Below, one piece after another: positions 1 through 64,000 of a DNA stretch of 64,000 bases (its first letter is position 1; the number at the start of each line of letters is the position of its first letter). The stretch comes from a virus. A program made the translations under genes and the position numbers. Below the pieces are notes generated by a model that saw nothing but the letters and a program-made list of their open reading frames with translations, had not been told where the DNA came from and ran no database searches. Location of the stretch: positions 1 through 64,000 of the IMG/VR virus record IMGVR_UViG_3300046804_004006; one strand, written 5' to 3'.

Positions 1-579
1 ACTGAAAGGTGTTATGAACTTCTTGCACTTCTAAATGGTAACGGCAAGTGTCATATTCCAGCATACGATGAGTATGTTAAGAAAAAAGAAAATCTTGTAT
101 GCGATAAAGATGATAAATCTCCTGAGTGCCAAAAATCTTGGAATGATTTTTGGGAAGAGAATTATTATCCAGAAGAAGTAAAGGATGCTTGTATGCCACC
201 TTGGGGACATAGTGATATTGAGTATAATCTTGCTAATCCAACACTAACTAAAGATCGCATCAGCAACTTTCCAGGAGAACAATACTCTGAAGAAGAACTG
301 AATGCTATGTGCGATAAGGCAGCATCAGATCAACTTCCACCTCAACAAGAATATCTTGGATGGAAAAATGTAAGTAGTAATGAGTTTGATAAAATGTTTC
401 CAAAAAAAGATAAAGTAGTAAAGTGGCAACTTCCCATTGAAGTTGACGGTGCAAGTGGTGAGTATTATATTCAGTTTCCTGATGATTTAATGGAAGCAGC
501 AAACATAAAAGAAAATGACATGGTGGAATGGGTAGATCGAGGTGATGGATCTTATCTACTTAAAAAGGTAAATGGTTAA
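1..579 (+). CDS. 5'-truncated protein with C-terminal AbrB/MazE (SpoVT)-like DNA-binding domain
   Basis: Frame is open from base 1; C-terminus EYYIQFPDDLMEAANIKENDMVEWVDRGDGSYLLKK fits the swapped-hairpin AbrB pattern. Confidence 0.65.
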   Translation, partial: TERCYELLALLNGNGKCHIPAYDEYVKKKENLVCDKDDKSPECQKSWNDFWEENYYPEEVKDACMPPWGHSDIEYNLANPTLTKDRISNFPGEQYSEEELNAMCDKAASDQLPPQQEYLGWKNVSSNEFDKMFPKKDKVVKWQLPIEVDGASGEYYIQFPDDLMEAANIKENDMVEWVDRGDGSYLLKKVNG

Positions 580-731
580 TCTCATAAATGCCTGTTTGAA
601 TGGATTGATATACAGTACTGGAAATGTATGTGTTGTTGACTATCCAAATCCATCTGTGGTAAAATACTATGAACCTGGTAAGTCCTGTTATGTCAACGGG
701 ACTTTTTATACTAAATGTGAGGATAGATTAA

Positions 732-962
732 ATGGCACTAAGTAAAGCTACATTAGACCATCTTCTAGAAGCAGAAAGTCATCTTCGTGCCGCGATTAGA
801 AATGCCGCTTCTTCGGAAAAACCATTAGTTGTAAAACAACTATCACAACTTCTTCTTGACATGGAACAATGTAAGAAGTTTGAAGAGATTATGGATATGC
901 TAGAAAACCGTAAACCGGGCAGTCGTGGTAATTTTGGATCATTCTTTGGTGATGATAATTAA
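732..962 (+). CDS. hypothetical phage protein
   Basis: 76-aa ORF with GAGG upstream, phage-like codon usage. Confidence 0.7.
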   Translation: MALSKATLDHLLEAESHLRAAIRNAASSEKPLVVKQLSQLLLDMEQCKKFEEIMDMLENRKPGSRGNFGSFFGDDN

Positions 963-1051
963 GAACTGTAAAGCAATCCCGAAGAAATTATTAAATGTCT
1001 AGATAATTCGTATTGATATGCTAACATATCTGAGTATTCGGGAGCAAAACT

Positions 1052-1216
1052 ATGACTTATTCGGCAAGAAAAACAAACACTCTTACTGATGCAGAGTTTG
1101 CTGAAATGATAGCACTTAAGAATGCAATTAATGATAATCCTGCATCTGTACACCCAGAGAAACAAGAAGAATTTACTGCATATTTGGTAAGAAGTTTAAG
1201 AGAAAGAGGTGGTTGA
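1052..1216 (+). CDS. small hypothetical protein (54 aa, MTYSARKTNTLTDAEFAEMIALKNAI...)
   Basis: Read manually, below the ORF-track cutoff; GGAG ribosome site upstream. Confidence 0.65.
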   Translation: MTYSARKTNTLTDAEFAEMIALKNAINDNPASVHPEKQEEFTAYLVRSLRERGG

Positions 1217-1222
1217 TAAATA
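1216..1222 (+). promoter_or_regulatory. T4-like late promoter (ATAAATA)
   Basis: Matches the gp55-type late consensus, 25 nt before ORF 1248. Confidence 0.6.
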
Positions 1223-1247
1223 CCAAAAGAGTGTTTAATGTATCCAA

Positions 1248-2123
1248 ATGCTAGATGAGGGAAGAAAGAGAGATGCTGCCGCAAATGCTGTTCTAGCATT
1301 ATCATTTGCCGCAAATGCAGCACAATCACCACAATCATTAATTAGTTCTGGAAAGGATTCTGCTCCAGGATTTGCAAATATGCAAAGATTGATGGACCCT
1401 CGTAAAAAAAGAAAGGATTTAGATTTACAAAGAGTTTCTCATTCAGCAAGAAATAGTAAATTAAAAACTTTTAAAGAATTTGTAGAAGAAGCATATTTGA
1501 TTGAAGAAAGACAACAACATTTTTCAAGTAAGGAAGAATTAATAAAACATTATGGGGGTTCTATGCCGTCACACTTATACCCCAAGAATAGAGGAAGTAA
1601 AGTAAATCCAAAATGGGGTATTGGTAGTAGAGAAGAAAGAGAAAAGACTCAAGCAAGAAGAAAAGAAAATATTAAAACATCCACAGGAAGTTTGACAAGA
1701 AAACAAAAATCTAAAGTAGAACGCAAACGCACTCTTGCAGCACAAAGAGGAAAAGAACTTCATCACGGAACTGAAGTTTCTACTTCAGCAAAACAGATGA
1801 GAAATATGTCTCCTGGAGAAAGATTGAGATTTAAAAGTAAAGAAGCAAAAAAGAATAGGTATCACGGAAATGACCCAAAAAATTTAGTTCTTGCTAATAA
1901 GGGGTCTGTTGATACTTTTAAACCAGAACAACCTGGATTTCATCACGGCAAGTATCATGCATTTGAAAGAAAAAATAGAGCAAAATTAAAAGACACGGAA
2001 CATATTCTCTCACCATCTCGTGCTTTTACAACATTAGTAAATAAAGAGAGAAGAAAAATTAGAAAATCCAAAGAGTTGCAAGCAAGAATGTCTGCTGCCG
2101 CAGATAGGCAAGGGATTAAATAA
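1248..2123 (+). CDS. basic protein with HNH-like nuclease motif and internal capsid-targeting-like motif
   Basis: ELHHG...HGNDPKNLVL...HHGKYH pattern; KTFKEFVEEA at 1464-1493. Confidence 0.55.
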   Translation: MLDEGRKRDAAANAVLALSFAANAAQSPQSLISSGKDSAPGFANMQRLMDPRKKRKDLDLQRVSHSARNSKLKTFKEFVEEAYLIEERQQHFSSKEELIKHYGGSMPSHLYPKNRGSKVNPKWGIGSREEREKTQARRKENIKTSTGSLTRKQKSKVERKRTLAAQRGKELHHGTEVSTSAKQMRNMSPGERLRFKSKEAKKNRYHGNDPKNLVLANKGSVDTFKPEQPGFHHGKYHAFERKNRAKLKDTEHILSPSRAFTTLVNKERRKIRKSKELQARMSAAADRQGIK

Positions 2124-2144
2124 ATAAAAGAAAACCATAAGTAT

Positions 2145-2600
2145 ATGAAGACCTTCAAAGAGTTTCTAGAAGAAGCAACCCTTTTTGAAATGCGTAAAGA
2201 GGATAAAGTTGCTGGAAAGAAAAAGACTCCACTTCACACAATCATTAAGTCTGCAAGAGTTGAAAGACAACCAGAAGGCAGTGGCACTAAGTGGAAGGTT
2301 CAAAAGTCTGAAAGAAAGACAGTTTCCCAGGGTGCTTCAATGGGAAGATATAAGCAGGGGATGCTTGATAAAGAAACCAATCCTTTTGGTTCAAGACATG
2401 AAGTTGCTGGAACATATAAGAGACATCCACATGGTGGTGGTGGATATGGAGCAGCAGCACCTGGTGTTAAGAGAGGGGTGAAGAGAACTGCTACTATTCA
2501 ACAAAGAAGAGAAAGACCTTTTAATGCAGGACCAACACCAGCAGAGAAAGTCGCATTAAAGAAAGCAAGAAGAGCACGTTCAACGGGTGGTGGTTATTGA
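2145..2600 (+). CDS. putative head internal protein (basic)
   Basis: N-terminus MKTFKEFLEEA resembles the T4 IP capsid-targeting sequence; ATAAATA at 2120-2126. Confidence 0.6.
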   Translation: MKTFKEFLEEATLFEMRKEDKVAGKKKTPLHTIIKSARVERQPEGSGTKWKVQKSERKTVSQGASMGRYKQGMLDKETNPFGSRHEVAGTYKRHPHGGGGYGAAAPGVKRGVKRTATIQQRRERPFNAGPTPAEKVALKKARRARSTGGGY

Positions 2601-3448
2601 TGAAAACCTATCAAGAGTTTATTTCAGAAGCAAAGAAGTGTTGGCCTGGATATAAGAAGAAAGGCACACAGAAACTCTTTGGAAAGACTTATAATCGTTG
2701 TGTGAAAGAAGAGATTGAAGAACTTGAAGAAAGTTCAACTGGTGAAAGAAGTGGTAGAAGAACCAGAGGCAAGGTGACCCTTGCTCGTGGTCGTGGTGCT
2801 GATATGAGTAAGAGTGAAAGAACCACTGCTGCTGTTGCAAAGAAAGCAGGACTCAAGGGAACTGGTAAGTATTCCACCAAAGATTTGAGGTCTAAAGCAA
2901 AAGACTATACAACTTATGATAGTGAGGATACAGAAGATGATATTGGTAGCACCGAGCAGGATCATTATATCCGCACCCATTCGTCAGCAAGAAAAGCAGC
3001 AAAAGGTGAACAACTAATCAAGAAATACAAACCAGCAGGAAGAACTGCAACTGGAATGACTAAACTCAAAACTGCACCTTCAAGTGAAAGTGTAAGAAGA
3101 GTGAAAGACTTGAAAAAGCAAATGACAAAGACAGGTGCAAAGAAAACTGGAAGAGTCCATACTGTAGATATTATGCACCGAGATAGTGATGTTGGTAAAG
3201 GTGATAAACATCAACAAATGGAAAGAGGAAGGAACTTCATTGCTGCCGTGAAGGATACTCCTAAACAATTAAAAAAGGCAGGAGCAAAGAGTGGTGAAGC
3301 AGTAGTGGGAAAACCAACTGCTGTAATGTCTGGTGAAGATAAGAAGACTGGTGAAGCAAAGAGAGCAAAACTTTATAAGAAAGCATTTGGTAAAAGAAGT
3401 AGTGAAAAGTCTCCAAAAACTGGATTGATGGTTGGTAAAGCAGACTGA
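2600..3448 (+). CDS. putative head internal protein (Lys-rich)
   Basis: N-terminus MKTYQEFISEA (T4 IPII/IPIII CTS is MKTYQEFIAE); CWPGY...CVK module. Confidence 0.65.
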   Translation: MKTYQEFISEAKKCWPGYKKKGTQKLFGKTYNRCVKEEIEELEESSTGERSGRRTRGKVTLARGRGADMSKSERTTAAVAKKAGLKGTGKYSTKDLRSKAKDYTTYDSEDTEDDIGSTEQDHYIRTHSSARKAAKGEQLIKKYKPAGRTATGMTKLKTAPSSESVRRVKDLKKQMTKTGAKKTGRVHTVDIMHRDSDVGKGDKHQQMERGRNFIAAVKDTPKQLKKAGAKSGEAVVGKPTAVMSGEDKKTGEAKRAKLYKKAFGKRSSEKSPKTGLMVGKAD

Positions 3449-3504
3449 GACAATTCTTGAACTGTCCCAAGACCCCCGCAAGGGGTCCTTTTTTGTGCTA
3501 TACT
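3446..3504 (+). promoter_or_regulatory. inverted-repeat early promoter element 1 (degenerate)
   Basis: TGAGACAA-N8-CTGTCCCA (3446-3469), 29 nt, then TGC-TATACT. Confidence 0.6.
3471..3494 (+). terminator. rho-independent terminator embedded in promoter element
   Basis: GACCCC-CGCAA-GGGGTC then C and T6. Confidence 0.75.
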
Positions 3505-3524
3505 ACTTGAAACACAAAACTCCT

Positions 3525-3929
3525 ATGGAACTTACAGTTGTAGCAATCAAACGTGAAGATGGTTTGTATCATTTTGATCATCCTCATAATGATACAATTG
3601 AAGAACTCTTGATGAATGGAACTGAAGAAGCAATTGATGAGCATTGCTATTTCAAAACTGGAAAGTATCCGATTGAGGGTGATGAAGTTGAGATTTCTCT
3701 TTTTCTGGAAGAACCTAATGATTATGATACTCTTCTGGTAAAAGAAGTATCTGATGAAGAAGGAACAACTTATACTGATACTACTATGTGTGTTCCTGTT
3801 TGGCTTTGTAACTGGCTTCAAGGATATTTTCAATATATTCCAGAGGAAATCTATATTAAAGTTAGACCAATCAATAAAGGATTGGAGTCTTTTGTTGCTG
3901 CAACTGGTATGCAAGGGTTTATTAAATAA
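3525..3929 (+). CDS. DUF6717-like hypothetical protein
   Basis: ...VWLCNWLQGYFQYIPEEIYIKV C-terminal pattern; ATG downstream of promoter. Confidence 0.55.
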   Translation: MELTVVAIKREDGLYHFDHPHNDTIEELLMNGTEEAIDEHCYFKTGKYPIEGDEVEISLFLEEPNDYDTLLVKEVSDEEGTTYTDTTMCVPVWLCNWLQGYFQYIPEEIYIKVRPINKGLESFVAATGMQGFIK

Positions 3930-3937
3930 AAACTCTA

Positions 3938-3996
3938 TGTGCCACCTCCCAAACTGTCCACCAGACCCTTCACGGGGTCTTTTTTTGTGCTATGAT
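3938..3996 (+). promoter_or_regulatory. inverted-repeat early promoter element 2
   Basis: TGTGCCAC-N8-CTGTCCAC (3938-3961), 29 nt, then TGC-TATGAT. Confidence 0.7.
3963..3986 (+). terminator. rho-independent terminator
   Basis: AGACCC-TTCACG-GGGTCT then T-run. Confidence 0.7.
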
Positions 3997-4021
3997 GACG
4001 GAGTAATCAAAAAGAGTTGTG

Positions 4022-4255
4022 ATGACTAAACTTCTTGAGTTTGCTGATTCCAGTGCAATCTCCAAGATTTCTTTGAACAATGCGAATAATGAGGTTGGAA
4101 TTTCTTTCACATCTAAACCAGACAACTTTTATCTTTTTGAGTGTGGTGATGTAAGTGAGTTTGAGATTAAAGTGAATGAAGTGGTGAGTACAAAAGAAAG
4201 TCTTGGAAAGTTTATTGCATCTTCCCGCAAAGATGGAACTTTGGTTGCAGTTTGA
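4022..4255 (+). CDS. KTSC-domain protein
   Basis: DSSAISKISL...VGISF...FYLF...SLGKFI pattern typical of KTSC. Confidence 0.65.
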   Translation: MTKLLEFADSSAISKISLNNANNEVGISFTSKPDNFYLFECGDVSEFEIKVNEVVSTKESLGKFIASSRKDGTLVAV

Positions 4256-4431
4256 TGGAGGGTTTTATTATAGGTAAAGGTGAATATGCTGCTGTGCCTT
4301 ATGGAAAACAGTTGATGATAATTCACAATGGTCAGCAACTTAAAGTTTGTCGAACTGAAAACTCAGCAAGAAAGTTTATTGCTGATCATAAAAAGGGAAA
4401 GAGTTTAGCAGAACTCCCCTTGGACAGTTGA
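4255..4431 (+). CDS. small hypothetical protein (58 aa)
   Basis: Read manually: MEGFIIGKGEYAAVPYGKQLMIIHNG..., TGATG-coupled to the upstream gene. Confidence 0.65.
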   Translation: MEGFIIGKGEYAAVPYGKQLMIIHNGQQLKVCRTENSARKFIADHKKGKSLAELPLDS

Positions 4432-4478
4432 GGAACTGGCACACAGGTCTCCCAAACCGAGACCTGATGCCCTATACT
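4420..4478 (+). promoter_or_regulatory. inverted-repeat early promoter element 3
   Basis: TTGGACAG-N8-CTGGCACA (4420-4443), hairpin CAGGTCTC/GAGACCTG, TATACT 29 nt downstream. Confidence 0.7.
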
Positions 4479-4501
4479 ACTTAAGTAATCAAACAAATTA
4501 A

Positions 4502-4915
4502 ATGTCAACCCGCTCTCGCCTGGGTCTTGAACTTGCTGATGGTTCTATTCTCTCTGTCTATCACCACTGGGATGGTTATCCTGAATGGTTGGGTCGCATC
4601 CTGAAGACTCACTATAACACCAAAGAGAAAGTAGAAGAACTGATTGATGGTGGTGATATGAGTTCTTGCTGGACAAATATGCGATGGACTAAAGAAGGTG
4701 CTGAAGAAGTTGAAGAGTATGGTGCGGAGTATTACTCTGGTCGTGGTGAAGATTGCCCTCCTCGACTTGATGCTAGTCTTCAAGAATATCTGTGTGATGG
4801 TGAAGAGTATGCTTACATTTTCAATCGTATGAATGAGTGGATTTGTTACAGCATTTCTCTTTCTTCCAAAACTGCTAAACTTGTTGAAATTCCTTCTGGA
4901 GCACTCCACGTTTAA
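4502..4915 (+). CDS. conserved phage hypothetical protein (YHHWDGYP motif)
   Basis: MSTRS...SVYHHWDGYPEWLG...EEYAYIF, a widespread phage family pattern. Confidence 0.75.
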   Translation: MSTRSRLGLELADGSILSVYHHWDGYPEWLGRILKTHYNTKEKVEELIDGGDMSSCWTNMRWTKEGAEEVEEYGAEYYSGRGEDCPPRLDASLQEYLCDGEEYAYIFNRMNEWICYSISLSSKTAKLVEIPSGALHV

Positions 4916-5224
4916 GTTATGAAAACTTCTACTGCTCTTGGTGTTGTATTAGGTGTTCTTACTATGATCGGTTGGAACATCTTTCTAGTCCAACGTGATG
5001 AGAGGATGTTTGATGCTTATTATCGCTCAAAAGCAATCGAGAACCTTAAGCATCCACCCAGTAATCAAATAAAATGAGTATCACTGTTGCCATAGTAACT
5101 TACTCAACACTTGTAGCATTAGTATCATCTATTATGACATATTATTATAAGGTAAAGTATCCTCAGGAGGAATCAAAACTTAGGGAGAGGTCTAAGACAT
5201 AAATAACTAAAAAGTATTTGTAAA

Positions 5225-5764
5225 ATGGACACACAAGACTTTCGCAATCTTCAAGAAGCATATCAAGAGATGTATTCTGTTGATGAAGGACTAGGTTCTG
5301 CTATTAAAAGAGTATTTGGCAGAAAAAGTAAAGAAGCAGAGGCACCTAAACCAATGAGTAGAGGTGAAGTTCTACGTCAAAGATATAATGTTGGACCAGA
5401 AAAGTCCGACACTTCTGCAAAGAGACAAATTCTCAATCGTAGTCGTGCAAGAGCAGAAAGAGACGAAGATAAGTATGGCGGTTCCATATACACTAAAAAA
5501 GTTGCAGATAAATCAAGAGAAGCACACAACCGTTATTTGAGGGCCGGTTATAGTAAGTATGGTGCTACACATACTGCAGGGAGTGCTCCCGAACAAGGTA
5601 AAGGAAATAAAGCAAGAAAAAGAGCAGCAGCACTTAAAAAAGAAGAATTTGATTTTATTCTTTATCATCTTGTAAATGAAGGATATACAAATAACCTTGA
5701 GGGTGCTAAAGTCATTGTATCAAATATGAGTGAAGAGTGGATTGTAAGTATTCTTGAAGGTTGA
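5225..5764 (+). CDS. late basic protein, putative virion internal protein
   Basis: ATAAATA at 5199-5205; N-terminus ...LQEAY, basic core, C-terminus LVNEGY...MSEEW..ILE. Confidence 0.6.
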   Translation: MDTQDFRNLQEAYQEMYSVDEGLGSAIKRVFGRKSKEAEAPKPMSRGEVLRQRYNVGPEKSDTSAKRQILNRSRARAERDEDKYGGSIYTKKVADKSREAHNRYLRAGYSKYGATHTAGSAPEQGKGNKARKRAAALKKEEFDFILYHLVNEGYTNNLEGAKVIVSNMSEEWIVSILEG

Positions 5765-5822
5765 GGGCACTTTCCAAACTGGCACACAGACTCCTCACGG
5801 GGTCTTTTTTTTATGCTATATT
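5763..5822 (+). promoter_or_regulatory. inverted-repeat early promoter element 4
   Basis: GAGGGCAC-N8-CTGGCACA (5763-5786), 30 nt, then TGC-TATATT. Confidence 0.65.
5788..5812 (+). terminator. rho-independent terminator
   Basis: AGACTCC-TCAC-GGGGTCT then T-run; near copy of 3963-3986. Confidence 0.7.
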
Positions 5823-5845
5823 AACGAAGTAAAGTCAATAACCAA

Positions 5846-5989
5846 ATGAAGTACATCGTTGACCTGTATGTTGGTGGTAAAGTCTTCAAGGAAGAAGTTC
5901 AAGCAAACAATCCTAAAGATGCCCGTGAGACTGCTCTGGCAAGGAATCCAACTGCAAAAGTAGTTGGTGTTAATGCATCATTCAAATGA
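5846..5989 (+). CDS. small hypothetical protein (47 aa)
   Basis: Read manually: MKYIVDLYVGGKVFKEEVQANNPKDARETALARNP... Confidence 0.7.
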   Translation: MKYIVDLYVGGKVFKEEVQANNPKDARETALARNPTAKVVGVNASFK

Positions 5990-6076
5990 CGATACTCACG
6001 TTTCTAGGAACTTGGTTTTTGATTTCATTGATAGTTGGTCCTATTGTAGGGACCATAATTAAGAAAACCAATCCAC

Positions 6077-6105
6077 TTGACGAAGACACAACTAACGATT
6101 AAACT
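6077..6105 (+). promoter_or_regulatory. sigma70-like promoter
   Basis: TTGACG-N17-TAAACT followed by AGGAG. Confidence 0.6.
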
Positions 6106-6128
6106 AAAGGAGTAATTTACACAAACAA

Positions 6129-6368
6129 ATGGCACAAAAGTTTCTCTATATCGTCAATCACTACGTTCCTTACCCCGACTCAAATGGAGGACTCTGGAAT
6201 GTAGTTGCAGAAGACGATAATGAATGTTTTGATTTGATTGTTGCAGAGGATGCAAATAACTTCTATGAAAGTTATTACAATCAACTCAAAGAAAACGTTC
6301 TAAATGGAATCGTGTATGAACTTGCAGGTGAAGTAGAATCTTGTATTGTTGAATCTTTCCTAGACTGA
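6129..6368 (+). CDS. hypothetical phage protein
   Basis: 79-aa ORF downstream of promoter. Confidence 0.7.
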   Translation: MAQKFLYIVNHYVPYPDSNGGLWNVVAEDDNECFDLIVAEDANNFYESYYNQLKENVLNGIVYELAGEVESCIVESFLD

Positions 6369-6529
6369 TGAGTAATCCTGAAATGAATCGTCTTGCTTTT
6401 GACTTGAAGCAACAGTATCAAGAACGAATCACACAACTTCAAAATAAGATTACAGACCAACAAAAAGAAATTCTACAACTTCAGGAACAGATTAAATACC
6501 TAACGTATCCAAAGGAGTACGATTGTTAA
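6368..6529 (+). CDS. small coiled-coil protein (53 aa)
   Basis: Read manually: MSNPEMNRLAFDLKQQYQERITQLQNKI..., TGATG-coupled. Confidence 0.6.
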   Translation: MSNPEMNRLAFDLKQQYQERITQLQNKITDQQKEILQLQEQIKYLTYPKEYDC

Positions 6530-6709
6530 AGTTATGGTATTTGCAGAGGGAACAGCAGTCATTTACAAAGGAATGTATGGTGTGGTTGATTTTGTATGCG
6601 ATGAACACATTGTAATACAACTTCCAGCACAAGCAAATAGAAATTCTCCAAGACTGTTGGTTTTTAGAGAGTATTATAAACAAATTACAATTCCCAAAGC
6701 ATCAACCAA

Positions 6710-6970
6710 ATGAAGAAACCAAAGAACTTATGGTATATTTGGAGCAAATCTCTTGGTGAGAAAGCATCATCTTGTAATAAGACATCAGATAAAGTTGCAG
6801 TAGTAAGAACCTTTATGTTCTTTACTTATTTGATTACTAATATCTTCATATGCGCTGGTGTAATCAAGCACTGGAATGATGAAACAAAAGTATATGTAGA
6901 GGTTATATCTGATAATCCTACTCTACCAATGATACAGACAAAGAACAACCGAACAGGAGAGTTTGAATAA
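6710..6970 (+). CDS. small membrane protein
   Basis: WSKSLGEKA...hydrophobic segment FMFFTYLITNIFICAGVI. Confidence 0.65.
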   Translation: MKKPKNLWYIWSKSLGEKASSCNKTSDKVAVVRTFMFFTYLITNIFICAGVIKHWNDETKVYVEVISDNPTLPMIQTKNNRTGEFE

Positions 6971-6996
6971 CTAAATATCTAAAAAGTCAAGGTGCA

Positions 6997-7362
6997 ATGA
7001 AAACGTTTCAACAATTCAGCGAAGATGTTGACAGACTTACTCAAAGAAGACAACAACTTCGACAAAGACAGTTGAAACAAATGGCGGCACATAAAGAAAA
7101 GGTTGCTGCTTATCAAGAATCTCAAAGAAGAAAAAGGCAAAAAGAAGCAGAAAGAGAGAATTTAAAGAAAGAAATTAAAAGAGAGTTGCAAACAGAACAA
7201 ACTCCTGTTATGCAACCAAATCTTTATAATCAATTGATTGCAAGGAGACAAGCAACTCAAAAGGGACAGCAAATAAGACACGTTCACGGAGAACTTGGTG
7301 CTGAAGCAAGAGCACAACAAGCAGCAAAAAGACAAAGACTCAATAGACTTATGAGTAAGTAG
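6997..7362 (+). CDS. putative head internal protein (basic, coiled-coil)
   Basis: MKTFQQFSED CTS-like start; CTAAATA late promoter at 6971-6977. Confidence 0.6.
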   Translation: MKTFQQFSEDVDRLTQRRQQLRQRQLKQMAAHKEKVAAYQESQRRKRQKEAERENLKKEIKRELQTEQTPVMQPNLYNQLIARRQATQKGQQIRHVHGELGAEARAQQAAKRQRLNRLMSK

Positions 7363-7420
7363 GGACACTTCAGGAACTGGCACAAGACCACTTGTGTTGA
7401 CCGACCTGATGGGATATAGT
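7361..7420 (+). promoter_or_regulatory. inverted-repeat early promoter element 5
   Basis: AGGGACAC-N8-CTGGCACA (7361-7384), 30 nt, then TATAGT. Confidence 0.6.
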
Positions 7421-7445
7421 ACCTTTGTTGATGAGACGACCCCTG

Positions 7446-7712
7446 ATGTCCCGTTTCCTGACTATTCTTTTTGGTGAGAGTGAGCACGGTTTCTGGAATG
7501 AACCAACCTATCATTCTACTCAACGTGCCGCAACTAAATGGGGTATGAGTATGTGGAATGTTGGTGAAGTCCTTGGTTATGTGGTTGTGAAGATTGATCA
7601 CGAGACCTGGGAAGTTGTTGATGAAGAATCCCGAATCCCTGACTATAGTGTTTCTTGGGATGGATTTGGATTTGTGAAGGTCAAACGTGCTCCTCAACTG
7701 GTGATGGTATGA
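7446..7712 (+). CDS. hypothetical protein
   Basis: ORF between two promoter elements; ATG chosen downstream of -10. Confidence 0.65.
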   Translation: MSRFLTILFGESEHGFWNEPTYHSTQRAATKWGMSMWNVGEVLGYVVVKIDHETWEVVDEESRIPDYSVSWDGFGFVKVKRAPQLVMV

Positions 7713-7766
7713 CGGTTTGAGAACTGGCACAAGGGCACTTGAGATTGCTTGAGTGCCTGCTATACT
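7708..7766 (+). promoter_or_regulatory. inverted-repeat early promoter element 6 (left arm degenerate)
   Basis: ...GAGAA-CTGGCACA ending 7731, 29 nt, then TGC-TATACT. Confidence 0.6.
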
Positions 7767-7787
7767 GTAAAAACACTCAAAAACAAA

Positions 7788-8003
7788 ATGAAGAATCCAG
7801 TTTATCTTGATTTCGGTATTTATGAAATTGAGTATGAACCTAAAAACTATCTTAGTGTTCTCGACCGTTTTAATCTGGCAAAATGTGCTCGTCAACGAAT
7901 GACTGAATATGTTGTAGATGTGATTCGATGGAAGGGTGAGCGACGTTCTTTTTATTCTGCACTACAGTCAATGAATGTTGATGAGGTTTGCTATAATGAC
8001 TGA
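7788..8003 (+). CDS. hypothetical protein
   Basis: Single-gene cassette between elements 6 and 7. Confidence 0.6.
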   Translation: MKNPVYLDFGIYEIEYEPKNYLSVLDRFNLAKCARQRMTEYVVDVIRWKGERRSFYSALQSMNVDEVCYND

Positions 8004-8006
8004 TTG

Positions 8007-8066
8007 AAGGTCAGTCGCCAAACTGGCACAAGGGCACTTGCGGACCGCCTGGTGCTCTGCTATACT
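8007..8066 (+). promoter_or_regulatory. inverted-repeat early promoter element 7 (left arm degenerate)
   Basis: ...CAAA-CTGGCACA ending 8030; TTGCGG-N17-TATACT. Confidence 0.65.
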
Positions 8067-8087
8067 ACATTTGTTCTTGAGATTTCT

Positions 8088-8267
8088 ATGACTCCCGACA
8101 CTTACACGTTCAGCGGCGATGCTGTCACATTCCTTGGTTTTGTTGGTGTTGCTTCGACGCTTCTTATTGTTGTCACTTCTTTCCGTCGCTTCTTCAATTC
8201 TCCTTACAATGTTCGCGTGAATACTAAACTGAATCAAGAAACTACCACGGAAACTGAAAATGCCTGA
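8088..8267 (+). CDS. small single-pass membrane protein
   Basis: Hydrophobic AVTFLGFVGVASTLLIVV followed by RRFF. Confidence 0.65.
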   Translation: MTPDTYTFSGDAVTFLGFVGVASTLLIVVTSFRRFFNSPYNVRVNTKLNQETTTETENA

Positions 8268-8454
8268 AACTGATACTGTTAATGTTCTTCCGCATCTTCA
8301 AGAACTTCGTGATACTTGGAGACGACAAGATTTTGCATTTACCAAATCACAAAAGGAAGAATATGAAATGCTTCTTCAAGCACGACGTGAGCGTGTAAAG
8401 TATTTCTATGCCGAAGGTCTTGTAAGTAAGGGTCGCGCAAAAGCAGAAGACTAA
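8260..8454 (+). CDS. hypothetical protein
   Basis: 64-aa ORF overlapping the upstream stop. Confidence 0.7.
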   Translation: MPETDTVNVLPHLQELRDTWRRQDFAFTKSQKEEYEMLLQARRERVKYFYAEGLVSKGRAKAED

Positions 8455-8470
8455 ATAAGACTCAAGAGAC

Positions 8471-8529
8471 TGTGCCACCTGAATGAGTGGCACACAGCAC
8501 TTCCCAAACCACGGATCAGGTGCTATGAT
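8471..8529 (+). promoter_or_regulatory. inverted-repeat early promoter element 8
   Basis: Perfect TGTGCCAC-CTGAATGA-GTGGCACA (8471-8494), 29 nt, then TGC-TATGAT. Confidence 0.8.
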
Positions 8530-8752
8530 ATGTTCATCAAGTCAAAGGAGGTTCTAATGTATTGCAATGAACTGATGCTTCACGACGATTATCAATCTTT
8601 TGCTGAGAACTATCTTGGTATTGATTATGAAGACTATGTTGAAATGTTGAGTGAAATTGAACTTCCCGATGATGAGTTTGTCCTTGAAAATGGTCTAAGT
8701 TTTTAATTATTATGGGAATGTGTTTGCCCTAAAGTTACACATTTGCCGTGGT

Positions 8753-8800
8753 TCAACTACTCTTAATAAAAGCAGTGGGGCATTTATTAAGAGTAGTTGA
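8753..8800. repeat. perfect 18-bp inverted repeat (hairpin) upstream of tRNA
   Basis: TCAACTACTCTTAATAAA-12 nt-TTTATTAAGAGTAGTTGA. Confidence 0.85.
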
Positions 8801-8825
8801 TTTAGATTCACAACCTCATGGCATT

Positions 8826-8896
8826 GGGGAATTAGTTTAGTGGTAAAACAGGTGCTTTGCAAGCATCAATCACCAGTTCGACTCTGGTATTCTCCA
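8826..8896 (+). tRNA. tRNA-Ala (TGC)
   Basis: Acceptor stem GGGGAAT/ATTCTCC with G3:U70, anticodon loop TT-TGC-AA, T-loop GTTCGAC; CCA not encoded. Confidence 0.92.
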
Positions 8897-8938
8897 TTGG
8901 GAATTAACCTTCCCAAACATTCACTTGAATTCTTTATT

Positions 8939-9124
8939 ATGTCCACCAAACTGATTGCTCTTGCTGCTGAACTCGTTGACACCAACCCTGCTGCTGCTCA
9001 ACTGATTTCTAGTCTGGATAAAGCAGAGTCTTCTGTTGAGATTGTGGAAGCACTGGATGCTTATGATGCTGCAGTTGCTGTTGTGAATAGTGCTCAACCG
9101 ACTCTGGAACCTGTTGATTTTTGA
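8939..9124 (+). CDS. small acidic Ala-rich protein
   Basis: True ATG lies after the tRNA (MSTKLIALAAELVD...). Confidence 0.65.
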   Translation: MSTKLIALAAELVDTNPAAAQLISSLDKAESSVEIVEALDAYDAAVAVVNSAQPTLEPVDF

Positions 9125-9150
9125 TTTTTAGTTCTTTATTTGATATATGG

Positions 9151-9209
9151 TGTGCCACTTCTTTTAGTGGCACACTATTTTTGCGTAGGTGCTATGGACC
9201 TGCTATGAT
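9151..9209 (+). promoter_or_regulatory. inverted-repeat early promoter element 9
   Basis: TGTGCCAC-TTCTTTTA-GTGGCACA (9151-9174); TTGCGT-N17-TATGAT. Confidence 0.8.
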
Positions 9210-9422
9210 TAACGGAGTTCACAAGGAAAAATGACACTAACTTCCCTAACTTTTGAGGAGATTGATGCTCTCCTCTCTTTGATTGAATTTCACGACGATT
9301 GGGAGTTTGTGAGTGAGCGTGTTGGTACTGATCTCAATGCTATGTATGAGAAACTTAGTGAAATGAGAGATGAAGTTTGATTGATTATATCCTGAAGGTT
9401 TTTTAATTTTTAATTTCTTACT

Positions 9423-10655
9423 ATGCAGTTTTATCCCTACCAGCAACGTGCGATTGATGCAATCAAGCAGCACAGTAAAGGTTGTTGCTATATTCCCACT
9501 GGTGGTGGTAAATCGGTTGTGATGATGCAGGATGCAAAGGACCGCATCCTTTCTGCACAACAACCTATGACTGTAGTTGTAGTCTCTCCGCGTATTCTTC
9601 TCACCAATCAACTCTGTGCAGAGTTTGAGGAATACCTGAAAGACTTTGATATTCAATATACCGAAGTTCACAGTGGAGAAACTCATAACTTCTCTACGAC
9701 CAAACCCTATGCGATTCAACAACGCAATCAGGAAGTAATCGCATCGGGTTCTCATCACTTTATCTTCACCACTTACAATTCTATTCATCGCATCAACGAA
9801 TCTCAAATTGAGGTGAATGTTGTATATTTTGATGAGGCGCACCATTGTGTGAAGAAGTCGAACTTTGTGGGTATTGCTCACACTTCGCAGAACGCAGATA
9901 ACGCTTATTTCTTCACTGCAACTCCCAAAATTGATAACTCTCAACAGTCGATGAATAATACTGTTGTGTATGGACAGAAGATTATTTCTGTCCCTGCCAC
10001 AGAACTGATTGCTGCTGGTAGTATCATTCCTCCTCAAGTGATCTCTTATGAGGCAGAGTCTATCCGCACAAAGGAGAACGCACACTTTGTCGATGCAGAG
10101 AATATCCTTGGTATTCTCAATGATATTGAGGATGATGTAACCCCCAAAGTTCTTGTTGCTTCTCCTAGCACCAAAGTCATTTGGAATATGTTTGCGGAGA
10201 GTGATTTGCTCAATGAACTCGAAGCAATGGGATTTGCTGTGTTTCATATCACTGCAAAACACGGTGCTTATGTAAACAAAAAGAAAGTCTCCCGTGAGAA
10301 GTTCTTTGAGTTGATGAATGAATATGGAAATGACCCTGACCAAAAGATGATCGTGTTTCATTACTCTATTCTCAGTGAGGGTATCAATGTTCACGGTTTG
10401 ACGCATTGTATTATGCTTCGCAATCTGCCGTGGATTGAAATGTGCCAAACGATTGGTCGAGTTGTGCGTATGCACCGCGATGACCGTAAAGCAATTCAGG
10501 AAGGTAAGATTGCAGCGGGTAATTACCAGTTCTACAAGAAGTCCTTTGGCAAGATTGTTGTTCCTGTGAGCAACAACTATGGTGATAAGATTGCCAATCA
10601 ACTCCAGAATGTTGTTAATGCTGTCTTCGTGAAAGGGGAACTCTCTGCTACATAA
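9423..10655 (+). CDS. superfamily II DEAH-box helicase (ResIII-like)
   Basis: Walker A PTGGGKS, DEAHH, TATP, LSEGIN, QTIGRVVR motifs. Confidence 0.9.
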   Translation: MQFYPYQQRAIDAIKQHSKGCCYIPTGGGKSVVMMQDAKDRILSAQQPMTVVVVSPRILLTNQLCAEFEEYLKDFDIQYTEVHSGETHNFSTTKPYAIQQRNQEVIASGSHHFIFTTYNSIHRINESQIEVNVVYFDEAHHCVKKSNFVGIAHTSQNADNAYFFTATPKIDNSQQSMNNTVVYGQKIISVPATELIAAGSIIPPQVISYEAESIRTKENAHFVDAENILGILNDIEDDVTPKVLVASPSTKVIWNMFAESDLLNELEAMGFAVFHITAKHGAYVNKKKVSREKFFELMNEYGNDPDQKMIVFHYSILSEGINVHGLTHCIMLRNLPWIEMCQTIGRVVRMHRDDRKAIQEGKIAAGNYQFYKKSFGKIVVPVSNNYGDKIANQLQNVVNAVFVKGELSAT

Positions 10656-10685
10656 TTTACAAATCACTTGAGACTACTGTGAGAC

Positions 10686-10744
10686 TGTGCCACTTGTAGC
10701 GGTGGCACAGTAAAGTCCCGCAGACCCCCCAGATGCCCTATAAT
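10686..10744 (+). promoter_or_regulatory. inverted-repeat early promoter element 10
   Basis: TGTGCCAC-TTGTAGCG-GTGGCACA (10686-10709), 29 nt, then TATAAT. Confidence 0.85.
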
Positions 10745-10768
10745 ACAGAGACACAAGCAAAGGAGACT

Positions 10769-10972
10769 ATGCAAACCACTCTCATTCCTAATTTTACTTA
10801 TGATGAGGAAAGTGATCTTCTTGCTGCTGCATTTCATTCTGTTGCTTATATGAAGCAACTTGCTGATGATAGTGTTGATAATAAAGATTATTGGATGCAA
10901 CGTGCAGAAAGTCTTGAAAAGGTTGCAGTTAAACTGAACGAAGAAGTTCGCAATTTCTATTACAACAAATGA
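10769..10972 (+). CDS. hypothetical protein
   Basis: AGGAG ribosome site before ATG 10769. Confidence 0.7.
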   Translation: MQTTLIPNFTYDEESDLLAAAFHSVAYMKQLADDSVDNKDYWMQRAESLEKVAVKLNEEVRNFYYNK

Positions 10973-11172
10973 CTACCATTTCATTTACATCAGGGCAGAT
11001 TCTAGATATTATCTCTGCTCTTGAAGAAAAAGAAGATGCACTCTACGATGCAGATAATAAACACCTTGCTGCCTACTATATGAATATGGGGGCACAGTTC
11101 CAACGTGTTTATGATAGGTTGCAGGATGTAGTGCCTGAGAAACGTGTTGCTAACCTTGTTCTTGCTGCTTGA
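10969..11172 (+). CDS. hypothetical protein
   Basis: Overlap-coupled 67-aa ORF. Confidence 0.7.
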   Translation: MTTISFTSGQILDIISALEEKEDALYDADNKHLAAYYMNMGAQFQRVYDRLQDVVPEKRVANLVLAA

Positions 11173-11174
11173 TT

Positions 11175-11438
11175 ATGACTACTTCCAATCTTTCTAAAAT
11201 CAAACCCAAACTCCGCACTCAAGGTGTTGTTTCTGGAAATTTTGGTAAAGCAAAAGTAAAGGCAGGTTCACCTCTGCGTGAGATTGGTGTAACCAATGCT
11301 AAGGTAGTTAAAGTCAACACGCAAGATGAGTATTTGGGTCGTCTTTATACTGCATTTGATGCAACTGATGATGAGAAACTGAAAAAGTTCATTTATCAAC
11401 AAATTCGCAACATTCATATTCAACGGGGGACTTGGTGA
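11175..11438 (+). CDS. hypothetical protein
   Basis: SKIKPKLRTQG..SGNFGK.KVKAGS cyanophage-type pattern. Confidence 0.7.
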   Translation: MTTSNLSKIKPKLRTQGVVSGNFGKAKVKAGSPLREIGVTNAKVVKVNTQDEYLGRLYTAFDATDDEKLKKFIYQQIRNIHIQRGTW

Positions 11439-11605
11439 TGACTGGAATACAAATCGAATGTGAAATCCAAAAATCAGTTAAGCAACATCTGCTTGATTGT
11501 ATGCAACGACCAGAGTATATTAACTATCCTCACTACGACCTCATAGCAGATTACACCGCAAAGATTAAAAAGATAGATGAGTTCCTAGAGGAGTTTGATA
11601 GGTGA

Positions 11606-11664
11606 TGTGCCACTTGTTCTAGTGGCACAGTAAAAGAGCACGGGGGCACTGGATGCCCTATAAT
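11606..11664 (+). promoter_or_regulatory. inverted-repeat early promoter element 11
   Basis: TGTGCCAC-TTGTTCTA-GTGGCACA (11606-11629), 29 nt, then TATAAT. Confidence 0.85.
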
Positions 11665-11700
11665 ACCAAAACACAAGCAAAGGAAACCAACTGATTGATT

Positions 11701-11958
11701 ATGACACTCACTCAAGACCAATACGATCAACTGCTCGCAAAATACTGTGAATCGCTTGTTGATGGTATGGACATGGATAGTTTGATTGAATTTGCGATGG
11801 ATCAGATTGAGATTAACATTCGACGCAATTGTTCTCTGGATGAAGAACTGATTGAAGAAATAGGTCGTTATTATGATGAGAGTGATGTTGCTTCGATGAT
11901 TGAAGATGTCGGTGCAAATCCTGCTGACTTTGGTATTAAAAACTGGTTGGATGATTGA
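11701..11958 (+). CDS. acidic hypothetical protein (paralog of 15665-15850)
   Basis: DQL..Y...VD.M....DEELIEEI..YY motif shared with ORF 15665. Confidence 0.7.
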   Translation: MTLTQDQYDQLLAKYCESLVDGMDMDSLIEFAMDQIEINIRRNCSLDEELIEEIGRYYDESDVASMIEDVGANPADFGIKNWLDD

Positions 11959-11960
11959 TT

Positions 11961-12140
11961 ATGACTTATAGGGAACTTCTTTCTAAACTTCAATCTTTCA
12001 CAGATAATCAACTGGATAATGAAATCCTTGTGTATAACTATGAGGATAATGTATTCTTTGATGATGGAACAGAACTTCGCATTAGTGTGAATGAAGTTCC
12101 TGGTTTTATTTCTAAAGACATTCCTTATCTGGTAGTTTGA
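11961..12140 (+). CDS. small acidic protein
   Basis: MTYRELLSKLQSFTDNQLD... ORF. Confidence 0.65.
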   Translation: MTYRELLSKLQSFTDNQLDNEILVYNYEDNVFFDDGTELRISVNEVPGFISKDIPYLVV

Positions 12141-12142
12141 TT

Positions 12143-12406
12143 ATGTCTATCACCTCAATCGAAAGTATTTCCTTCGACGGAACATATGTAACAGTCACTG
12201 CTGTTGTAGAAGATGTAGTCCTCACCTATACTGGAAGTTATTATGACCCACCAGAATATGGACCTGCATTGTGTAGTTCCACCTTTGAGTTGGAAGAGGA
12301 TGAAACACTGCCAACTGATGATGTTGAACTATTGAAATACATTCGGTCTCGTGATTTAGATTGGGAAGTGATGGAGAGTGATTATGATTACGATGATTAT
12401 GCTTGA
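12143..12406 (+). CDS. acidic hypothetical protein
   Basis: ...YYDPPEYGPALC... ORF. Confidence 0.7.
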   Translation: MSITSIESISFDGTYVTVTAVVEDVVLTYTGSYYDPPEYGPALCSSTFELEEDETLPTDDVELLKYIRSRDLDWEVMESDYDYDDYA

Positions 12407-12419
12407 TTCTTGATGCCCT

Positions 12420-12478
12420 TGTGCCACTTGTTCTTGTGACACAATAAACTCCCGCAGGGGCAGCAGATGCCCTATAAT
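12420..12478 (+). promoter_or_regulatory. inverted-repeat early promoter element 12
   Basis: TGTGCCAC-TTGTTCTT-GTGACACA (12420-12443), 29 nt, then TATAAT. Confidence 0.85.
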
Positions 12479-12504
12479 ACAGAGACACAAGCAAAGGAGA
12501 CTAA

Positions 12505-12735
12505 ATGACTGAAGCATCCCTAGTTCCTAATAGTTTTGCCCGACAGTGGATTGAAGACCATTTTGTTTGTGCTGGTGGTCAATCTGCTGCTGGTGCAAAT
12601 ATGGTGCAACTTGCAGAAGATGGTGTAATCTCTTGGGAAGATATTGCACGGGCATTTATCTATGATGCAGATGAAACTGCAAAGTATAATGCTTTTGTGC
12701 GTGTAGCAGAATGGCAACAATATACTCCTGTGTGA
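12505..12735 (+). CDS. hypothetical protein
   Basis: AGGAG ribosome site, 76 aa. Confidence 0.7.
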   Translation: MTEASLVPNSFARQWIEDHFVCAGGQSAAGANMVQLAEDGVISWEDIARAFIYDADETAKYNAFVRVAEWQQYTPV

Positions 12736-12878
12736 ATGGCAAAAACACTTACATTCAAGAAACCAAATAAAATGCGATTGATTCTCTTTTGTTTCATTGT
12801 TGCTTTTATTTGTTCTCCAGGTGTGAGGAATCTTACAGCAAACACACTTTATACTGTCGCAGACATTATTTCTACTAA

Positions 12879-13064
12879 ATGAAAACTATGCTTGATAAAG
12901 TCCTGATGGTTGAAGAACTGCTCAACGAGAAGCAACTTAATGCTCTTCGTGATATGCTTTTTGTGTATAAAGATTTGCAAAAAGAAGTTCATAACTATCC
13001 TCCAGAGGATACTCTATTCACTCAATCTCAACGTGAAGTTTTCGACATTTTTGACATCAAATGA
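12879..13064 (+). CDS. hypothetical protein
   Basis: 61-aa ORF in operon. Confidence 0.6.
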   Translation: MKTMLDKVLMVEELLNEKQLNALRDMLFVYKDLQKEVHNYPPEDTLFTQSQREVFDIFDIK

Positions 13065-13261
13065 CTTTTATTGAAGGACTCATTGCATCTGGTTATGTTT
13101 ATGATGATGAAGATTATGATGGTTGTTATGTGAAACAAGATTCGGAAGGTTTCATACACTGCTATCAGGAAAATGTGGATGATGAAACTGATACTCTCTG
13201 GAATTATGTGAAGATGACTGATGATTTTGATGTAATCACAGAAAAGACCTTTATTCCTTAG
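13061..13261 (+). CDS. small acidic protein
   Basis: ATGA-coupled, D/E-rich. Confidence 0.65.
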   Translation: MTFIEGLIASGYVYDDEDYDGCYVKQDSEGFIHCYQENVDDETDTLWNYVKMTDDFDVITEKTFIP

Positions 13262-13266
13262 TGCGA

Positions 13267-13324
13267 TGTGCCACTTGTTCTAGTGGCACACTAAATGAGC
13301 ACAGACCCCAAAATGTGGTATTCT
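13267..13324 (+). promoter_or_regulatory. inverted-repeat early promoter element 13
   Basis: TGTGCCAC-TTGTTCTA-GTGGCACA (13267-13290), 28 nt, then TGG-TATTCT. Confidence 0.8.
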
Positions 13325-13374
13325 TAAAGGGTGGAGGGAGTAAGTCCCACCCAAGTCCCATTCTTTATTCTTTC

Positions 13375-14049
13375 ATGGACCGTCAGCAAGTTATTGCTAA
13401 AATCCAGTCTATTCTCAAACTGCAGAATGGAACTGACTTTGAGGGTGAGGCATCTGCTGCTGCACAGATGATTGATAAACTGTGCAAACAGTATGGAATC
13501 ACCGTCGATGAGGCAACAGAAACTCAAGTTTATGATGAAGAGTTTTCTTCATTCAAGAGAGTTAATGCTGCACTCTCTCTGCTGCTTAATGCTGTCGCAA
13601 ACTTCTATGATGCTAAAGCATACCTGAAGAATGGTGATACTAAATCACTTCAAGTCATTGGTAGTGAAGCACAACAAATTCAAGTGCGACTCTATTATGA
13701 TTACCTGGTGCAGGTGATGGAGAAAGAAGCAGAAGTTGCACATAAAGCAGAGAAAGTTCTTGCTGAAACTCTGGGCACTTCTGTTTCCCGTTCCTTCAAG
13801 TTGAACTTCCGCAAGGCATTTGCAGAAAAAGTTGCAGACCGTCTGCGTGAAATGAAAAAGGAAGAGAACCGAGTTCATGATGATGCAGAGGCAGTTGATA
13901 AGAAACTCTCCACGATGCGATTTGGACGTGCAAAACGTATGAATGGTGCAAGTGGTGCTGGTGCTTATTCTGGTGCAAACGTCGGTGCTGGTGTATCTCT
14001 AAACCGTCAAGCATCGGGTTCTGTGACTAAACAACTCTGCGGGGTGTGA
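13375..14049 (+). CDS. DUF2786-domain protein
   Basis: KIQSILKL....EGEASAAAQMIDKLCKQYGI N-terminal DUF2786 pattern; ...FRKAFAEKVADRL. Confidence 0.75.
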   Translation: MDRQQVIAKIQSILKLQNGTDFEGEASAAAQMIDKLCKQYGITVDEATETQVYDEEFSSFKRVNAALSLLLNAVANFYDAKAYLKNGDTKSLQVIGSEAQQIQVRLYYDYLVQVMEKEAEVAHKAEKVLAETLGTSVSRSFKLNFRKAFAEKVADRLREMKKEENRVHDDAEAVDKKLSTMRFGRAKRMNGASGAGAYSGANVGAGVSLNRQASGSVTKQLCGV

Positions 14050-14094
14050 GTTAATCTCACCCCTTTTTTACTTTATTCTTTTCTCCCTACGATT

Positions 14095-14424
14095 ATGACT
14101 ACTAATTTCTCTGTTGATGACTGCAAAGTTTTGTGGGTGGTAGGGGCACTCGAACGTCTTGCAACTCTGGGTGTGTTGAATAGTGATGTTCCACTCACTC
14201 TTACACAAGATGCAATCGACGATTACATTTCGATTGATAATGACCGTCAGTATTTGTTTGAGAGTGATTTTGAGATTGCACAAATCTTTCGGGCAGTTGC
14301 AAATGTGAGTAATGAACGTGATGTTGATGAAGATGATATGTGTAGTGTGATTGAACTTCTGCTTCACTATAAGAATGACCGTGAAGAACTTGTGAAATAT
14401 GCACTCTCACAATCATTTGTGTGA
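14095..14424 (+). CDS. hypothetical protein
   Basis: 109-aa ORF. Confidence 0.7.
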   Translation: MTTNFSVDDCKVLWVVGALERLATLGVLNSDVPLTLTQDAIDDYISIDNDRQYLFESDFEIAQIFRAVANVSNERDVDEDDMCSVIELLLHYKNDREELVKYALSQSFV

Positions 14425-14627
14425 TGTGTTAGAATCATCCTATTATGGAGAATCAAAATGTTTGATGTTCAACTCACACAAGAGGAAATAAACACTATTC
14501 TTCAAGGACTTTTTATTCTTGAAGACCAAGAATGGTTCAGGGGTCATAGTAAAACAGAACCCTTGATTGAGAAGTTTAATCAATTTCTCCCTGACAATAA
14601 TCAAGAAACTCTTTGACACTAAAGATT

Positions 14628-14948
14628 ATGAATCGTCAAGTCATCAACTATCCCGAAACTCAAGAAGAATGGGATAATCTCCCTCAAGATTTTTTTGATT
14701 ATCTTAATGTTTTGGATGAGGCAAAAAGTATCAAAGCAGAACATACAAATAATCCAGTAGACCCACTCTATCCTACTTACGATTATGAGTGGGAACTTGA
14801 TGGTAAACTCTCATTGGAGACTATTCTTTATTATTGGAATCAAGTCGATAAAGAACTTCCTTCTAATGATGAAATCCTTGATGGAATCAACGAAGGATAT
14901 GCAGAGGCAGCATATGATGATTATGTAAGTTCTGCATATTCTTACTAA
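14628..14948 (+). CDS. acidic hypothetical protein
   Basis: D/E/Y-rich ORF. Confidence 0.65.
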   Translation: MNRQVINYPETQEEWDNLPQDFFDYLNVLDEAKSIKAEHTNNPVDPLYPTYDYEWELDGKLSLETILYYWNQVDKELPSNDEILDGINEGYAEAAYDDYVSSAYSY

Positions 14949-14981
14949 CAGACATCATCTCAAGGTGAGTCTCTTATACTG

Positions 14982-15039
14982 TGTACCACTTGTTCTTGTG
15001 GCACACTAAAAGAGCACAGCGCCCAAAGGGTGCTATATT
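14982..15039 (+). promoter_or_regulatory. inverted-repeat early promoter element 14
   Basis: TGTACCAC-TTGTTCTT-GTGGCACA (14982-15005), 28 nt, then TGC-TATATT. Confidence 0.8.
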
Positions 15040-15149
15040 AAGAGGGTGGTGAGGGAGGTCCGTCAGTTTCGCACTGTCGGGTCTCTGGTCTGGAATGTTC
15101 TTTATAGAAATCCAGACACTCACTACTTACCTTCCTTATTCTCTACAAA

Positions 15150-15491
15150 ATGGAACTGACTAATTCTTTCCCCCCTGTCGATGCTCTTGTTGAGTTTAGC
15201 AACAAGAAACTCAAAGAGTTCGATTATGTCCAATTTGGTCAAAATGGGATTAAAACTGCCGCAACTTTTGCTGCTATTGTTGTTGGTGTTGTTTCCTATG
15301 TGTGGACTGCACTGCAACTGTGGTGGGAAGATAATGGTGAAGCAACGCAAGTCAATTTTATTCGCTTTGTTGTGAATGTAATTGATTTTATCGGCGCGAT
15401 TGTAACTGAAACTCCCAAAGTTTATCGTTGGGTACAACTGAATAGCAATCGCCTGATTGATTCTCTGTTCTTTCAAGTCGCCTTTAACTGA
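15150..15491 (+). CDS. membrane protein
   Basis: FPPVDAL...hydrophobic AATFAAIVVGVVSYVW. Confidence 0.7.
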   Translation: MELTNSFPPVDALVEFSNKKLKEFDYVQFGQNGIKTAATFAAIVVGVVSYVWTALQLWWEDNGEATQVNFIRFVVNVIDFIGAIVTETPKVYRWVQLNSNRLIDSLFFQVAFN

Positions 15492-15664
15492 TTATGCTCT
15501 ACAACATTAGAGTTGAGTTTAAGGATGGCACTGTTGATAAGTTTCAACGCAGAAGCAACATCAAACCTATTAACAGTGTAAAACTCAATGATAAGATTGC
15601 TAATGAGATTTTTCCGCGAGAGTGGAAAGAAATCTCCTCTCAACCTGTTTATTGATTATCGTAA

Positions 15665-15850
15665 ATGAGCACTAAAATGAACCGCGACCAACTGACTGAA
15701 GCATACGTTGATCGTATTCTTGATAATATGAGCACCAAAGATTTGATGCGAATTGTTGGTGATCAAATGGAAGAAAACCTCAGTTCTTATAGTGATGAAG
15801 AACTGATTAGTGAAATTACTGAATACTACCCTGAATTGCTTGGGGAGTGA
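15665..15850 (+). CDS. acidic hypothetical protein (paralog of 11701-11958)
   Basis: DQLTEAYVDRILDNM...SDEELISEITEYYPELL. Confidence 0.7.
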   Translation: MSTKMNRDQLTEAYVDRILDNMSTKDLMRIVGDQMEENLSSYSDEELISEITEYYPELLGE

Positions 15851-15857
15851 GAACTAA

Positions 15858-15917
15858 TGTGCCACTAATTCTTGTGGCACAATACACTCCCCAAACGTCC
15901 ACTGTCCCTGCTATGAT
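15858..15917 (+). promoter_or_regulatory. inverted-repeat early promoter element 15
   Basis: TGTGCCAC-TAATTCTT-GTGGCACA (15858-15881), 30 nt, then TGC-TATGAT. Confidence 0.8.
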
Positions 15918-15939
15918 GAACGGAGTTCATCAATCAACG

Positions 15940-16143
15940 ATGCTTTTTCTCACTTATCCCGATCACGGTTGTGTTTATACTCTTTCGCAAGAGGATGGTG
16001 ATGAACTCTATTATGCTCCCATTTATTCCAATGGGAATGTAAATCTTGAGGAGTTTGCTCCTGTAGATTTGGATTCTATTGATATGGATGAGATGGAAAT
16101 CTTTGATATTCGAAATCGCCTTGTGAAACTGAGTCAAGTCTAA
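15940..16143 (+). CDS. small acidic protein
   Basis: MLFLTYPDHGCVYTLSQEDGDELYYAPI... Confidence 0.65.
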   Translation: MLFLTYPDHGCVYTLSQEDGDELYYAPIYSNGNVNLEEFAPVDLDSIDMDEMEIFDIRNRLVKLSQV

Positions 16144-16187
16144 ATCCTCAGTTTCATTCTTTCACTCACTTTACTTTCTTTTTGATC

Positions 16188-16604
16188 ATGTCTGTTACTT
16201 TCACTGTGAACTACAAAGAAATCTACGGCACCGAGACTGTTGATAAAATTGATGAACTTCTTGAGAATAATTATGCTCTGGAAGACATCCTTGAGTTTAT
16301 TGATCAAAATTCAGAAGAAGACTTCCGCGACTATTATGAAGAGTATGTGACTGCTGGTGAAGATTATTCTTACGCAGCAGTCGATGCTTTTGTTGAAGAG
16401 TTTGGACTTGATTGTGTTTCCTCCTTCACCGATTCTTACCAAGGTGAGTATTCGAGTGAAGCAGAGTTTGCGGAACAGTTCTGCGATGACATGGGTTATG
16501 AAATCCCTGACTTTGTTGAAGTTGATTGGCAAGCAACTTTCGATCGCCAACTTCATTATGACTATTCCTATGTGAATGGTTATGTCTTCAACAAAAACTT
16601 CTGA
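16188..16604 (+). CDS. ArdA-like antirestriction (DNA-mimic) protein
   Basis: Very acidic; C-terminus YQGEYSSEAEFAEQF.DD.GYEIPDFVEVDWQA....L..DY matches the ArdA domain-3 pattern. Confidence 0.65.
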   Translation: MSVTFTVNYKEIYGTETVDKIDELLENNYALEDILEFIDQNSEEDFRDYYEEYVTAGEDYSYAAVDAFVEEFGLDCVSSFTDSYQGEYSSEAEFAEQFCDDMGYEIPDFVEVDWQATFDRQLHYDYSYVNGYVFNKNF

Positions 16605-16628
16605 TCTCAAGGTGAGTCGCTGATGCTG

Positions 16629-16686
16629 TGTGCCACTTGTACTGGTGGCACACTAAACGGGCACTGGCACTTTTTTATGGTAGATT
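16629..16686 (+). promoter_or_regulatory. inverted-repeat early promoter element 16
   Basis: TGTGCCAC-TTGTACTG-GTGGCACA (16629-16652), 28 nt, then TGG-TAGATT. Confidence 0.8.
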
Positions 16687-16750
16687 AAGAGGGTGGAGGG
16701 AGCGGGTCTCACCGTCCCGCCCCGAGTCCCATTGTTTATTCTTTTTAGAA

Positions 16751-17329
16751 ATGACTTCTTTCACTGTTGAAAAGCAAGGTCAAGAGATTAACTTTGAGAG
16801 TAAGTTTGATAATCTGCAAGATGCAAAGGAATATATTGTAAATAAACTGAACTATAATGATTTCGCAATGAATCTGGTTGAGAAGAAGAAAGTGAGTGAA
16901 AAGCAAATTGCTTGGATGCACTATCTTGCAACTCAAGGTGTCATTGATTCTCAAACTCCTGTTGAGGATGGTGAGTATATGAATGTGGTCAAGAAAATGT
17001 ATGATGCAGGTAAGAATCGCAAGACTAAGTTTCAAGTGCGACTGCCTGGTATTACTCTTTCCACTGTAAATCGAGGTGCAAATATCGGTTGTGTTTATGT
17101 CTATGAAAACAACCAATATGTTGCTAAGATTACTCAAAATGGTGAGTTGATTGGTAATGTCAGTGAGGATGTAAAGAATCTTCTGGAGGATGCAAATGAG
17201 AATCTTTTGCAACTGGCGAAGATTTATGGTCACGAATCTGGATCTTGCTCTATTTGTGGTCGCACACTGAACGATCCTCTCTCTGTGCAAATGGGAATTG
17301 GTCCTATTTGTGCAAAACTGTTCAACTGA
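16751..17329 (+). CDS. protein with C-terminal DUF6011-like zinc-binding motif
   Basis: CSICGRTLNDPLSVQMGIGPICAK. Confidence 0.7.
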   Translation: MTSFTVEKQGQEINFESKFDNLQDAKEYIVNKLNYNDFAMNLVEKKKVSEKQIAWMHYLATQGVIDSQTPVEDGEYMNVVKKMYDAGKNRKTKFQVRLPGITLSTVNRGANIGCVYVYENNQYVAKITQNGELIGNVSEDVKNLLEDANENLLQLAKIYGHESGSCSICGRTLNDPLSVQMGIGPICAKLFN

Positions 17330-17350
17330 GTTCTTTATTCTTTTTTTCCA

Positions 17351-17605
17351 ATGTTTGACCAACTTACATTTGTCCCGCATCTAAATGGTATTCCTGGTGC
17401 GATTGGTGCAAGGTATAAGTTTTCCAATGATTGGGAGATTTCAGTAGTTTCTGGACCTGCTGGTTGTGGATTATATGGAAATGTTGATGATGAGACATAT
17501 GAAGTTGCAATCTTCCGACCGAATGGACATATGACTGAAGATGTAAGTGGATGGAATACAAAACAAGAAGTATCTGCGATGATGTGGATACTGTCTCAAC
17601 TCTAG
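17351..17605 (+). CDS. hypothetical phage protein
   Basis: YKFSNDWEISVV...LYG...YEVAI..., a common phage family pattern. Confidence 0.7.
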   Translation: MFDQLTFVPHLNGIPGAIGARYKFSNDWEISVVSGPAGCGLYGNVDDETYEVAIFRPNGHMTEDVSGWNTKQEVSAMMWILSQL

Positions 17606-17637
17606 TTTTTTAATCACTTCACACCACACTCTCAAAA

Positions 17638-17820
17638 ATGACTAAAACTGAAACAATCAAATTTCTCATCAATCAAATTGAAGGTGATTTGGAAGACCTG
17701 TCTTGGCAGATTCGAGAGGAGACAAATTATGAAGATAATTCTGTTGATGATTTGAGTGAAGAGTATGATGAGAAGAAAGAACATCTAGAGAATCTCAAAA
17801 GCATTCTTTCCCAACTCTGA
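17638..17820 (+). CDS. small acidic coiled-coil protein
   Basis: 60-aa ORF. Confidence 0.6.
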   Translation: MTKTETIKFLINQIEGDLEDLSWQIREETNYEDNSVDDLSEEYDEKKEHLENLKSILSQL

Positions 17821-17847
17821 CCTAAATTAACAAAGGGGAAAAAACCA

Positions 17848-18078
17848 ATGTCTAAAACACAACGCAAAGGTAATGATTCTGATTATTACCCATACCGCCG
17901 ACCAAAGACATTTAATGAAATCAAGCAACTTGAAACTTTACTTCACGATAATGAGGTAGAACTTCGAAATAGGGATAAATCAAAGATTCATAATCTTCCC
18001 ACTGTTTATGATGACATTGTAAAGAGTGGATATTATGAGGATTATGATTGGAAACATCATTGGGATAAAGAATCATAG
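17848..18078 (+). CDS. hypothetical protein
   Basis: YRRPKTFNE...LPTVYDD pattern. Confidence 0.65.
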   Translation: MSKTQRKGNDSDYYPYRRPKTFNEIKQLETLLHDNEVELRNRDKSKIHNLPTVYDDIVKSGYYEDYDWKHHWDKES

Positions 18079-18170
18079 TCTCAAGGTGAGTCCAGCATAG
18101 CGATAAGGGATGCTGATAGGTAGAAGAACCCAAAGTGTATCAGGGCGAACTACGGGGCACCCTGCCCCCA

Positions 18171-18191
18171 TGCTATGATGAACGGAGTTCA
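18171..18191 (+). promoter_or_regulatory. extended -10 promoter sharing leader with elements 9 and 15 but lacking the palindrome
   Basis: TGCTATGATGAACGGAGTTCA. Confidence 0.6.
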
Positions 18192-18398
18192 AGGATGAGG
18201 AAATGACCACTGCTCAACGGATGGAACGTCAATTCTTTATTCAAATGATTGCTCTTGTGAATGAGATTCAATCTGACAAAACTATTCTTCACTCGCAATC
18301 TGGTTCTTATCGCAAATCTGCTTGGTGCAAAGTAATTAAAACTCCCAAGCAAGATCAATCTGCACTTGCTTCTGTTTGATTTTCTCTACACTCAATCA

Positions 18399-18584
18399 AT
18401 GATGAAACTTACTAAAGCACAAAAAGAGATTCTACTGACTCTTGAGAATGGTGATGAAGTGAATAACTGGTCGCAACGTATGCGAGCACTTCAACCATTG
18501 ATTGATGCTGGTATTGTTTACATTAAGGTGACGAATGATAAGAATGGTATTACCGAGGATGTAAGAATCGCACTGGTCGATTAG
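18399..18584 (+). CDS. small hypothetical protein (possible winged-helix)
   Basis: MKLTKAQKEILLTL...ALQPLIDAGIV. Confidence 0.55.
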   Translation: MMKLTKAQKEILLTLENGDEVNNWSQRMRALQPLIDAGIVYIKVTNDKNGITEDVRIALVD

Positions 18585-19007
18585 TTCTTTTTTTCTCAAA
18601 ACAAAATGACATTCACTGAAGTTCTAGAATCTCTTCCGCAGTTTATTGATGAAATGCAACCTGATCTTGAGATGATTTATGATTTCATCACAGAACAACT
18701 CTGCACTGAAGATTTAACTGATGCAGAATGGAGTCAAATTCTTAATCTTTACACTTCTTACTGATGAACGATTCTACACTTGATCTTTTTACAGATCATG
18801 AAGATGCAGAAGATGCAACAATCGAAGAACTTGCTGCTGCATTAGAAATCACTGTTGATTATTTTCTCGCGGAGTTTGTTTGATGATTAAGTACACCTTC
18901 GACATTATCACTCATCAACCAGTTTATGTTGTTTGTAATGTAAATCACCAACCACAAGTCATTACAACTAACATCTGCACTGCAATTCACAAACTTCAAC
19001 AAGTAAA

Positions 19008-19214
19008 ATGATTTTTCAAGTTACTGAAATTGAATTCGATTTCACTGATGATCTTGATGAAGAAGCATTAGATCAAGAAACACAAGATGAGATTTATGAT
19101 GAGGTTATTGGTCAAATCTGGGAAGCAGATGATGAAGATGATTTAATTGAAGAGATTACTTGTGCTACAGGTTGGTGCATTAAATCCATTGATTATCGAC
19201 ACGTTCTAAAATGA
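19008..19214 (+). CDS. very acidic small protein
   Basis: FQVTEIEFDF...WEADDEDDLIEEITCATGWCIKSIDY. Confidence 0.7.
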   Translation: MIFQVTEIEFDFTDDLDEEALDQETQDEIYDEVIGQIWEADDEDDLIEEITCATGWCIKSIDYRHVLK

Positions 19215-19685
19215 CACAATATACATACACTGTTATTGGTGGAGTTAATGAGTATGAATGTGATGTTAAGTCATTACAACTGTTTGATCGAAAATCACAA
19301 GCAGAACAGTATGCAGAGGATATAAAGGAAAAGTGGGATTATGAATATGTTTCTATCACTGTAAAGGAGATTCAATGAAGAAGAAAAAGAAAGAAAAACA
19401 TCAATTACTATCTAAAGCACAAGATGGTAATGAACTTCTTATTATTCTCAATGCACTGAAATGAAACAAGAAGCACAACTGATTGATGCTCTCTATGAGG
19501 AACTTTATGCAAACAACTATTCACTCATCGAAAAGGTGATTGAAGAGTATGTGTTGAACTTAAATCCTATTGAAATGAATACTCTTGAAGATTTGATTGT
19601 CAATAACTTTGGTATTGATTGATTAAAGATATAATGATATTGTTATATTAAAAATGTATTAAAAAAGATATATGAGTGTTTTATC

Positions 19686-19729
19686 TTTTCCACAATAACT
19701 GTGGAAAAAGTATAATAAACTGTGGAAAA
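19686..19729. promoter_or_regulatory. three DnaA boxes (TTTTCCACA)
   Basis: TTTTCCACA at 19686-19694; TGTGGAAAA at 19700-19708 and 19721-19729; next to an AT-rich tract. Confidence 0.65.
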
Positions 19730-19772
19730 CTTATGAATCTTAAGTCTTTTAAGTGTCTATAAATGTGCTCAG

Positions 19773-19882
19773 GTCTTGTGATCTTATAAATGCTCATAAA
19801 TGCTCATAAATGCTCATAAATGCTTATAAATGCTCATAAATGCTTATAAATGCTTATAAATGCCTCAGAGTCTTGTGATCTT
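19773..19882. repeat. 7 x 10-bp tandem repeat TGCTYATAAA bracketed by 13-bp direct repeats
   Basis: Units at 19791-19860; GTCTTGTGATCTT at 19773-19785 and 19870-19882. Confidence 0.9.
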
Positions 19883-19889
19883 GGCCCGC

Positions 19890-19918
19890 AGTCTATCAGC
19901 ACTTGGAGATTTTGTCAA
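19890..19918 (-). promoter_or_regulatory. leftward sigma70 promoter pointing into the tandem repeat
   Basis: On the - strand TTGACA-N17-TAGACT with extended TG. Confidence 0.65.
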
Positions 19919-20145
19919 GCACCCCCAGGACACATAAAAAACCCCCACACCTCACATTATAACAATATCACACTTCCGTTATATCATATAAGTCCACATA
20001 GCATACTCTCCCTACATATAAAACACTCTCAGACACTTCTATATGCCCCTACAAGGCACTTATAGACACTCTTAGGTCTTACACCCTATAATTCAGTTAT
20101 CAAGGTTCTATCAGAACTCTTTTATTCTATCATAAAATCTCCTAG

Positions 20146-20174
20146 TTGACAAGTGCTCATAATGTTGCTAGAGT
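20146..20174 (+). promoter_or_regulatory. sigma70-like promoter
   Basis: TTGACA-N17-TAGAGT with extended TG. Confidence 0.6.
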
Positions 20175-20270
20175 AGGTTTGTTGCTGTTAAAGAGAGATA
20201 ATATCAACAAGAACTTAAAGACCGTCCGAAGGACAACACGACCGAAGGGAGTGTTTCTATAAGACACTGA

Positions 20271-20299
20271 TTGACAATTACTATAAGACCTGATAGAAT
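20271..20299 (+). promoter_or_regulatory. strong sigma70-like promoter directly upstream of the repeat array
   Basis: TTGACA-N17-TAGAAT with extended TG. Confidence 0.75.
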
Positions 20300-20317
20300 A
20301 TAACAATCAGAACACAC

Positions 20318-20633
20318 AAAGTTCATTCGTTATTAGAGAATGAATGTAATAGAATCTCTTATTGAGAATCAAAGATAATATCACTGAGAAATTCATTCGT
20401 GATTAGATAATGTTCGTATAGAATTTCATATAAAGCACCTATTCTCAATAAGAACTCAAAGTTCATTCGTGATTAGATAATGTTCGTATAGAAGATAAAC
20501 AATACATATTCTCTAAGTATTGATATAAAAGTTCATTCGTGATTAGATAATGTTCGTATAAGACTTTGCAGAGTATCGAAAAGTCATCAAATCCTAATGA
20601 AAAGTATTCGTGTATTCTGCACATGCGTATAAA
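20318..20633 (+). repeat. CRISPR-like regularly interspaced repeat array (about 33-36 bp repeat, 70-bp period), no cas genes
   Basis: AAAGTTCATTCGTGATTAGATAATGTTCGTATA(GAA) at 20388, 20458, 20528; degenerate copies at 20318 and about 20601. Confidence 0.85.
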
Positions 20634-20712
20634 TATTCACCAAGTCTTGTGTATTAAGTTCACAGGAACTTAGTGAATTCTTATCAGTTTCGTGAGTCGT
20701 ATAAGAGTGGGG

Positions 20713-20741
20713 TTGACGGGGGATATAAGTTCTGCTACACT
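20713..20741 (+). promoter_or_regulatory. sigma70-like promoter
   Basis: TTGACG-N17-TACACT with extended TG. Confidence 0.65.
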
Positions 20742-20773
20742 TACAACAGTCGTTCAGTTCTTCTTCACTTCTT

Positions 20774-20941
20774 ATGTCTAGTTCGTATCTCCTAGCACAA
20801 AAGAATAAGTATCGTATCACGTTAGAACTTGACGTTCTCGGTGATTTCGATCCTCATCAGATTGATTGGAAGAAACTCTTTGACCTTGAGCATAATGAAT
20901 CGGTCAAGAGTTATGTAGAAGATCTCTCAGTGCCTTGGTAA
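20774..20941 (+). CDS. small hypothetical protein (55 aa)
   Basis: Read manually: MSSSYLLAQKNKYRITLELDVLGDFDPHQIDWKKLFDL... Confidence 0.7.
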   Translation: MSSSYLLAQKNKYRITLELDVLGDFDPHQIDWKKLFDLEHNESVKSYVEDLSVPW

Positions 20942-21628
20942 TTCTTATACATCAGTGAGTTTATTATCTCTTCGTGTAGATGTTCGTGTGATATAATTAT
21001 ACTTTGCGTTGTTCTTTATACATTCTTCGTGTCAGTTGTTGATATAAACTCAACAATGTGCTGGCAGTTACTATAAAGAACTACGTGGAGATATAATTAT
21101 ATCGTGCTGATTGTTCGTTGTGAGTATAAAGAACTGTGCTGATGTATTAGAATACACTAAGAATTGGTGGTAGTTAATATAAAGAATGACGAATAATAAT
21201 ACTTATTCGTTGTCAGTTCTTTATTCGTTATAGCAGCGATTTTATGTTGTTTGTTATTGTTTATATCGGGCGTTGCGGTTATAAAAACGCTCCACTACCC
21301 TAATCTATAACAACTCCGTACACCGACCTCGATTTATCTCTCATTCAAAAAATTCCGGAGAAAAAAATGTTTACAAAATGGATTCATAAAAACGGCAAAT
21401 CAAGACCAGATAAACGCTGTAAAAATTGTAAGACCCAAGCAAAGGCAAATGGTGCGCGTAAGAGAAAGAAGAAGTAAACCTTATTGGAACTTCTGGAAGG
21501 TTGTCTTAGTGGGATGGATAATTCGCTATCCTGGAAAAATGTTTAAAATTATCGGAGTCCCTCTTGGAATTCTTATAGCAATGATATATAAATCGGTGAC
21601 GAAATAAAAAATTTCCCGGAAAAATTTT

Positions 21629-21829
21629 ATGAAAAACATCGAAAAATTATATCACATATATGCAAAGGATCGGTGCATATATCACAATCTTCCAGAAAAC
21701 AAATTCTATGAAACCTGGGATATGTTGCACAAAATGGTTGAGCTATTAGGTTCGAATATTTCAACAAAAGATTTACAATATGAGGAAGTATTTGTCAATA
21801 AACTTATATCACTAAACTCATCATATTGA
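21629..21829 (+). CDS. hypothetical cyanophage protein
   Basis: 66-aa ORF, KLYHIYAKDRCIYHNL. Confidence 0.65.
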   Translation: MKNIEKLYHIYAKDRCIYHNLPENKFYETWDMLHKMVELLGSNISTKDLQYEEVFVNKLISLNSSY

Positions 21830-21854
21830 CAAATACTAAATAGGACGATAAAAT
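21826..21854 (+). promoter_or_regulatory. overlapping sigma70 and late promoter
   Basis: TTGACA-N17-TAAAAT with CTAAATA inside the spacer. Confidence 0.65.
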
Positions 21855-21877
21855 TGATCTGAAGGTTGATTTAACTT

Positions 21878-22645
21878 ATGGCAAAAGGATTTACTGTAAA
21901 AGCAGCAGCACCCAAACCCAAAGAAGGGGAATGGGATTATGATGCGATTAAAGAACGAATGAAAGGTAAGAGTATTGTCTTCTGTTTACCTGGAAGAGGA
22001 TGTTCTTTTATTTTTCTAAAGGCATTTGTACAACTTTGTTTTGATCTTGTACAAAATGGAATGAGTATTCAAATTAGTCAAGATTACTCATCAATGGTTA
22101 ACTTTGCACGTTGTAAGTGTTTAGGTGCAAATGTTCTTCGTGGACCAAAGCAAGTTCCTTGGGATGGAAAACTTCAATATGATTATCAACTTTGGATTGA
22201 CTCGGATATTGTCTTTGATTCTAACAAATTCTGGCAACTCTGTGATCTTTCTTTGAGTGAAGATGGTACTGAGCGTGAGATTACTGCTGGATGGTATGCA
22301 ACAGAAGATGGTCACACAACCTCTGTCGCACATTGGTTAGAAGAAGATGATTTCCGCAAAAATGGTGGAGTTATGAATCACGAAACTGTGGAATCAATCA
22401 GCAAGCGTCGTAAGCCATTCACTGTAGATTACACAGGTTTTGGGTGGGTTATGATTAAGAATGGTGTTTTTGAAAATCTTGAATATCCCTGGTTTGCTCC
22501 AAAGATGCAAGTCTTTGAGTCTGGTAATGTTCAAGATATGTGTGGAGAGGATGTATCATTCTGTCTTGATGCAAAAGAAGCAGGATTTGAGATCTGGTGT
22601 GATCCTCGAATTCGTGTAGGACATGAGAAAACTCGTATTATTTGA
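21878..22645 (+). CDS. GT-A fold glycosyltransferase-like conserved cyanophage protein
   Basis: LWIDSDIVF (DxD), GFGWVMI, GEDVSFC, DPRIRVGHEK. Confidence 0.75.
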   Translation: MAKGFTVKAAAPKPKEGEWDYDAIKERMKGKSIVFCLPGRGCSFIFLKAFVQLCFDLVQNGMSIQISQDYSSMVNFARCKCLGANVLRGPKQVPWDGKLQYDYQLWIDSDIVFDSNKFWQLCDLSLSEDGTEREITAGWYATEDGHTTSVAHWLEEDDFRKNGGVMNHETVESISKRRKPFTVDYTGFGWVMIKNGVFENLEYPWFAPKMQVFESGNVQDMCGEDVSFCLDAKEAGFEIWCDPRIRVGHEKTRII

Positions 22646-22657
22646 TGGAGGTAATGT

Positions 22658-22798
22658 ATGGCAAAGGGTGGATCTAGTAAGGTAATTTTTGAACCTGGAG
22701 CTCCAAAGAAGACTCGTCAGGGTCGTTCTCCTCGCACTTTACTCAGTGCAACTTCTCGTAATGGACGTAAAAAAAAGTATAGGGGACAAGGTAAATAA
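22658..22798 (+). CDS. small basic protein (46 aa)
   Basis: GGAGG ribosome site; KKTRQG...SRNGRKKKYRGQGK. Confidence 0.7.
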   Translation: MAKGGSSKVIFEPGAPKKTRQGRSPRTLLSATSRNGRKKKYRGQGK

Positions 22799-22840
22799 AT
22801 TTTTTTAGAGTGCTTAAATAAAAATAAGCACTCTTTTTTT

Positions 22841-23311
22841 ATGTTTTCAGAAAAAGAACTTTACATTCTCAATTGGATCAAGAAAGTTTCAGAATTAAGA
22901 CCCGAACTAAATGGATTTGCAATTTGTCCATTTGCAGCAAAGTCTAAATTTAAAATTGTAGAATGTTCAGTAGAAGAAATATATCCTATTGAAGGGTATG
23001 AGGTAATTATTTTTATCGTTGAAGACTATCTAGACCTAAATTCCATTAACTTTTGGGTTGATCATCACAATTCAATGCATAAGAATTGGAAATTTTTTGA
23101 AGATTGTGGTTTATATGATACTTATATTAATGGGGTTCAGACCAATAATGGAAAATATAACTTGATTTTGGGACAACCAACTGATAAACTGCGTAAATTT
23201 CGCGAAAAATTAGCAAAAACTGATTATTATAAGATGTGGGATGAAGAATATTTGAAGGAAATTCTCGAAGATGACTATGATATAATTAGAAGTGGGATAG
23301 CAACCCCGTAA
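22841..23311 (+). CDS. DUF1415-like protein
   Basis: W...V....LNGFAICPFA motif. Confidence 0.55.
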   Translation: MFSEKELYILNWIKKVSELRPELNGFAICPFAAKSKFKIVECSVEEIYPIEGYEVIIFIVEDYLDLNSINFWVDHHNSMHKNWKFFEDCGLYDTYINGVQTNNGKYNLILGQPTDKLRKFREKLAKTDYYKMWDEEYLKEILEDDYDIIRSGIATP

Positions 23312-23344
23312 AAAGTTCTGATTTAACAGATCAGGAGCTAAAAA

Positions 23345-23602
23345 ATGACCAAACAAGTTGATAAAGACAAAAATTTTATGAGAAGTGAATGGGGAACTCA
23401 ATATTTGTCTTCGGAGTACGGTTGGGAAGCAAAAATTGACAATCAAAAAATGCTTCGTGAGATTGCAAATGACGATTTAACGCCCAAAAAGCATGATTTT
23501 TTCCATCAAAATGAAATTCATGCTCAAATTCGCAATGATAATGACTATGATGACTGGGAATATGGCACAGAACCACTTTATGAATCAAAAAATCCCGAAT
23601 AA
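23345..23602 (+). CDS. hypothetical protein
   Basis: 85 aa, GGAG ribosome site. Confidence 0.65.
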   Translation: MTKQVDKDKNFMRSEWGTQYLSSEYGWEAKIDNQKMLREIANDDLTPKKHDFFHQNEIHAQIRNDNDYDDWEYGTEPLYESKNPE

Positions 23603-23625
23603 ATAAGATAGAATTATCATATTCA

Positions 23626-24027
23626 ATGCCTCTAGAGAGAGTAAGTCAGGGATTTAAAGACATTAGTATGACATTTCAGGCGAATCCCCTGAATAACGAT
23701 CTTATTGCGTTAAAAAATGAAAGTGCTATTGCACGTTCAATACGTAATATTGTTTTTACTCTCCCTGGAGAAAAATTTTTCAATGAAAATTTTGGATCTA
23801 AGATTTCTAGAACTATTTTTGAAAATGTAGATAATATCTCAGCATCAATTATAGTCGATGAAATACGTCAATCAATTATAAACTATGAGACTAGAGTTCA
23901 ATTGATTGATGTCCAAGCATATCCAGACTATGATAATGGTAGTTTTGATGTGGTACTTATATACAATATAATAGGTGCAGATGTTCCTGCACAACAGTTA
24001 CAATTTGTTTTGCAACCAACTAGGTAA
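23626..24027 (+). CDS. gp25: baseplate wedge subunit gp25
   Basis: FKDIS...AIARSIRNIVFTLPGEKFF...FGS...YETRV; late promoter at 23599-23605. Confidence 0.9.
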   Translation: MPLERVSQGFKDISMTFQANPLNNDLIALKNESAIARSIRNIVFTLPGEKFFNENFGSKISRTIFENVDNISASIIVDEIRQSIINYETRVQLIDVQAYPDYDNGSFDVVLIYNIIGADVPAQQLQFVLQPTR

Positions 24028-24028
24028 A

Positions 24029-25954
24029 ATGCCGTTAGTCAATTTTTCTAACCTAGATTTCGATCAGGTTAAAACAACAATTAGGGATTACTTAAAATCT
24101 AATTCTAACTTTACTGACTATGATTTTGAGGGATCTAATCTCTCTACAATTATTGATGTTTTGGCATATAATACCTATATTACTTCATATAATGCAAATA
24201 TGGTTGCAAATGAAGTTTTCATTGATAGTGCGACCTTGAGAGAGAACGTAGTTGCACTTGCAAGAAATATAGGATACATACCTCGTTCAAGAAAAGCAGC
24301 AAGAGCAACAATTAGTTTTTTCATAGACACGACAAACATAACACCAATTCCAACATCAATTACTTTAAAAAAAGGTTCTGTGGCTTCAACAACAGGATCT
24401 TTTGGAAATCAATCTTTTGTATTTTCAATTCTCAATGACATAACGGTCCCTGTCATTGATGGTATTGCATCATTTAATGATATTGAAATTTATCAAGGTG
24501 TTTTACTGACAAGTAATTTTACTGTTGATTCGAGACAACCAAATCAAAGATACATTCTTCCAAATAGCGGAATTGATACTGATTTAATTTCTGTAGTTGT
24601 AAAATCTAGTCAACAAGCAACCCAACAAGTAAAATATAGTAAACAAGATAGTTTATTTGATATTAATAGAGAATCTAAAGTTTATTTTTTACAAGAAATT
24701 GAAGATGAAAGATATGAACTGATTTTTGGCGATGGAATTTTTGGAAAAAAACTTGATCAAGATAATTATATTACCGCAAATTACATTGTTTCAAATGGCG
24801 ATAGTGCAAATGGAATAAGTCAATTTACTTTTTCCGGCACATTATCATACACAAGAAATTCAATAGAATATACAGTAACCTCTGGAATTTCTCTTTTAAC
24901 AACAGGATTGACTTCCTCGGGAGGAGAAAATATTGAGTCTGTGGAGTCTATTAAAAAATATGCTCCAAGGATATACTCTTCTCAAAACAGAGCAGTAACG
25001 GCAAATGATTATGAAACTTTAATCCCAGAAAAAATTTACCCAGAAACAGAGTCCATATCTGTTTTTGGGGGAGAAGAATTGATTCCGCCACAATATGGAA
25101 AAGTATTCATAAGTATTAAACCAAGATCTGGTGACTTTTTACCAAATCTTATAAAAGAAAATATTAAAAGAGACTTAAAAAAATATGCAGTTGCTGGAAT
25201 AGTTCCGGAAATTTTAGACTTAAAATATTTGTATATAGAGTCTGATTCAAAAGTTTATTATAATACTAATCTTGCTCCGAGTTCTTCTTACGTTTCTAGT
25301 ATCGTTCAAAGTAACGCAAATAAGTATGCAGAATCTACAGAATTAAATAAATACGGTGCTAGATTTAAATATAGTAAATTTTTGAAGATAATTGATGATA
25401 GTCACGAATCAGTTACTTCAAATATAACAACTCTTCAAATGAGAAGAGATTTGAGAGTGGTATTAAATAGTTTTGCGGAATATCAAATAGGATTTGGTAA
25501 TGAATTTTATATTAAATCTATGAGTGGATATAATATAAGATCCTCTTCTTTTAGAGTTGCGGATATTCAACAAGATGTTTATCTTTCTGATATACCAAAT
25601 TCAGATAGACTTACTGGATCTTTGTTTCTTTTTACTGTTCCTACAGTAAATTCATCTTCACCAACAATTCTAAGAAGAAATGTTGGAAATATTAATTATA
25701 AAAATGGAATAATAACATTAAATCCAATTAACATCTTATCTGGAAAAATAAAAGATGGACAAACAATTATAGAAATTTCTGCAGTTCCTAAATCAAATGA
25801 TGTAATAGGATTACAAGATCTTTATTTGCAACTAGATATAAGTAAGAGTAATTTTGAAATGGTCATAGATGAAATTTCATCTGGTTTAGATCCTTCGGCA
25901 TCAAATTACATAGTAACATCCAGCTACAGTAACGGGAATTTAGTAAGATCATAA
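24029..25954 (+). CDS. gp6: baseplate wedge subunit gp6
   Basis: LDFDQVK...FTDYDFEGS...LAYNT; QNRAVTANDY; ATG at 24029. Confidence 0.92.
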   Translation: MPLVNFSNLDFDQVKTTIRDYLKSNSNFTDYDFEGSNLSTIIDVLAYNTYITSYNANMVANEVFIDSATLRENVVALARNIGYIPRSRKAARATISFFIDTTNITPIPTSITLKKGSVASTTGSFGNQSFVFSILNDITVPVIDGIASFNDIEIYQGVLLTSNFTVDSRQPNQRYILPNSGIDTDLISVVVKSSQQATQQVKYSKQDSLFDINRESKVYFLQEIEDERYELIFGDGIFGKKLDQDNYITANYIVSNGDSANGISQFTFSGTLSYTRNSIEYTVTSGISLLTTGLTSSGGENIESVESIKKYAPRIYSSQNRAVTANDYETLIPEKIYPETESISVFGGEELIPPQYGKVFISIKPRSGDFLPNLIKENIKRDLKKYAVAGIVPEILDLKYLYIESDSKVYYNTNLAPSSSYVSSIVQSNANKYAESTELNKYGARFKYSKFLKIIDDSHESVTSNITTLQMRRDLRVVLNSFAEYQIGFGNEFYIKSMSGYNIRSSSFRVADIQQDVYLSDIPNSDRLTGSLFLFTVPTVNSSSPTILRRNVGNINYKNGIITLNPINILSGKIKDGQTIIEISAVPKSNDVIGLQDLYLQLDISKSNFEMVIDEISSGLDPSASNYIVTSSYSNGNLVRS

Positions 25955-25955
25955 A

Positions 25956-28900
25956 ATGACAGACAAAAGAGTTCAATTTAATACTATTGTTCAGAATCAA
26001 CTCCCTGCATATGTTAGAGAGGAGTTTCCTTTAATTTCTGAATTTTTAAAGCAGTATTATCTTTCACAAGAATTTCAAGGTGCTCCAACTGATTTAATTC
26101 AAAATATTGATCAATATATTCGATTAAATGAGACCACAAATCTTGTAGATTCTGTCATTTTAAAATCAAACATATCTTTTGTTGATACTACAATTGAAGT
26201 AGATTTAGGATTTTCTCCTACAGGAACAAATGGGTTTCCGGATTCTTATGGATTAATTAAAATTGATGATGAAATTATTTTATATACCTCAAAAACTTCC
26301 ACTGCAAATTCTGCTTCATTTAATGGATGTATAAGAGGATTTAGTGGCATTTCTTCTTTGAACGATCAAACTGCCACTGGAGAATTGGTATTTTCTACCA
26401 GTTCTGCGGAAGAGCACATTGGAACAGAATATAATTCGGATGGATCAATAAAACAAAAGGGATCAACGATATTAAACTTAAGTAACTTATTCTTAAAACA
26501 ATTTTTACTTAAGACAAAGTATCAACTTCTTCCGGGTTTAGAAGACAGAGAATTATTTTCTGACTTAAATGAAGATCTTTTTATAAAACAGTCTAAAGAT
26601 TTTTATGGAAGTAAAGGCACTGACGAGTCTTTTAAAATTCTCTTCAAGTCTCTTTATGACGAAGAAGTAAAAATTATTAAACCTAAAGATTTTCTTCTTA
26701 CTCCATCAAATGCACAATACACTATCACAAATGATTTAGTTGTTGAAAGTATTTCAGGAGATCCTCTAGAACTTAAAAACTCAACACTATATCAAAATTC
26801 ATATCTTGATAATTTTACAAAATCATATGCACCTATCACATCAGTAGAAAAAATATCTTCTAGAGATGGAAAAACTTTTTATAAACTTAGTGTAGATGCT
26901 GGTTATAATAGGGATATTGTAGTTGATGGAGCAACTTATGGAAACTTTTTAGTTCACCCAAAAACTAAAGTAATAGGAGAAGTATCTCCAAATTCAACAA
27001 TTCTTGATGTAGACTCAACGGTAGGATTTCCAACTTCTGGGCAACTTTTTGCTAGTTATAATGACGGAACAGCGGGAGTTATTTCATATACATCCAAATC
27101 ATTAACTCAATTTTATGGTTGTTCAAATATTGTAAAATCTATTAATAATGCAGAGAATGTTGGATTAAACACTTATGCATCAAATAGTGATGGAAGTATT
27201 AAAGTCAGGATCAATTCTGTTATTAGTGGTTTAGATGTGAGAAGTGATACTCGTTATCTATCTCCCAAAGAATCTATACAGATAAAAACATTAGGAGTTT
27301 CTGCAAAAGACTTTATATCAAAAAACTGGTATTATAATATTTCATCCAGATACGAAGTTCAAGGTAGTCCAGTTTTAATAGATACCTCCGATAAAACATA
27401 CAGATTAACCCTGAAAACTCCCCACTATCTTAAGATTGGAGATTCTATATCAATTGTAGATAGTAATAATGCATCGAAGTCCTCTACTGTAGTTGATATT
27501 AACTCAGAGTATTCAATAACCATTAGAGATCAAGGTGAACTATCTTTATCAACAAACTACACTATTAAAAGAAATATTCTAAAACCAATTTCAAATACAT
27601 TTTCAAATTTATCTTCATATACATCAAATGTTCAAAATGTATATAAGGATTCTGGAAAAACTTTATTAGCATCTAATTCAATTCCATCATATTATCGCCA
27701 ACCATTAAATGTAATTGATAGATCTATTACTTTTTCCGGAACTTTTATTGGAGATGAATTTGTAATATCAAATAAAGATCACGGTTTTTATACTGGAGAT
27801 GTAGTATATTATACTCCACAAAAGGTTACTACAACATCATTTAGTGATGATGGAATTGAAATTCAACAAACATCTATACAGTCTTCTTTGTTTGATGAAG
27901 GACTTTATTTCATCAAACGAGTTAACGAAACCGCAGTTAAATTTGCAAAAAGTAAATTTGACATTTACTATTCTGAATTATATAAGGATGACTCATCTAA
28001 ATCTAAGTATGTCAAATTAACTGAATCTAAAAGTGTTTCTGATAACAAAATAGAAATTTATAAATTTAATTCAAAAACAGTATTACCACAAAAAATACTT
28101 AGGGAAATACAAGATCCAATAAGTGATGGAAAAACCTATCCAACCTCCCCAGGATTTAATGGTATACTTGTCAATGGAGTGGAAATTTTAAACTACAAAT
28201 CAAGCGATGTAATTTATCATGGAAAAATAAACTCCATTGATATTTTATCGCCGGGATTGGATTACGATGTCATCAATCCACCGGAATTAAAAATTAGCGA
28301 TAGAATTGGAACAGGAGCTACTGGATATGTTTCTGTTAATGGTTCATTAAGAGAAATACAGATTATAGATCCTGGATTTGACTATGTTGATGTCCCAACA
28401 GTTAAGATTACTGGTGGTAATGGATCAGGAGCTTTAGCTTCTGTAAATATGAAGTTAATAGATTATTATGCAAGTTTTAATTCAGATTCCGCATCAAATC
28501 AAATTGGAATAGGTGTGACGGTTTCAACTATAGGATTTAGCACTTATCATAAATTTAGAGATGGAGAAACTGTAATATATGATCCAAAATATCAACAATC
28601 TGTAGGTGGTATAACCACAAACTCAACTTATTTTGTTTCAGTAAAAGATTCTAATACAGTAAAACTTCATAAAACATTTGATGATGCAGTTTCTGGAATC
28701 AACACTATTACTCTAACTTCTTATGGATCTGGAATACATTACCTTAAATCGTATAATAAAAAGTCAGTAGTTGGTTCCATCAACGTAGTTTCTGGTGGTT
28801 CTAATTATCAAAATAAAAAAAGAACAACAGATATTACCGGAATAAGTACATCTTTAAATCAAGTTACTATCACCAACCATGATTATCAATCCGGAGAAAT

Positions 28901-31900
28901 CGTAAAGTATGCAACAGAGGGTGCTTCTATTGGTGGTTTAATTAGCGGATCAGAATATTATTTAACCAAAATAGATGATAATAATTTTAAATTATCAAAT
29001 ATTGGCATAGGAGTTACTGAAAAAGACTTTTTCTATAGAACAAATCAATATATAGATTTTACTAGTGTAGGTGTTGGAACTCATACCTTTAATTACCCTA
29101 ATATTTCTGTAACTTTATCTGGAAAAATTGGCATTTCTTCTATTGGATCTGAGACTTTTGAGGCACAAATTCAACCAGTATTTAGAGGAGAAATTACTTC
29201 AGTACATTTAAAGAATTCTGGAGTTGGTTATGGATCTTCAGATATTATCAATATTGTTAAAGAACCTGAAGTTTCTTTAGTATCCGGACAAGATGCCCAA
29301 TTACTTCCAGTAATTAGTAATGGAAGAATTTCTGAGGTTTTGGTCCTAAGCACTGGTAGAAATTATAACTCTGTCCCCATCTTAACTATAGTTGGTGATG
29401 GTGTTGGTGCAGTTGTAACTCCTATTATTGAAAATAATAGTTTAAAGTCAGTTAAAGTAATAGAACCTGGTCAAGGATATTCTTCAAAAAACACTTCAAT
29501 ATTAGTTTCTTTTCCAGGCAGCGGATGTTCATTTAAATCAAATATTCAAACTTGGAGAGTTAATCTATTTGAACGAAATTTTAATACTTTTACTTCTGAT
29601 GATGGATTTATTGAAAGTAGTATTAATGACGAATATGAACTCCAGTACTGCAATATCTATGCTCCAAGAAAATTAAGAGAGAGTTTATTTTCCGTAGATT
29701 CTTTAGGAAAAACTTTATATGGAACAAAGGATCTGAGTAAAAATAATGCGGGAGTAGAAGAGTTTAATGCAATAAAACAAAAACATTCTCCAATTATAGG
29801 TTGGGCATATGACGGACATCCAATTTATGGTCCATATGGATATTCTAAAAAATTCGGCGGGGTGATCACCCAAATGAAGTCCGGATACAAGATGAATTCT
29901 TCAAGAGTATCTGGACCACCAACTTCAATTTATCCTTTAGGGTTTTTTGTAGAAGATTATACTTACTTTAAAACTAACGATGAAACGGTTCTCGATGAAA
30001 ACAACGGAAGATTTTGTATAACACCAGAGTATCCAAAAGGAACATATGCATACTTTGCAACCATCAACAATTTATCTTCAGATTCTTCTGGACCATTTTA
30101 TCAATACAGAAGACCTGTTTTCCCATATTTAATAGGAAATAATTTTAAGTCAATTCCAAATAAATTTAACTACGACAAAAATTCAAATCAAGATAGTTAT
30201 GATTTAAATAAAACTTCTTGGATTAGAAATACAGATCCATATAATTTAAGAAATGGCAACGTTAATTATGAATACCTTTCTTTACCAAATAATTTAAATC
30301 AAACTTTAGAAGTTAAGTCAGTTTCACCCGGATCTGTTGAAAGTATCAAAATATCTTCGGGAGGTTTAAACTATAAAGTAAATGATGAAATTATCTTTGA
30401 TAATTCAAATACTAATGGATTTGGTGCTTCAGCAAAAATTTCTAAAATATTTGGAAAGTCTGTCAATAATATTAGTGTTGCCACAAGTTCCGTTACTGGA
30501 GTGGAAATTTATCCAGAAAATAAAATCGGATCTTATACAATTTTTTCACAAAATCCTCATAATTTTAAAAATGGAGATCTGGTTCAAGTATCTGGGTTGA
30601 GTACGAGCACATTTAAAATCAACAATTCATACCCAGCAGGAATATCCACAAATACTCTCACTCTAGTTGGATTAGGATCAACTTCAATAGGAATTAAAAC
30701 TACTGGAGTTACTGGAATTGTAACATATATCAATGTATTAGGAAACTTAAATTACCCCAACATCAGAGAAAATGATATTCTTACAATAAATTCCGAAAAA
30801 ATTAAAGTTTTAAATGTAGATGCAAAACTTTCTAGAATCAGAATTATTAGAGAAATTGAAAGCACAGTAGGGTCCGCACACACTGTTGGATCTAAAATAT
30901 ATGAGAATCCAAGAAAGTTAATAGTTAATACTGAATTTTCTACCACATACAATTATAAGTTAAATAAAGAAATTTATTTTAATCCAATAGAATCGGTTGG
31001 ACTAGGAACAACTTCTGGAGTTGGAATAGGAACTACAATCTTCTTTTCAAATCCAGGAATTGGATTGACTGAAATCTTTATTCCAACAAAAACAATATAT
31101 TTACCAGGGCATAACTTAAATACTGGAGATCAACTAACATATTCAACAAATGACGGAAAAGGTCTATCAGTCTTAATAGATTCCTCTTCAGGAGTAAGCA
31201 CGTTAACAGATCAACAAATTCTTTATGTTGCTAAAGTGTCTGATGACTTAATTGGAATTTCTACTGTTAGAGTTGGACTTGGAACCACAGGTACTTTTGT
31301 TGGAATAGCAAGTACGCAAAGAAATTCTACTACATTATTCTTCTCCGGTATTGGAACTGGAATTTATCATAGTTTTAAAACAAATTATGATAAATTATCA
31401 GGAAAAATTACAAAAAATATTGTTACTGTTTCTACAGCACAAACACATGGTTTACAAAACGGAGACACTGTTTATATTGATGTAAATCCATCAATTTCTA
31501 CTACGGTAACTCTAAAGTATAATGATTATCATAGAAAAGTTTTAATAAACGCCAAAACTTTTATTTCAAGTGGAGTTAACACTTCAACAAGTTTGATAAC
31601 AATTGATAATCATGGATTTGAAACTGGAGATAAAGTTATTCACACTTCCCCATCTCCAGCGCAGGGTTTAGAAAACAATAAAATTTATTACGTAGTAAAA
31701 TTTGATGATAATTCATTTAAACTATCAAATACTTATTATAACTCATTAAGTTCAAATCCTTCAATTGTAGGAATAGCAAGTACTTCGAATGGAGAAATTT
31801 CTTTAATCAATCCACCTTTAAATGCATATAAAAATTCTTCTATAATATTTGATTTATCAGATTCTTCTTTATCATACATTAAACAATCTACAAATTACCC

Positions 31901-34900
31901 AGCTTTTGATTTGAATTTTTATCTAGATGAAAACTTTACTCAACTTTACGATAAAAATCCAGAAAGCTCCACATTTGAGGTTCAAAAATCCAGCGGCGTT
32001 GTTGGAGTTTCTACTGATGCAAAAGTAACTTTATTTGTCAATGAATATACTCCAAAAAATTTATTTTATAAATTAGACCCATTATTTGATAGTGATATTC
32101 CCATAGAAAAGCAAGAAATCAATGTAGATTCTTCGGTTTTATCAAATAATAAAATTAATGTTGAAAAGAGTGTTTATAGCGGAAAGTATACAATTTCTGC
32201 GGGATCAACTATATTTACATATTCACTAAATAAACTTCCGGAAAATAATTCTTATGTATCTACATCTTCATCTATTACATATCAAACCGATTCACTAAGC
32301 GTAACGGGAGCAATATCTGAAGTTGAAATTACAAACAAAGGAAGAAATTATTATTCTCTCCCTGGAATTTCTTCTATTGTTTCAACTAGCGGTAGTGGTT
32401 CTATTCTGGAACCATTTAGCAACTCAATAGGAAAAATTAAAAATACTACAATCAAAAACATTGGATTTGATTTTTCTTCAGATTATACAGTTAAACCAAG
32501 TTCTTCTTTACCACAATTATTAAAAATTGATCCACTAGCCTCATTTTCTTCTATTGGAATTAGTTCTTTTGGTAGAGGATATACTTCTGCACCAAATATA
32601 TTAGTTTTTGATGGGAAAACTAACCAAATTATTACTGATGTAGACTTAAGATATAATCTAGGAGATTCTCAAGTAACAATTTTTAAAAATACATATGGTA
32701 TAAACAATGTTACTCCAAGATTTATTCCAGTACAAAATTCAAATGGAGTTGGTATAAATTCAATTTCATTTAATTCAACAACTAAGGATGTTACGGTTAG
32801 ATTGTCCGTTGGGTTTAGCACTATAAACTCATTCCCATTTGAAGTAAATGATAAAGTTTTAATCGAAAATATCAGTGTTGGTGTAGATTCTACTGCAAAA
32901 GGATATAATTCAGAAAATTACGATTATGCGTTGTTTACTATTACATCAGTAGATCAAAATATAGGTGGAATAGGATCCATAACTTATAATCTTTCTGAAT
33001 TCCTTAGTGATGGAGAGTATCCTGGTACATATGATTCTATAAATTCTGTTGGAAGAGTAATACCCGAAAAATATTTTCCAACTTTTAGTCCAATCTTGCA
33101 AATTGGAGATTATATTGAAGGGGAAACAGTAGAATCAAATTCATCTTTAGGTATAGTTGAAAAATGGGATAAAAAATCCCAAATATTAAAAGTATTATCC
33201 AATCAAGATTTCAATAATGATGCAATTGTAAAGGGTCTATCATCAAATACTCAGGGTATTGCTTCATCAATAACTTCTTTTGAATCATACTTAACTTTAA
33301 ATTCATTATCTAAAGTAGAAAGGGGATGGGAAACAAACTCTGGATTTTTGAATGAAAATTTACAAAAAATTCAAGACAGTTTTTACTATCAAAATTTTTC
33401 ATACTCATTAAAATCTAAAGTTGATTTTGATTCCTGGAAGGATGCGGTTGGCACTTTAAATCATACATTAGGATTTAAAAAATTCTCCGATTATCAGTTA
33501 GAATCTTCTTTAGGGCAGCAAGAGCAAAATTCAATGCTGGTTGAATCAAACCTATCTTCGTTTGAAATTATAACTGACATTGTGGAATATGTAGATTTAA
33601 ACTGCGTTTACGATTTTGATTTGGTTACGGAAAATTCTATCGAATTAAATTCAAAAATAATTTCCGATGAAATAGTTTTTAATTCCAGAATATTGACCGA
33701 TTACATGGAGTCTGTGGGAAATAGAGTTCTTTCTATAGACGATATAAGTGGATTATTTAATAGCAATCCACGTTCCACACAATACTCAGAGGTCCATAGA
33801 TTTTTATTATCAGATGCAAGATCTCAAAAATATATAACTTTCGTAAGTGATAAAAGGTATACTGAGCAATCACAAACATCAATTATTACTCTTTTACACG
33901 ATAATTATATTTCTTTTATGAATCAGTATGGAAGAGTTGAAACTTACTATGACCAAGGTTTTTTTGACTTTACTATTGAGGGTAGTGAAGGTGTTCTTTT
34001 ATTCTATCCAACAAACTATCAAGTCAACAACTATAATGTTACAACTCTTTCATGGAATTTAAAGGACAATTTAATAGGAGTTGGATCTTCGTCCTTTGGA
34101 GACACCGTTCTAATAAACACAAGTAGCGTAAGTGTTTCTTCAGGATCAACAACTATAGTTGGTATTAATAGTTCTTTTAGTTCTGTTAAAGTTTTAGTAG
34201 AAATTTCAGGAAATAATGGAGAGTATGAGTTTAATGAGATAAGTGTAATACATGACGGAACAAATACACATATGATTGATTATGGTCAATTATCGAATTT
34301 AAATTACACTCCATTTGAAAGTTCTGGATTAGGGACCTTTAATTCATATCTTTCAGGATCTCAAATAAAAATTGATTTTACTCCAAATGTAGGAACAGCA
34401 ACTACCATAAACACGATACAAGTTGCAATTGCAAATACATCATCGACTGGTATTGGTACTTTTGATATGAAACACGCCAAACTGTCATCACAGTCGGTTT
34501 CAATCGCATCTTCATCATCTCCTACAGCAAATTCAGTTGCCAACCTATCAAATGACTATGATGCAACTTATTTTGTTCTTCAAGTTACTGATACAACTAA
34601 TAATAGACTTCAACTCTCCGAAATTATGTTAATAAACAATGACTCAGAAATTTATTTAACTGAGTTTGGAAATATTGAAACAAATTCTGGATTAGGAACT
34701 TTTGGTGCTTTTAGAAGTGGAACTGATACTGTTCTATCATTTACACCAATACAAAATATTGATACACAAGTAAAAACTTTTTATACTTCTTTACGACATC
34801 AAGATGATTCTAAGGATGTTGTTGATTTAATCAATGCAACAATAGAAACAAATTTTGGAACTTATTTTGGGGCAGAGACTGACATCAAACGCCAATTTGA

Positions 34901-37900
34901 CTTAAAACATAAAAATGTTCCTATTTTTGAAAGAAGTTTTAATGGAGATGATACTTCAATTGTGAGTATTGACAGCAATACTATTACAATTCCAAATCAT
35001 TTTTATGTAACGGGAGAAAAAGTTAATTATTATCATGCAGGATCCGGAACAACTCAGGCTATTGGAATTGCAACAACAACCTTTGTCTCAGTTGGATCCA
35101 CAGACAAACTTGCATCAGAAGTTTATGTCGTCAAAATTAATGATGATAAAATTAAACTTGCTTCAAGTTCAGAAAATGCTTTGAAATTTGTCCCACAAAC
35201 TATAGATATAACGAGTGTTGGTATTGGAACTTCACATCGTTTTGTATCGACAAACCAAAATGCAAAGGTCTTACTATCAATTGATAATGTTATTCAGTCT
35301 CCCGTTGTTTCTACTGCAGTTACTACAACATTATCAAAAAATATATTTACAACTGATGATACAATATACTTCAGCGGAATCACTTCATTTTTTGGAGGTG
35401 ACCTGATTAAAATTGGCGACGAAATTATGAGAATTGATGGGATTGGTATTGGAAGCACTAATGCAATATCAGTAACTAGACCTTGGTTGGGAACAGTAGT
35501 TTCAGGATATTCTACTGGAGATCTTGTTACGAAGGTAATCGGAGATTATAATATTATTGATAACATTTTAAATTTTGTAACTGCCCCATATGGAAATACT
35601 CCGTTTGGAACAATTACAAATGCTCCAGATGAAAGAGATTGGAGTGGAATATCAACCGGATCTAGTTTTCACGGGAGAGTATTTTTAAGATCCGGAGAAC
35701 AAGATACTTCAAACGAGACATATCATAAAAATTATATTTTTGATGACATTTCTTCTAAATTTAATGGGTCGGAGAGAAATTTCAGATTAAAATCGAATTT
35801 ATCCGATGTGACCGACATATCTTCAGAAAACGCGGTAATCTTAATAAATAACGTTTTTCAAGGTCCAGAATTATCCAATGATTATACATTATCAGAGGTT
35901 GCTGGAATAACTACTATTTCATTTACTGGCACAGCAACATCTATTTCTTCGGATGTAAACACTTCAAATTTACCTTCAGGTGGAATAATTGTTTCTGTTG
36001 GTTCAAGCGGAGGATTTGGATATCAACCATTGGTATCCGCAGGTGGAACATCTGTAGTGTCAATATCAGGAACAATTCAATCTGTCAGTATCGGAAATAG
36101 TGGTTCCGGATATAGATCAAAATCAAAGTATGAAATTACAACTAAAACTTCTCAAGCAGTTGGTGTTGGTTCAACAATAGTTTATTTGGAAAATGACAAT
36201 AGTATATTTAATATATTAAGTCTTTTAAATTCTGGTTCAAATTGCAAGATTGGCGTTGGAACTTTTATAGATTTAACTACAATTGTATCTGCAGGATCCA
36301 CATTTATTTGTATTGGGGTTGGAAGTACAAGTAACTACATTATTCCAGCAGAAACTTCTACGGCTATTGAAATAGAAAATCCCCAAATTGGAATAGTGAA
36401 TGTTGAAGTTGTTACCAGCTCTTCTGGAATTGCAACTTATACTCATGTTGGATTTGCTACAATAAGAAATGGTAATGTATCTTCTCCGGTTTTTATAACA
36501 AAAGTATCTTCGGGATATACTAACACAAATCCACCAAACGTTGTTTTTGATGATCCACAATCCTATTCGGATATTCCATTGATTTACAGTTCCAATTATG
36601 CTTCTGGCGGTGGATCAAATGCAACTATAGACATTGTTGTTGGACAAGGTTCTAGTGTTATAGATTTTGAAGTTAAAAATACCGGATATGGTTATGGAAT
36701 TGGAAATGTTTTAACGATTCCTGTTGGAGGATTAGTTGGAATTCCTACAACTTCCGGATTTAAAGAATTTGAAGTCACAATTCAAAATGTTTTCTCTGAT
36801 AAATTTAGTGGATGGTCTATTGGATCTTTACAAGTTTTTGATAGTATTGATAGATATTTTGATGGAAGGAGAGTTTCTTTCCCACTTTCTTTATCAGGAA
36901 ACATAACTACCATAAATTCTTCTAAAGGATCAAAAATATCTCTCCAGGACACAATTTTAATCTTCTTAAATGATATTTTACAAGTTCCGGGTGAAGGATA
37001 TACTTTTAATGGTGGCAGTGCAATAACATTTACAGAAGCACCAAAAGAAGGAGATCAGTCAAAAATTATTTTCTATAAAGGAAGTGGTGATGGCATCGAT
37101 GTTATTTCCCGAGAAATTATAGAAACAGTTAAAATTGGAGATGATTTAAGAATTACTTATGATTCATCTCAGGGACAGTCACCTACTTTATCCGAAGACT
37201 TTAGAACAGTATATGATATCAAATCCACAGATTCAGTCAAAACAAATCCTTATTTTGGACCAGGTAACACTAACAATACTAACTTACTAAGACCAGTTGT
37301 TTGGTGCCGTCAAACTGAAGATAAGATTATTAATGAAAAAGTAGTTGGTAAGGATAGGGAAATTTATACCCCAAATATAAATCCATTTGCATACATCATT
37401 AAAAATGTAGGTATTGGTTCAACCGCAATTTATGTTGATAATTTGAAACCTTTCTTTAATGCTCAAAATGAAAATGACACTTCATTATCTTTCCAAAACA
37501 GTATAAAATTTATATCACAAGATACTATTTCTGGGGCAATTGGCACTGCAGTCGTATCCACTGCAGGAACAATTTCTTCAATTGTTATTAGTGATGGTGG
37601 TGTAGGATATTCAACTTCACCTACAATAAGCATTGGAAGCACTAATGGAATTGGAATTGGAACCACATCAACAGCCCTTGGAACAGTTTCAATTAGTATT
37701 GGTGGAACAGTAACTGGTGTAGCAATAACTAATCCAGGATTTGGATATACAACTTCTAGTCCGCCATCGGTTTTAATATCCTCACCTACACTAATTTCAG
37801 AAACAAATTCAGTTTCTTCTTATTCAGGAGACTCTGGAATAGTTGTTGGATTTGGAACAACAACTATTAGTACACAAACTCAACTAATATTTGATCTTTA

Positions 37901-38375
37901 TATCCCACAAAATTCATATTTAAGGGATATTAAATATGTCGGTACAGCAGTGACTATTAGTTCTTTATCAAATAATGATTATTTTATTGTATATGACTCA
38001 AACGTTGGATCTTCTTCTACAACTTTAACTTCTCTTGATGTTTCTAACAACACTATTGGTATAGGAACTCAATTTGTAGATAATGTATATGAGGTAAATT
38101 CATCACAAATAGTATCTACCAATGTCAGTGGAGTGGGAGTTACTTATGTCAGGAGAGTTTTTGTAAAAATTTCAGAGAATTTTGCTTATGGTTCAGGAAT
38201 TTCTACTTCAAATTATTTTGGATCTTATAGTTGGGGAAAAATTAATTTAAAATCTAGAACAGGAATAAATTCACACTCTTCCTATACTTTAAATGGTGTG
38301 TCAGGAATTTCAACTTCAACTATTGTTCAGAGATCTAATCCACTAAAATCAAAAAATTATGATATTTCAAATTGA
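25956..38375 (+). CDS. gp7: giant baseplate wedge protein (gp7-like, 4139 aa) with YHYH-like domain
   Basis: Position between gp6 and gp8; FYGSKGTDESFKILFK N-terminus, YYQNFSYSLKS..HTLGF motif; HSPIIGWAYDGHPIYGP. Confidence 0.75.
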   Translation: MTDKRVQFNTIVQNQLPAYVREEFPLISEFLKQYYLSQEFQGAPTDLIQNIDQYIRLNETTNLVDSVILKSNISFVDTTIEVDLGFSPTGTNGFPDSYGLIKIDDEIILYTSKTSTANSASFNGCIRGFSGISSLNDQTATGELVFSTSSAEEHIGTEYNSDGSIKQKGSTILNLSNLFLKQFLLKTKYQLLPGLEDRELFSDLNEDLFIKQSKDFYGSKGTDESFKILFKSLYDEEVKIIKPKDFLLTPSNAQYTITNDLVVESISGDPLELKNSTLYQNSYLDNFTKSYAPITSVEKISSRDGKTFYKLSVDAGYNRDIVVDGATYGNFLVHPKTKVIGEVSPNSTILDVDSTVGFPTSGQLFASYNDGTAGVISYTSKSLTQFYGCSNIVKSINNAENVGLNTYASNSDGSIKVRINSVISGLDVRSDTRYLSPKESIQIKTLGVSAKDFISKNWYYNISSRYEVQGSPVLIDTSDKTYRLTLKTPHYLKIGDSISIVDSNNASKSSTVVDINSEYSITIRDQGELSLSTNYTIKRNILKPISNTFSNLSSYTSNVQNVYKDSGKTLLASNSIPSYYRQPLNVIDRSITFSGTFIGDEFVISNKDHGFYTGDVVYYTPQKVTTTSFSDDGIEIQQTSIQSSLFDEGLYFIKRVNETAVKFAKSKFDIYYSELYKDDSSKSKYVKLTESKSVSDNKIEIYKFNSKTVLPQKILREIQDPISDGKTYPTSPGFNGILVNGVEILNYKSSDVIYHGKINSIDILSPGLDYDVINPPELKISDRIGTGATGYVSVNGSLREIQIIDPGFDYVDVPTVKITGGNGSGALASVNMKLIDYYASFNSDSASNQIGIGVTVSTIGFSTYHKFRDGETVIYDPKYQQSVGGITTNSTYFVSVKDSNTVKLHKTFDDAVSGINTITLTSYGSGIHYLKSYNKKSVVGSINVVSGGSNYQNKKRTTDITGISTSLNQVTITNHDYQSGEIVKYATEGASIGGLISGSEYYLTKIDDNNFKLSNIGIGVTEKDFFYRTNQYIDFTSVGVGTHTFNYPNISVTLSGKIGISSIGSETFEAQIQPVFRGEITSVHLKNSGVGYGSSDIINIVKEPEVSLVSGQDAQLLPVISNGRISEVLVLSTGRNYNSVPILTIVGDGVGAVVTPIIENNSLKSVKVIEPGQGYSSKNTSILVSFPGSGCSFKSNIQTWRVNLFERNFNTFTSDDGFIESSINDEYELQYCNIYAPRKLRESLFSVDSLGKTLYGTKDLSKNNAGVEEFNAIKQKHSPIIGWAYDGHPIYGPYGYSKKFGGVITQMKSGYKMNSSRVSGPPTSIYPLGFFVEDYTYFKTNDETVLDENNGRFCITPEYPKGTYAYFATINNLSSDSSGPFYQYRRPVFPYLIGNNFKSIPNKFNYDKNSNQDSYDLNKTSWIRNTDPYNLRNGNVNYEYLSLPNNLNQTLEVKSVSPGSVESIKISSGGLNYKVNDEIIFDNSNTNGFGASAKISKIFGKSVNNISVATSSVTGVEIYPENKIGSYTIFSQNPHNFKNGDLVQVSGLSTSTFKINNSYPAGISTNTLTLVGLGSTSIGIKTTGVTGIVTYINVLGNLNYPNIRENDILTINSEKIKVLNVDAKLSRIRIIREIESTVGSAHTVGSKIYENPRKLIVNTEFSTTYNYKLNKEIYFNPIESVGLGTTSGVGIGTTIFFSNPGIGLTEIFIPTKTIYLPGHNLNTGDQLTYSTNDGKGLSVLIDSSSGVSTLTDQQILYVAKVSDDLIGISTVRVGLGTTGTFVGIASTQRNSTTLFFSGIGTGIYHSFKTNYDKLSGKITKNIVTVSTAQTHGLQNGDTVYIDVNPSISTTVTLKYNDYHRKVLINAKTFISSGVNTSTSLITIDNHGFETGDKVIHTSPSPAQGLENNKIYYVVKFDDNSFKLSNTYYNSLSSNPSIVGIASTSNGEISLINPPLNAYKNSSIIFDLSDSSLSYIKQSTNYPAFDLNFYLDENFTQLYDKNPESSTFEVQKSSGVVGVSTDAKVTLFVNEYTPKNLFYKLDPLFDSDIPIEKQEINVDSSVLSNNKINVEKSVYSGKYTISAGSTIFTYSLNKLPENNSYVSTSSSITYQTDSLSVTGAISEVEITNKGRNYYSLPGISSIVSTSGSGSILEPFSNSIGKIKNTTIKNIGFDFSSDYTVKPSSSLPQLLKIDPLASFSSIGISSFGRGYTSAPNILVFDGKTNQIITDVDLRYNLGDSQVTIFKNTYGINNVTPRFIPVQNSNGVGINSISFNSTTKDVTVRLSVGFSTINSFPFEVNDKVLIENISVGVDSTAKGYNSENYDYALFTITSVDQNIGGIGSITYNLSEFLSDGEYPGTYDSINSVGRVIPEKYFPTFSPILQIGDYIEGETVESNSSLGIVEKWDKKSQILKVLSNQDFNNDAIVKGLSSNTQGIASSITSFESYLTLNSLSKVERGWETNSGFLNENLQKIQDSFYYQNFSYSLKSKVDFDSWKDAVGTLNHTLGFKKFSDYQLESSLGQQEQNSMLVESNLSSFEIITDIVEYVDLNCVYDFDLVTENSIELNSKIISDEIVFNSRILTDYMESVGNRVLSIDDISGLFNSNPRSTQYSEVHRFLLSDARSQKYITFVSDKRYTEQSQTSIITLLHDNYISFMNQYGRVETYYDQGFFDFTIEGSEGVLLFYPTNYQVNNYNVTTLSWNLKDNLIGVGSSSFGDTVLINTSSVSVSSGSTTIVGINSSFSSVKVLVEISGNNGEYEFNEISVIHDGTNTHMIDYGQLSNLNYTPFESSGLGTFNSYLSGSQIKIDFTPNVGTATTINTIQVAIANTSSTGIGTFDMKHAKLSSQSVSIASSSSPTANSVANLSNDYDATYFVLQVTDTTNNRLQLSEIMLINNDSEIYLTEFGNIETNSGLGTFGAFRSGTDTVLSFTPIQNIDTQVKTFYTSLRHQDDSKDVVDLINATIETNFGTYFGAETDIKRQFDLKHKNVPIFERSFNGDDTSIVSIDSNTITIPNHFYVTGEKVNYYHAGSGTTQAIGIATTTFVSVGSTDKLASEVYVVKINDDKIKLASSSENALKFVPQTIDITSVGIGTSHRFVSTNQNAKVLLSIDNVIQSPVVSTAVTTTLSKNIFTTDDTIYFSGITSFFGGDLIKIGDEIMRIDGIGIGSTNAISVTRPWLGTVVSGYSTGDLVTKVIGDYNIIDNILNFVTAPYGNTPFGTITNAPDERDWSGISTGSSFHGRVFLRSGEQDTSNETYHKNYIFDDISSKFNGSERNFRLKSNLSDVTDISSENAVILINNVFQGPELSNDYTLSEVAGITTISFTGTATSISSDVNTSNLPSGGIIVSVGSSGGFGYQPLVSAGGTSVVSISGTIQSVSIGNSGSGYRSKSKYEITTKTSQAVGVGSTIVYLENDNSIFNILSLLNSGSNCKIGVGTFIDLTTIVSAGSTFICIGVGSTSNYIIPAETSTAIEIENPQIGIVNVEVVTSSSGIATYTHVGFATIRNGNVSSPVFITKVSSGYTNTNPPNVVFDDPQSYSDIPLIYSSNYASGGGSNATIDIVVGQGSSVIDFEVKNTGYGYGIGNVLTIPVGGLVGIPTTSGFKEFEVTIQNVFSDKFSGWSIGSLQVFDSIDRYFDGRRVSFPLSLSGNITTINSSKGSKISLQDTILIFLNDILQVPGEGYTFNGGSAITFTEAPKEGDQSKIIFYKGSGDGIDVISREIIETVKIGDDLRITYDSSQGQSPTLSEDFRTVYDIKSTDSVKTNPYFGPGNTNNTNLLRPVVWCRQTEDKIINEKVVGKDREIYTPNINPFAYIIKNVGIGSTAIYVDNLKPFFNAQNENDTSLSFQNSIKFISQDTISGAIGTAVVSTAGTISSIVISDGGVGYSTSPTISIGSTNGIGIGTTSTALGTVSISIGGTVTGVAITNPGFGYTTSSPPSVLISSPTLISETNSVSSYSGDSGIVVGFGTTTISTQTQLIFDLYIPQNSYLRDIKYVGTAVTISSLSNNDYFIVYDSNVGSSSTTLTSLDVSNNTIGIGTQFVDNVYEVNSSQIVSTNVSGVGVTYVRRVFVKISENFAYGSGISTSNYFGSYSWGKINLKSRTGINSHSSYTLNGVSGISTSTIVQRSNPLKSKNYDISN

Positions 38376-38402
38376 TGATAAATAGATAAAAAACTCTTAA
38401 AA

Positions 38403-39953
38403 ATGTCCGCAATTATAACTGATCAAATTAGAATATTAAATGCTAAAAATTTTGTTGCTGGCGTAGCTTCAAATTCTTACTATTCTTTTATTGGTTTGCC
38501 TAATTCTTCAGATTATCAATCAGATTGGGACAGCAATCCTCCCTCACCAAAAGATAATTTCAATGAAGAAAATCAATATTGGGATAATATGATAGCATTG
38601 AAAAAAATTAATGCTAGTGATGTAAGGCAAGTTGTTACCAAAAAGGTTTGGTCATCTGGCACAACATATGATATGTATAGACACGACTATAGTTCTTCAA
38701 ATATAACAAAAGTTACTGGTAGAACAAGTTTATATTCTTCATCATATTATGTTGTAAATAGTGATTACAAGGTTTATATATGTTTACAAAACGGAACTGA
38801 TCCAGATAATCCAAACGGAAAACCTTCTTTAGACGAACCAACTTTTACCGATTTAGAACCAAGATCAGCCGGTAGTAGTGGTGATGGGTATATCTGGAAA
38901 TACCTATACACTATAAAACCAAGCGAAGTTATAAAATTTGAAACCTCTGATTATATCCCAGTTCCACCAAACTGGGAGTCTGGTGTAGAAAATGCTGCCG
39001 TTAGAGATAATGCGGTAGATGGATCAATTAAAATTGTAACTATAAAAAATAGAGGAGTTGGTGTTGGGACTGCAAATACTCAATATACCAGAGTTCCAAT
39101 AAAAGGTGATGGTGTAGGAGCAGAGTGTACAATAGTAATTAATGGTGATAGCAAAGTAGAGAGTATTACTGTTTCGTCTCAAGGATCGGGATATACTTAC
39201 GGAAATGTGGATCTTAAAGCAGGTGGAGTTCCAACCGGATCTACAACACCATTATTTGATATTATTATTTCACCAAAAGGAGGTCATGGATATGATATCT
39301 ATAGGGAACTGGGAGCATACAATGTTCTTTTATATTCTCGTATAGAAAATGACAATGAGAATCCTGATTTTATTACTGGAAACCAAATAGCGAGAATAGG
39401 CATTGTAGAAAATCCCAAATCTTCATCAAACCCAACTTCAAATTTAACAACAGATAAAGCAAGTGCGGTATATGCTCTCAAATTGATTGGAATTGGATAT
39501 AGTTCGTCTACATTCATAGCAGACTCCACAATTACACAAACAATTTCAACTGGAACGACTGCTGTCGGTAGAGTTATAAATTATAATCAAACGACAGGAG
39601 TATTAAAATACTGGCAGGATAGGAGTATGTCGGGATTTAATACTGATGGAACCTCCCAAACAATCCCAAATTATGGATTTGAGTTGAATGAGTTTACGGG
39701 TTCGCCATTAACGGGAGGAAGTTTAACAATAGTTCCTTCCAGTGGATCGAATTTGACAATAGACTCCGGTTTTACTGGCATATCTACTGTAATAAATAGT
39801 AGAACCTACTATCTTGGTCAAAGTTTTATTGGTGGCGTATCTGTTCCTGAAGTTAAAAAATATTCAGGAAACATTATCTATGTTGATAATAGACCAGCAA
39901 TAACCAGGTCATCCAACCAAAAAGAAGATATTAAAGTCATTTTGCAGTTCTAA
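38403..39953 (+). CDS. gp8: baseplate wedge subunit gp8
   Basis: MSAIITDQIRILNA, YKVYICLQN, DGYIWKYLYTI, QKEDIKVILQF; late promoter at 38378-38384. Confidence 0.9.
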   Translation: MSAIITDQIRILNAKNFVAGVASNSYYSFIGLPNSSDYQSDWDSNPPSPKDNFNEENQYWDNMIALKKINASDVRQVVTKKVWSSGTTYDMYRHDYSSSNITKVTGRTSLYSSSYYVVNSDYKVYICLQNGTDPDNPNGKPSLDEPTFTDLEPRSAGSSGDGYIWKYLYTIKPSEVIKFETSDYIPVPPNWESGVENAAVRDNAVDGSIKIVTIKNRGVGVGTANTQYTRVPIKGDGVGAECTIVINGDSKVESITVSSQGSGYTYGNVDLKAGGVPTGSTTPLFDIIISPKGGHGYDIYRELGAYNVLLYSRIENDNENPDFITGNQIARIGIVENPKSSSNPTSNLTTDKASAVYALKLIGIGYSSSTFIADSTITQTISTGTTAVGRVINYNQTTGVLKYWQDRSMSGFNTDGTSQTIPNYGFELNEFTGSPLTGGSLTIVPSSGSNLTIDSGFTGISTVINSRTYYLGQSFIGGVSVPEVKKYSGNIIYVDNRPAITRSSNQKEDIKVILQF

Positions 39954-39959
39954 GGAATT

Positions 39960-42900
39960 ATGTCACAGCAAACGAATCTTAACGTAGCTCCATATTTTGA
40001 TGACTTTGATCCAAACAATGATTATTATAGAGTATTATTCAAACCTGGTTACCCAGTACAGGCAAGAGAATTAACAACTTTACAATCAATATTACAAAAT
40101 CAAATTGAAAAGTTTGGGCAACATTTTTTCAAAGAAGGTGCTAGGGTTATACCTGGAAATATTGGATATAATAGACTATACTATGCAGTCCAATTAAATA
40201 ACACTTATCTTGGTGTTCCAGTTTCTGCTTATGCAGATCAATTGGTAGGTTCTAAAATTCTTGGTCAGACTTCTGGCGTAAGTGCTTATGTGGATAAAGT
40301 ATTACTGCCACAAGATTCTGAAAATGGAAATTTAACCTTATATGTAAATTATATTAATTCCAGCATACAAAATAATAATACTCAACAATTTTCAGATGGG
40401 GAAACTTTAGTATGTGATAGAGTCATTGCATCTGGTCTTTTAGGTAACACAACAATAGAAGCAAATAGTCCATTTGCCAGCACACTATCAACAAATGCAA
40501 CTGCAACTGGATCTTGTTTTTCGATTACCAATGGAGTTTATTTTGTTCGCGGGAACTTTGTTAATGTAGAAACGGAGACTTTAATATTAGATCAATATAC
40601 AAATTCCCCAAATTATAGAGTGGGTTTATTTATATCGGAAGAGATTATAAATTCAAATATAGATGAATCTTTAAATGATAATTCTCAAGGATATAATAAT
40701 TATGCCTCCCCAGGTGCAGATAGATTAAAAATTTCAGTAGGTTTATTTAAAAAATCTCTAAATGACTTTGATGACACTAATTTTATAGAATTGGCAACAA
40801 TTCAAGATGGTGTATTAAAATCTACAAATAATTTTACATCATCTCAAAATTCCATATTTAATACAGAATTAAATAATGCTCTAGCTAGAAGAACATATGA
40901 TGAATCGGGAGATTATTGTGTAAGACCCTATGAAGTTACTATATTAGAGTCATTAAATGATAACCTTGGAAATAGAGGTGTATTTGATAAAGGTCAGATA
41001 ACCTACGGAGGTATGACACCTACTGATAATTTATCAGTGTATAAAATTTCTCCAGGAAAATCTTTTGTTCGTGGATATGAAATTGAAACATTAAATTCAA
41101 CTTTTATTGATGTAGAAAAACCAAGAACAACAAAAACTCTAGAAAGTCAATCAATAAACTATAATACCGGACCAACTTTAAAATTAAATAGAGTATATGG
41201 TACTCCAGAAGTTGGATTTGGGAATACTTACGTATTGAGTTTAAGAGATAGTAGAGTTGGAGTTTCTTCTACTTCACCTGCAGGAAATGAAATTGGCGTA
41301 GCTAGAGTTTATGACTTTAGGTTAGAATCTGGATCATACAATTCATCGAATTCTAACATAAATCAATGGAATATAAGCTTATTTGATGTTCAGACTATTA
41401 CAAATATCACATTGAATGTCTCATCAACATTTTCTGTTCCTACTTTTGTAAAGGGCAATAATAGCGGAGCAACTGGATTCTTAAAAGATTCCGTGACTGT
41501 TGGAACAGCTTTGACTTTATATGAGGTAAAAGGTTCTTTTATACCAAATGAGTCACTTTCATTTAATGGGGTTAATGATGGAAGAATAGCAATTGCAGTT
41601 ACATCATATGGTATTTCTGATATAAAATCTGTTAGAGGAGTCGTTGGTTCAGGTTCTACATTTACAGCAGACGTAATTCAAACGCCTTCATTTTTAGTAG
41701 GTATTGCAACAATAACCCCATTTTCTGGAGTAAGCACTGTAAGAAGTTCAAATACTGCATTTCCAGGCAATATAGTTAAAATTGGGGATATTGTTAGATA
41801 TTCAAATCTCAGTGCTTCTGCAGATCCAACTTTAGCAACAGTTGTAAGCGTTGGATCATCCACAGTGCAAATTGTTGGAGTTACAACTGTTACGGGAGTG
41901 GCAAGCGGAACAATTTCAACAACTTCTGTAACGTCTGTAACTGACTTGCAAATTTTATCAACTAGTTTAGAATCATCCAGCGATAACACTCTATATACAA
42001 AACTTCCTAAAAATAACATTTCTTCTGTTGACTTAACAGGGGCATCTTTGACCATAAGAAAAGTATATAATGTTGAAATATCTGCAAATAAAATAAACAC
42101 AATATCTGCAGGTCAAAATGAAATCTTTTTACCATTTGATGAAGAAAGATATTCTTTAATAAGATCTGATGGAGCAACAGAACCACTTTCCTCAGACAAG
42201 ATGGTATTCACTGAAGGTGGGACTCAATTAAAAATTTACAACTTAGGTAGTAATTCTTCAGCAAAACTAATAACCACATTAAGAAAGTCAAATCCAACGT
42301 CAAAAATTAAAGTAAAGAATAGAGTTAATTCAATCATAGTATCTAATTCAAAGTATAGTGGATCTGGAATAGGATCTACTACGTTGGGTAATGGATTAAC
42401 TTCAGGTAGTTATCCCTTTGGAACTAGAGTTGAAGATGATATTATTTCTTTAAATACCCCCGATATAATTGAAATTCATGGAATTTTCGAATCAGTAGAT
42501 AATTCAGACCCATCCGCACCTAAGATATCTCTCACATCTATTCGAAGTTCTTCAACAACTACTGCAGAATTATTGATCGGGGAATTGTTGATTGGACAAA
42601 CAAGTGGATCCATTGCAATTTGTGTAGAAAAAATAAATGACTCTGATATTTCATTTATTTACAAAAATAATAATAGATTTAAAGAAGGAGAAACTGTTGT
42701 TTTTCAAGAATCAAATGTATCCGCAATAATTTCTACCCTAAGTTCACCAAGTTTTGAAATCTCTTCTAATTATAAATTCGATAATGGACAAAATTCAACT
42801 TTTTATGGATACGGTTCTATAGTTAGAAAACCATTTTCATATGAACCTACGAAAAAAATAAAAGTTTATTTTTCAAATGCATACTATGATGCAACTGATA

Positions 42901-45900
42901 ATGGAGATGTAACGACTATAGCATCTTATAATCAATTTAATTATTCAAAAGAAATTCAAAGTGTTGATGGAATTTCAAACTCCGATATTATTGATATAAG
43001 ACCAAGAGTTTCTTCCTATTCAGTAACAGAAAATTCCAGATCACCTTTAGAGTTTTATGGAAGATTATTTAATGGCGCTGGAAATTCTGCATCCAATATT
43101 CTTTCATCCGAAGAATCTATTTTAACGACATTTTCTTATTATCTTGGCAGAATTGATAGAATATTTCTTTCCAAGAATGGAACTTTCCAAGTTAAATATG
43201 GAACTCCTGCAGAAAATCCAAGAAAACCTATTCCCGTTGATGATGCTTTAGAAATAGCAACAATTTCTTTACCGCCATATCTATATAATGTTTCTCAGGC
43301 ATCTATTCAATTCTTGGATCATAAGAGATATCAAATGACTGATATCAAACAAATTGAGAATAGACTTAAAAATCTTGAGTATTACACGGCTCTTTCAATA
43401 TTAGAGTCAAATACAGTTAATTTATTTGTCCCAGATTCTGACGGATTTAATAGATTTAAGAGTGGTTTTTTTGTAGATAATTTTTCAACATTTAAGTCTC
43501 AAGACGAAACCATAGAAATTAATAATAGTATAGATGTAAAAAATAAAGAGTTAAGACCAAAACATTATACGGAATCTATTGATTTAATTTTTGGTCCAAT
43601 AGTAGGTGCGAATCAAAGTGCTGACTTAGCGTTCTCTCCAATTGAAGGAATAAATGTTAGAAAATCCTCTGATATTGTTACTCTTGAATATGGTGAAGTT
43701 GAATGGATAAAACAAACTTCATCCACAAGATCTGAAAGTATTACTCCATTTTTAATTCCTTTCTGGCAAGGAACTATTGAAATGACACCCTCCTCAGATA
43801 CTTGGGTTGATACTGCTACATTTGATTCAAAAATAACACAATTTGGAGAAAGTTGCACAGAGACTTTTTCAAAAATATCTAAAACAAAAAATATAAATGA
43901 GCAGAGTGGTTTTGCATCAATTTTATGGAACTCTTGGGGAACAAACTGGGTTGGTGTTGATATTTCTGAAGATTCAAATGAAAAAATTAATTCAGTAAAA
44001 GTTAATAATCAATTTGGAAGATTGTTGACAAAATCCAATACATCAACTACTGTTTTGCAAGATAATAAAAAGGAAGCAAGACAAACCCCATTAGACTCTA
44101 AAAAATATTTTAGATCTATTTTAAGCGATCAATTTGATACTACTTCGATTGGAGATAGAATTATAAGTAGAGACTTGATCTCATATATAAGATCAAGAAA
44201 TATTCAATTTATTTCTAAAAAATTAAAGCCATCAACTCAATTATATGCATTTTTTGATGGAGTAAATGTAACAAGATACTGTATACCAAAACTTCTTGAA
44301 ATTAGTATGATTTCTGGAACTTTTGAGGTTGGTGAAGATGTAATAGGAACTTCTTTAGATACTGGTCTTGGTCCAAATTTAAATAAATTCTCCCCAAAAA
44401 TAACCTTTAGAGTTGCACAATCAAATCATAAAGAAGGTGAGTATGATAATCCAACTACAACATATTCAAATAACCCATATACCAATCAAATTTTACCAGA
44501 GTCGTACTCTTCAACATCAACAATACTGAATATTGATACTTTCTCTCTGGCAAATCAAACTCAAGGTCAATATGGTGGATGGATAGAAAGTGGAATGTCT
44601 CTTGTAGGCAAAACTAGTGGTGCAAGAGCTACTATTACAAATGTAAGGTTAATTACAGACTTGTCGTCTACTCTAATAGGAAATTTCTTTATTCCCGACC
44701 CAAATAATATAAATCATCCTAGATTTGAGGCAGGACCAAAAACCTTTACTCTTACCAACGATGAGCAAAATAACCAAAATGCATCATCAACAGTTGCGGA
44801 AGAATCTTTCATAGCATCTGGTATTTTAGAAATAACACAAGACAATGTAATTTCTGTGAGAAATACTAGAGTTGAAAATAAACAAGTATTTGAAAGTTCT
44901 AATACTAGCAGAACACTTGGAACGGAAACTGTTTTTGGTAAGCAAGGAAATAGTTTCAATACAAATGCTATTGTTGGTTGGTATGATCCCCTTGCACAGT
45001 CTTTCTTAGTTGAAGATGAAACTGGCATATTCTTGACAAAATGTGAAGTATTTTTCAGTTCTAAAGATGATATGGATATTCCAGTTTCTCTTCAATTGAG
45101 AACTATGAAAAACGGGACTCCATCCCAAAAAGTTTTACCTCTTTCAGAAATAGTATTAAACCCAACAGACGTTAATACTTCAAATGATGGATCCGTTGCA
45201 ACAACATTTGAATTTAAAGCACCGGTTTATCTTGAAGGTGGACAAGAGTATGCAATTTGTTTATCATCAAATTCAACAAAATATAGTGTATATGTATCTC
45301 GTGTTGGAGAAATTGATCTCTTAACACAAACTCTTATTTCAAATCAACCATATCTTGGATTTTTATTTAAATCTCAAAATACTTCCTCTTGGGAAGCAAG
45401 TCAATGGGAAGATCTTAAATTTACTCTTTATAGAGCTGAATTTATAAATTCCGGATCTGTTGAATTATATAATCCAAAATTAAATGAAGGAAATGGACAA
45501 ACTCCAATTCTCTCTCCAAATCCTTTAATTTTAAATTCAAGAAAAATCAGGATTGGAATCGGATCCACTTTACAGGATTCTGGGTTGTTAATAGGCAATA
45601 CTATTTTGCAGAAAGGAACAAATGCTTCTGGTAATTTGACGGGATTTGCTGGTATAGCAACAGGAACACTGTCAATCAGTAACTCTGGAATTGGATATAC
45701 TCCTTCCTCCGGAGGACTGACTTTTAACAATGTGAATCTTAGCACTATTACCGGAAAAGGAAAGGGTGCAATTGCAAATATAACTATTAGTAATGGCGTT
45801 GCTGTTGCTGCAACTGTTGTTAGTGGTGGATATGGTTATCAAGTCGGAGATGTTCTCGGAATAACATCAATTGGAGCAAGTCCAGCTGGTCGTGATTCAA

Positions 45901-47429
45901 AATTCTCACTAGTTTCTATAGCAAGCACAAACTTATTAATCTTAGATAATGTTCAAGGAGAATTTGTTGTTGGATCAGCAAAAACAATCCAGTATGTAAA
46001 TAGTTCTGGAATAACAACTACCCTTAATAATTCCACAGGTGGTAATGTTCAAATATCAACTATTGATGTTGATAGTGATGGTCTTCATATTCAAGTTAAC
46101 CACCAAAATCACGGAATGTATTTTTCAGATAATTTGGTAAAAATTTCTGGAGTTTTGCCGGATATTATTCCAACAAAGTTAAATGTAGAATATGATGCAT
46201 CATCAACTAGTCCGATTTCTGTCGTCGATGCATCATCATTCACTACATTTGAAAATGTTGGTGTCGGAACAACAAATGCAGGATTCTTACTAATTGGAGA
46301 TGAGATTATAAAGTATACTTCCGTATCCGGTAATCTTATTGGCGGAGATATTGAAAGAGGTTCAAATCCAATTACATATCCAACAGGAACTCCTGTTTAT
46401 AAATATGAACTTGGTGGAATAAATCTTTCAAGAATAAATAAAACTCACGATTTAAATGATGTAACAATTGATAATCCAATTACATTTGATTCTTATTATA
46501 TTAAACTTGATACCTCTGAAAAGTTTGATGTAGACAATGACGATAGAAGTGACGATACCGGTTACCCAAAACTTTATATCAATAAAACAAAATCTTCTGG
46601 TGGATATAATGTAAGATCTTCTCAAAATATTCCCTTTGAGATAATAACACCTATGGTTCAAAATCTTACTGTTCGTGGCACAACTATCAGTGCTGAAGTT
46701 AGAACAGTAACTGGTAGAAGCATCAGTGGCAATGAGGTTCCTTATCAAGATAGTGGATTTGAATCAGTTGTTTTAAATCAATCAAATTATTTGGATTCTC
46801 CAAGAATAATTTGTTCAGATGTAAATGAAGTTGAGCAACTTTCATCTATTCCAGAAAATAAGTCTATGAACTTACGTTTGTTTATGAGCACTACAGATAC
46901 TAGAGTATCTCCAGTGGTTGACGCTCAGAGGATTAGTACTATTTTAACATCAAATAGAGTCAATAGTGTGATCACTAATTATGCCACTGATAATAGAGTA
47001 AATGGGATTGAAACAGATCCCACATCTTGCCAATACATATCTAAAGAAATTGTTTTAGAAAACTCCGCTTCATCCATAAAAATTGTATTGAACGCTTATA
47101 TTAATGATAAATCTGATATTAGAGCATTTTATGCGACTAATAATTCTCAAGGATTTGATCCGATATTTATTCCTTTCCCAGGATATTCGAATTTAAATTC
47201 AAATAAACAAATCATTTCCCTAGAAAATAGTAATGGTCAATCTGATATTCTCATTTCGAAATCTAATAGTTATGATTTTGATAGTAGTTCCTTAGACTTT
47301 AAAGAATACACTTTCACTGCTGATAACTTGTCTGCGTTTAGATCATATAGAATTAAATTGCTACTAACATCAACTAGTCAGGTGTATGTTCCAAGAATAA
47401 AAGATTTGAGAGTAATTGCTTTAGCATGA
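39960..47429 (+). CDS. VrlC-like / DUF4815 large virion structural protein
   Basis: TNLNVAPYFDDFD...VLFKPGYPVQARELTTLQS; RFKSGFFVDNF; DPLAQSF. Confidence 0.8.
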   Translation: MSQQTNLNVAPYFDDFDPNNDYYRVLFKPGYPVQARELTTLQSILQNQIEKFGQHFFKEGARVIPGNIGYNRLYYAVQLNNTYLGVPVSAYADQLVGSKILGQTSGVSAYVDKVLLPQDSENGNLTLYVNYINSSIQNNNTQQFSDGETLVCDRVIASGLLGNTTIEANSPFASTLSTNATATGSCFSITNGVYFVRGNFVNVETETLILDQYTNSPNYRVGLFISEEIINSNIDESLNDNSQGYNNYASPGADRLKISVGLFKKSLNDFDDTNFIELATIQDGVLKSTNNFTSSQNSIFNTELNNALARRTYDESGDYCVRPYEVTILESLNDNLGNRGVFDKGQITYGGMTPTDNLSVYKISPGKSFVRGYEIETLNSTFIDVEKPRTTKTLESQSINYNTGPTLKLNRVYGTPEVGFGNTYVLSLRDSRVGVSSTSPAGNEIGVARVYDFRLESGSYNSSNSNINQWNISLFDVQTITNITLNVSSTFSVPTFVKGNNSGATGFLKDSVTVGTALTLYEVKGSFIPNESLSFNGVNDGRIAIAVTSYGISDIKSVRGVVGSGSTFTADVIQTPSFLVGIATITPFSGVSTVRSSNTAFPGNIVKIGDIVRYSNLSASADPTLATVVSVGSSTVQIVGVTTVTGVASGTISTTSVTSVTDLQILSTSLESSSDNTLYTKLPKNNISSVDLTGASLTIRKVYNVEISANKINTISAGQNEIFLPFDEERYSLIRSDGATEPLSSDKMVFTEGGTQLKIYNLGSNSSAKLITTLRKSNPTSKIKVKNRVNSIIVSNSKYSGSGIGSTTLGNGLTSGSYPFGTRVEDDIISLNTPDIIEIHGIFESVDNSDPSAPKISLTSIRSSSTTTAELLIGELLIGQTSGSIAICVEKINDSDISFIYKNNNRFKEGETVVFQESNVSAIISTLSSPSFEISSNYKFDNGQNSTFYGYGSIVRKPFSYEPTKKIKVYFSNAYYDATDNGDVTTIASYNQFNYSKEIQSVDGISNSDIIDIRPRVSSYSVTENSRSPLEFYGRLFNGAGNSASNILSSEESILTTFSYYLGRIDRIFLSKNGTFQVKYGTPAENPRKPIPVDDALEIATISLPPYLYNVSQASIQFLDHKRYQMTDIKQIENRLKNLEYYTALSILESNTVNLFVPDSDGFNRFKSGFFVDNFSTFKSQDETIEINNSIDVKNKELRPKHYTESIDLIFGPIVGANQSADLAFSPIEGINVRKSSDIVTLEYGEVEWIKQTSSTRSESITPFLIPFWQGTIEMTPSSDTWVDTATFDSKITQFGESCTETFSKISKTKNINEQSGFASILWNSWGTNWVGVDISEDSNEKINSVKVNNQFGRLLTKSNTSTTVLQDNKKEARQTPLDSKKYFRSILSDQFDTTSIGDRIISRDLISYIRSRNIQFISKKLKPSTQLYAFFDGVNVTRYCIPKLLEISMISGTFEVGEDVIGTSLDTGLGPNLNKFSPKITFRVAQSNHKEGEYDNPTTTYSNNPYTNQILPESYSSTSTILNIDTFSLANQTQGQYGGWIESGMSLVGKTSGARATITNVRLITDLSSTLIGNFFIPDPNNINHPRFEAGPKTFTLTNDEQNNQNASSTVAEESFIASGILEITQDNVISVRNTRVENKQVFESSNTSRTLGTETVFGKQGNSFNTNAIVGWYDPLAQSFLVEDETGIFLTKCEVFFSSKDDMDIPVSLQLRTMKNGTPSQKVLPLSEIVLNPTDVNTSNDGSVATTFEFKAPVYLEGGQEYAICLSSNSTKYSVYVSRVGEIDLLTQTLISNQPYLGFLFKSQNTSSWEASQWEDLKFTLYRAEFINSGSVELYNPKLNEGNGQTPILSPNPLILNSRKIRIGIGSTLQDSGLLIGNTILQKGTNASGNLTGFAGIATGTLSISNSGIGYTPSSGGLTFNNVNLSTITGKGKGAIANITISNGVAVAATVVSGGYGYQVGDVLGITSIGASPAGRDSKFSLVSIASTNLLILDNVQGEFVVGSAKTIQYVNSSGITTTLNNSTGGNVQISTIDVDSDGLHIQVNHQNHGMYFSDNLVKISGVLPDIIPTKLNVEYDASSTSPISVVDASSFTTFENVGVGTTNAGFLLIGDEIIKYTSVSGNLIGGDIERGSNPITYPTGTPVYKYELGGINLSRINKTHDLNDVTIDNPITFDSYYIKLDTSEKFDVDNDDRSDDTGYPKLYINKTKSSGGYNVRSSQNIPFEIITPMVQNLTVRGTTISAEVRTVTGRSISGNEVPYQDSGFESVVLNQSNYLDSPRIICSDVNEVEQLSSIPENKSMNLRLFMSTTDTRVSPVVDAQRISTILTSNRVNSVITNYATDNRVNGIETDPTSCQYISKEIVLENSASSIKIVLNAYINDKSDIRAFYATNNSQGFDPIFIPFPGYSNLNSNKQIISLENSNGQSDILISKSNSYDFDSSSLDFKEYTFTADNLSAFRSYRIKLLLTSTSQVYVPRIKDLRVIALA

Positions 47430-47430
47430 T

Positions 47431-47658
47431 ATGAATTATTCGAAAATAGACGGTCACAGTGACTTATTGAGAGATTCAAATACAAATTCAATTATAAACA
47501 CAAATTTATCCGAATACGAACAATATATTGCTAGACGTGAGGCAAAGGAACAAAAGAATCTTAAGATACAGTCAATAGAGGATGAAGTTGCTAATATTAA
47601 AAATGATATTGATGAAATTAAATTTTTATTAAAGGAGTTATTAAATGGATCCAAATGA
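47431..47658 (+). CDS. small coiled-coil protein conserved downstream of VrlC-like gene
   Basis: KIDGHSDLLRD..TNSIIN...DIDEIKFLL. Confidence 0.75.
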   Translation: MNYSKIDGHSDLLRDSNTNSIINTNLSEYEQYIARREAKEQKNLKIQSIEDEVANIKNDIDEIKFLLKELLNGSK

Positions 47659-47824
47659 AATTACATTAGAAAATCTAAGTAAAAGTTTTGAATATTTTAA
47701 GTTTGCATCAGAAATTGACAATATCGATGATATTGAAAATCTAAAAAATATTGCAAAATCTTATTTCAAATTATATTTGAAACAACAAGAAGTTTTGTTG
47801 AACTTAGATAGCACTCTAAAATAA
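47645..47824 (+). CDS. small protein (59 aa), possible NblA-like
   Basis: Read manually: MDPNEITLENLSKSFEYFKFASEIDNIDDIENLKNIAKSYFKLYLKQQEVLL. Confidence 0.55.
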   Translation: MDPNEITLENLSKSFEYFKFASEIDNIDDIENLKNIAKSYFKLYLKQQEVLLNLDSTLK

Positions 47825-47856
47825 TTTCATAAATATCTTTAGGTAAAAGTAGATAA

Positions 47857-48711
47857 ATGGCGCAACCTACTACTAGGCAAGAACTAATAAATTACTGCAA
47901 ACGAAAACTGGGTGCGCCAGTTTTGGAAATTAATGTTGCAGATGAACAAATTGAAGATTTAGTTGATGATGCCATCCAATTTTTTCAGGAAAGGCATTTT
48001 GATGGAGTATATCCGACTTTTTATAAGTACAAGGTTACCCAAGATGATATAGATAGAGGAAGAGCTGGATACGCAAGCAATGCTAAAAGTGCGGTTGGTA
48101 TAGCATCCACTAGTGCAACTACAAATATAGTTGGAACTGCAACAACATTTACTTTTTATGAAAATAGCAATTATTTGCAAATTCCACCAAACGTAATCGG
48201 CGTTAATAAAATATTCACTTTTGATAGTTCAAATACTATCACCCACAATATGTTCAGTGTTAAGTACCAGTTATTTTTGAATGACATTTACTATTGGGGA
48301 ACTACTGAACTTTTAAGTTATGCAATGGTTAAAACTTACTTAGAAGATTTAGATTTCTTATTAAATACACAAAAACAAATAAGATTTAATAAAAGACAAG
48401 ATAGATTATATTTGGACATTGATTGGAGTTCTGTTACTGATAACTACTATTTTATTGTTGATTGTTATGCGACATTAGATCCAAATGATTATTCTAGGGT
48501 TTGGAATGATTCTTTCTTAAAGCCATATTTAACATCTTTAATTAAAAAGCAATGGGGACAAAATATGATGAAATTTACAGGTGTTAAACTTCCCGGTGGA
48601 GTTGAACTTAACGGGAGGCAAATGTATGATGATGCCCAAAGAGAAATAGACATTTTAATGGAAAAAATGTCTAGTACTTATGAGCTTCCTCCATTAGATA
48701 TGATTGGATAA
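47857..48711 (+). CDS. gp13: neck protein gp13
   Basis: LGAPVLEINVADEQ...F.ERHFDG...KKQWGQN..KF.GVKLPGGVELNG. Confidence 0.92.
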   Translation: MAQPTTRQELINYCKRKLGAPVLEINVADEQIEDLVDDAIQFFQERHFDGVYPTFYKYKVTQDDIDRGRAGYASNAKSAVGIASTSATTNIVGTATTFTFYENSNYLQIPPNVIGVNKIFTFDSSNTITHNMFSVKYQLFLNDIYYWGTTELLSYAMVKTYLEDLDFLLNTQKQIRFNKRQDRLYLDIDWSSVTDNYYFIVDCYATLDPNDYSRVWNDSFLKPYLTSLIKKQWGQNMMKFTGVKLPGGVELNGRQMYDDAQREIDILMEKMSSTYELPPLDMIG

Positions 48712-48714
48712 TAT

Positions 48715-50121
48715 ATGCTTAATCCCTTTTTCCTTCAAGGTTCTAAAACAGAGCAAGGTCTTATTCAAGACTTAATCAATGAGCAACTAAGAATGTATGG
48801 TGTTGAGGTTTATTATTTGCCAAGAAAATATGTTACAGAAAAAACTGTGATTAGAGAATTAATTGAATCCAGTTTTGAAAGTGCGTATCCAATAGAAGCA
48901 TATGTTAATACCTATGAAGGATATGGAGATAATCCAACAATTTTATCAAAATTTGGAATTCAAGCATTAAATGAAATAACCTTAACAATATCAAGAGAAA
49001 GATTTAAAAATTATATTTCTCCTTTAATTAAAGATAAATCAAATATAAAGTTATCAACAAGACCAAAAGAGGGAGATCTAGTTTATTTTCCTTTAGGCGA
49101 CAGGTTATTTGAAATAAAATATGTTGAACATGAAAAACCTTTTTATCAGTTACAAGGATTATATACATATGAATTGAGATGCGAACTCTTTAGATATGAA
49201 GACGAAGTAATAGAAACAGGCATCGAAGAGATTGATGATAATATCAATGGTACAGGTGAAGAGGAGACAAAACCTGTTGGGGTAGTTCAAAAACTTATCA
49301 TGGTTGGCACCGCAGTAACAGCGACTGCTACCGTATCTATAGTTAATGGTGGAATTAGATCTATAACAGTCACTAACCGAGGAGGTGGATATACAAGCAC
49401 TCCAACTGTTGGTATTTCTTCAGCACCAAGTGGAGGTAAAACAGCAACAGCGATTGCAAAAATGATAGGTGGTATTGTTGTATGTAATGATAACACAAAT
49501 CCATCCGCACAGTCAGTTCAAAGTGTAGAAATAACTAACGCTGGATATGGATATACAACAACACCCGGAATAAGATTTATTGGCGGAGGAGGAAGTGGAG
49601 CTACAGGAATAGCATCAATAGGAAATGGTATAGTTGGAATTATAACAGTTACTAATTCTGGTTCTGGGTATGTTAATTCACCTATAATTACATTTACTGG
49701 AATATCGACAGTTTCTGCTGCGGCTACTGCTATTGTTTCTGCAGCGGGAACAATAGCAGCAATTCACATAACAAACTCTGGACTTGGATATACACAATCA
49801 CCTACAATTACTATAGGAAATCCATCAATAAATTCATCCGGAACTTTCATATTTAATGAAACAGTGACAGGATCTCAAAGTGGAACTACAGGAAGAGTTA
49901 GATCTTGGAATTCAACAACTAATGTTTTGGAAGTATCAAATGTTGATGGTCAATTTGTTGCGGGAGAAAATATTATTGGGACTGCTTCAAGTGCATCACA
50001 TTATCTAAGATCTATCGACACGTTAATAGTTAAAGATGGATTTACTGCAAATGATGATATAGAAGAAGAAGCAGATGAAATCGTAGACTTTAGTGAGAAA
50101 AATCCTTTTGGGATGCCATAA
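48715..50121 (+). CDS. gp14: neck protein gp14 with Gly/Thr-rich insertion
   Basis: EQ.LIQDLINEQLRMYG..VYY.PR, RPKEGDL, DFSEKNPFG. Confidence 0.9.
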   Translation: MLNPFFLQGSKTEQGLIQDLINEQLRMYGVEVYYLPRKYVTEKTVIRELIESSFESAYPIEAYVNTYEGYGDNPTILSKFGIQALNEITLTISRERFKNYISPLIKDKSNIKLSTRPKEGDLVYFPLGDRLFEIKYVEHEKPFYQLQGLYTYELRCELFRYEDEVIETGIEEIDDNINGTGEEETKPVGVVQKLIMVGTAVTATATVSIVNGGIRSITVTNRGGGYTSTPTVGISSAPSGGKTATAIAKMIGGIVVCNDNTNPSAQSVQSVEITNAGYGYTTTPGIRFIGGGGSGATGIASIGNGIVGIITVTNSGSGYVNSPIITFTGISTVSAAATAIVSAAGTIAAIHITNSGLGYTQSPTITIGNPSINSSGTFIFNETVTGSQSGTTGRVRSWNSTTNVLEVSNVDGQFVAGENIIGTASSASHYLRSIDTLIVKDGFTANDDIEEEADEIVDFSEKNPFGMP

Positions 50122-50169
50122 ACCATAAATAAAAGTTATTATGATTAATTAATAGGAATTATAAAAAGT

Positions 50170-51171
50170 ATGTTTGAGTATTTTTATCACCAAATTTTAA
50201 GAAGAACCGTAATTGCCTTTGGTTCTTTATTTAATGATATTAGTATTAAACATACTAATAATAATGGAGTTGTAGTTAGTTCAATTAAAATTCCTCTTGC
50301 GTATGGACCAACACAAAAATTTCTTGCAAGATTAGAACAATCTCCAGATTTAAACAAACCAGTTCAAATTACATTACCAAGAATGTCATTTGAATTTACT
50401 GGGTTAACTTATGATTCAGCGAGAAAATCAACAACAACACAAACCTTTACCGCAAAATCTGCTACTGACGGAACAGAAACAAAAAAAATATATCTACCAG
50501 TTCCATATAATATGCAATTTGAACTTAGTATTATGTCTAAATTAAATGATGATGCTTTGCAAATTGTTGAGCAAATTTTACCTTATTTTCAACCGGCATA
50601 TACAATGTCGGTTGAATTAGTCGATGGTATTAATGAAAAAAGAGATGTTCCAGTCGTTCTTGAAAATATCACAATGCAAGACGATTATGAAGGAAACTTT
50701 ACAACAAGAAGAGTATTAATTTATACACTAAGATTTACTGTTAAAACATATCTTTTTGGTCCGATTTCTTCTGCAACAAAAGATATTATCAAAAAAACCA
50801 CAGTCAGTTACATTACTGGAGATACCACATCTTCTCCAACAAGAGAAGTTGTTTACTCTTCAGAACCAAGAGCAACCAAAAATTATACTGGAACTGTTGT
50901 AACAAATATTTCCAAAGATGTAACAACTGAAGACATATTAATCACTGTAGATAATGCAAGTTCAATTTCAACAAATACATATCTCGATATAGAAGGTGAA
51001 GAAGTTTTTGTAAGGTTAAAAACTGGAAATATTCTCACCGTAGATAGGGGTAGAGATGGAACTAATATTACATCACACTTAGCAGGTGCTCAAGTCAAGT
51101 CCATTACTACCTCAGATAACTTATTAATCGAGGATGGCGATGATTTTGGTTTTGGTGGATCTAATTCTTGA
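50170..51171 (+). CDS. gp15: tail sheath stabilizer/terminator gp15
   Basis: YFYHQILRRTVIAFGSLFN, LPRMSFE, PVPYN, EQILPYFQP. Confidence 0.92.
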   Translation: MFEYFYHQILRRTVIAFGSLFNDISIKHTNNNGVVVSSIKIPLAYGPTQKFLARLEQSPDLNKPVQITLPRMSFEFTGLTYDSARKSTTTQTFTAKSATDGTETKKIYLPVPYNMQFELSIMSKLNDDALQIVEQILPYFQPAYTMSVELVDGINEKRDVPVVLENITMQDDYEGNFTTRRVLIYTLRFTVKTYLFGPISSATKDIIKKTTVSYITGDTTSSPTREVVYSSEPRATKNYTGTVVTNISKDVTTEDILITVDNASSISTNTYLDIEGEEVFVRLKTGNILTVDRGRDGTNITSHLAGAQVKSITTSDNLLIEDGDDFGFGGSNS

Positions 51172-51177
51172 TAAGTT

Positions 51178-51609
51178 ATGAAAATGACAAAAAAGTTTGA
51201 CAAATTAAATGACACTTTTAATGTAAGTGGAGAAATAGTTTCTACTGAAGTGGAATCTTCGATTGAAAAAGTAGAAAAAATATCGTCAGGCGTGGATGAT
51301 ATTAAAAAGGACTATGAGTATACTAGGGGAAATTTATATTCAATAATTGAAAAAGGACAAGAAGCTATTAATGGAATTTTAGAGTTGGCGCAGGAAAGTG
51401 AAATGCCTCGCGCATATGAAGTTGCCGGTCAACTTATTAAAAATGTTGCGGATGCGACTGATAAATTAATGGATCTCCAAAAGAAACTTAAAGACGTTGA
51501 AGAAGAAAAACAAAAGGGGCCAACAACAGTTAATAATGCATTATTTGTAGGATCAACTGCAGAATTAGCAAAATTGTTAAAACAACAAACTCAAAATGAA
51601 GACATTTAA
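51178..51609 (+). CDS. gp16: terminase small subunit gp16
   Basis: DYEYTRGNL...PRAYEVAGQLIK...NNALFVGSTAEL. Confidence 0.9.
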   Translation: MKMTKKFDKLNDTFNVSGEIVSTEVESSIEKVEKISSGVDDIKKDYEYTRGNLYSIIEKGQEAINGILELAQESEMPRAYEVAGQLIKNVADATDKLMDLQKKLKDVEEEKQKGPTTVNNALFVGSTAELAKLLKQQTQNEDI

Positions 51610-51751
51610 ACAGTTTCAAGAAGACTGGAGTAATAAATACAAGAAGAGTATTGATTGCTCGAATCCAAAAGGATTTTCTCAGCGTGCTCATTGTGCCGCA
51701 AGAAGAAAGAGAGCAAAAGGTGAAGAGACTAAATCAAAACCAATTGAGTAA
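51596..51751 (+). CDS. small CTS-bearing basic protein (51 aa)
   Basis: Read manually: MKTFKQFQEDWSNKYKKSIDCSNPKGFSQRAHCAARRK; TAATG-coupled to next gene. Confidence 0.65.
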   Translation: MKTFKQFQEDWSNKYKKSIDCSNPKGFSQRAHCAARRKRAKGEETKSKPIE

Positions 51752-53649
51752 TGCCCCAAATCAAGTCACATAAAACAGTCGAACAAATTGCAAAGAAACA
51801 TCGTCTTGATGTTTCTTTCATACAAAAGCAACTTGATATGGGTGAACCCATCGAACATGAACATACAAAAGATCATGAACTTGCAATGGATATTGCACTT
51901 CAACATCTTGATGAAATTCCAGACTATTATACTCGTTTGAAAAAAATGGAAGCAGATGCCAAAAAGCATCATAAAAAATTTAAAGATGTAAAAGAAGAAA
52001 CTAAATCTGGAGATGAAGGTCTTCACGATTGGTTTAATAAATCAAAGTCAAGTGACGGTAAGAAAGGATGGGTTCAACTTGGAGGAAAGTGGGCAGGAAA
52101 ACCTTGTGCTCGTCAACAAGGTCAAACTTCCACCCCTAAGTGCGGAAGTTCTAAGATGAGTAAAACACTTTCTAAAGACGAAGAAGAAAAAGCAAGACGT
52201 AGAAAAAATATTCAAGACCCAAATCAACCAGAAAAAACTGGCGGAGCAAAACCAACTAACGTAAGAACTGAAGAGATGAATCTACAAGAAGTTAAAGACA
52301 AACCAGGTAAAAGTAGTGGCAAAAAAGATGCTTGTTACCATAAGGTAAAGTCTCGTTATAGTGTTTGGCCTAGTGCGTATGCATCTGGAGCACTAGTCAA
52401 GTGCCGTAAGGTTGGTGCAGATAACTGGGGAACCAAGTCCGAAGCAATGGAAGAACAAAGATATTGCCCATTATGCGATAAAAGAGAAACTAGATCCGAA
52501 TGTTCTTACGGGGGAAAGGCGTGGGATAAAGTTTCTGTAAAAGATCATGAGTATTCAATGGCTAGGTCTGAAATTGAATCTATTATAAATGCAGCAGAAA
52601 GACTTAAATCAAAAGTTGCAAAAGGTGAGGGCAGTCTCGAAGCATGGGTCCAGTCCAAAATAACTAAAGCTGCGGATTATATTGATACTGCAGCAGATTA
52701 TGTTGCTAGTGGAGAAATGGAAGAATCGGTTGGTTATAAAATAAATCCAGAATCTCATTCGTCGCAAAAATTATCATCAGCGGCAAAAAAAATTGATAGG
52801 ATGACAACAACACAACAAGCACAATTGCCACCAAAAGCAAAGCAAATAGTCGGCACAACTTTACCTAAATTTGAAGAAACCCTAGTTGATAAAATTACAA
52901 GTGAAATTGTAATCGAAAAATGCTGGCCTGGTTATAAAAAGAATGGTATGAAAATAATGTTTAGGAAAAGTTATCCAAATTGCGTAAAAGTAGAGGATGT
53001 AACTATTGAGGATGCAGATGGAAATACTTTCGCGGAAATAGTTGATATAATTAATCCTGAACTTATCAGGGGATTTAAGTCTCAAGTAGATGAGGCGACT
53101 AGGATGCAAGCACAAACCGGAAATGTAATTTCAGCGACTCTTTCATGGAGAGGAAAATATTACTCACTTAAATTGTTTTTCCCTCAAGTCAAACTTCCCA
53201 CTCGCAAAGAAATTAACGATGAGATTCAAAAAGTTTATCCGAATTGTAATTTAGTGTATCATTCTGTATCTGAACTTCAACCAGGACAACCTCTTATTCA
53301 GGCGTTTGGTCCACAAGGTGGAAGTTTTGCAAGTCCGGGACCTAGTAAAAAATATATAAAACCTTATGGCGAACAAGTGGAATTTGGGGAGGATTGGCAA
53401 TCAGTCAATCGTAAAGATAAAACTGATGGGTTAAGTCAAAAAGCGGTAAATGCATATCGTAGAGAAAATCCAGGATCAAAACTTCAAACCGCAGTAACTG
53501 AGAAGAATCCAAGTGGAAAAAGAGCACAACGTCGTAAGTCATTTTGTAGTCGTATGTCTGGAATGAAGAAAAGATTAACTTCGGCAGAAACTGCAAGAGA
53601 TCCAGATTCAAGAATCAATAAAGCACTTCGTCGTTGGAATTGTAATTAA
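51751..53649 (+). CDS. multi-module basic protein between terminase subunits (putative processed head protein)
   Basis: Chain of short modules (EHEH..DEIPDYY; KDACYHKVK..WPSAYAS; CWPGY; RRKSFCSRM) separated by EE linkers. Confidence 0.7.
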   Translation: MPQIKSHKTVEQIAKKHRLDVSFIQKQLDMGEPIEHEHTKDHELAMDIALQHLDEIPDYYTRLKKMEADAKKHHKKFKDVKEETKSGDEGLHDWFNKSKSSDGKKGWVQLGGKWAGKPCARQQGQTSTPKCGSSKMSKTLSKDEEEKARRRKNIQDPNQPEKTGGAKPTNVRTEEMNLQEVKDKPGKSSGKKDACYHKVKSRYSVWPSAYASGALVKCRKVGADNWGTKSEAMEEQRYCPLCDKRETRSECSYGGKAWDKVSVKDHEYSMARSEIESIINAAERLKSKVAKGEGSLEAWVQSKITKAADYIDTAADYVASGEMEESVGYKINPESHSSQKLSSAAKKIDRMTTTQQAQLPPKAKQIVGTTLPKFEETLVDKITSEIVIEKCWPGYKKNGMKIMFRKSYPNCVKVEDVTIEDADGNTFAEIVDIINPELIRGFKSQVDEATRMQAQTGNVISATLSWRGKYYSLKLFFPQVKLPTRKEINDEIQKVYPNCNLVYHSVSELQPGQPLIQAFGPQGGSFASPGPSKKYIKPYGEQVEFGEDWQSVNRKDKTDGLSQKAVNAYRRENPGSKLQTAVTEKNPSGKRAQRRKSFCSRMSGMKKRLTSAETARDPDSRINKALRRWNCN

Positions 53650-53665
53650 TAGGTAGGTTTTTGTT

Positions 53666-55312
53666 ATGTCAAATGATGTATATCTTGGTAACCCGTTACT
53701 AAAAAAAGCAAATACTCCAATCGAATTTACCCAAGAACAAATTCTTGAGTTTGTTAAGTGTAAAGACGATCCTGTTTATTTTGCTAAAAATTACGTAAAA
53801 ATTGTTACTCTTGATCATGGTCTACAAACTTTTACTCCATATCATTTTCAAGAAAAGTTAATTAATAACTTCCATAAGCATAGATTTAATATTTGCAAGA
53901 TGCCACGACAGACTGGCAAATCAACTACTGTTGTGTCATTTTTGCTTCATTATGCAGTTTTTAATGATAATGTAAATATTGGTATCCTTGCAAACAAGGC
54001 AGCTACAGCAAGAGAACTTTTGGATAGACTTCAAACTGCATATGAGAATCTACCAAAATGGATGCAACAGGGGATTATCTCCTGGAACAAAGGTTCTCTT
54101 GAATTAGAAAATGGATCTAAAATCTTGGCAGCATCAACATCCGCATCTGCTGTCCGAGGAATGTCATTCAACATTCTATTTTTGGATGAATTTGCGTTCG
54201 TTCCAAATCATATTGCAGATTCTTTTTTTGCATCCGTTTATCCAACTATTACTTCAGGTAAACAGACTAAGGTAATTATAGTTTCTACTCCACATGGTAT
54301 GAATCACTTTTACCGAATGTGGCACGATGCTGAAAAAGGTAAGAATGAATATGTGTTCACGGATGTTCATTGGAGTGAAGTTCCCGGACGAGATGAAGAG
54401 TGGAAAAAACAAACGATTGCAAATACCTCTGAGCAGCAATTCAAGGTTGAGTTTGAGTGTGAATTCTTAGGATCAGTAGATACTTTAATCGCCCCATCAA
54501 AACTCAGATCTCTCGCGTATGATCACCCCAAGACTCGCAGCGCGGGTTTAGATGTTTATGAGGATCCTATTCAAAACCATGATTATCTTATTACTGTAGA
54601 CGTTGCTAGAGGTGTTGGAAATGATTATTCTGCATTTACTGTTGTTGATATTACTGAATTTCCGCATAAAGTAGTTGCAAAATATAGAAATAATGAAATT
54701 AAACCAATGCTATTTCCGAGCATTGTTCACGAAGCTGCAACTGCATATAATAATTCTTACATTTTATGTGAGGTGAATGATGTAGGAGATCAGGTAGCAA
54801 GTATTCTTCAATATGATTTAGAATATAATAATCTTCTTATGTGTTCTATGAGAGGAAGAGCCGGTCAAATTGTTGGGCAAGGATTTTCGGGTAAGAAGAC
54901 TCAATTGGGGGTTAAGATGTCCAAAACGGTTAAAAAAGTTGGATGTCTTAATTTAAAGACTATGGTAGAGGAAAATAAACTTTTCCTAAACGACTATGAT
55001 ATTATAAGTGAACTTACAACTTTTATTCAAAAACATAATTCATTTGAAGCTGAAGAGGGTTGTAATGATGATCTTGCTATGTGTTTGGTAATTTATGCCT
55101 GGTTAGTAGCACAGGACTATTTTAAAGAACTTACTGATCAAGATGTTAGAAAAAGATTATATGAAGAACAAAAAAATCAAATAGAGCAAGATATGTCTCC
55201 ATTTGGTTTTATTTCGGACGGTTTAGATAGTAGTAGTTTTGTTGACGTTGATGGCGATAGATGGTTTGTTGATGAATATGGAGATATGGCTTATATGTGG
55301 GAGTATAATTGA
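53666..55312 (+). CDS. gp17: terminase large subunit gp17
   Basis: YLGNPLLK, PRQTGKST Walker A, LDEFAF Walker B, DVARG, DDLAM. Confidence 0.96.
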   Translation: MSNDVYLGNPLLKKANTPIEFTQEQILEFVKCKDDPVYFAKNYVKIVTLDHGLQTFTPYHFQEKLINNFHKHRFNICKMPRQTGKSTTVVSFLLHYAVFNDNVNIGILANKAATARELLDRLQTAYENLPKWMQQGIISWNKGSLELENGSKILAASTSASAVRGMSFNILFLDEFAFVPNHIADSFFASVYPTITSGKQTKVIIVSTPHGMNHFYRMWHDAEKGKNEYVFTDVHWSEVPGRDEEWKKQTIANTSEQQFKVEFECEFLGSVDTLIAPSKLRSLAYDHPKTRSAGLDVYEDPIQNHDYLITVDVARGVGNDYSAFTVVDITEFPHKVVAKYRNNEIKPMLFPSIVHEAATAYNNSYILCEVNDVGDQVASILQYDLEYNNLLMCSMRGRAGQIVGQGFSGKKTQLGVKMSKTVKKVGCLNLKTMVEENKLFLNDYDIISELTTFIQKHNSFEAEEGCNDDLAMCLVIYAWLVAQDYFKELTDQDVRKRLYEEQKNQIEQDMSPFGFISDGLDSSSFVDVDGDRWFVDEYGDMAYMWEYN

Positions 55313-55542
55313 TGGATCTAGACAAACAAATAAAATTGAGTCATTTGTTACTTGTGGATAGAAAATGTAGAGTATGTGGGGAAATGAAAAATCTTATAGA
55401 TGGGTTTTACAGAACACGCAAAGATAGAGGTCCAGTTGCATCATCATATTCATATGAATGTAAAGACTGTACAGTAAAACGCATTGTCACTAATAGAATA
55501 AAAAGTAGTGTTTTTGATAAATGGGAATATCCTGACTGGTAA
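55312..55542 (+). CDS. small zinc-finger protein
   Basis: CRVC...FY...SYECKDC. Confidence 0.7.
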   Translation: MDLDKQIKLSHLLLVDRKCRVCGEMKNLIDGFYRTRKDRGPVASSYSYECKDCTVKRIVTNRIKSSVFDKWEYPDW

Positions 55543-55625
55543 TTTGTTCACGTCACATTTCCCCCGCGAAAAGTAACTTTTTAATAAATATTTTTTAGAT
55601 AAACTGAGACTTCACGGAGAAAAAC

Positions 55626-57830
55626 ATGGCGACTCCTCAATTATCTCCAGGCGTACTCGTCAGAGAGGTTGATTTAACAGTAGGAAGAGCTGATAATGTC
55701 TTAGATAATATCGGTGCGATTGCAGGACCCTTCCCAATCGGACCAGTTGACTTTCCAATTGATATTACTACAGAACAAGATTTAATCAACGTATTTGGCA
55801 AACCACTTTCAACAGACTCCCAGTATGAATACTGGATGAGTGCATCATCTTTCCTTTCATATGGTGGTGTTCTTAAAGTCGTAAGAACTGGTGGGTCATC
55901 TCTCAATAATGCCAATGCTGGTGTTGGTGCTGCATATACAACATCTTTAGATATTGATAATTATGATGATTATATCAATAATCACTCAGACGGTAACAAT
56001 TTTACGTTTGCTGCTAAGAATCCAGGATCTTGGGCAAATAACTTAAAGGTATGCGTGATTGATGATCTGGGAGATCAAATTATTGGTATCACAACAACAA
56101 ACCCAGGTGCTCTTGGAGCAGCAATTGGTTATGGAGTAACAACAACACTTACATCAACAGTTCTTGCTGGATCCGGATCTACTTCTCTATTTACTGGTTA
56201 TCTAAAAGGAATTATCACCGGTGTTACTACTGATGCAACAAATAGCAACAGTAATATCACAGTAAGAATTACATCAAGAGTATCTTCCGGCGGAACGGAG
56301 ACTAGAATTAATTACGCGGAGGGATCATCTACAGCAGCGTTTGCAGCAGCACAAACAATTAACTTTATCAACTCTTCAGGTATTTCTACTGGAAGTGCGA
56401 CAGTTGCTTCAGTCTCTGATTGGTATAATCAACAAACTTTAGGATTAACTAACACGACTATTTACTGGAAGTCAATTGCACCAAAACCCGTTTCAAATAG
56501 ATATTCTCTTGATAGAAACGGCAAAAATGACGCAATTCACGTAGTTGTAGTTGATGACTTAGGAACCATTACTGGCAATCAAGGAACAATTCTTGAGAAG
56601 CATTTAAGTCTATCGAAAGCACTTGATTCAGTTTCTGCAGTAAATTCTCCGCAAAAGATCTGGTACGAACAATATCTTGCAGATTTCTCATCGCAAGTTT
56701 ATGCGGGAGGGAATCCATCAAGCGCGGCAGATTCTTATTGGGGAACTGCACCAAGAGCTACTGGATTTACTACTTATTCCGGTGTTGCATCGGCATCATT
56801 TACTCCAATCACAACTGCAAATGGACTATGGGGAGCGAATGCACAGGATGTAACTTTTAGTGCAATTGGAAACGTAACTTATGCACTAGGTGGAGGTGTT
56901 GACTATTCTGCTTCAGGTGGAATGAAAGCTGCTCTTGGAGACCTTATTACTTCATATGAAAAGTTCTCAAATAAAGATGAAGTTCAAGTTGATTATTTAA
57001 TCATGGGCCCTGGAATGGATTCTCAAGCAGATTCTCAAGCAAAAGCAAGTTATTTGATTTCTCTTGCACAACAAAGACAAGATTGTGTTGCAACCGTTGG
57101 GCCACATAAATCTGATTTAGTTGGATTGACGAATACAACTACGCAGACAACCAATTTAATTAAATACTTTAGTTCACTTCCATCTTCATCATATGCAGTT
57201 TTTGATAGTGGATACAAGTATACTTATGATAGATTTAACAATAAGTTTGTTTATATTCCTTGCAATGCTGATGTTGCAGGTTTAATGACAAGAACAAATA
57301 TTGTTGCATATCCTTGGTTCTCTCCTGCTGGGCAGCAAAGAGGTATTATTAATAACGCAATTAAACTTGCTTATAATCCAAGTAAAGCTCAGAGAGATCA
57401 ACTTTATCCCCAAAGAATTAATGCAATTGTAACTCAACCTGGTGTTGGTACTCTTCTTTTTGGAGATAAAACTGCACTTGGATATGCTTCTGCTTTTGAC
57501 AGAATCAATGTTCGTCGCCTTTTCCTTACTATTGAACAAGCATTACAAAGAGCTGCTCAAGCACAACTCTTTGAATTAAACGATGAGTTAACGAGAGCAA
57601 ACTTTAAGAACATTGTTGAACCATATCTCCGAGACGTTCAGGCAAAGAGAGGTCTTTATGGATTTCTCGTTGTTTGTGATACAACAAACAATACTCCAGA
57701 CGTTATTGATAACAATGAATTTAGAGCGGACATTTACCTGAAGCCCGCCAAATCTATTAATTATGTCACTCTTACCTTTGTTGCGACACGCACTGGAGTA
57801 AGTTTTGAAGAAGTTGCAGGTACTGTTTGA
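55626..57830 (+). CDS. gp18: tail sheath protein gp18
   Basis: LSPGVLVREVDLT, PWFSPAG, FDRINVRRLF; late promoter at 55584-55590. Confidence 0.96.
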   Translation: MATPQLSPGVLVREVDLTVGRADNVLDNIGAIAGPFPIGPVDFPIDITTEQDLINVFGKPLSTDSQYEYWMSASSFLSYGGVLKVVRTGGSSLNNANAGVGAAYTTSLDIDNYDDYINNHSDGNNFTFAAKNPGSWANNLKVCVIDDLGDQIIGITTTNPGALGAAIGYGVTTTLTSTVLAGSGSTSLFTGYLKGIITGVTTDATNSNSNITVRITSRVSSGGTETRINYAEGSSTAAFAAAQTINFINSSGISTGSATVASVSDWYNQQTLGLTNTTIYWKSIAPKPVSNRYSLDRNGKNDAIHVVVVDDLGTITGNQGTILEKHLSLSKALDSVSAVNSPQKIWYEQYLADFSSQVYAGGNPSSAADSYWGTAPRATGFTTYSGVASASFTPITTANGLWGANAQDVTFSAIGNVTYALGGGVDYSASGGMKAALGDLITSYEKFSNKDEVQVDYLIMGPGMDSQADSQAKASYLISLAQQRQDCVATVGPHKSDLVGLTNTTTQTTNLIKYFSSLPSSSYAVFDSGYKYTYDRFNNKFVYIPCNADVAGLMTRTNIVAYPWFSPAGQQRGIINNAIKLAYNPSKAQRDQLYPQRINAIVTQPGVGTLLFGDKTALGYASAFDRINVRRLFLTIEQALQRAAQAQLFELNDELTRANFKNIVEPYLRDVQAKRGLYGFLVVCDTTNNTPDVIDNNEFRADIYLKPAKSINYVTLTFVATRTGVSFEEVAGTV

Positions 57831-57866
57831 TTTTAGTCAATAAATAACCCAAGGAGGTAATCAATC

Positions 57867-58451
57867 GTGGCAAGACTCAAAACAATCTCCCAATTTAAGA
57901 GTGCTTTAAGTGGTGGTGGCGCTCGTCCCAATTTGTTCGAAGTTGAACTAACCACTTTCCCAACTGGAATTTCTTGGGATGCAGATAAATTCAAGTATCT
58001 TTGCAAAGCAGCTGCTCTTCCCGCATCAAATATTGCAGCAATTGACGTTCCTTTTAGAGGAAGAATTTTTAAAGTTGCTGGCGATAGAACAATTGATACT
58101 TGGACTGTTACCATCATCAATGATGAAGACTTTAAACTAAGAAGAGCATTTGAAGCCTGGACCGAACTTATTGCTAAATTAGACAATAATTTAGGTGCTA
58201 CCCAACCAGCAGCTTACATGAGTAATGCTACTGTCTATCAACTAGGAAGAGGTTCTCAAATAAACAGCACTACTAATGCTGGTTCGGATAGTTCTATCTT
58301 AGCTGCATACAAGTTTGTTGATATTTTCCCAACCTCCGTCTCCAATATTGATCTTTCATATGATAGTGGTGATACTATTGAAGAATTCACCGTAGAATTC
58401 CAAGTTCAATCTTACGAAATTATTGGTGGAACCACTGCAGCGCGAACTTAA
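57867..58451 (+). CDS. gp19: tail tube protein gp19
   Basis: GGGARPNLFEV, FRGR..KVAGDRT, IEEFTVEF. Confidence 0.95.
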   Translation: MARLKTISQFKSALSGGGARPNLFEVELTTFPTGISWDADKFKYLCKAAALPASNIAAIDVPFRGRIFKVAGDRTIDTWTVTIINDEDFKLRRAFEAWTELIAKLDNNLGATQPAAYMSNATVYQLGRGSQINSTTNAGSDSSILAAYKFVDIFPTSVSNIDLSYDSGDTIEEFTVEFQVQSYEIIGGTTAART

Positions 58452-58485
58452 TAAATAGTGCAAAGGTAAGGGTAAAAAATAAATC

Positions 58486-60165
58486 ATGGCAAGATTGTTT
58501 GGTTTTTCAATTGAAGATACAGAACCACTGTCTCCAAGTACGGTCAGTCCAGTTCCTCCCAATAATGAGGACTCGACTGACCACTACTTAAGTAGTGGTT
58601 TTTTTGGTTCTTACGTTGATATTGAAGGTGTATATAGGACTGAGTTTGATTTAATTAAACGATATCGAGAAATGGCACTTCACCCAGAATGCGATAGTGC
58701 GATTGAAGATATCGTAAATGAAGCAATTGTATCAGACACAAATGATTCTCCAGTAGAAATTGAATTATCAAATTTAAATGCTAGTGATGGTATTAAGAAA
58801 AAAATCAGACAAGAATTTAGACATATTCTTTCACTTTTAGATTTCGACAAAAAATCTCACGAAATTTATAGAAATTGGTACGTTGATGGAAGAATTTATT
58901 ATCACAAAATAATTGATTTTAAAAATCCACAGGAAGGAATTCAAGAACTGCGTTACATAGATCCCATGAAGATGAGATATGTAAGACAGCAGAAAAAAAC
59001 TGATAAAGATAAGTATAGACTTGCCAATATTAATGCAGATAATCCAATGGATTTTGAATTTCCTCAAATTGAGGAATACTTTATTTACAATCCAAAAATG
59101 ACTTATCCAGCAAGTAATCCATCATCTCTTGGTGGAACTGCTGGTATCAAAATGACCAAAGATTCCATTACTTACTGCACATCAGGTCTTGTAGATAGAA
59201 ACAAGGGATCAACTCTTTCATATCTTCATAAAGCAATTAAATCACTCAATCAACTAAGAATGATTGAGGATAGTCTTGTAATCTATAGATTGTCTCGTGC
59301 TCCGGAGCGTAGAATTTTCTACATTGATGTGGGCAATCTACCAAAAGTAAAGGCAGAACAATATCTTCGCGATGTTATGATGCGTTATCGCAATAAACTT
59401 GTTTACGATGCATCAACGGGAGAGATTCGTGATGATAAGAAATTTATGGCAATGCTTGAGGACTTTTGGCTTCCAAGGAGAGAGGGTGGTAGAGGAACTG
59501 AAATTTCTACTCTTCCTGGGGGTCAAAATCTTGGAGAAATTACCGATATTGAATACTTCAAAAAGAAACTTTATCGTTCATTGAACGTTCCTCCTTCAAG
59601 AATGGATGGAGAGGGTGGATTTAATCTTGGACGCTCATCGGAAATTCTGCGTGATGAAGTTAAATTCAGCAAGTTTGTTGCTCGTTTAAGAAAAAGATTT
59701 TCTTATATGTTCCACGATATGCTGAAAACTCAGTTAATTCTCAAAAATATTATTACTCCAGAAGATTGGGAAATTATGCAAGAGCATATTCAATATGACT
59801 TCTTGTATGATAATCATTTTGCAGAGCTCAAGGATGCAGAACTTTTGAATGAAAGATTAAATATGGTTCAAATTGCAGAACCATATGTTGGAAAATATTT
59901 TTCCCAAGACTATCTGAGAAGAAAAATTCTACGTCAAACCGATGAAGAAATTATTGAACAAGATAAAATTATGAAGAAAGAAATTGAAGATGGAATTATT
60001 CCTGATCCTAACGCGCCAGTTGATCCAATGACAGGTATGCCTTTGGATCAAACCTCACAAATGGATCTTGGTCAACCAGTAATGGAACCAAATATTGATG
60101 CTCAAGGTGCAGCAACAGAGGCAAGTGGGAAAATAGCAGAAATGCCCAAGGGCGGTGAAATATAA
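58486..60165 (+). CDS. gp20: portal vertex protein gp20
   Basis: YRLSRAPERRIFYIDVGNLPK, EDFWLPRREGGRGTEI. Confidence 0.97.
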   Translation: MARLFGFSIEDTEPLSPSTVSPVPPNNEDSTDHYLSSGFFGSYVDIEGVYRTEFDLIKRYREMALHPECDSAIEDIVNEAIVSDTNDSPVEIELSNLNASDGIKKKIRQEFRHILSLLDFDKKSHEIYRNWYVDGRIYYHKIIDFKNPQEGIQELRYIDPMKMRYVRQQKKTDKDKYRLANINADNPMDFEFPQIEEYFIYNPKMTYPASNPSSLGGTAGIKMTKDSITYCTSGLVDRNKGSTLSYLHKAIKSLNQLRMIEDSLVIYRLSRAPERRIFYIDVGNLPKVKAEQYLRDVMMRYRNKLVYDASTGEIRDDKKFMAMLEDFWLPRREGGRGTEISTLPGGQNLGEITDIEYFKKKLYRSLNVPPSRMDGEGGFNLGRSSEILRDEVKFSKFVARLRKRFSYMFHDMLKTQLILKNIITPEDWEIMQEHIQYDFLYDNHFAELKDAELLNERLNMVQIAEPYVGKYFSQDYLRRKILRQTDEEIIEQDKIMKKEIEDGIIPDPNAPVDPMTGMPLDQTSQMDLGQPVMEPNIDAQGAATEASGKIAEMPKGGEI

Positions 60166-60192
60166 ATAAAGAAAATTACTTAGGTATTAACA

Positions 60193-60354
60193 ATGGATGA
60201 TCTTTTAGATATGATTGCATCTGATGAGTCTCCCGCACAGATTAGTGATAAGATTAAAGAACTTTTATTCACAAAGTCTGCTGAAAAAATTGACGAATTT
60301 CGCCCAGCAGTTGCAATGAATATGTTTGGTCAAGAGGAACAAGAAGAGGAATGA
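60193..60354 (+). CDS. small acidic prohead core protein (gp67/68-like position)
   Basis: Read manually: MDDLLDMIASDESPAQISDKIKELL...; TATAAATA at 60161-60168. Confidence 0.65.
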   Translation: MDDLLDMIASDESPAQISDKIKELLFTKSAEKIDEFRPAVAMNMFGQEEQEEE

Positions 60355-60355
60355 T

Positions 60356-60676
60356 ATGAAATCTTTCAAGCAATTTATCTCAGAATCAGTTAATATTGCT
60401 GGCGATTTCACAGGAAATCTTTATATTGGTGCTCAATCAGAACAACCACAGCAAGTCGGTGAAGGATATGTTGCCGACGTAATGTGGCAAGGAAGTTTAT
60501 ATCGTTTAGAGTTAGTAACTAAAACTGGAGTTCCTTCTCCAAGAGAACTAGGTGAGCAACTACAATCTGATTATCCGGGTGCTGTTGTTCATCAAATTTA
60601 TCCAGTGATGGAAAAAAACTTTAATATCAAAAACGTACAAAGATACCACCCATCAAAGTTAGAATGGATTGATTGA
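60356..60676 (+). CDS. CTS-bearing head-associated protein
   Basis: MKSFKQFISES start at ATG 60356. Confidence 0.65.
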   Translation: MKSFKQFISESVNIAGDFTGNLYIGAQSEQPQQVGEGYVADVMWQGSLYRLELVTKTGVPSPRELGEQLQSDYPGAVVHQIYPVMEKNFNIKNVQRYHPSKLEWID

Positions 60677-60679
60677 TAA

Positions 60680-61996
60680 ATGGCTCAGTGGAATAAGAAT
60701 AATCAAGATTATCTAAACCAAGAGCGTACACTATTTGAAGTGTACATGCAGGCAGATAGATATGGTGAAATCTTTGATCCAGTCGGTCAAGGTTTTAATG
60801 GTGACTTATTTGGAAGAGTCAAAGTATCAAATCCATATACACTTTTTGACTCTACTCATAGATATTCTCAGGACGGAGATTTTGATGATGTAGTTCTTGG
60901 TGCAGGTTCTACAGTAGGAATCATAACCGAACAAAGCACCGCAACATTAGGAATAGGAACCACTGCAGGATGTTCTATTATTCGTGAAAGTAAAAGAGTA
61001 TTTTCATATCAACCAGGCAAGTCGTTACAAGTTCTTCAGACATTTGTATTTAATCCTGCAAAGGAAAATCTGGTTCAGAGAGCAGGATATGCATCATCCG
61101 AAAATGGTTTGATGATAGAACTTAATGGTTCGCAACTTAATATTATTAAGAGAACTGCAATATCTGGTGTTGGAACAACAATTTCAGTTCCACAATCAGA
61201 ATGGAATCGTGATACTTTAGATGGTTCTGGTCCGAATGAATCTAATCCAAGTGGTATCGCTTTAGATATGACTAAGGCACAACTTATGTTTAGTGAATAT
61301 GAGTGGTTAGGTGTGGGATGTGCAAGAATTGGATTTGTAAATGCAAATGGAAAGTTTCACACTGCACACGTTTTTAATCACGCAAACACTCTTGATAGTG
61401 TTTATATGACAACTGCATCTCTTCCAGTTCGTTATGAGATTCTAAACACAGGAATCACAACATCTGCATCTACAATGAAACAGATTTGTGTATCTATTCA
61501 GAATAATGGTGGATATGATAAACTTCAAGCAAGAGATATTGCAAGAAGAACTACATTAAGGACTGGCATTGGTGTCACTACTTTTGTTCCTCTTATAAGT
61601 ATTCGTCTTGCACCAGGAAGAGAAGATGCAATTGTTCTTCCTAGAGGAGTTAAGTCAGTTTTTGATTCTACTGCGGGTGCAATTTATGAACTTGCGCTAA
61701 TTAAAAATGCAACTCTATCAAATGTAGGGGCATTAGTTTGGTCATCAACATCATCACAAAATGTTCAGTATAATACTGATGCAACTACATTAACTGGTGG
61801 GACAATAATTTTTAATGAAATGAGTTCTACTTCAAACAAAGTTGCTGGACAATTAGATATTGAAGCATTGTATAACTGGGACTTACAATTAGGAAGAACT
61901 CAAAGTAAAGTCAGTGATATTATGACTGTTGCAGTAAGATCAATATCTGGAACCTTTGATGCTACTGCTTCTATTGATTTTTTTGATCTAACTTGA
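60680..61996 (+). CDS. virion structural protein (beta-rich)
   Basis: DLFGRVKVSNPYTLFDS, YQPGKS, EWLGVG; within head cluster. Confidence 0.65.
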   Translation: MAQWNKNNQDYLNQERTLFEVYMQADRYGEIFDPVGQGFNGDLFGRVKVSNPYTLFDSTHRYSQDGDFDDVVLGAGSTVGIITEQSTATLGIGTTAGCSIIRESKRVFSYQPGKSLQVLQTFVFNPAKENLVQRAGYASSENGLMIELNGSQLNIIKRTAISGVGTTISVPQSEWNRDTLDGSGPNESNPSGIALDMTKAQLMFSEYEWLGVGCARIGFVNANGKFHTAHVFNHANTLDSVYMTTASLPVRYEILNTGITTSASTMKQICVSIQNNGGYDKLQARDIARRTTLRTGIGVTTFVPLISIRLAPGREDAIVLPRGVKSVFDSTAGAIYELALIKNATLSNVGALVWSSTSSQNVQYNTDATTLTGGTIIFNEMSSTSNKVAGQLDIEALYNWDLQLGRTQSKVSDIMTVAVRSISGTFDATASIDFFDLT

Positions 61997-62033
61997 TTAA
62001 ATAATAAATAACTAAAAGTGTACTATAAAAATA

Positions 62034-62585
62034 ATGGCTCATAGACCAGTTGGGGCAGGATCCTCATTTACCTTTAGTGCAGGAACTGCAACCACATCAT
62101 CTTCATTTTCAGTTCAGTCGAGTGTTTTGAGAGTAGTTTCTGTTAGTGGCGGTGCTCATATAGCAGTTGGTGCAACTCCTTCAGCAACTAATACGGATTA
62201 TTATGTTCCTTCTGGAGGAGAAGCGACTCTTGCATTAACCAAAGCATCTAATCGTGTTGTTGGCGTTACAACAGGAACCACAACAACAGTCATAGTTCCG
62301 GAGGGAACCCAAGTTCCTTTTGGTGTTGGTGATTATGTTACATTAACTGCAACGGGTCAATCATATTATGATTTTACTCATCAAAGAGTTTTGTCAGTTG
62401 ATACCACTGCAAATGTAAATGGATATTATCAGACAAGAATGACTGTTAACTATAATTCAAGTGGTATTGTAACTGCATTTTCTTCTGCAGATGCAACTAT
62501 TATCAATTCCAATAAAGTTTCTGCATACGGTGCTGGTTCAGGAACTCTCTATTACCAACAAGTTCAAATCTCAGGAGTCGCCTAA
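62034..62585 (+). CDS. conserved cyanophage structural protein
   Basis: Ser/Thr-rich, ATAAATA at 62004-62010. Confidence 0.65.
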   Translation: MAHRPVGAGSSFTFSAGTATTSSSFSVQSSVLRVVSVSGGAHIAVGATPSATNTDYYVPSGGEATLALTKASNRVVGVTTGTTTTVIVPEGTQVPFGVGDYVTLTATGQSYYDFTHQRVLSVDTTANVNGYYQTRMTVNYNSSGIVTAFSSADATIINSNKVSAYGAGSGTLYYQQVQISGVA

Positions 62586-62586
62586 A

Positions 62587-63237
62587 ATGAAACTCATCAC
62601 CGAAGAAATTGAATCAGTAGAAGTTATTACCGAAAATGTAAACGGCAAAAAAACTCTTTACATTCAAGGACCTTTCCTTCAAACTGAACAACCTAATCGC
62701 AATAACAGAATATATCGTATGCCTGTTATGGAAAGAGAGGTTAAGCGTTATACTGAACAATATGTGAATAAAGGGCGTGCTCTTGGTGAGTTAGGACATC
62801 CCGATGGTCCAACAGTAAATCTTGATCGAGTTTCTCATAAAATCGTATCTCTTACTCAAGAGGGAAATAATTTTATTGGTAAAGCACAGATTCTTTCCAC
62901 ACCAATGGGTAAGATTGCAGAGTCACTTCTTAAAGAAGGAGTAACTCTTGGAGTTTCTTCTCGTGGTATTGGATCCGTAAGACCAACTAAAGAAGGATAT
63001 AATGAAGTTGGTGAAGATTTTATGCTTGCGACCGCTGCTGATATTGTAGCGGATCCTTCTGCACCTGATGCTTTTGTTCAGGGAATTATGGAAGGTAAGG
63101 AATGGGTGTGGGATGGTGGAATGTTAAGAGAAAAGGTTGCAGAAAACACACAAAGAAGAATAAATACTCTAGTTAATGAGGGTATTCTTGAGGAATATAA
63201 GTTATCGCTATTTAATGAGTTTTTAAACTCATTGTAA
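62587..63237 (+). CDS. gp21: prohead core protease gp21
   Basis: MKLITE, GELGHP, LDRVSH, GVSSRGIGS, DIVADPSAPDA. Confidence 0.95.
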   Translation: MKLITEEIESVEVITENVNGKKTLYIQGPFLQTEQPNRNNRIYRMPVMEREVKRYTEQYVNKGRALGELGHPDGPTVNLDRVSHKIVSLTQEGNNFIGKAQILSTPMGKIAESLLKEGVTLGVSSRGIGSVRPTKEGYNEVGEDFMLATAADIVADPSAPDAFVQGIMEGKEWVWDGGMLREKVAENTQRRINTLVNEGILEEYKLSLFNEFLNSL

Positions 63238-63293
63238 TTTATTAAATTATAAATAAATATAGTTTATAACTAAAGGTTAAACGGAGAGTTCAA

Positions 63294-64000
63294 ATGTCTC
63301 GTGGAGATTTACAAGAAATGGAAGTAGGCACTAAGCAATCCAGAACCGCTGTCAATGCTAATGCTAAAGCAGCGGATGCAATGCCACATCTTTCTGGTGC
63401 AACACCAGGACAAACTGGAGGATGGGAAGATCTTGGTGGGCCAGACCCTTCTAACTATCGTTCTACTGATGATTCAGCAAAATTAAAAACACCCGGAGGA
63501 ACCCTTAAGCAAGTTAAGGATGTTGTCACCAAAGGTGCCAAACCCGCTGAAGCAATGAAAGGCGTAAAGGAAGAAGAAGAACTCGAAGATGAAGACCTCA
63601 TCGAAGAAGAAATTGAAGAAGAAATCGTAGAATCCAAAGAAGAAGAGGAAGAAGAAGAGGAAGAGGGCGGTAAGAAAAAAGGTAAAAAAGAAGAGGAAGA
63701 AGAGGAAGAAGAGGAGATGGAAGAAGAGTTTGACATCGAAGAAGATGTCAATGCTCTTCTAGAAGGCGAGGAACTTTCCGAAGAGTTCCAAGAAAAAGCA
63801 CGCACCATCTTTGAAGCCGCTCTTCGTTCTAAAGTCTCTCAAATTCAAGAGGCAATCGAAGAGCAGTATGCTGTTGCACTTGCAGAAGAAGTAGAAGAAA
63901 TTAAATCTGAACTTTCTGAGCGTGTAGACGCATATCTTGAGTATGTTGCTGATGAGTGGATGCAAGAAAATACACTCGTCATTGAACAAGGTCTTAAGAC
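63294..64000 (+). CDS. gp22: prohead core scaffolding protein gp22 (3'-truncated)
   Basis: Follows gp21; Glu-rich; ELSEEFQEKARTIFEAAL, YLEYVADEW; TATAAATA at 63248-63255. Confidence 0.9.
   Translation, partial: MSRGDLQEMEVGTKQSRTAVNANAKAADAMPHLSGATPGQTGGWEDLGGPDPSNYRSTDDSAKLKTPGGTLKQVKDVVTKGAKPAEAMKGVKEEEELEDEDLIEEEIEEEIVESKEEEEEEEEEGGKKKGKKEEEEEEEEEMEEEFDIEEDVNALLEGEELSEEFQEKARTIFEAALRSKVSQIQEAIEEQYAVALAEEVEEIKSELSERVDAYLEYVADEWMQENTLVIEQGLK

What the first reader, a model, noticed from the sequence alone, without database searches (positions are those of the whole stretch)
20271..20703. Promoter-driven, cas-less CRISPR-like array with exact 70-bp period
Seen: a near-consensus sigma70 promoter (TTGACA-N17-TAGAAT, 20271-20299) would start transcription about 12 nt before the first repeat. 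The repeat AAAGTTCATTCGTGATTAGATAATGTTCGTATAGAA occurs at 20388, 20458 and 20528. A degenerate copy sits at 20318 (exact 70-bp step), and further decayed copies keep ATTCGTG/CGTATA at about 20601 and CGTATA at 20698. The intervening 34-37 nt are different in each unit, giving CRISPR-sized repeat/spacer geometry with no ORF and no cas gene in the window. Unlike a normal CRISPR, spacer 1 (TCTTATTGAGAAT) and spacer 2 (ATTCTCAATAAGA) carry a 13-nt reverse complement, spacers 2 and 3 share TATTCTC, and the repeat lacks a strong palindrome. Inference: this is a phage non-coding RNA array. It could be a mini-CRISPR borrowing host Cas, an RNA anti-CRISPR or antitoxin-mimic decoy, or a protein sponge. 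The alternative is replication iterons.
Basis: partly seen in the sequence, partly recalled or inferred. Interest (0 to 1): 0.85.

Follow-up and report, generated by a model that had tools for sequence, protein, structure and literature searches.

The report
Phased repeat array in cyanophage control region
A T4-like cyanophage carries a small array of near-identical 30-base sites spaced about 70 bases apart; it looks like CRISPR but is not, and is most likely a docking platform for an unknown protein in the phage's main non-coding control region.

Summary
The repeats are real. There are three good 36-nt copies at 20388, 20458 and 20528, exactly 70 bp apart. Decayed copies sit at 20318, about 20600 and about 20690, and a strong sigma70-type promoter lies at 20271-20299. 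The window is a T4-like cyanomyovirus.

The array belongs to a conserved family. I found 56 distinct arrays in uncultured viral and metagenome contigs, each with 2-5 units and a period of 68-73 bp. An invariant block of about 30 nt alternates with fixed-length spacers (38-42 nt) of unrelated sequence.

It is not CRISPR-like:
- The repeat occurs in tandem in none of 185,579 prokaryote species genomes.
- Spacers are inherited vertically with point changes.
- No protospacers were found, no Cas1 is present, and the repeat has no hairpin.

The core occurs only at this locus. It is part of a 1-kb domain with 16 co-oriented TTCGT pentamers flanking a small early ORF, downstream of three perfect cyanobacterial DnaA boxes.

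My best reading (0.4) is a phased, iteron-like array of protein-binding sites on DNA, tied to origin or early-gene control. The main rival (0.25) is a transcribed, unstructured RNA scaffold or sponge, because 40 of 42 upstream contexts carry a same-strand promoter. The binding factor and the transcripts remain unknown.

Other first-reader notes on this genome had flagged the same region.

The parts
19686..19729 (.). Three perfect cyanobacterial DnaA boxes TTTTCCACA (19686 +, 19700 -, 19721 -), beside an 85% A+T tract at 19621-19685
   Evidence: These are the only 3 copies in the 72.6-kb contig. The consensus was confirmed in passages of PMC4674748. A+T content.
19786..19863 (.). 10-bp tandem repeat ATAAATGCTC x 7.8
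   Evidence: TRF, 95% matches.
19890..19918 (-). Leftward sigma70-type promoter TTGACA-N17-TAGACT, conserved in relatives
   Evidence: The homologous sequence is seen in L001-L003.
20146..20174 (+). Promoter P1, TTGACA-N17-TAGAGT
   Evidence: 10 of 12, TG present. Conserved in L014 and L020.
20271..20299 (+). Promoter P2, TTGACA-N17-TAGAAT, 19 nt before the first (decayed) unit
   Evidence: 11 of 12, TG present. Conserved in L014 and L020.
20318..20353 (+). Unit 0, decayed repeat
   Evidence: 71% identity to the reference copy. Matrix score 6.9.
20354..20387 (+). Spacer 0 (34 nt)
20388..20423 (+). Unit 1, full repeat
   Evidence: Matrix score 41.5.
20424..20457 (+). Spacer 1 (34 nt)
   Evidence: No exact match for its central 24 nt in viral contigs.
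20458..20493 (+). Unit 2, full repeat
   Evidence: Matrix score 40.8.
20494..20527 (+). Spacer 2 (34 nt)
   Evidence: No exact match for its central 25 nt in viral contigs.
20528..20563 (+). Unit 3, full repeat
   Evidence: Matrix score 40.8.
20598..20636 (+). Decayed terminal unit (ATTCGTG-N-GCGTATAAATA). It contains a late-promoter-like ATAAATA at 20629.
   Evidence: (score -4.7).
20686..20706 (+). Remnant with two half-sites, TTCGTG-AG-TCGTATAAGA
20713..20741 (+). Own promoter of the small ORF, TTGACG-N17-TACACT
   Evidence: The equivalent TTGACG promoter is seen in relatives.
20774..20941 (+). Small conserved ORF (55 aa, phrog_12516, function unknown), flanked on both sides by TTCGT sites
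20942..21300 (+). Second, looser set of co-oriented TTCGT sites, with TATAAAGAAC repeated every 53 bp (21059-21191)
   Evidence: (family D4).

Best explanation
The array acts in cis on double-stranded DNA. It consists of 3-5 equally spaced, co-oriented recognition sites of about 30 bp. Each site holds two TTCGT half-sites 17 bp apart around GATTAGATAAG. An unidentified sequence-specific protein, phage-encoded or host, binds these sites.

Bound together, the sites would form a phased nucleoprotein complex. This complex sits just upstream of the early promoter of a small conserved gene and downstream of host DnaA boxes, an A+T-rich tract and a 10-bp repeat.

By analogy with iteron replicons and with T4 oriE (an early promoter plus evenly spaced direct repeats), the complex would control replication initiation, the local early promoters, or both.

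Shown here:
- the anatomy;
- the conservation of the core;
- the fixed spacing;
- the single-locus occurrence;
- the co-orientation of the sites;
- the absence of any CRISPR link.

Inferred: protein binding, action at the DNA level, and any role in replication.
For: 1. The invariant block is about 30 nt long (about 1.4-2 bits per position), while spacers carry about 0-0.2 bits. Spacers fall into 24 families below 60% identity, with a median pairwise identity of 34%.
2. Spacer length is held at 38-42 nt. Of 148 regular intervals, the periods are 72 x85, 69 x37, 70 x13, 71 x9, 68 x2 and 73 x2, in 56 arrays. This holds although spacer sequence is saturated with change, and the spacers show almost no gaps in the alignment of 16 arrays. 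It argues that spacing itself is selected.
3. The core exists only at this locus. No other site was found in the 72.6-kb contig or in viral records of 156 kb and 120 kb. It is therefore not a dispersed promoter class.
4. No complement of the core exists in the phage contig or in host genomes. A 25-30 nt invariant unstructured segment is hard to explain as an RNA base-pairing element.
5. TTCGT occurs 16 times on the + strand and once on the - strand in 20300-21300 (shuffles: mean 1.2, maximum 7 in 2000). In 49 rows from array-bearing loci the means are 15.8 (+) and 1.2 (-). Three array-less relatives have 0-2.
6. The sites flank the small ORF on both sides.
7. Three perfect DnaA boxes lie about 600 bp upstream and are the only three in the contig. 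DnaA-box clusters recur at this intergenic position in relatives (7 of 29 loci).
8. T4 oriE combines an early promoter with evenly spaced direct repeats (passages of PMC3016281).
Against: - No binding protein is identified. No neighbouring ORF co-occurs only with arrays.
- The adjacent 55-aa protein is acidic, has no family assignment and no fold match.
- A 70-bp spacing is far from the roughly 22-bp spacing of classical iterons (recalled).
- The period differs between lineages (69 versus 72), so no single helical phase is kept. Spacers show no 10-11 bp dinucleotide periodicity.
- DnaA boxes are present in only 6 of 19 array loci that have at least 1 kb upstream. They also occur in array-less relatives, so the two features are separable.
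- 40 of 42 upstream contexts carry a same-strand promoter. In many lineages a candidate structured RNA abuts the array. Both facts fit a transcribed function equally well.
- Cumulative GC skew shows no turn at this position.
Confidence: 0.4

Rival explanations
1. RNA-level platform. The array is transcribed and acts as an unstructured, A-rich RNA. Transcription would start from early promoters in this phage, and in most relatives from a late-type TATAAATA box, often behind a structured 5' domain that I call X. The 3-5 copies of the invariant motif would bind or sequester a protein (a sponge or scaffold), or would serve as a regulatory leader for the small ORF.
For: - Of 42 distinct 450-nt upstream contexts, 32 have an exact same-strand TATAAATA, 9 have a sigma70-type promoter matching at least 10 of 12, and 40 have one or the other.
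- ATAAATA behaves as the late promoter box of this phage. It lies 25-45 nt before 9 of 23 ORF starts checked, and all nine are structural genes.
- Element X lies 0-128 nt before the array in many lineages. It has 17 proposed pairs, 97.6% of cells paired, and 3 pairs with compensatory change against 0 in the slid controls.
- Unit and repeat RNAs fold no better than shuffles: z is +0.4 to +1.2 in five of six cases and -0.44 in one. Whole + strand arrays give z of -1.08 and -0.19.
- Spacers are A-rich and G-poor on the + strand (A 0.425, G 0.126).
- All TTCGT motifs are co-oriented with transcription.
- Stops in three frames lie inside every core.
Against: - A 25-30 nt invariant linear protein-binding RNA motif would be unusual.
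- Tightly fixed spacing is not expected for a flexible RNA.
- No complementary target exists.
- There is no Rfam match.
- The window's own phage lacks X, and its late-type box at 20629 lies after the good units.
Confidence: 0.25
2. Tandem promoter-like units. Each core would be a special promoter or RNA-polymerase docking site, spaced at roughly one polymerase footprint. The units would fire into the small ORF or titrate polymerase.
For: - A TAnnnT hexamer (TAAGAT, TAAGTT or TAATGT) sits at a fixed core position in 89 of 100 distinct units.
- If that hexamer is a -10, the conserved block spans -31 to -1.
- A weaker TATAAT-like hexamer lies about 8 nt after the core in a minority of units: 11 of 100 match at least 5 of 6 at offset 32, and the spacer base profile agrees.
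- Terminal decayed units carry a perfect TATAAT.
Against: - There is no -35-like element.
- The motif is found nowhere else in 72.6-kb, 120-kb and 156-kb phage records, so it is not a promoter class.
- All 15 other TTCGTG sites on the + strand of the contig lie in what look like coding contexts, without a promoter-like -10.
- The register was chosen after the fact.
Confidence: 0.12
3. CRISPR-related element: a cas-less mini-array that uses host Cas proteins, or an RNA anti-CRISPR decoy that mimics host repeats.
For: The geometry is superficially CRISPR-like (36-nt repeat, 34-nt spacer) with a leader-like promoter. There is a precedent: cyanophage N-1 carries a transcribed cas-less array of five 37-bp repeats (abstract and passages of PMC4916379).
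Against: - The N-1 repeats match the host DR5 family. Here the core has 0 hits in 185,579 species genomes, and only 7 single chance-level hits for an 18-mer, none tandem.
- Spacers are shared by descent.
- Arrays never exceed 5 units.
- No protospacers were found.
- The repeat has no hairpin.
- No Cas1 is present.
Confidence: 0.02
4. A neutral minisatellite: a tandem duplication with no function.
For: The edge units are decayed and the unit number varies from 2 to 5.
Against: The core is nearly invariant across lineages whose spacers are unalignable, and spacer length is held constant.
Confidence: 0.03

Closest known systems
[quoted passage not shown]
   Same: Both have co-oriented direct repeats confined to one locus, next to DnaA boxes, an A+T-rich repeat tract and promoters. 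In both, repeat sets lie on both sides of a small early gene. T4 oriE depends on an early promoter and lies in the baseplate-gene neighbourhood (passages of PMC3016281; the T4 gene order and the plasmid layouts are recalled).
   Different: - The period here is 68-73 bp, against roughly 22 bp or contiguous iterons.
- The conserved block here is about 30 bp.
- No Rep-like initiator gene is present, and no homology to RepEA or RepEB was tested.
- No replication data exist.
Cas-less CRISPR array of Nostoc cyanophage N-1
   Same: Both are cyanophage elements of about 400 bp with 4-5 repeats of about 36 nt, similar-sized spacers and an A+T-rich leader.
   Different: N-1 repeats belong to a host CRISPR repeat family and are predicted to form its hairpin. 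This repeat matches no host genome, has no hairpin, and its spacers are inherited vertically.
Multi-motif protein-sponge RNAs (CsrB/RsmZ, CrcZ)
   Same: Both carry several copies of one short motif spread along a non-coding transcript. CrcZ motifs are A-rich and unstructured (recalled).
   Different: The motif here is 25-30 nt long, and its spacing is fixed to within 2 nt. Neither transcription nor a binding partner has been shown.
Type III toxin-antitoxin RNA repeats (ToxI) and phage pseudo-ToxI
   Same: Both are tandem non-coding repeats behind a promoter. Phages are known to carry mimics (recalled).
   Different: In ToxI the whole unit of about 36 nt is repeated with no variable spacer, and a toxin gene follows. 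Here only about 30 of 70 nt are conserved, and the next gene is an unassigned 55-aa protein.

Membership tests
CRISPR array / RNA anti-CRISPR repeat mimic | The repeat belongs to a repeat family of a CRISPR-Cas system in the host, or in any prokaryote | tested here: not met
   The 23-nt core pattern has 0 hits in 185,579 species genomes. The 18-mer gives 7 single, non-tandem hits in unrelated taxa.
CRISPR array / RNA anti-CRISPR repeat mimic | Spacers are acquired independently: they turn over between relatives and match mobile elements | tested here: not met
   The same spacers sit at the same positions in related phages, differing only by point changes. The phage collection has no match. Two spacers have no exact match in viral contigs.
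CRISPR array / RNA anti-CRISPR repeat mimic | Near-identical direct repeats of 21-48 nt separated by spacers of similar length | tested here: met
   This is a match of geometry only.
CRISPR array / RNA anti-CRISPR repeat mimic | cas genes nearby | tested here: inconclusive
   No Cas1 (PF01867) is in the contig, but the contig is 34% complete and only one family was tested.
Iteron-type replication origin | Several co-oriented direct repeats confined to one locus | tested here: met
Iteron-type replication origin | Adjacent DnaA boxes and an A+T-rich unwinding region | tested here: inconclusive
   Met in this window. Only 6 of 19 array loci with at least 1 kb upstream have boxes.
Iteron-type replication origin | A cognate initiator (Rep) gene next to the repeats | tested here: not met
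   Flanking ORFs have no Pfam family, and their PHROG families have unknown function. The small ORF model has no fold match.
Iteron-type replication origin | Repeats of about 17-22 bp at a spacing of about two helical turns | tested here: not met
   The block is about 30 bp and the period is 68-73 bp. The typical iteron values are recalled.
Iteron-type replication origin | Replication starts there | not testable with these tools
   This needs origin mapping in infected cells.
Type III TA antitoxin RNA (ToxI-like) | The whole unit is repeated without a variable part, followed by a terminator and an endoribonuclease toxin gene | tested here: not met
   Only the core is conserved. No terminator was found on the + strand. 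The downstream ORF is unassigned.
Known RNA families (Rfam 15) | A match to a curated covariance model | tested here: not met
   No hit at E <= 1 in window 18500-22500. L044 1400-3500 gave only a chance-level snoRNA row.

The most novel reading that the evidence does not exclude
The array is the unstructured tail of a new kind of phage non-coding RNA. A promoter starts the transcript: early-type in this phage, late-type in most relatives. In most lineages a structured 5' domain (element X) follows, and then 3-5 copies of an invariant 25-30 nt motif held at a fixed pitch of about 70 nt. The motifs would load or sequester several copies of a host or phage protein during infection.
Probability: 0.2. 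Interest if true: 0.8.

Novelty: new variant of a known kind. Interest (0 to 1): 0.52.

Why it matters
It is still not known how T4-like cyanophages, which are major killers of marine and freshwater picocyanobacteria, start replication and switch gene-expression phases. They lack the T4 middle-mode factors (recalled).

This locus brings several elements together in one 1.7-kb non-coding region, next to the baseplate module:
- host DnaA boxes;
- divergent early promoters;
- a late-type promoter;
- in relatives, a candidate structured RNA;
- a strongly conserved, precisely spaced repeat array.

That gives a concrete and testable candidate for an origin or control centre. It also gives a 30-bp bait for identifying the factor that reads the array.

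The finding also warns against calling CRISPR-like arrays from geometry alone in phage genomes.

Tried and rejected
- CRISPR or anti-CRISPR mimic: rejected.
- Coding on the minus strand: only one minus frame of the core is open. Periods of 70 and 71 break the frame between units, so this was rejected on frame logic. Homologues of the minus-strand ORFs were not searched.
- Conserved RNA hairpin in the core or unit: none found. The 5' flank varies while its would-be partner is invariant (read). GAATG, the complement of the core's CATTC, occurs upstream of 19 of 86 units against 2.6 in shuffles. Those units come from a few related lineages, so I give this little weight.
- Dispersed promoter class: rejected.
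- Late promoter inside the units: the phage's late box is ATAAATA, and the units have TATAGAA or TATAAGA instead.
- Helical periodicity of AA/TT in spacers: none found.
- A link between array period and the downstream 52-53 bp repeat: none found.
- Neighbouring gene present only with arrays: none found.
- Small ORF as a ribbon-helix-helix DNA binder, an idea prompted by its YRITLEL motif: the AlphaFold model (pLDDT 79.6) has almost no helices, and Foldseek against PDB gave no match at E <= 0.001. The idea was dropped.
- RNA evidence: the look-up of sequencing runs listed no RNA holder.
- Literature: searches found no description of such arrays, iterons or DnaA boxes in cyanophages. The library lacks most subscription journals, and I could not see supplements, so this is not proof that it is unpublished. 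The T4 oriE paper PMC94188 is not held. TATAAATA as the T4 late consensus is recalled; a text search of PMC2988020 did not find the string.
- Deposited phage genomes: none of the 50,697 records carries the array.

Full report
**What the window is.** The large ORFs match T4-type baseplate wedge, head-tail connector, tail sheath stabilizer, terminase and tail sheath families. The ORF at 21878-22645 is 86-87% identical in protein to Synechococcus myoviruses Bellamy, SynMITS9220M01 and S-SM2. The window is therefore part of a T4-like cyanomyovirus. The record is a 72.6-kb linear viral contig, estimated 34% complete.

- The repeat finder gives a 35-nt family at 20319, 20389, 20459 and 20529, spaced 70/70/70.
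- TRF gives period 70.
- Decayed copies follow at 20598-20636 and 20686-20706.
- The promoter TTGACA-N17-TAGAAT at 20271-20299 matches 11 of 12 positions and has an extended-10 TG.
- The region scan as a whole found no more promoter-like sites than shuffles did (17 against 15.1).
- No + strand ORF of 40 aa or more covers 20306-20672.

**The array is a family, not a one-off.**
- BLAST of 19700-21900 against 80 related viral loci showed homologous arrays in nine of them. L014 is 81% identical to the window over 20088-20560, which includes both upstream promoters.
- The core pattern TTCGTGATTAGATAANNTTCGTA occurs in 41 IMG/VR contigs and in 42 metagenome stretches.
- Of the 174 sequences held (173 loci plus the window), 97 loci carry an array and 56 arrays are distinct. 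Two of the 56 are doubtful reverse-strand matches inside loci that also have a forward array.
- Unit numbers are 2 (x6), 3 (x9), 4 (x17) and 5 (x24).
- Regular periods are 72 (x85), 69 (x37), 70 (x13), 71 (x9), 68 (x2) and 73 (x2). A 55-bp step to a decayed terminal unit occurs 23 times.
- Across 100 distinct unit sequences, a block of about 30 nt, AAAtTCATTCGTGATTAGATAAGaTTCGTAT, is close to invariant, while the rest carries almost no information.
- In the first set of 34 arrays, the 57 distinct spacers are 38-42 nt long, 71% A+T and A-rich (A 0.425, G 0.126). They have a median pairwise identity of 34% and fall into 24 families below 60% identity.
- In an alignment of 16 arrays of one period type, the cores are invariant. 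The spacers vary by substitution with almost no gaps.
- Among 38 relatives that have the small ORF and at least 600 nt upstream of it, 7 have two or more cores, 1 has one core and 30 have none. The array-bearers are those whose small-ORF protein is closest to the window's, at 71-96% identity against 54-72%.
- Bellamy, S-SM2 and SynMITS9220M01 lack the array.
- No deposited phage genome carries it.

**It is not CRISPR-related.**
- The core pattern has 0 hits in one genome each of 185,579 prokaryote species.
- An 18-mer of the core gives 7 single hits in unrelated taxa. None is tandem and none is a picocyanobacterium. By my own estimate this is no more than chance would give in 596 Gb.
- The same spacers recur at the same positions in related phages, with point changes only.
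- Arrays never exceed five units.
- No protospacer was found.
- The repeat RNA has an MFE of -0.7 kcal/mol and a z-score of +1.2.
- Cas1 is absent from the incomplete contig.
- The known cas-less cyanophage array, in Nostoc phage N-1, is defined by repeats of the host DR5 family. That defining feature fails here.
- Rfam gives nothing.

**What else the sequence shows.**
- The core occurs only in the array. A matrix built from other phages' cores scores the three window units 41.5, 40.8 and 40.8. The next best scores are 6.9 and -4.7, both decayed units, and everything else is lower.
- In viral records of 156 kb and 120 kb, the core with up to 3 mismatches occurs only in the array.
- The elementary motif is TTCGT. 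There are 16 copies on the + strand and 1 on the - strand in 20300-21300, against a shuffle mean of 1.2 and a maximum of 7 in 2000. In 49 rows from array loci the means are 15.8 and 1.2, and array-less relatives have 0-2.
- The TTCGT copies lie both before and after the small ORF. Downstream they again show spacings of about 72-75 bp and 18-22 bp.
- Upstream of the array lie three perfect TTTTCCACA boxes at 19686-19729, the only three in the contig. This is the cyanobacterial DnaA-box consensus (passages of PMC4674748).
- Also upstream are an 85% A+T tract, a 10-bp tandem repeat and a conserved leftward promoter.
- DnaA-box clusters recur at this position in relatives: 7 of 29 loci have two or more boxes within 100 bp, and several show 20-22 bp tandem repeats of the box. 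Among array loci with at least 1 kb upstream, only 6 of 19 have boxes.

**Transcription context.**
- Within 260 nt upstream, a strong sigma70-type promoter is present only in the window, L014, L020 and L105.
- With the larger set and a 450-nt window, 42 distinct upstream contexts were examined. Of these, 32 carry an exact same-strand TATAAATA, 9 carry a sigma70-type site matching at least 10 of 12, and 40 carry one or the other.
- In this contig ATAAATA lies 25-45 nt before 9 of 23 ORF starts checked, and all nine are structural genes. It occurs 25 times on the + strand and 3 on the - strand. I therefore read it as the late promoter box; the T4 consensus is recalled.
- In many lineages this box precedes a conserved non-coding element of 145-200 nt, which I call X, ending 0-128 nt before the first core. 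My proposed structure for X has 17 pairs, 97.6% of cells paired, and three pairs with compensatory change, against none when the partners are slid. The structure was derived from these same sequences, which inflates such measures.
- The window's phage lacks X, and its own ATAAATA at 20629 lies after the good units.
- Arrays are thus very probably transcribed, but by different promoter classes in different lineages.

**Weighing the mechanisms.**
- Points favouring recognition on duplex DNA:
  - A 30-nt invariant, unstructured block has no complement anywhere I could search.
  - Its spacing is held within a few bases while the spacers have randomised.
  - It occurs at a single locus.
  - Co-oriented half-sites lie on both sides of a small early gene.
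  - DnaA boxes and an A+T-rich repeat lie nearby.
  - The closest analogues are iteron origins and T4 oriE, which combines an early promoter with evenly spaced direct repeats.
- Points against:
  - The 70-bp pitch is not that of known iterons.
  - No initiator gene or binding protein is at hand.
  - The helical phase is not conserved between lineages.
  - Spacers show no 10-11 bp periodicity.
  - The promoter context fits an RNA role equally well.
- My estimates are:
  - 0.40 for a DNA-level phased binding platform tied to origin or early-gene control;
  - 0.25 for an RNA-level scaffold, sponge or leader;
  - 0.12 for tandem promoter-like units (TAnnnT at a fixed core position in 89 of 100 units; but no -35 and no other genomic copies);
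  - 0.02 for CRISPR-related;
  - 0.03 for neutral;
  - the remainder is unassigned.

**Novelty and score.** Within the limits of the paper library I found no description of this array family, or of DnaA boxes or iterons in cyanomyoviruses. It is best filed as a new variant of phased direct-repeat cis-elements. It is not a member of any defined family. Interest is moderate: the CRISPR-like reading that drove the first score is refuted, but the locus is a concrete candidate control or origin centre for an ecologically important phage group.

Noticed in passing
window 19686-19729 (and L003, L028, L042, L043, L045, L067, L074, L080): Clusters of perfect cyanobacterial DnaA boxes (TTTTCCACA) lie in the same intergenic region of many T4-like cyanophages. 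They are often 20-22 bp tandem repeats, and they occur with or without the 70-bp array. In the window these three boxes are the only copies in 72.6 kb.
   Followed up: partly
L044:2096-2293, L102:6299-6494 and 16 other loci (alignment A1); absent from the window: Element X is a conserved non-coding element of about 145-200 nt behind an invariant TATAAATA box, lying directly upstream of the array in many lineages. It has a cUACGg-type hairpin and a three-tier 3' hairpin with compensatory changes. It has no Rfam match and is a candidate late-transcribed structured RNA.
   Followed up: partly
window 19786-19918: A conserved leftward sigma70-type promoter (19918-19890) points into a 10-bp tandem repeat (ATAAATGCTC x 7.8) that is bracketed by direct repeats of GTCTTGTGATCTT. 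It runs against the coding direction of all neighbouring genes.
   Followed up: partly
window 20146-20270: Between promoters P1 and P2 lies a conserved 95-nt stretch with a GTCC-GAAG-GAC hairpin. It is about 81% identical in L014 and L020. It may be a short early RNA, and on the minus strand the same hairpin scores as a terminator (20237-20221).
   Followed up: no
window 20942-21300: TATAAAGAAC is repeated every 53 bp (21059-21191), with palindromic GATATAATTATATC and further co-oriented TTCGT sites. The 52-53 bp spacing recurs in relatives whatever their array period.
   Followed up: partly
loci L004-L083 and L084-L173: Many metagenome and viral contigs begin or end inside or next to the array (for example L018, L085, L106, L111, L122). 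This suggests the repeats break short-read assemblies.
   Followed up: no
window 20774-20941: The 55-aa acidic protein (phrog_12516) is conserved across cyanomyoviruses, with invariant R14, T16, L17, D24, W32 and Y47. It is confidently modelled (pLDDT 79.6) but has no helix-rich fold and no PDB match.
   Followed up: partly
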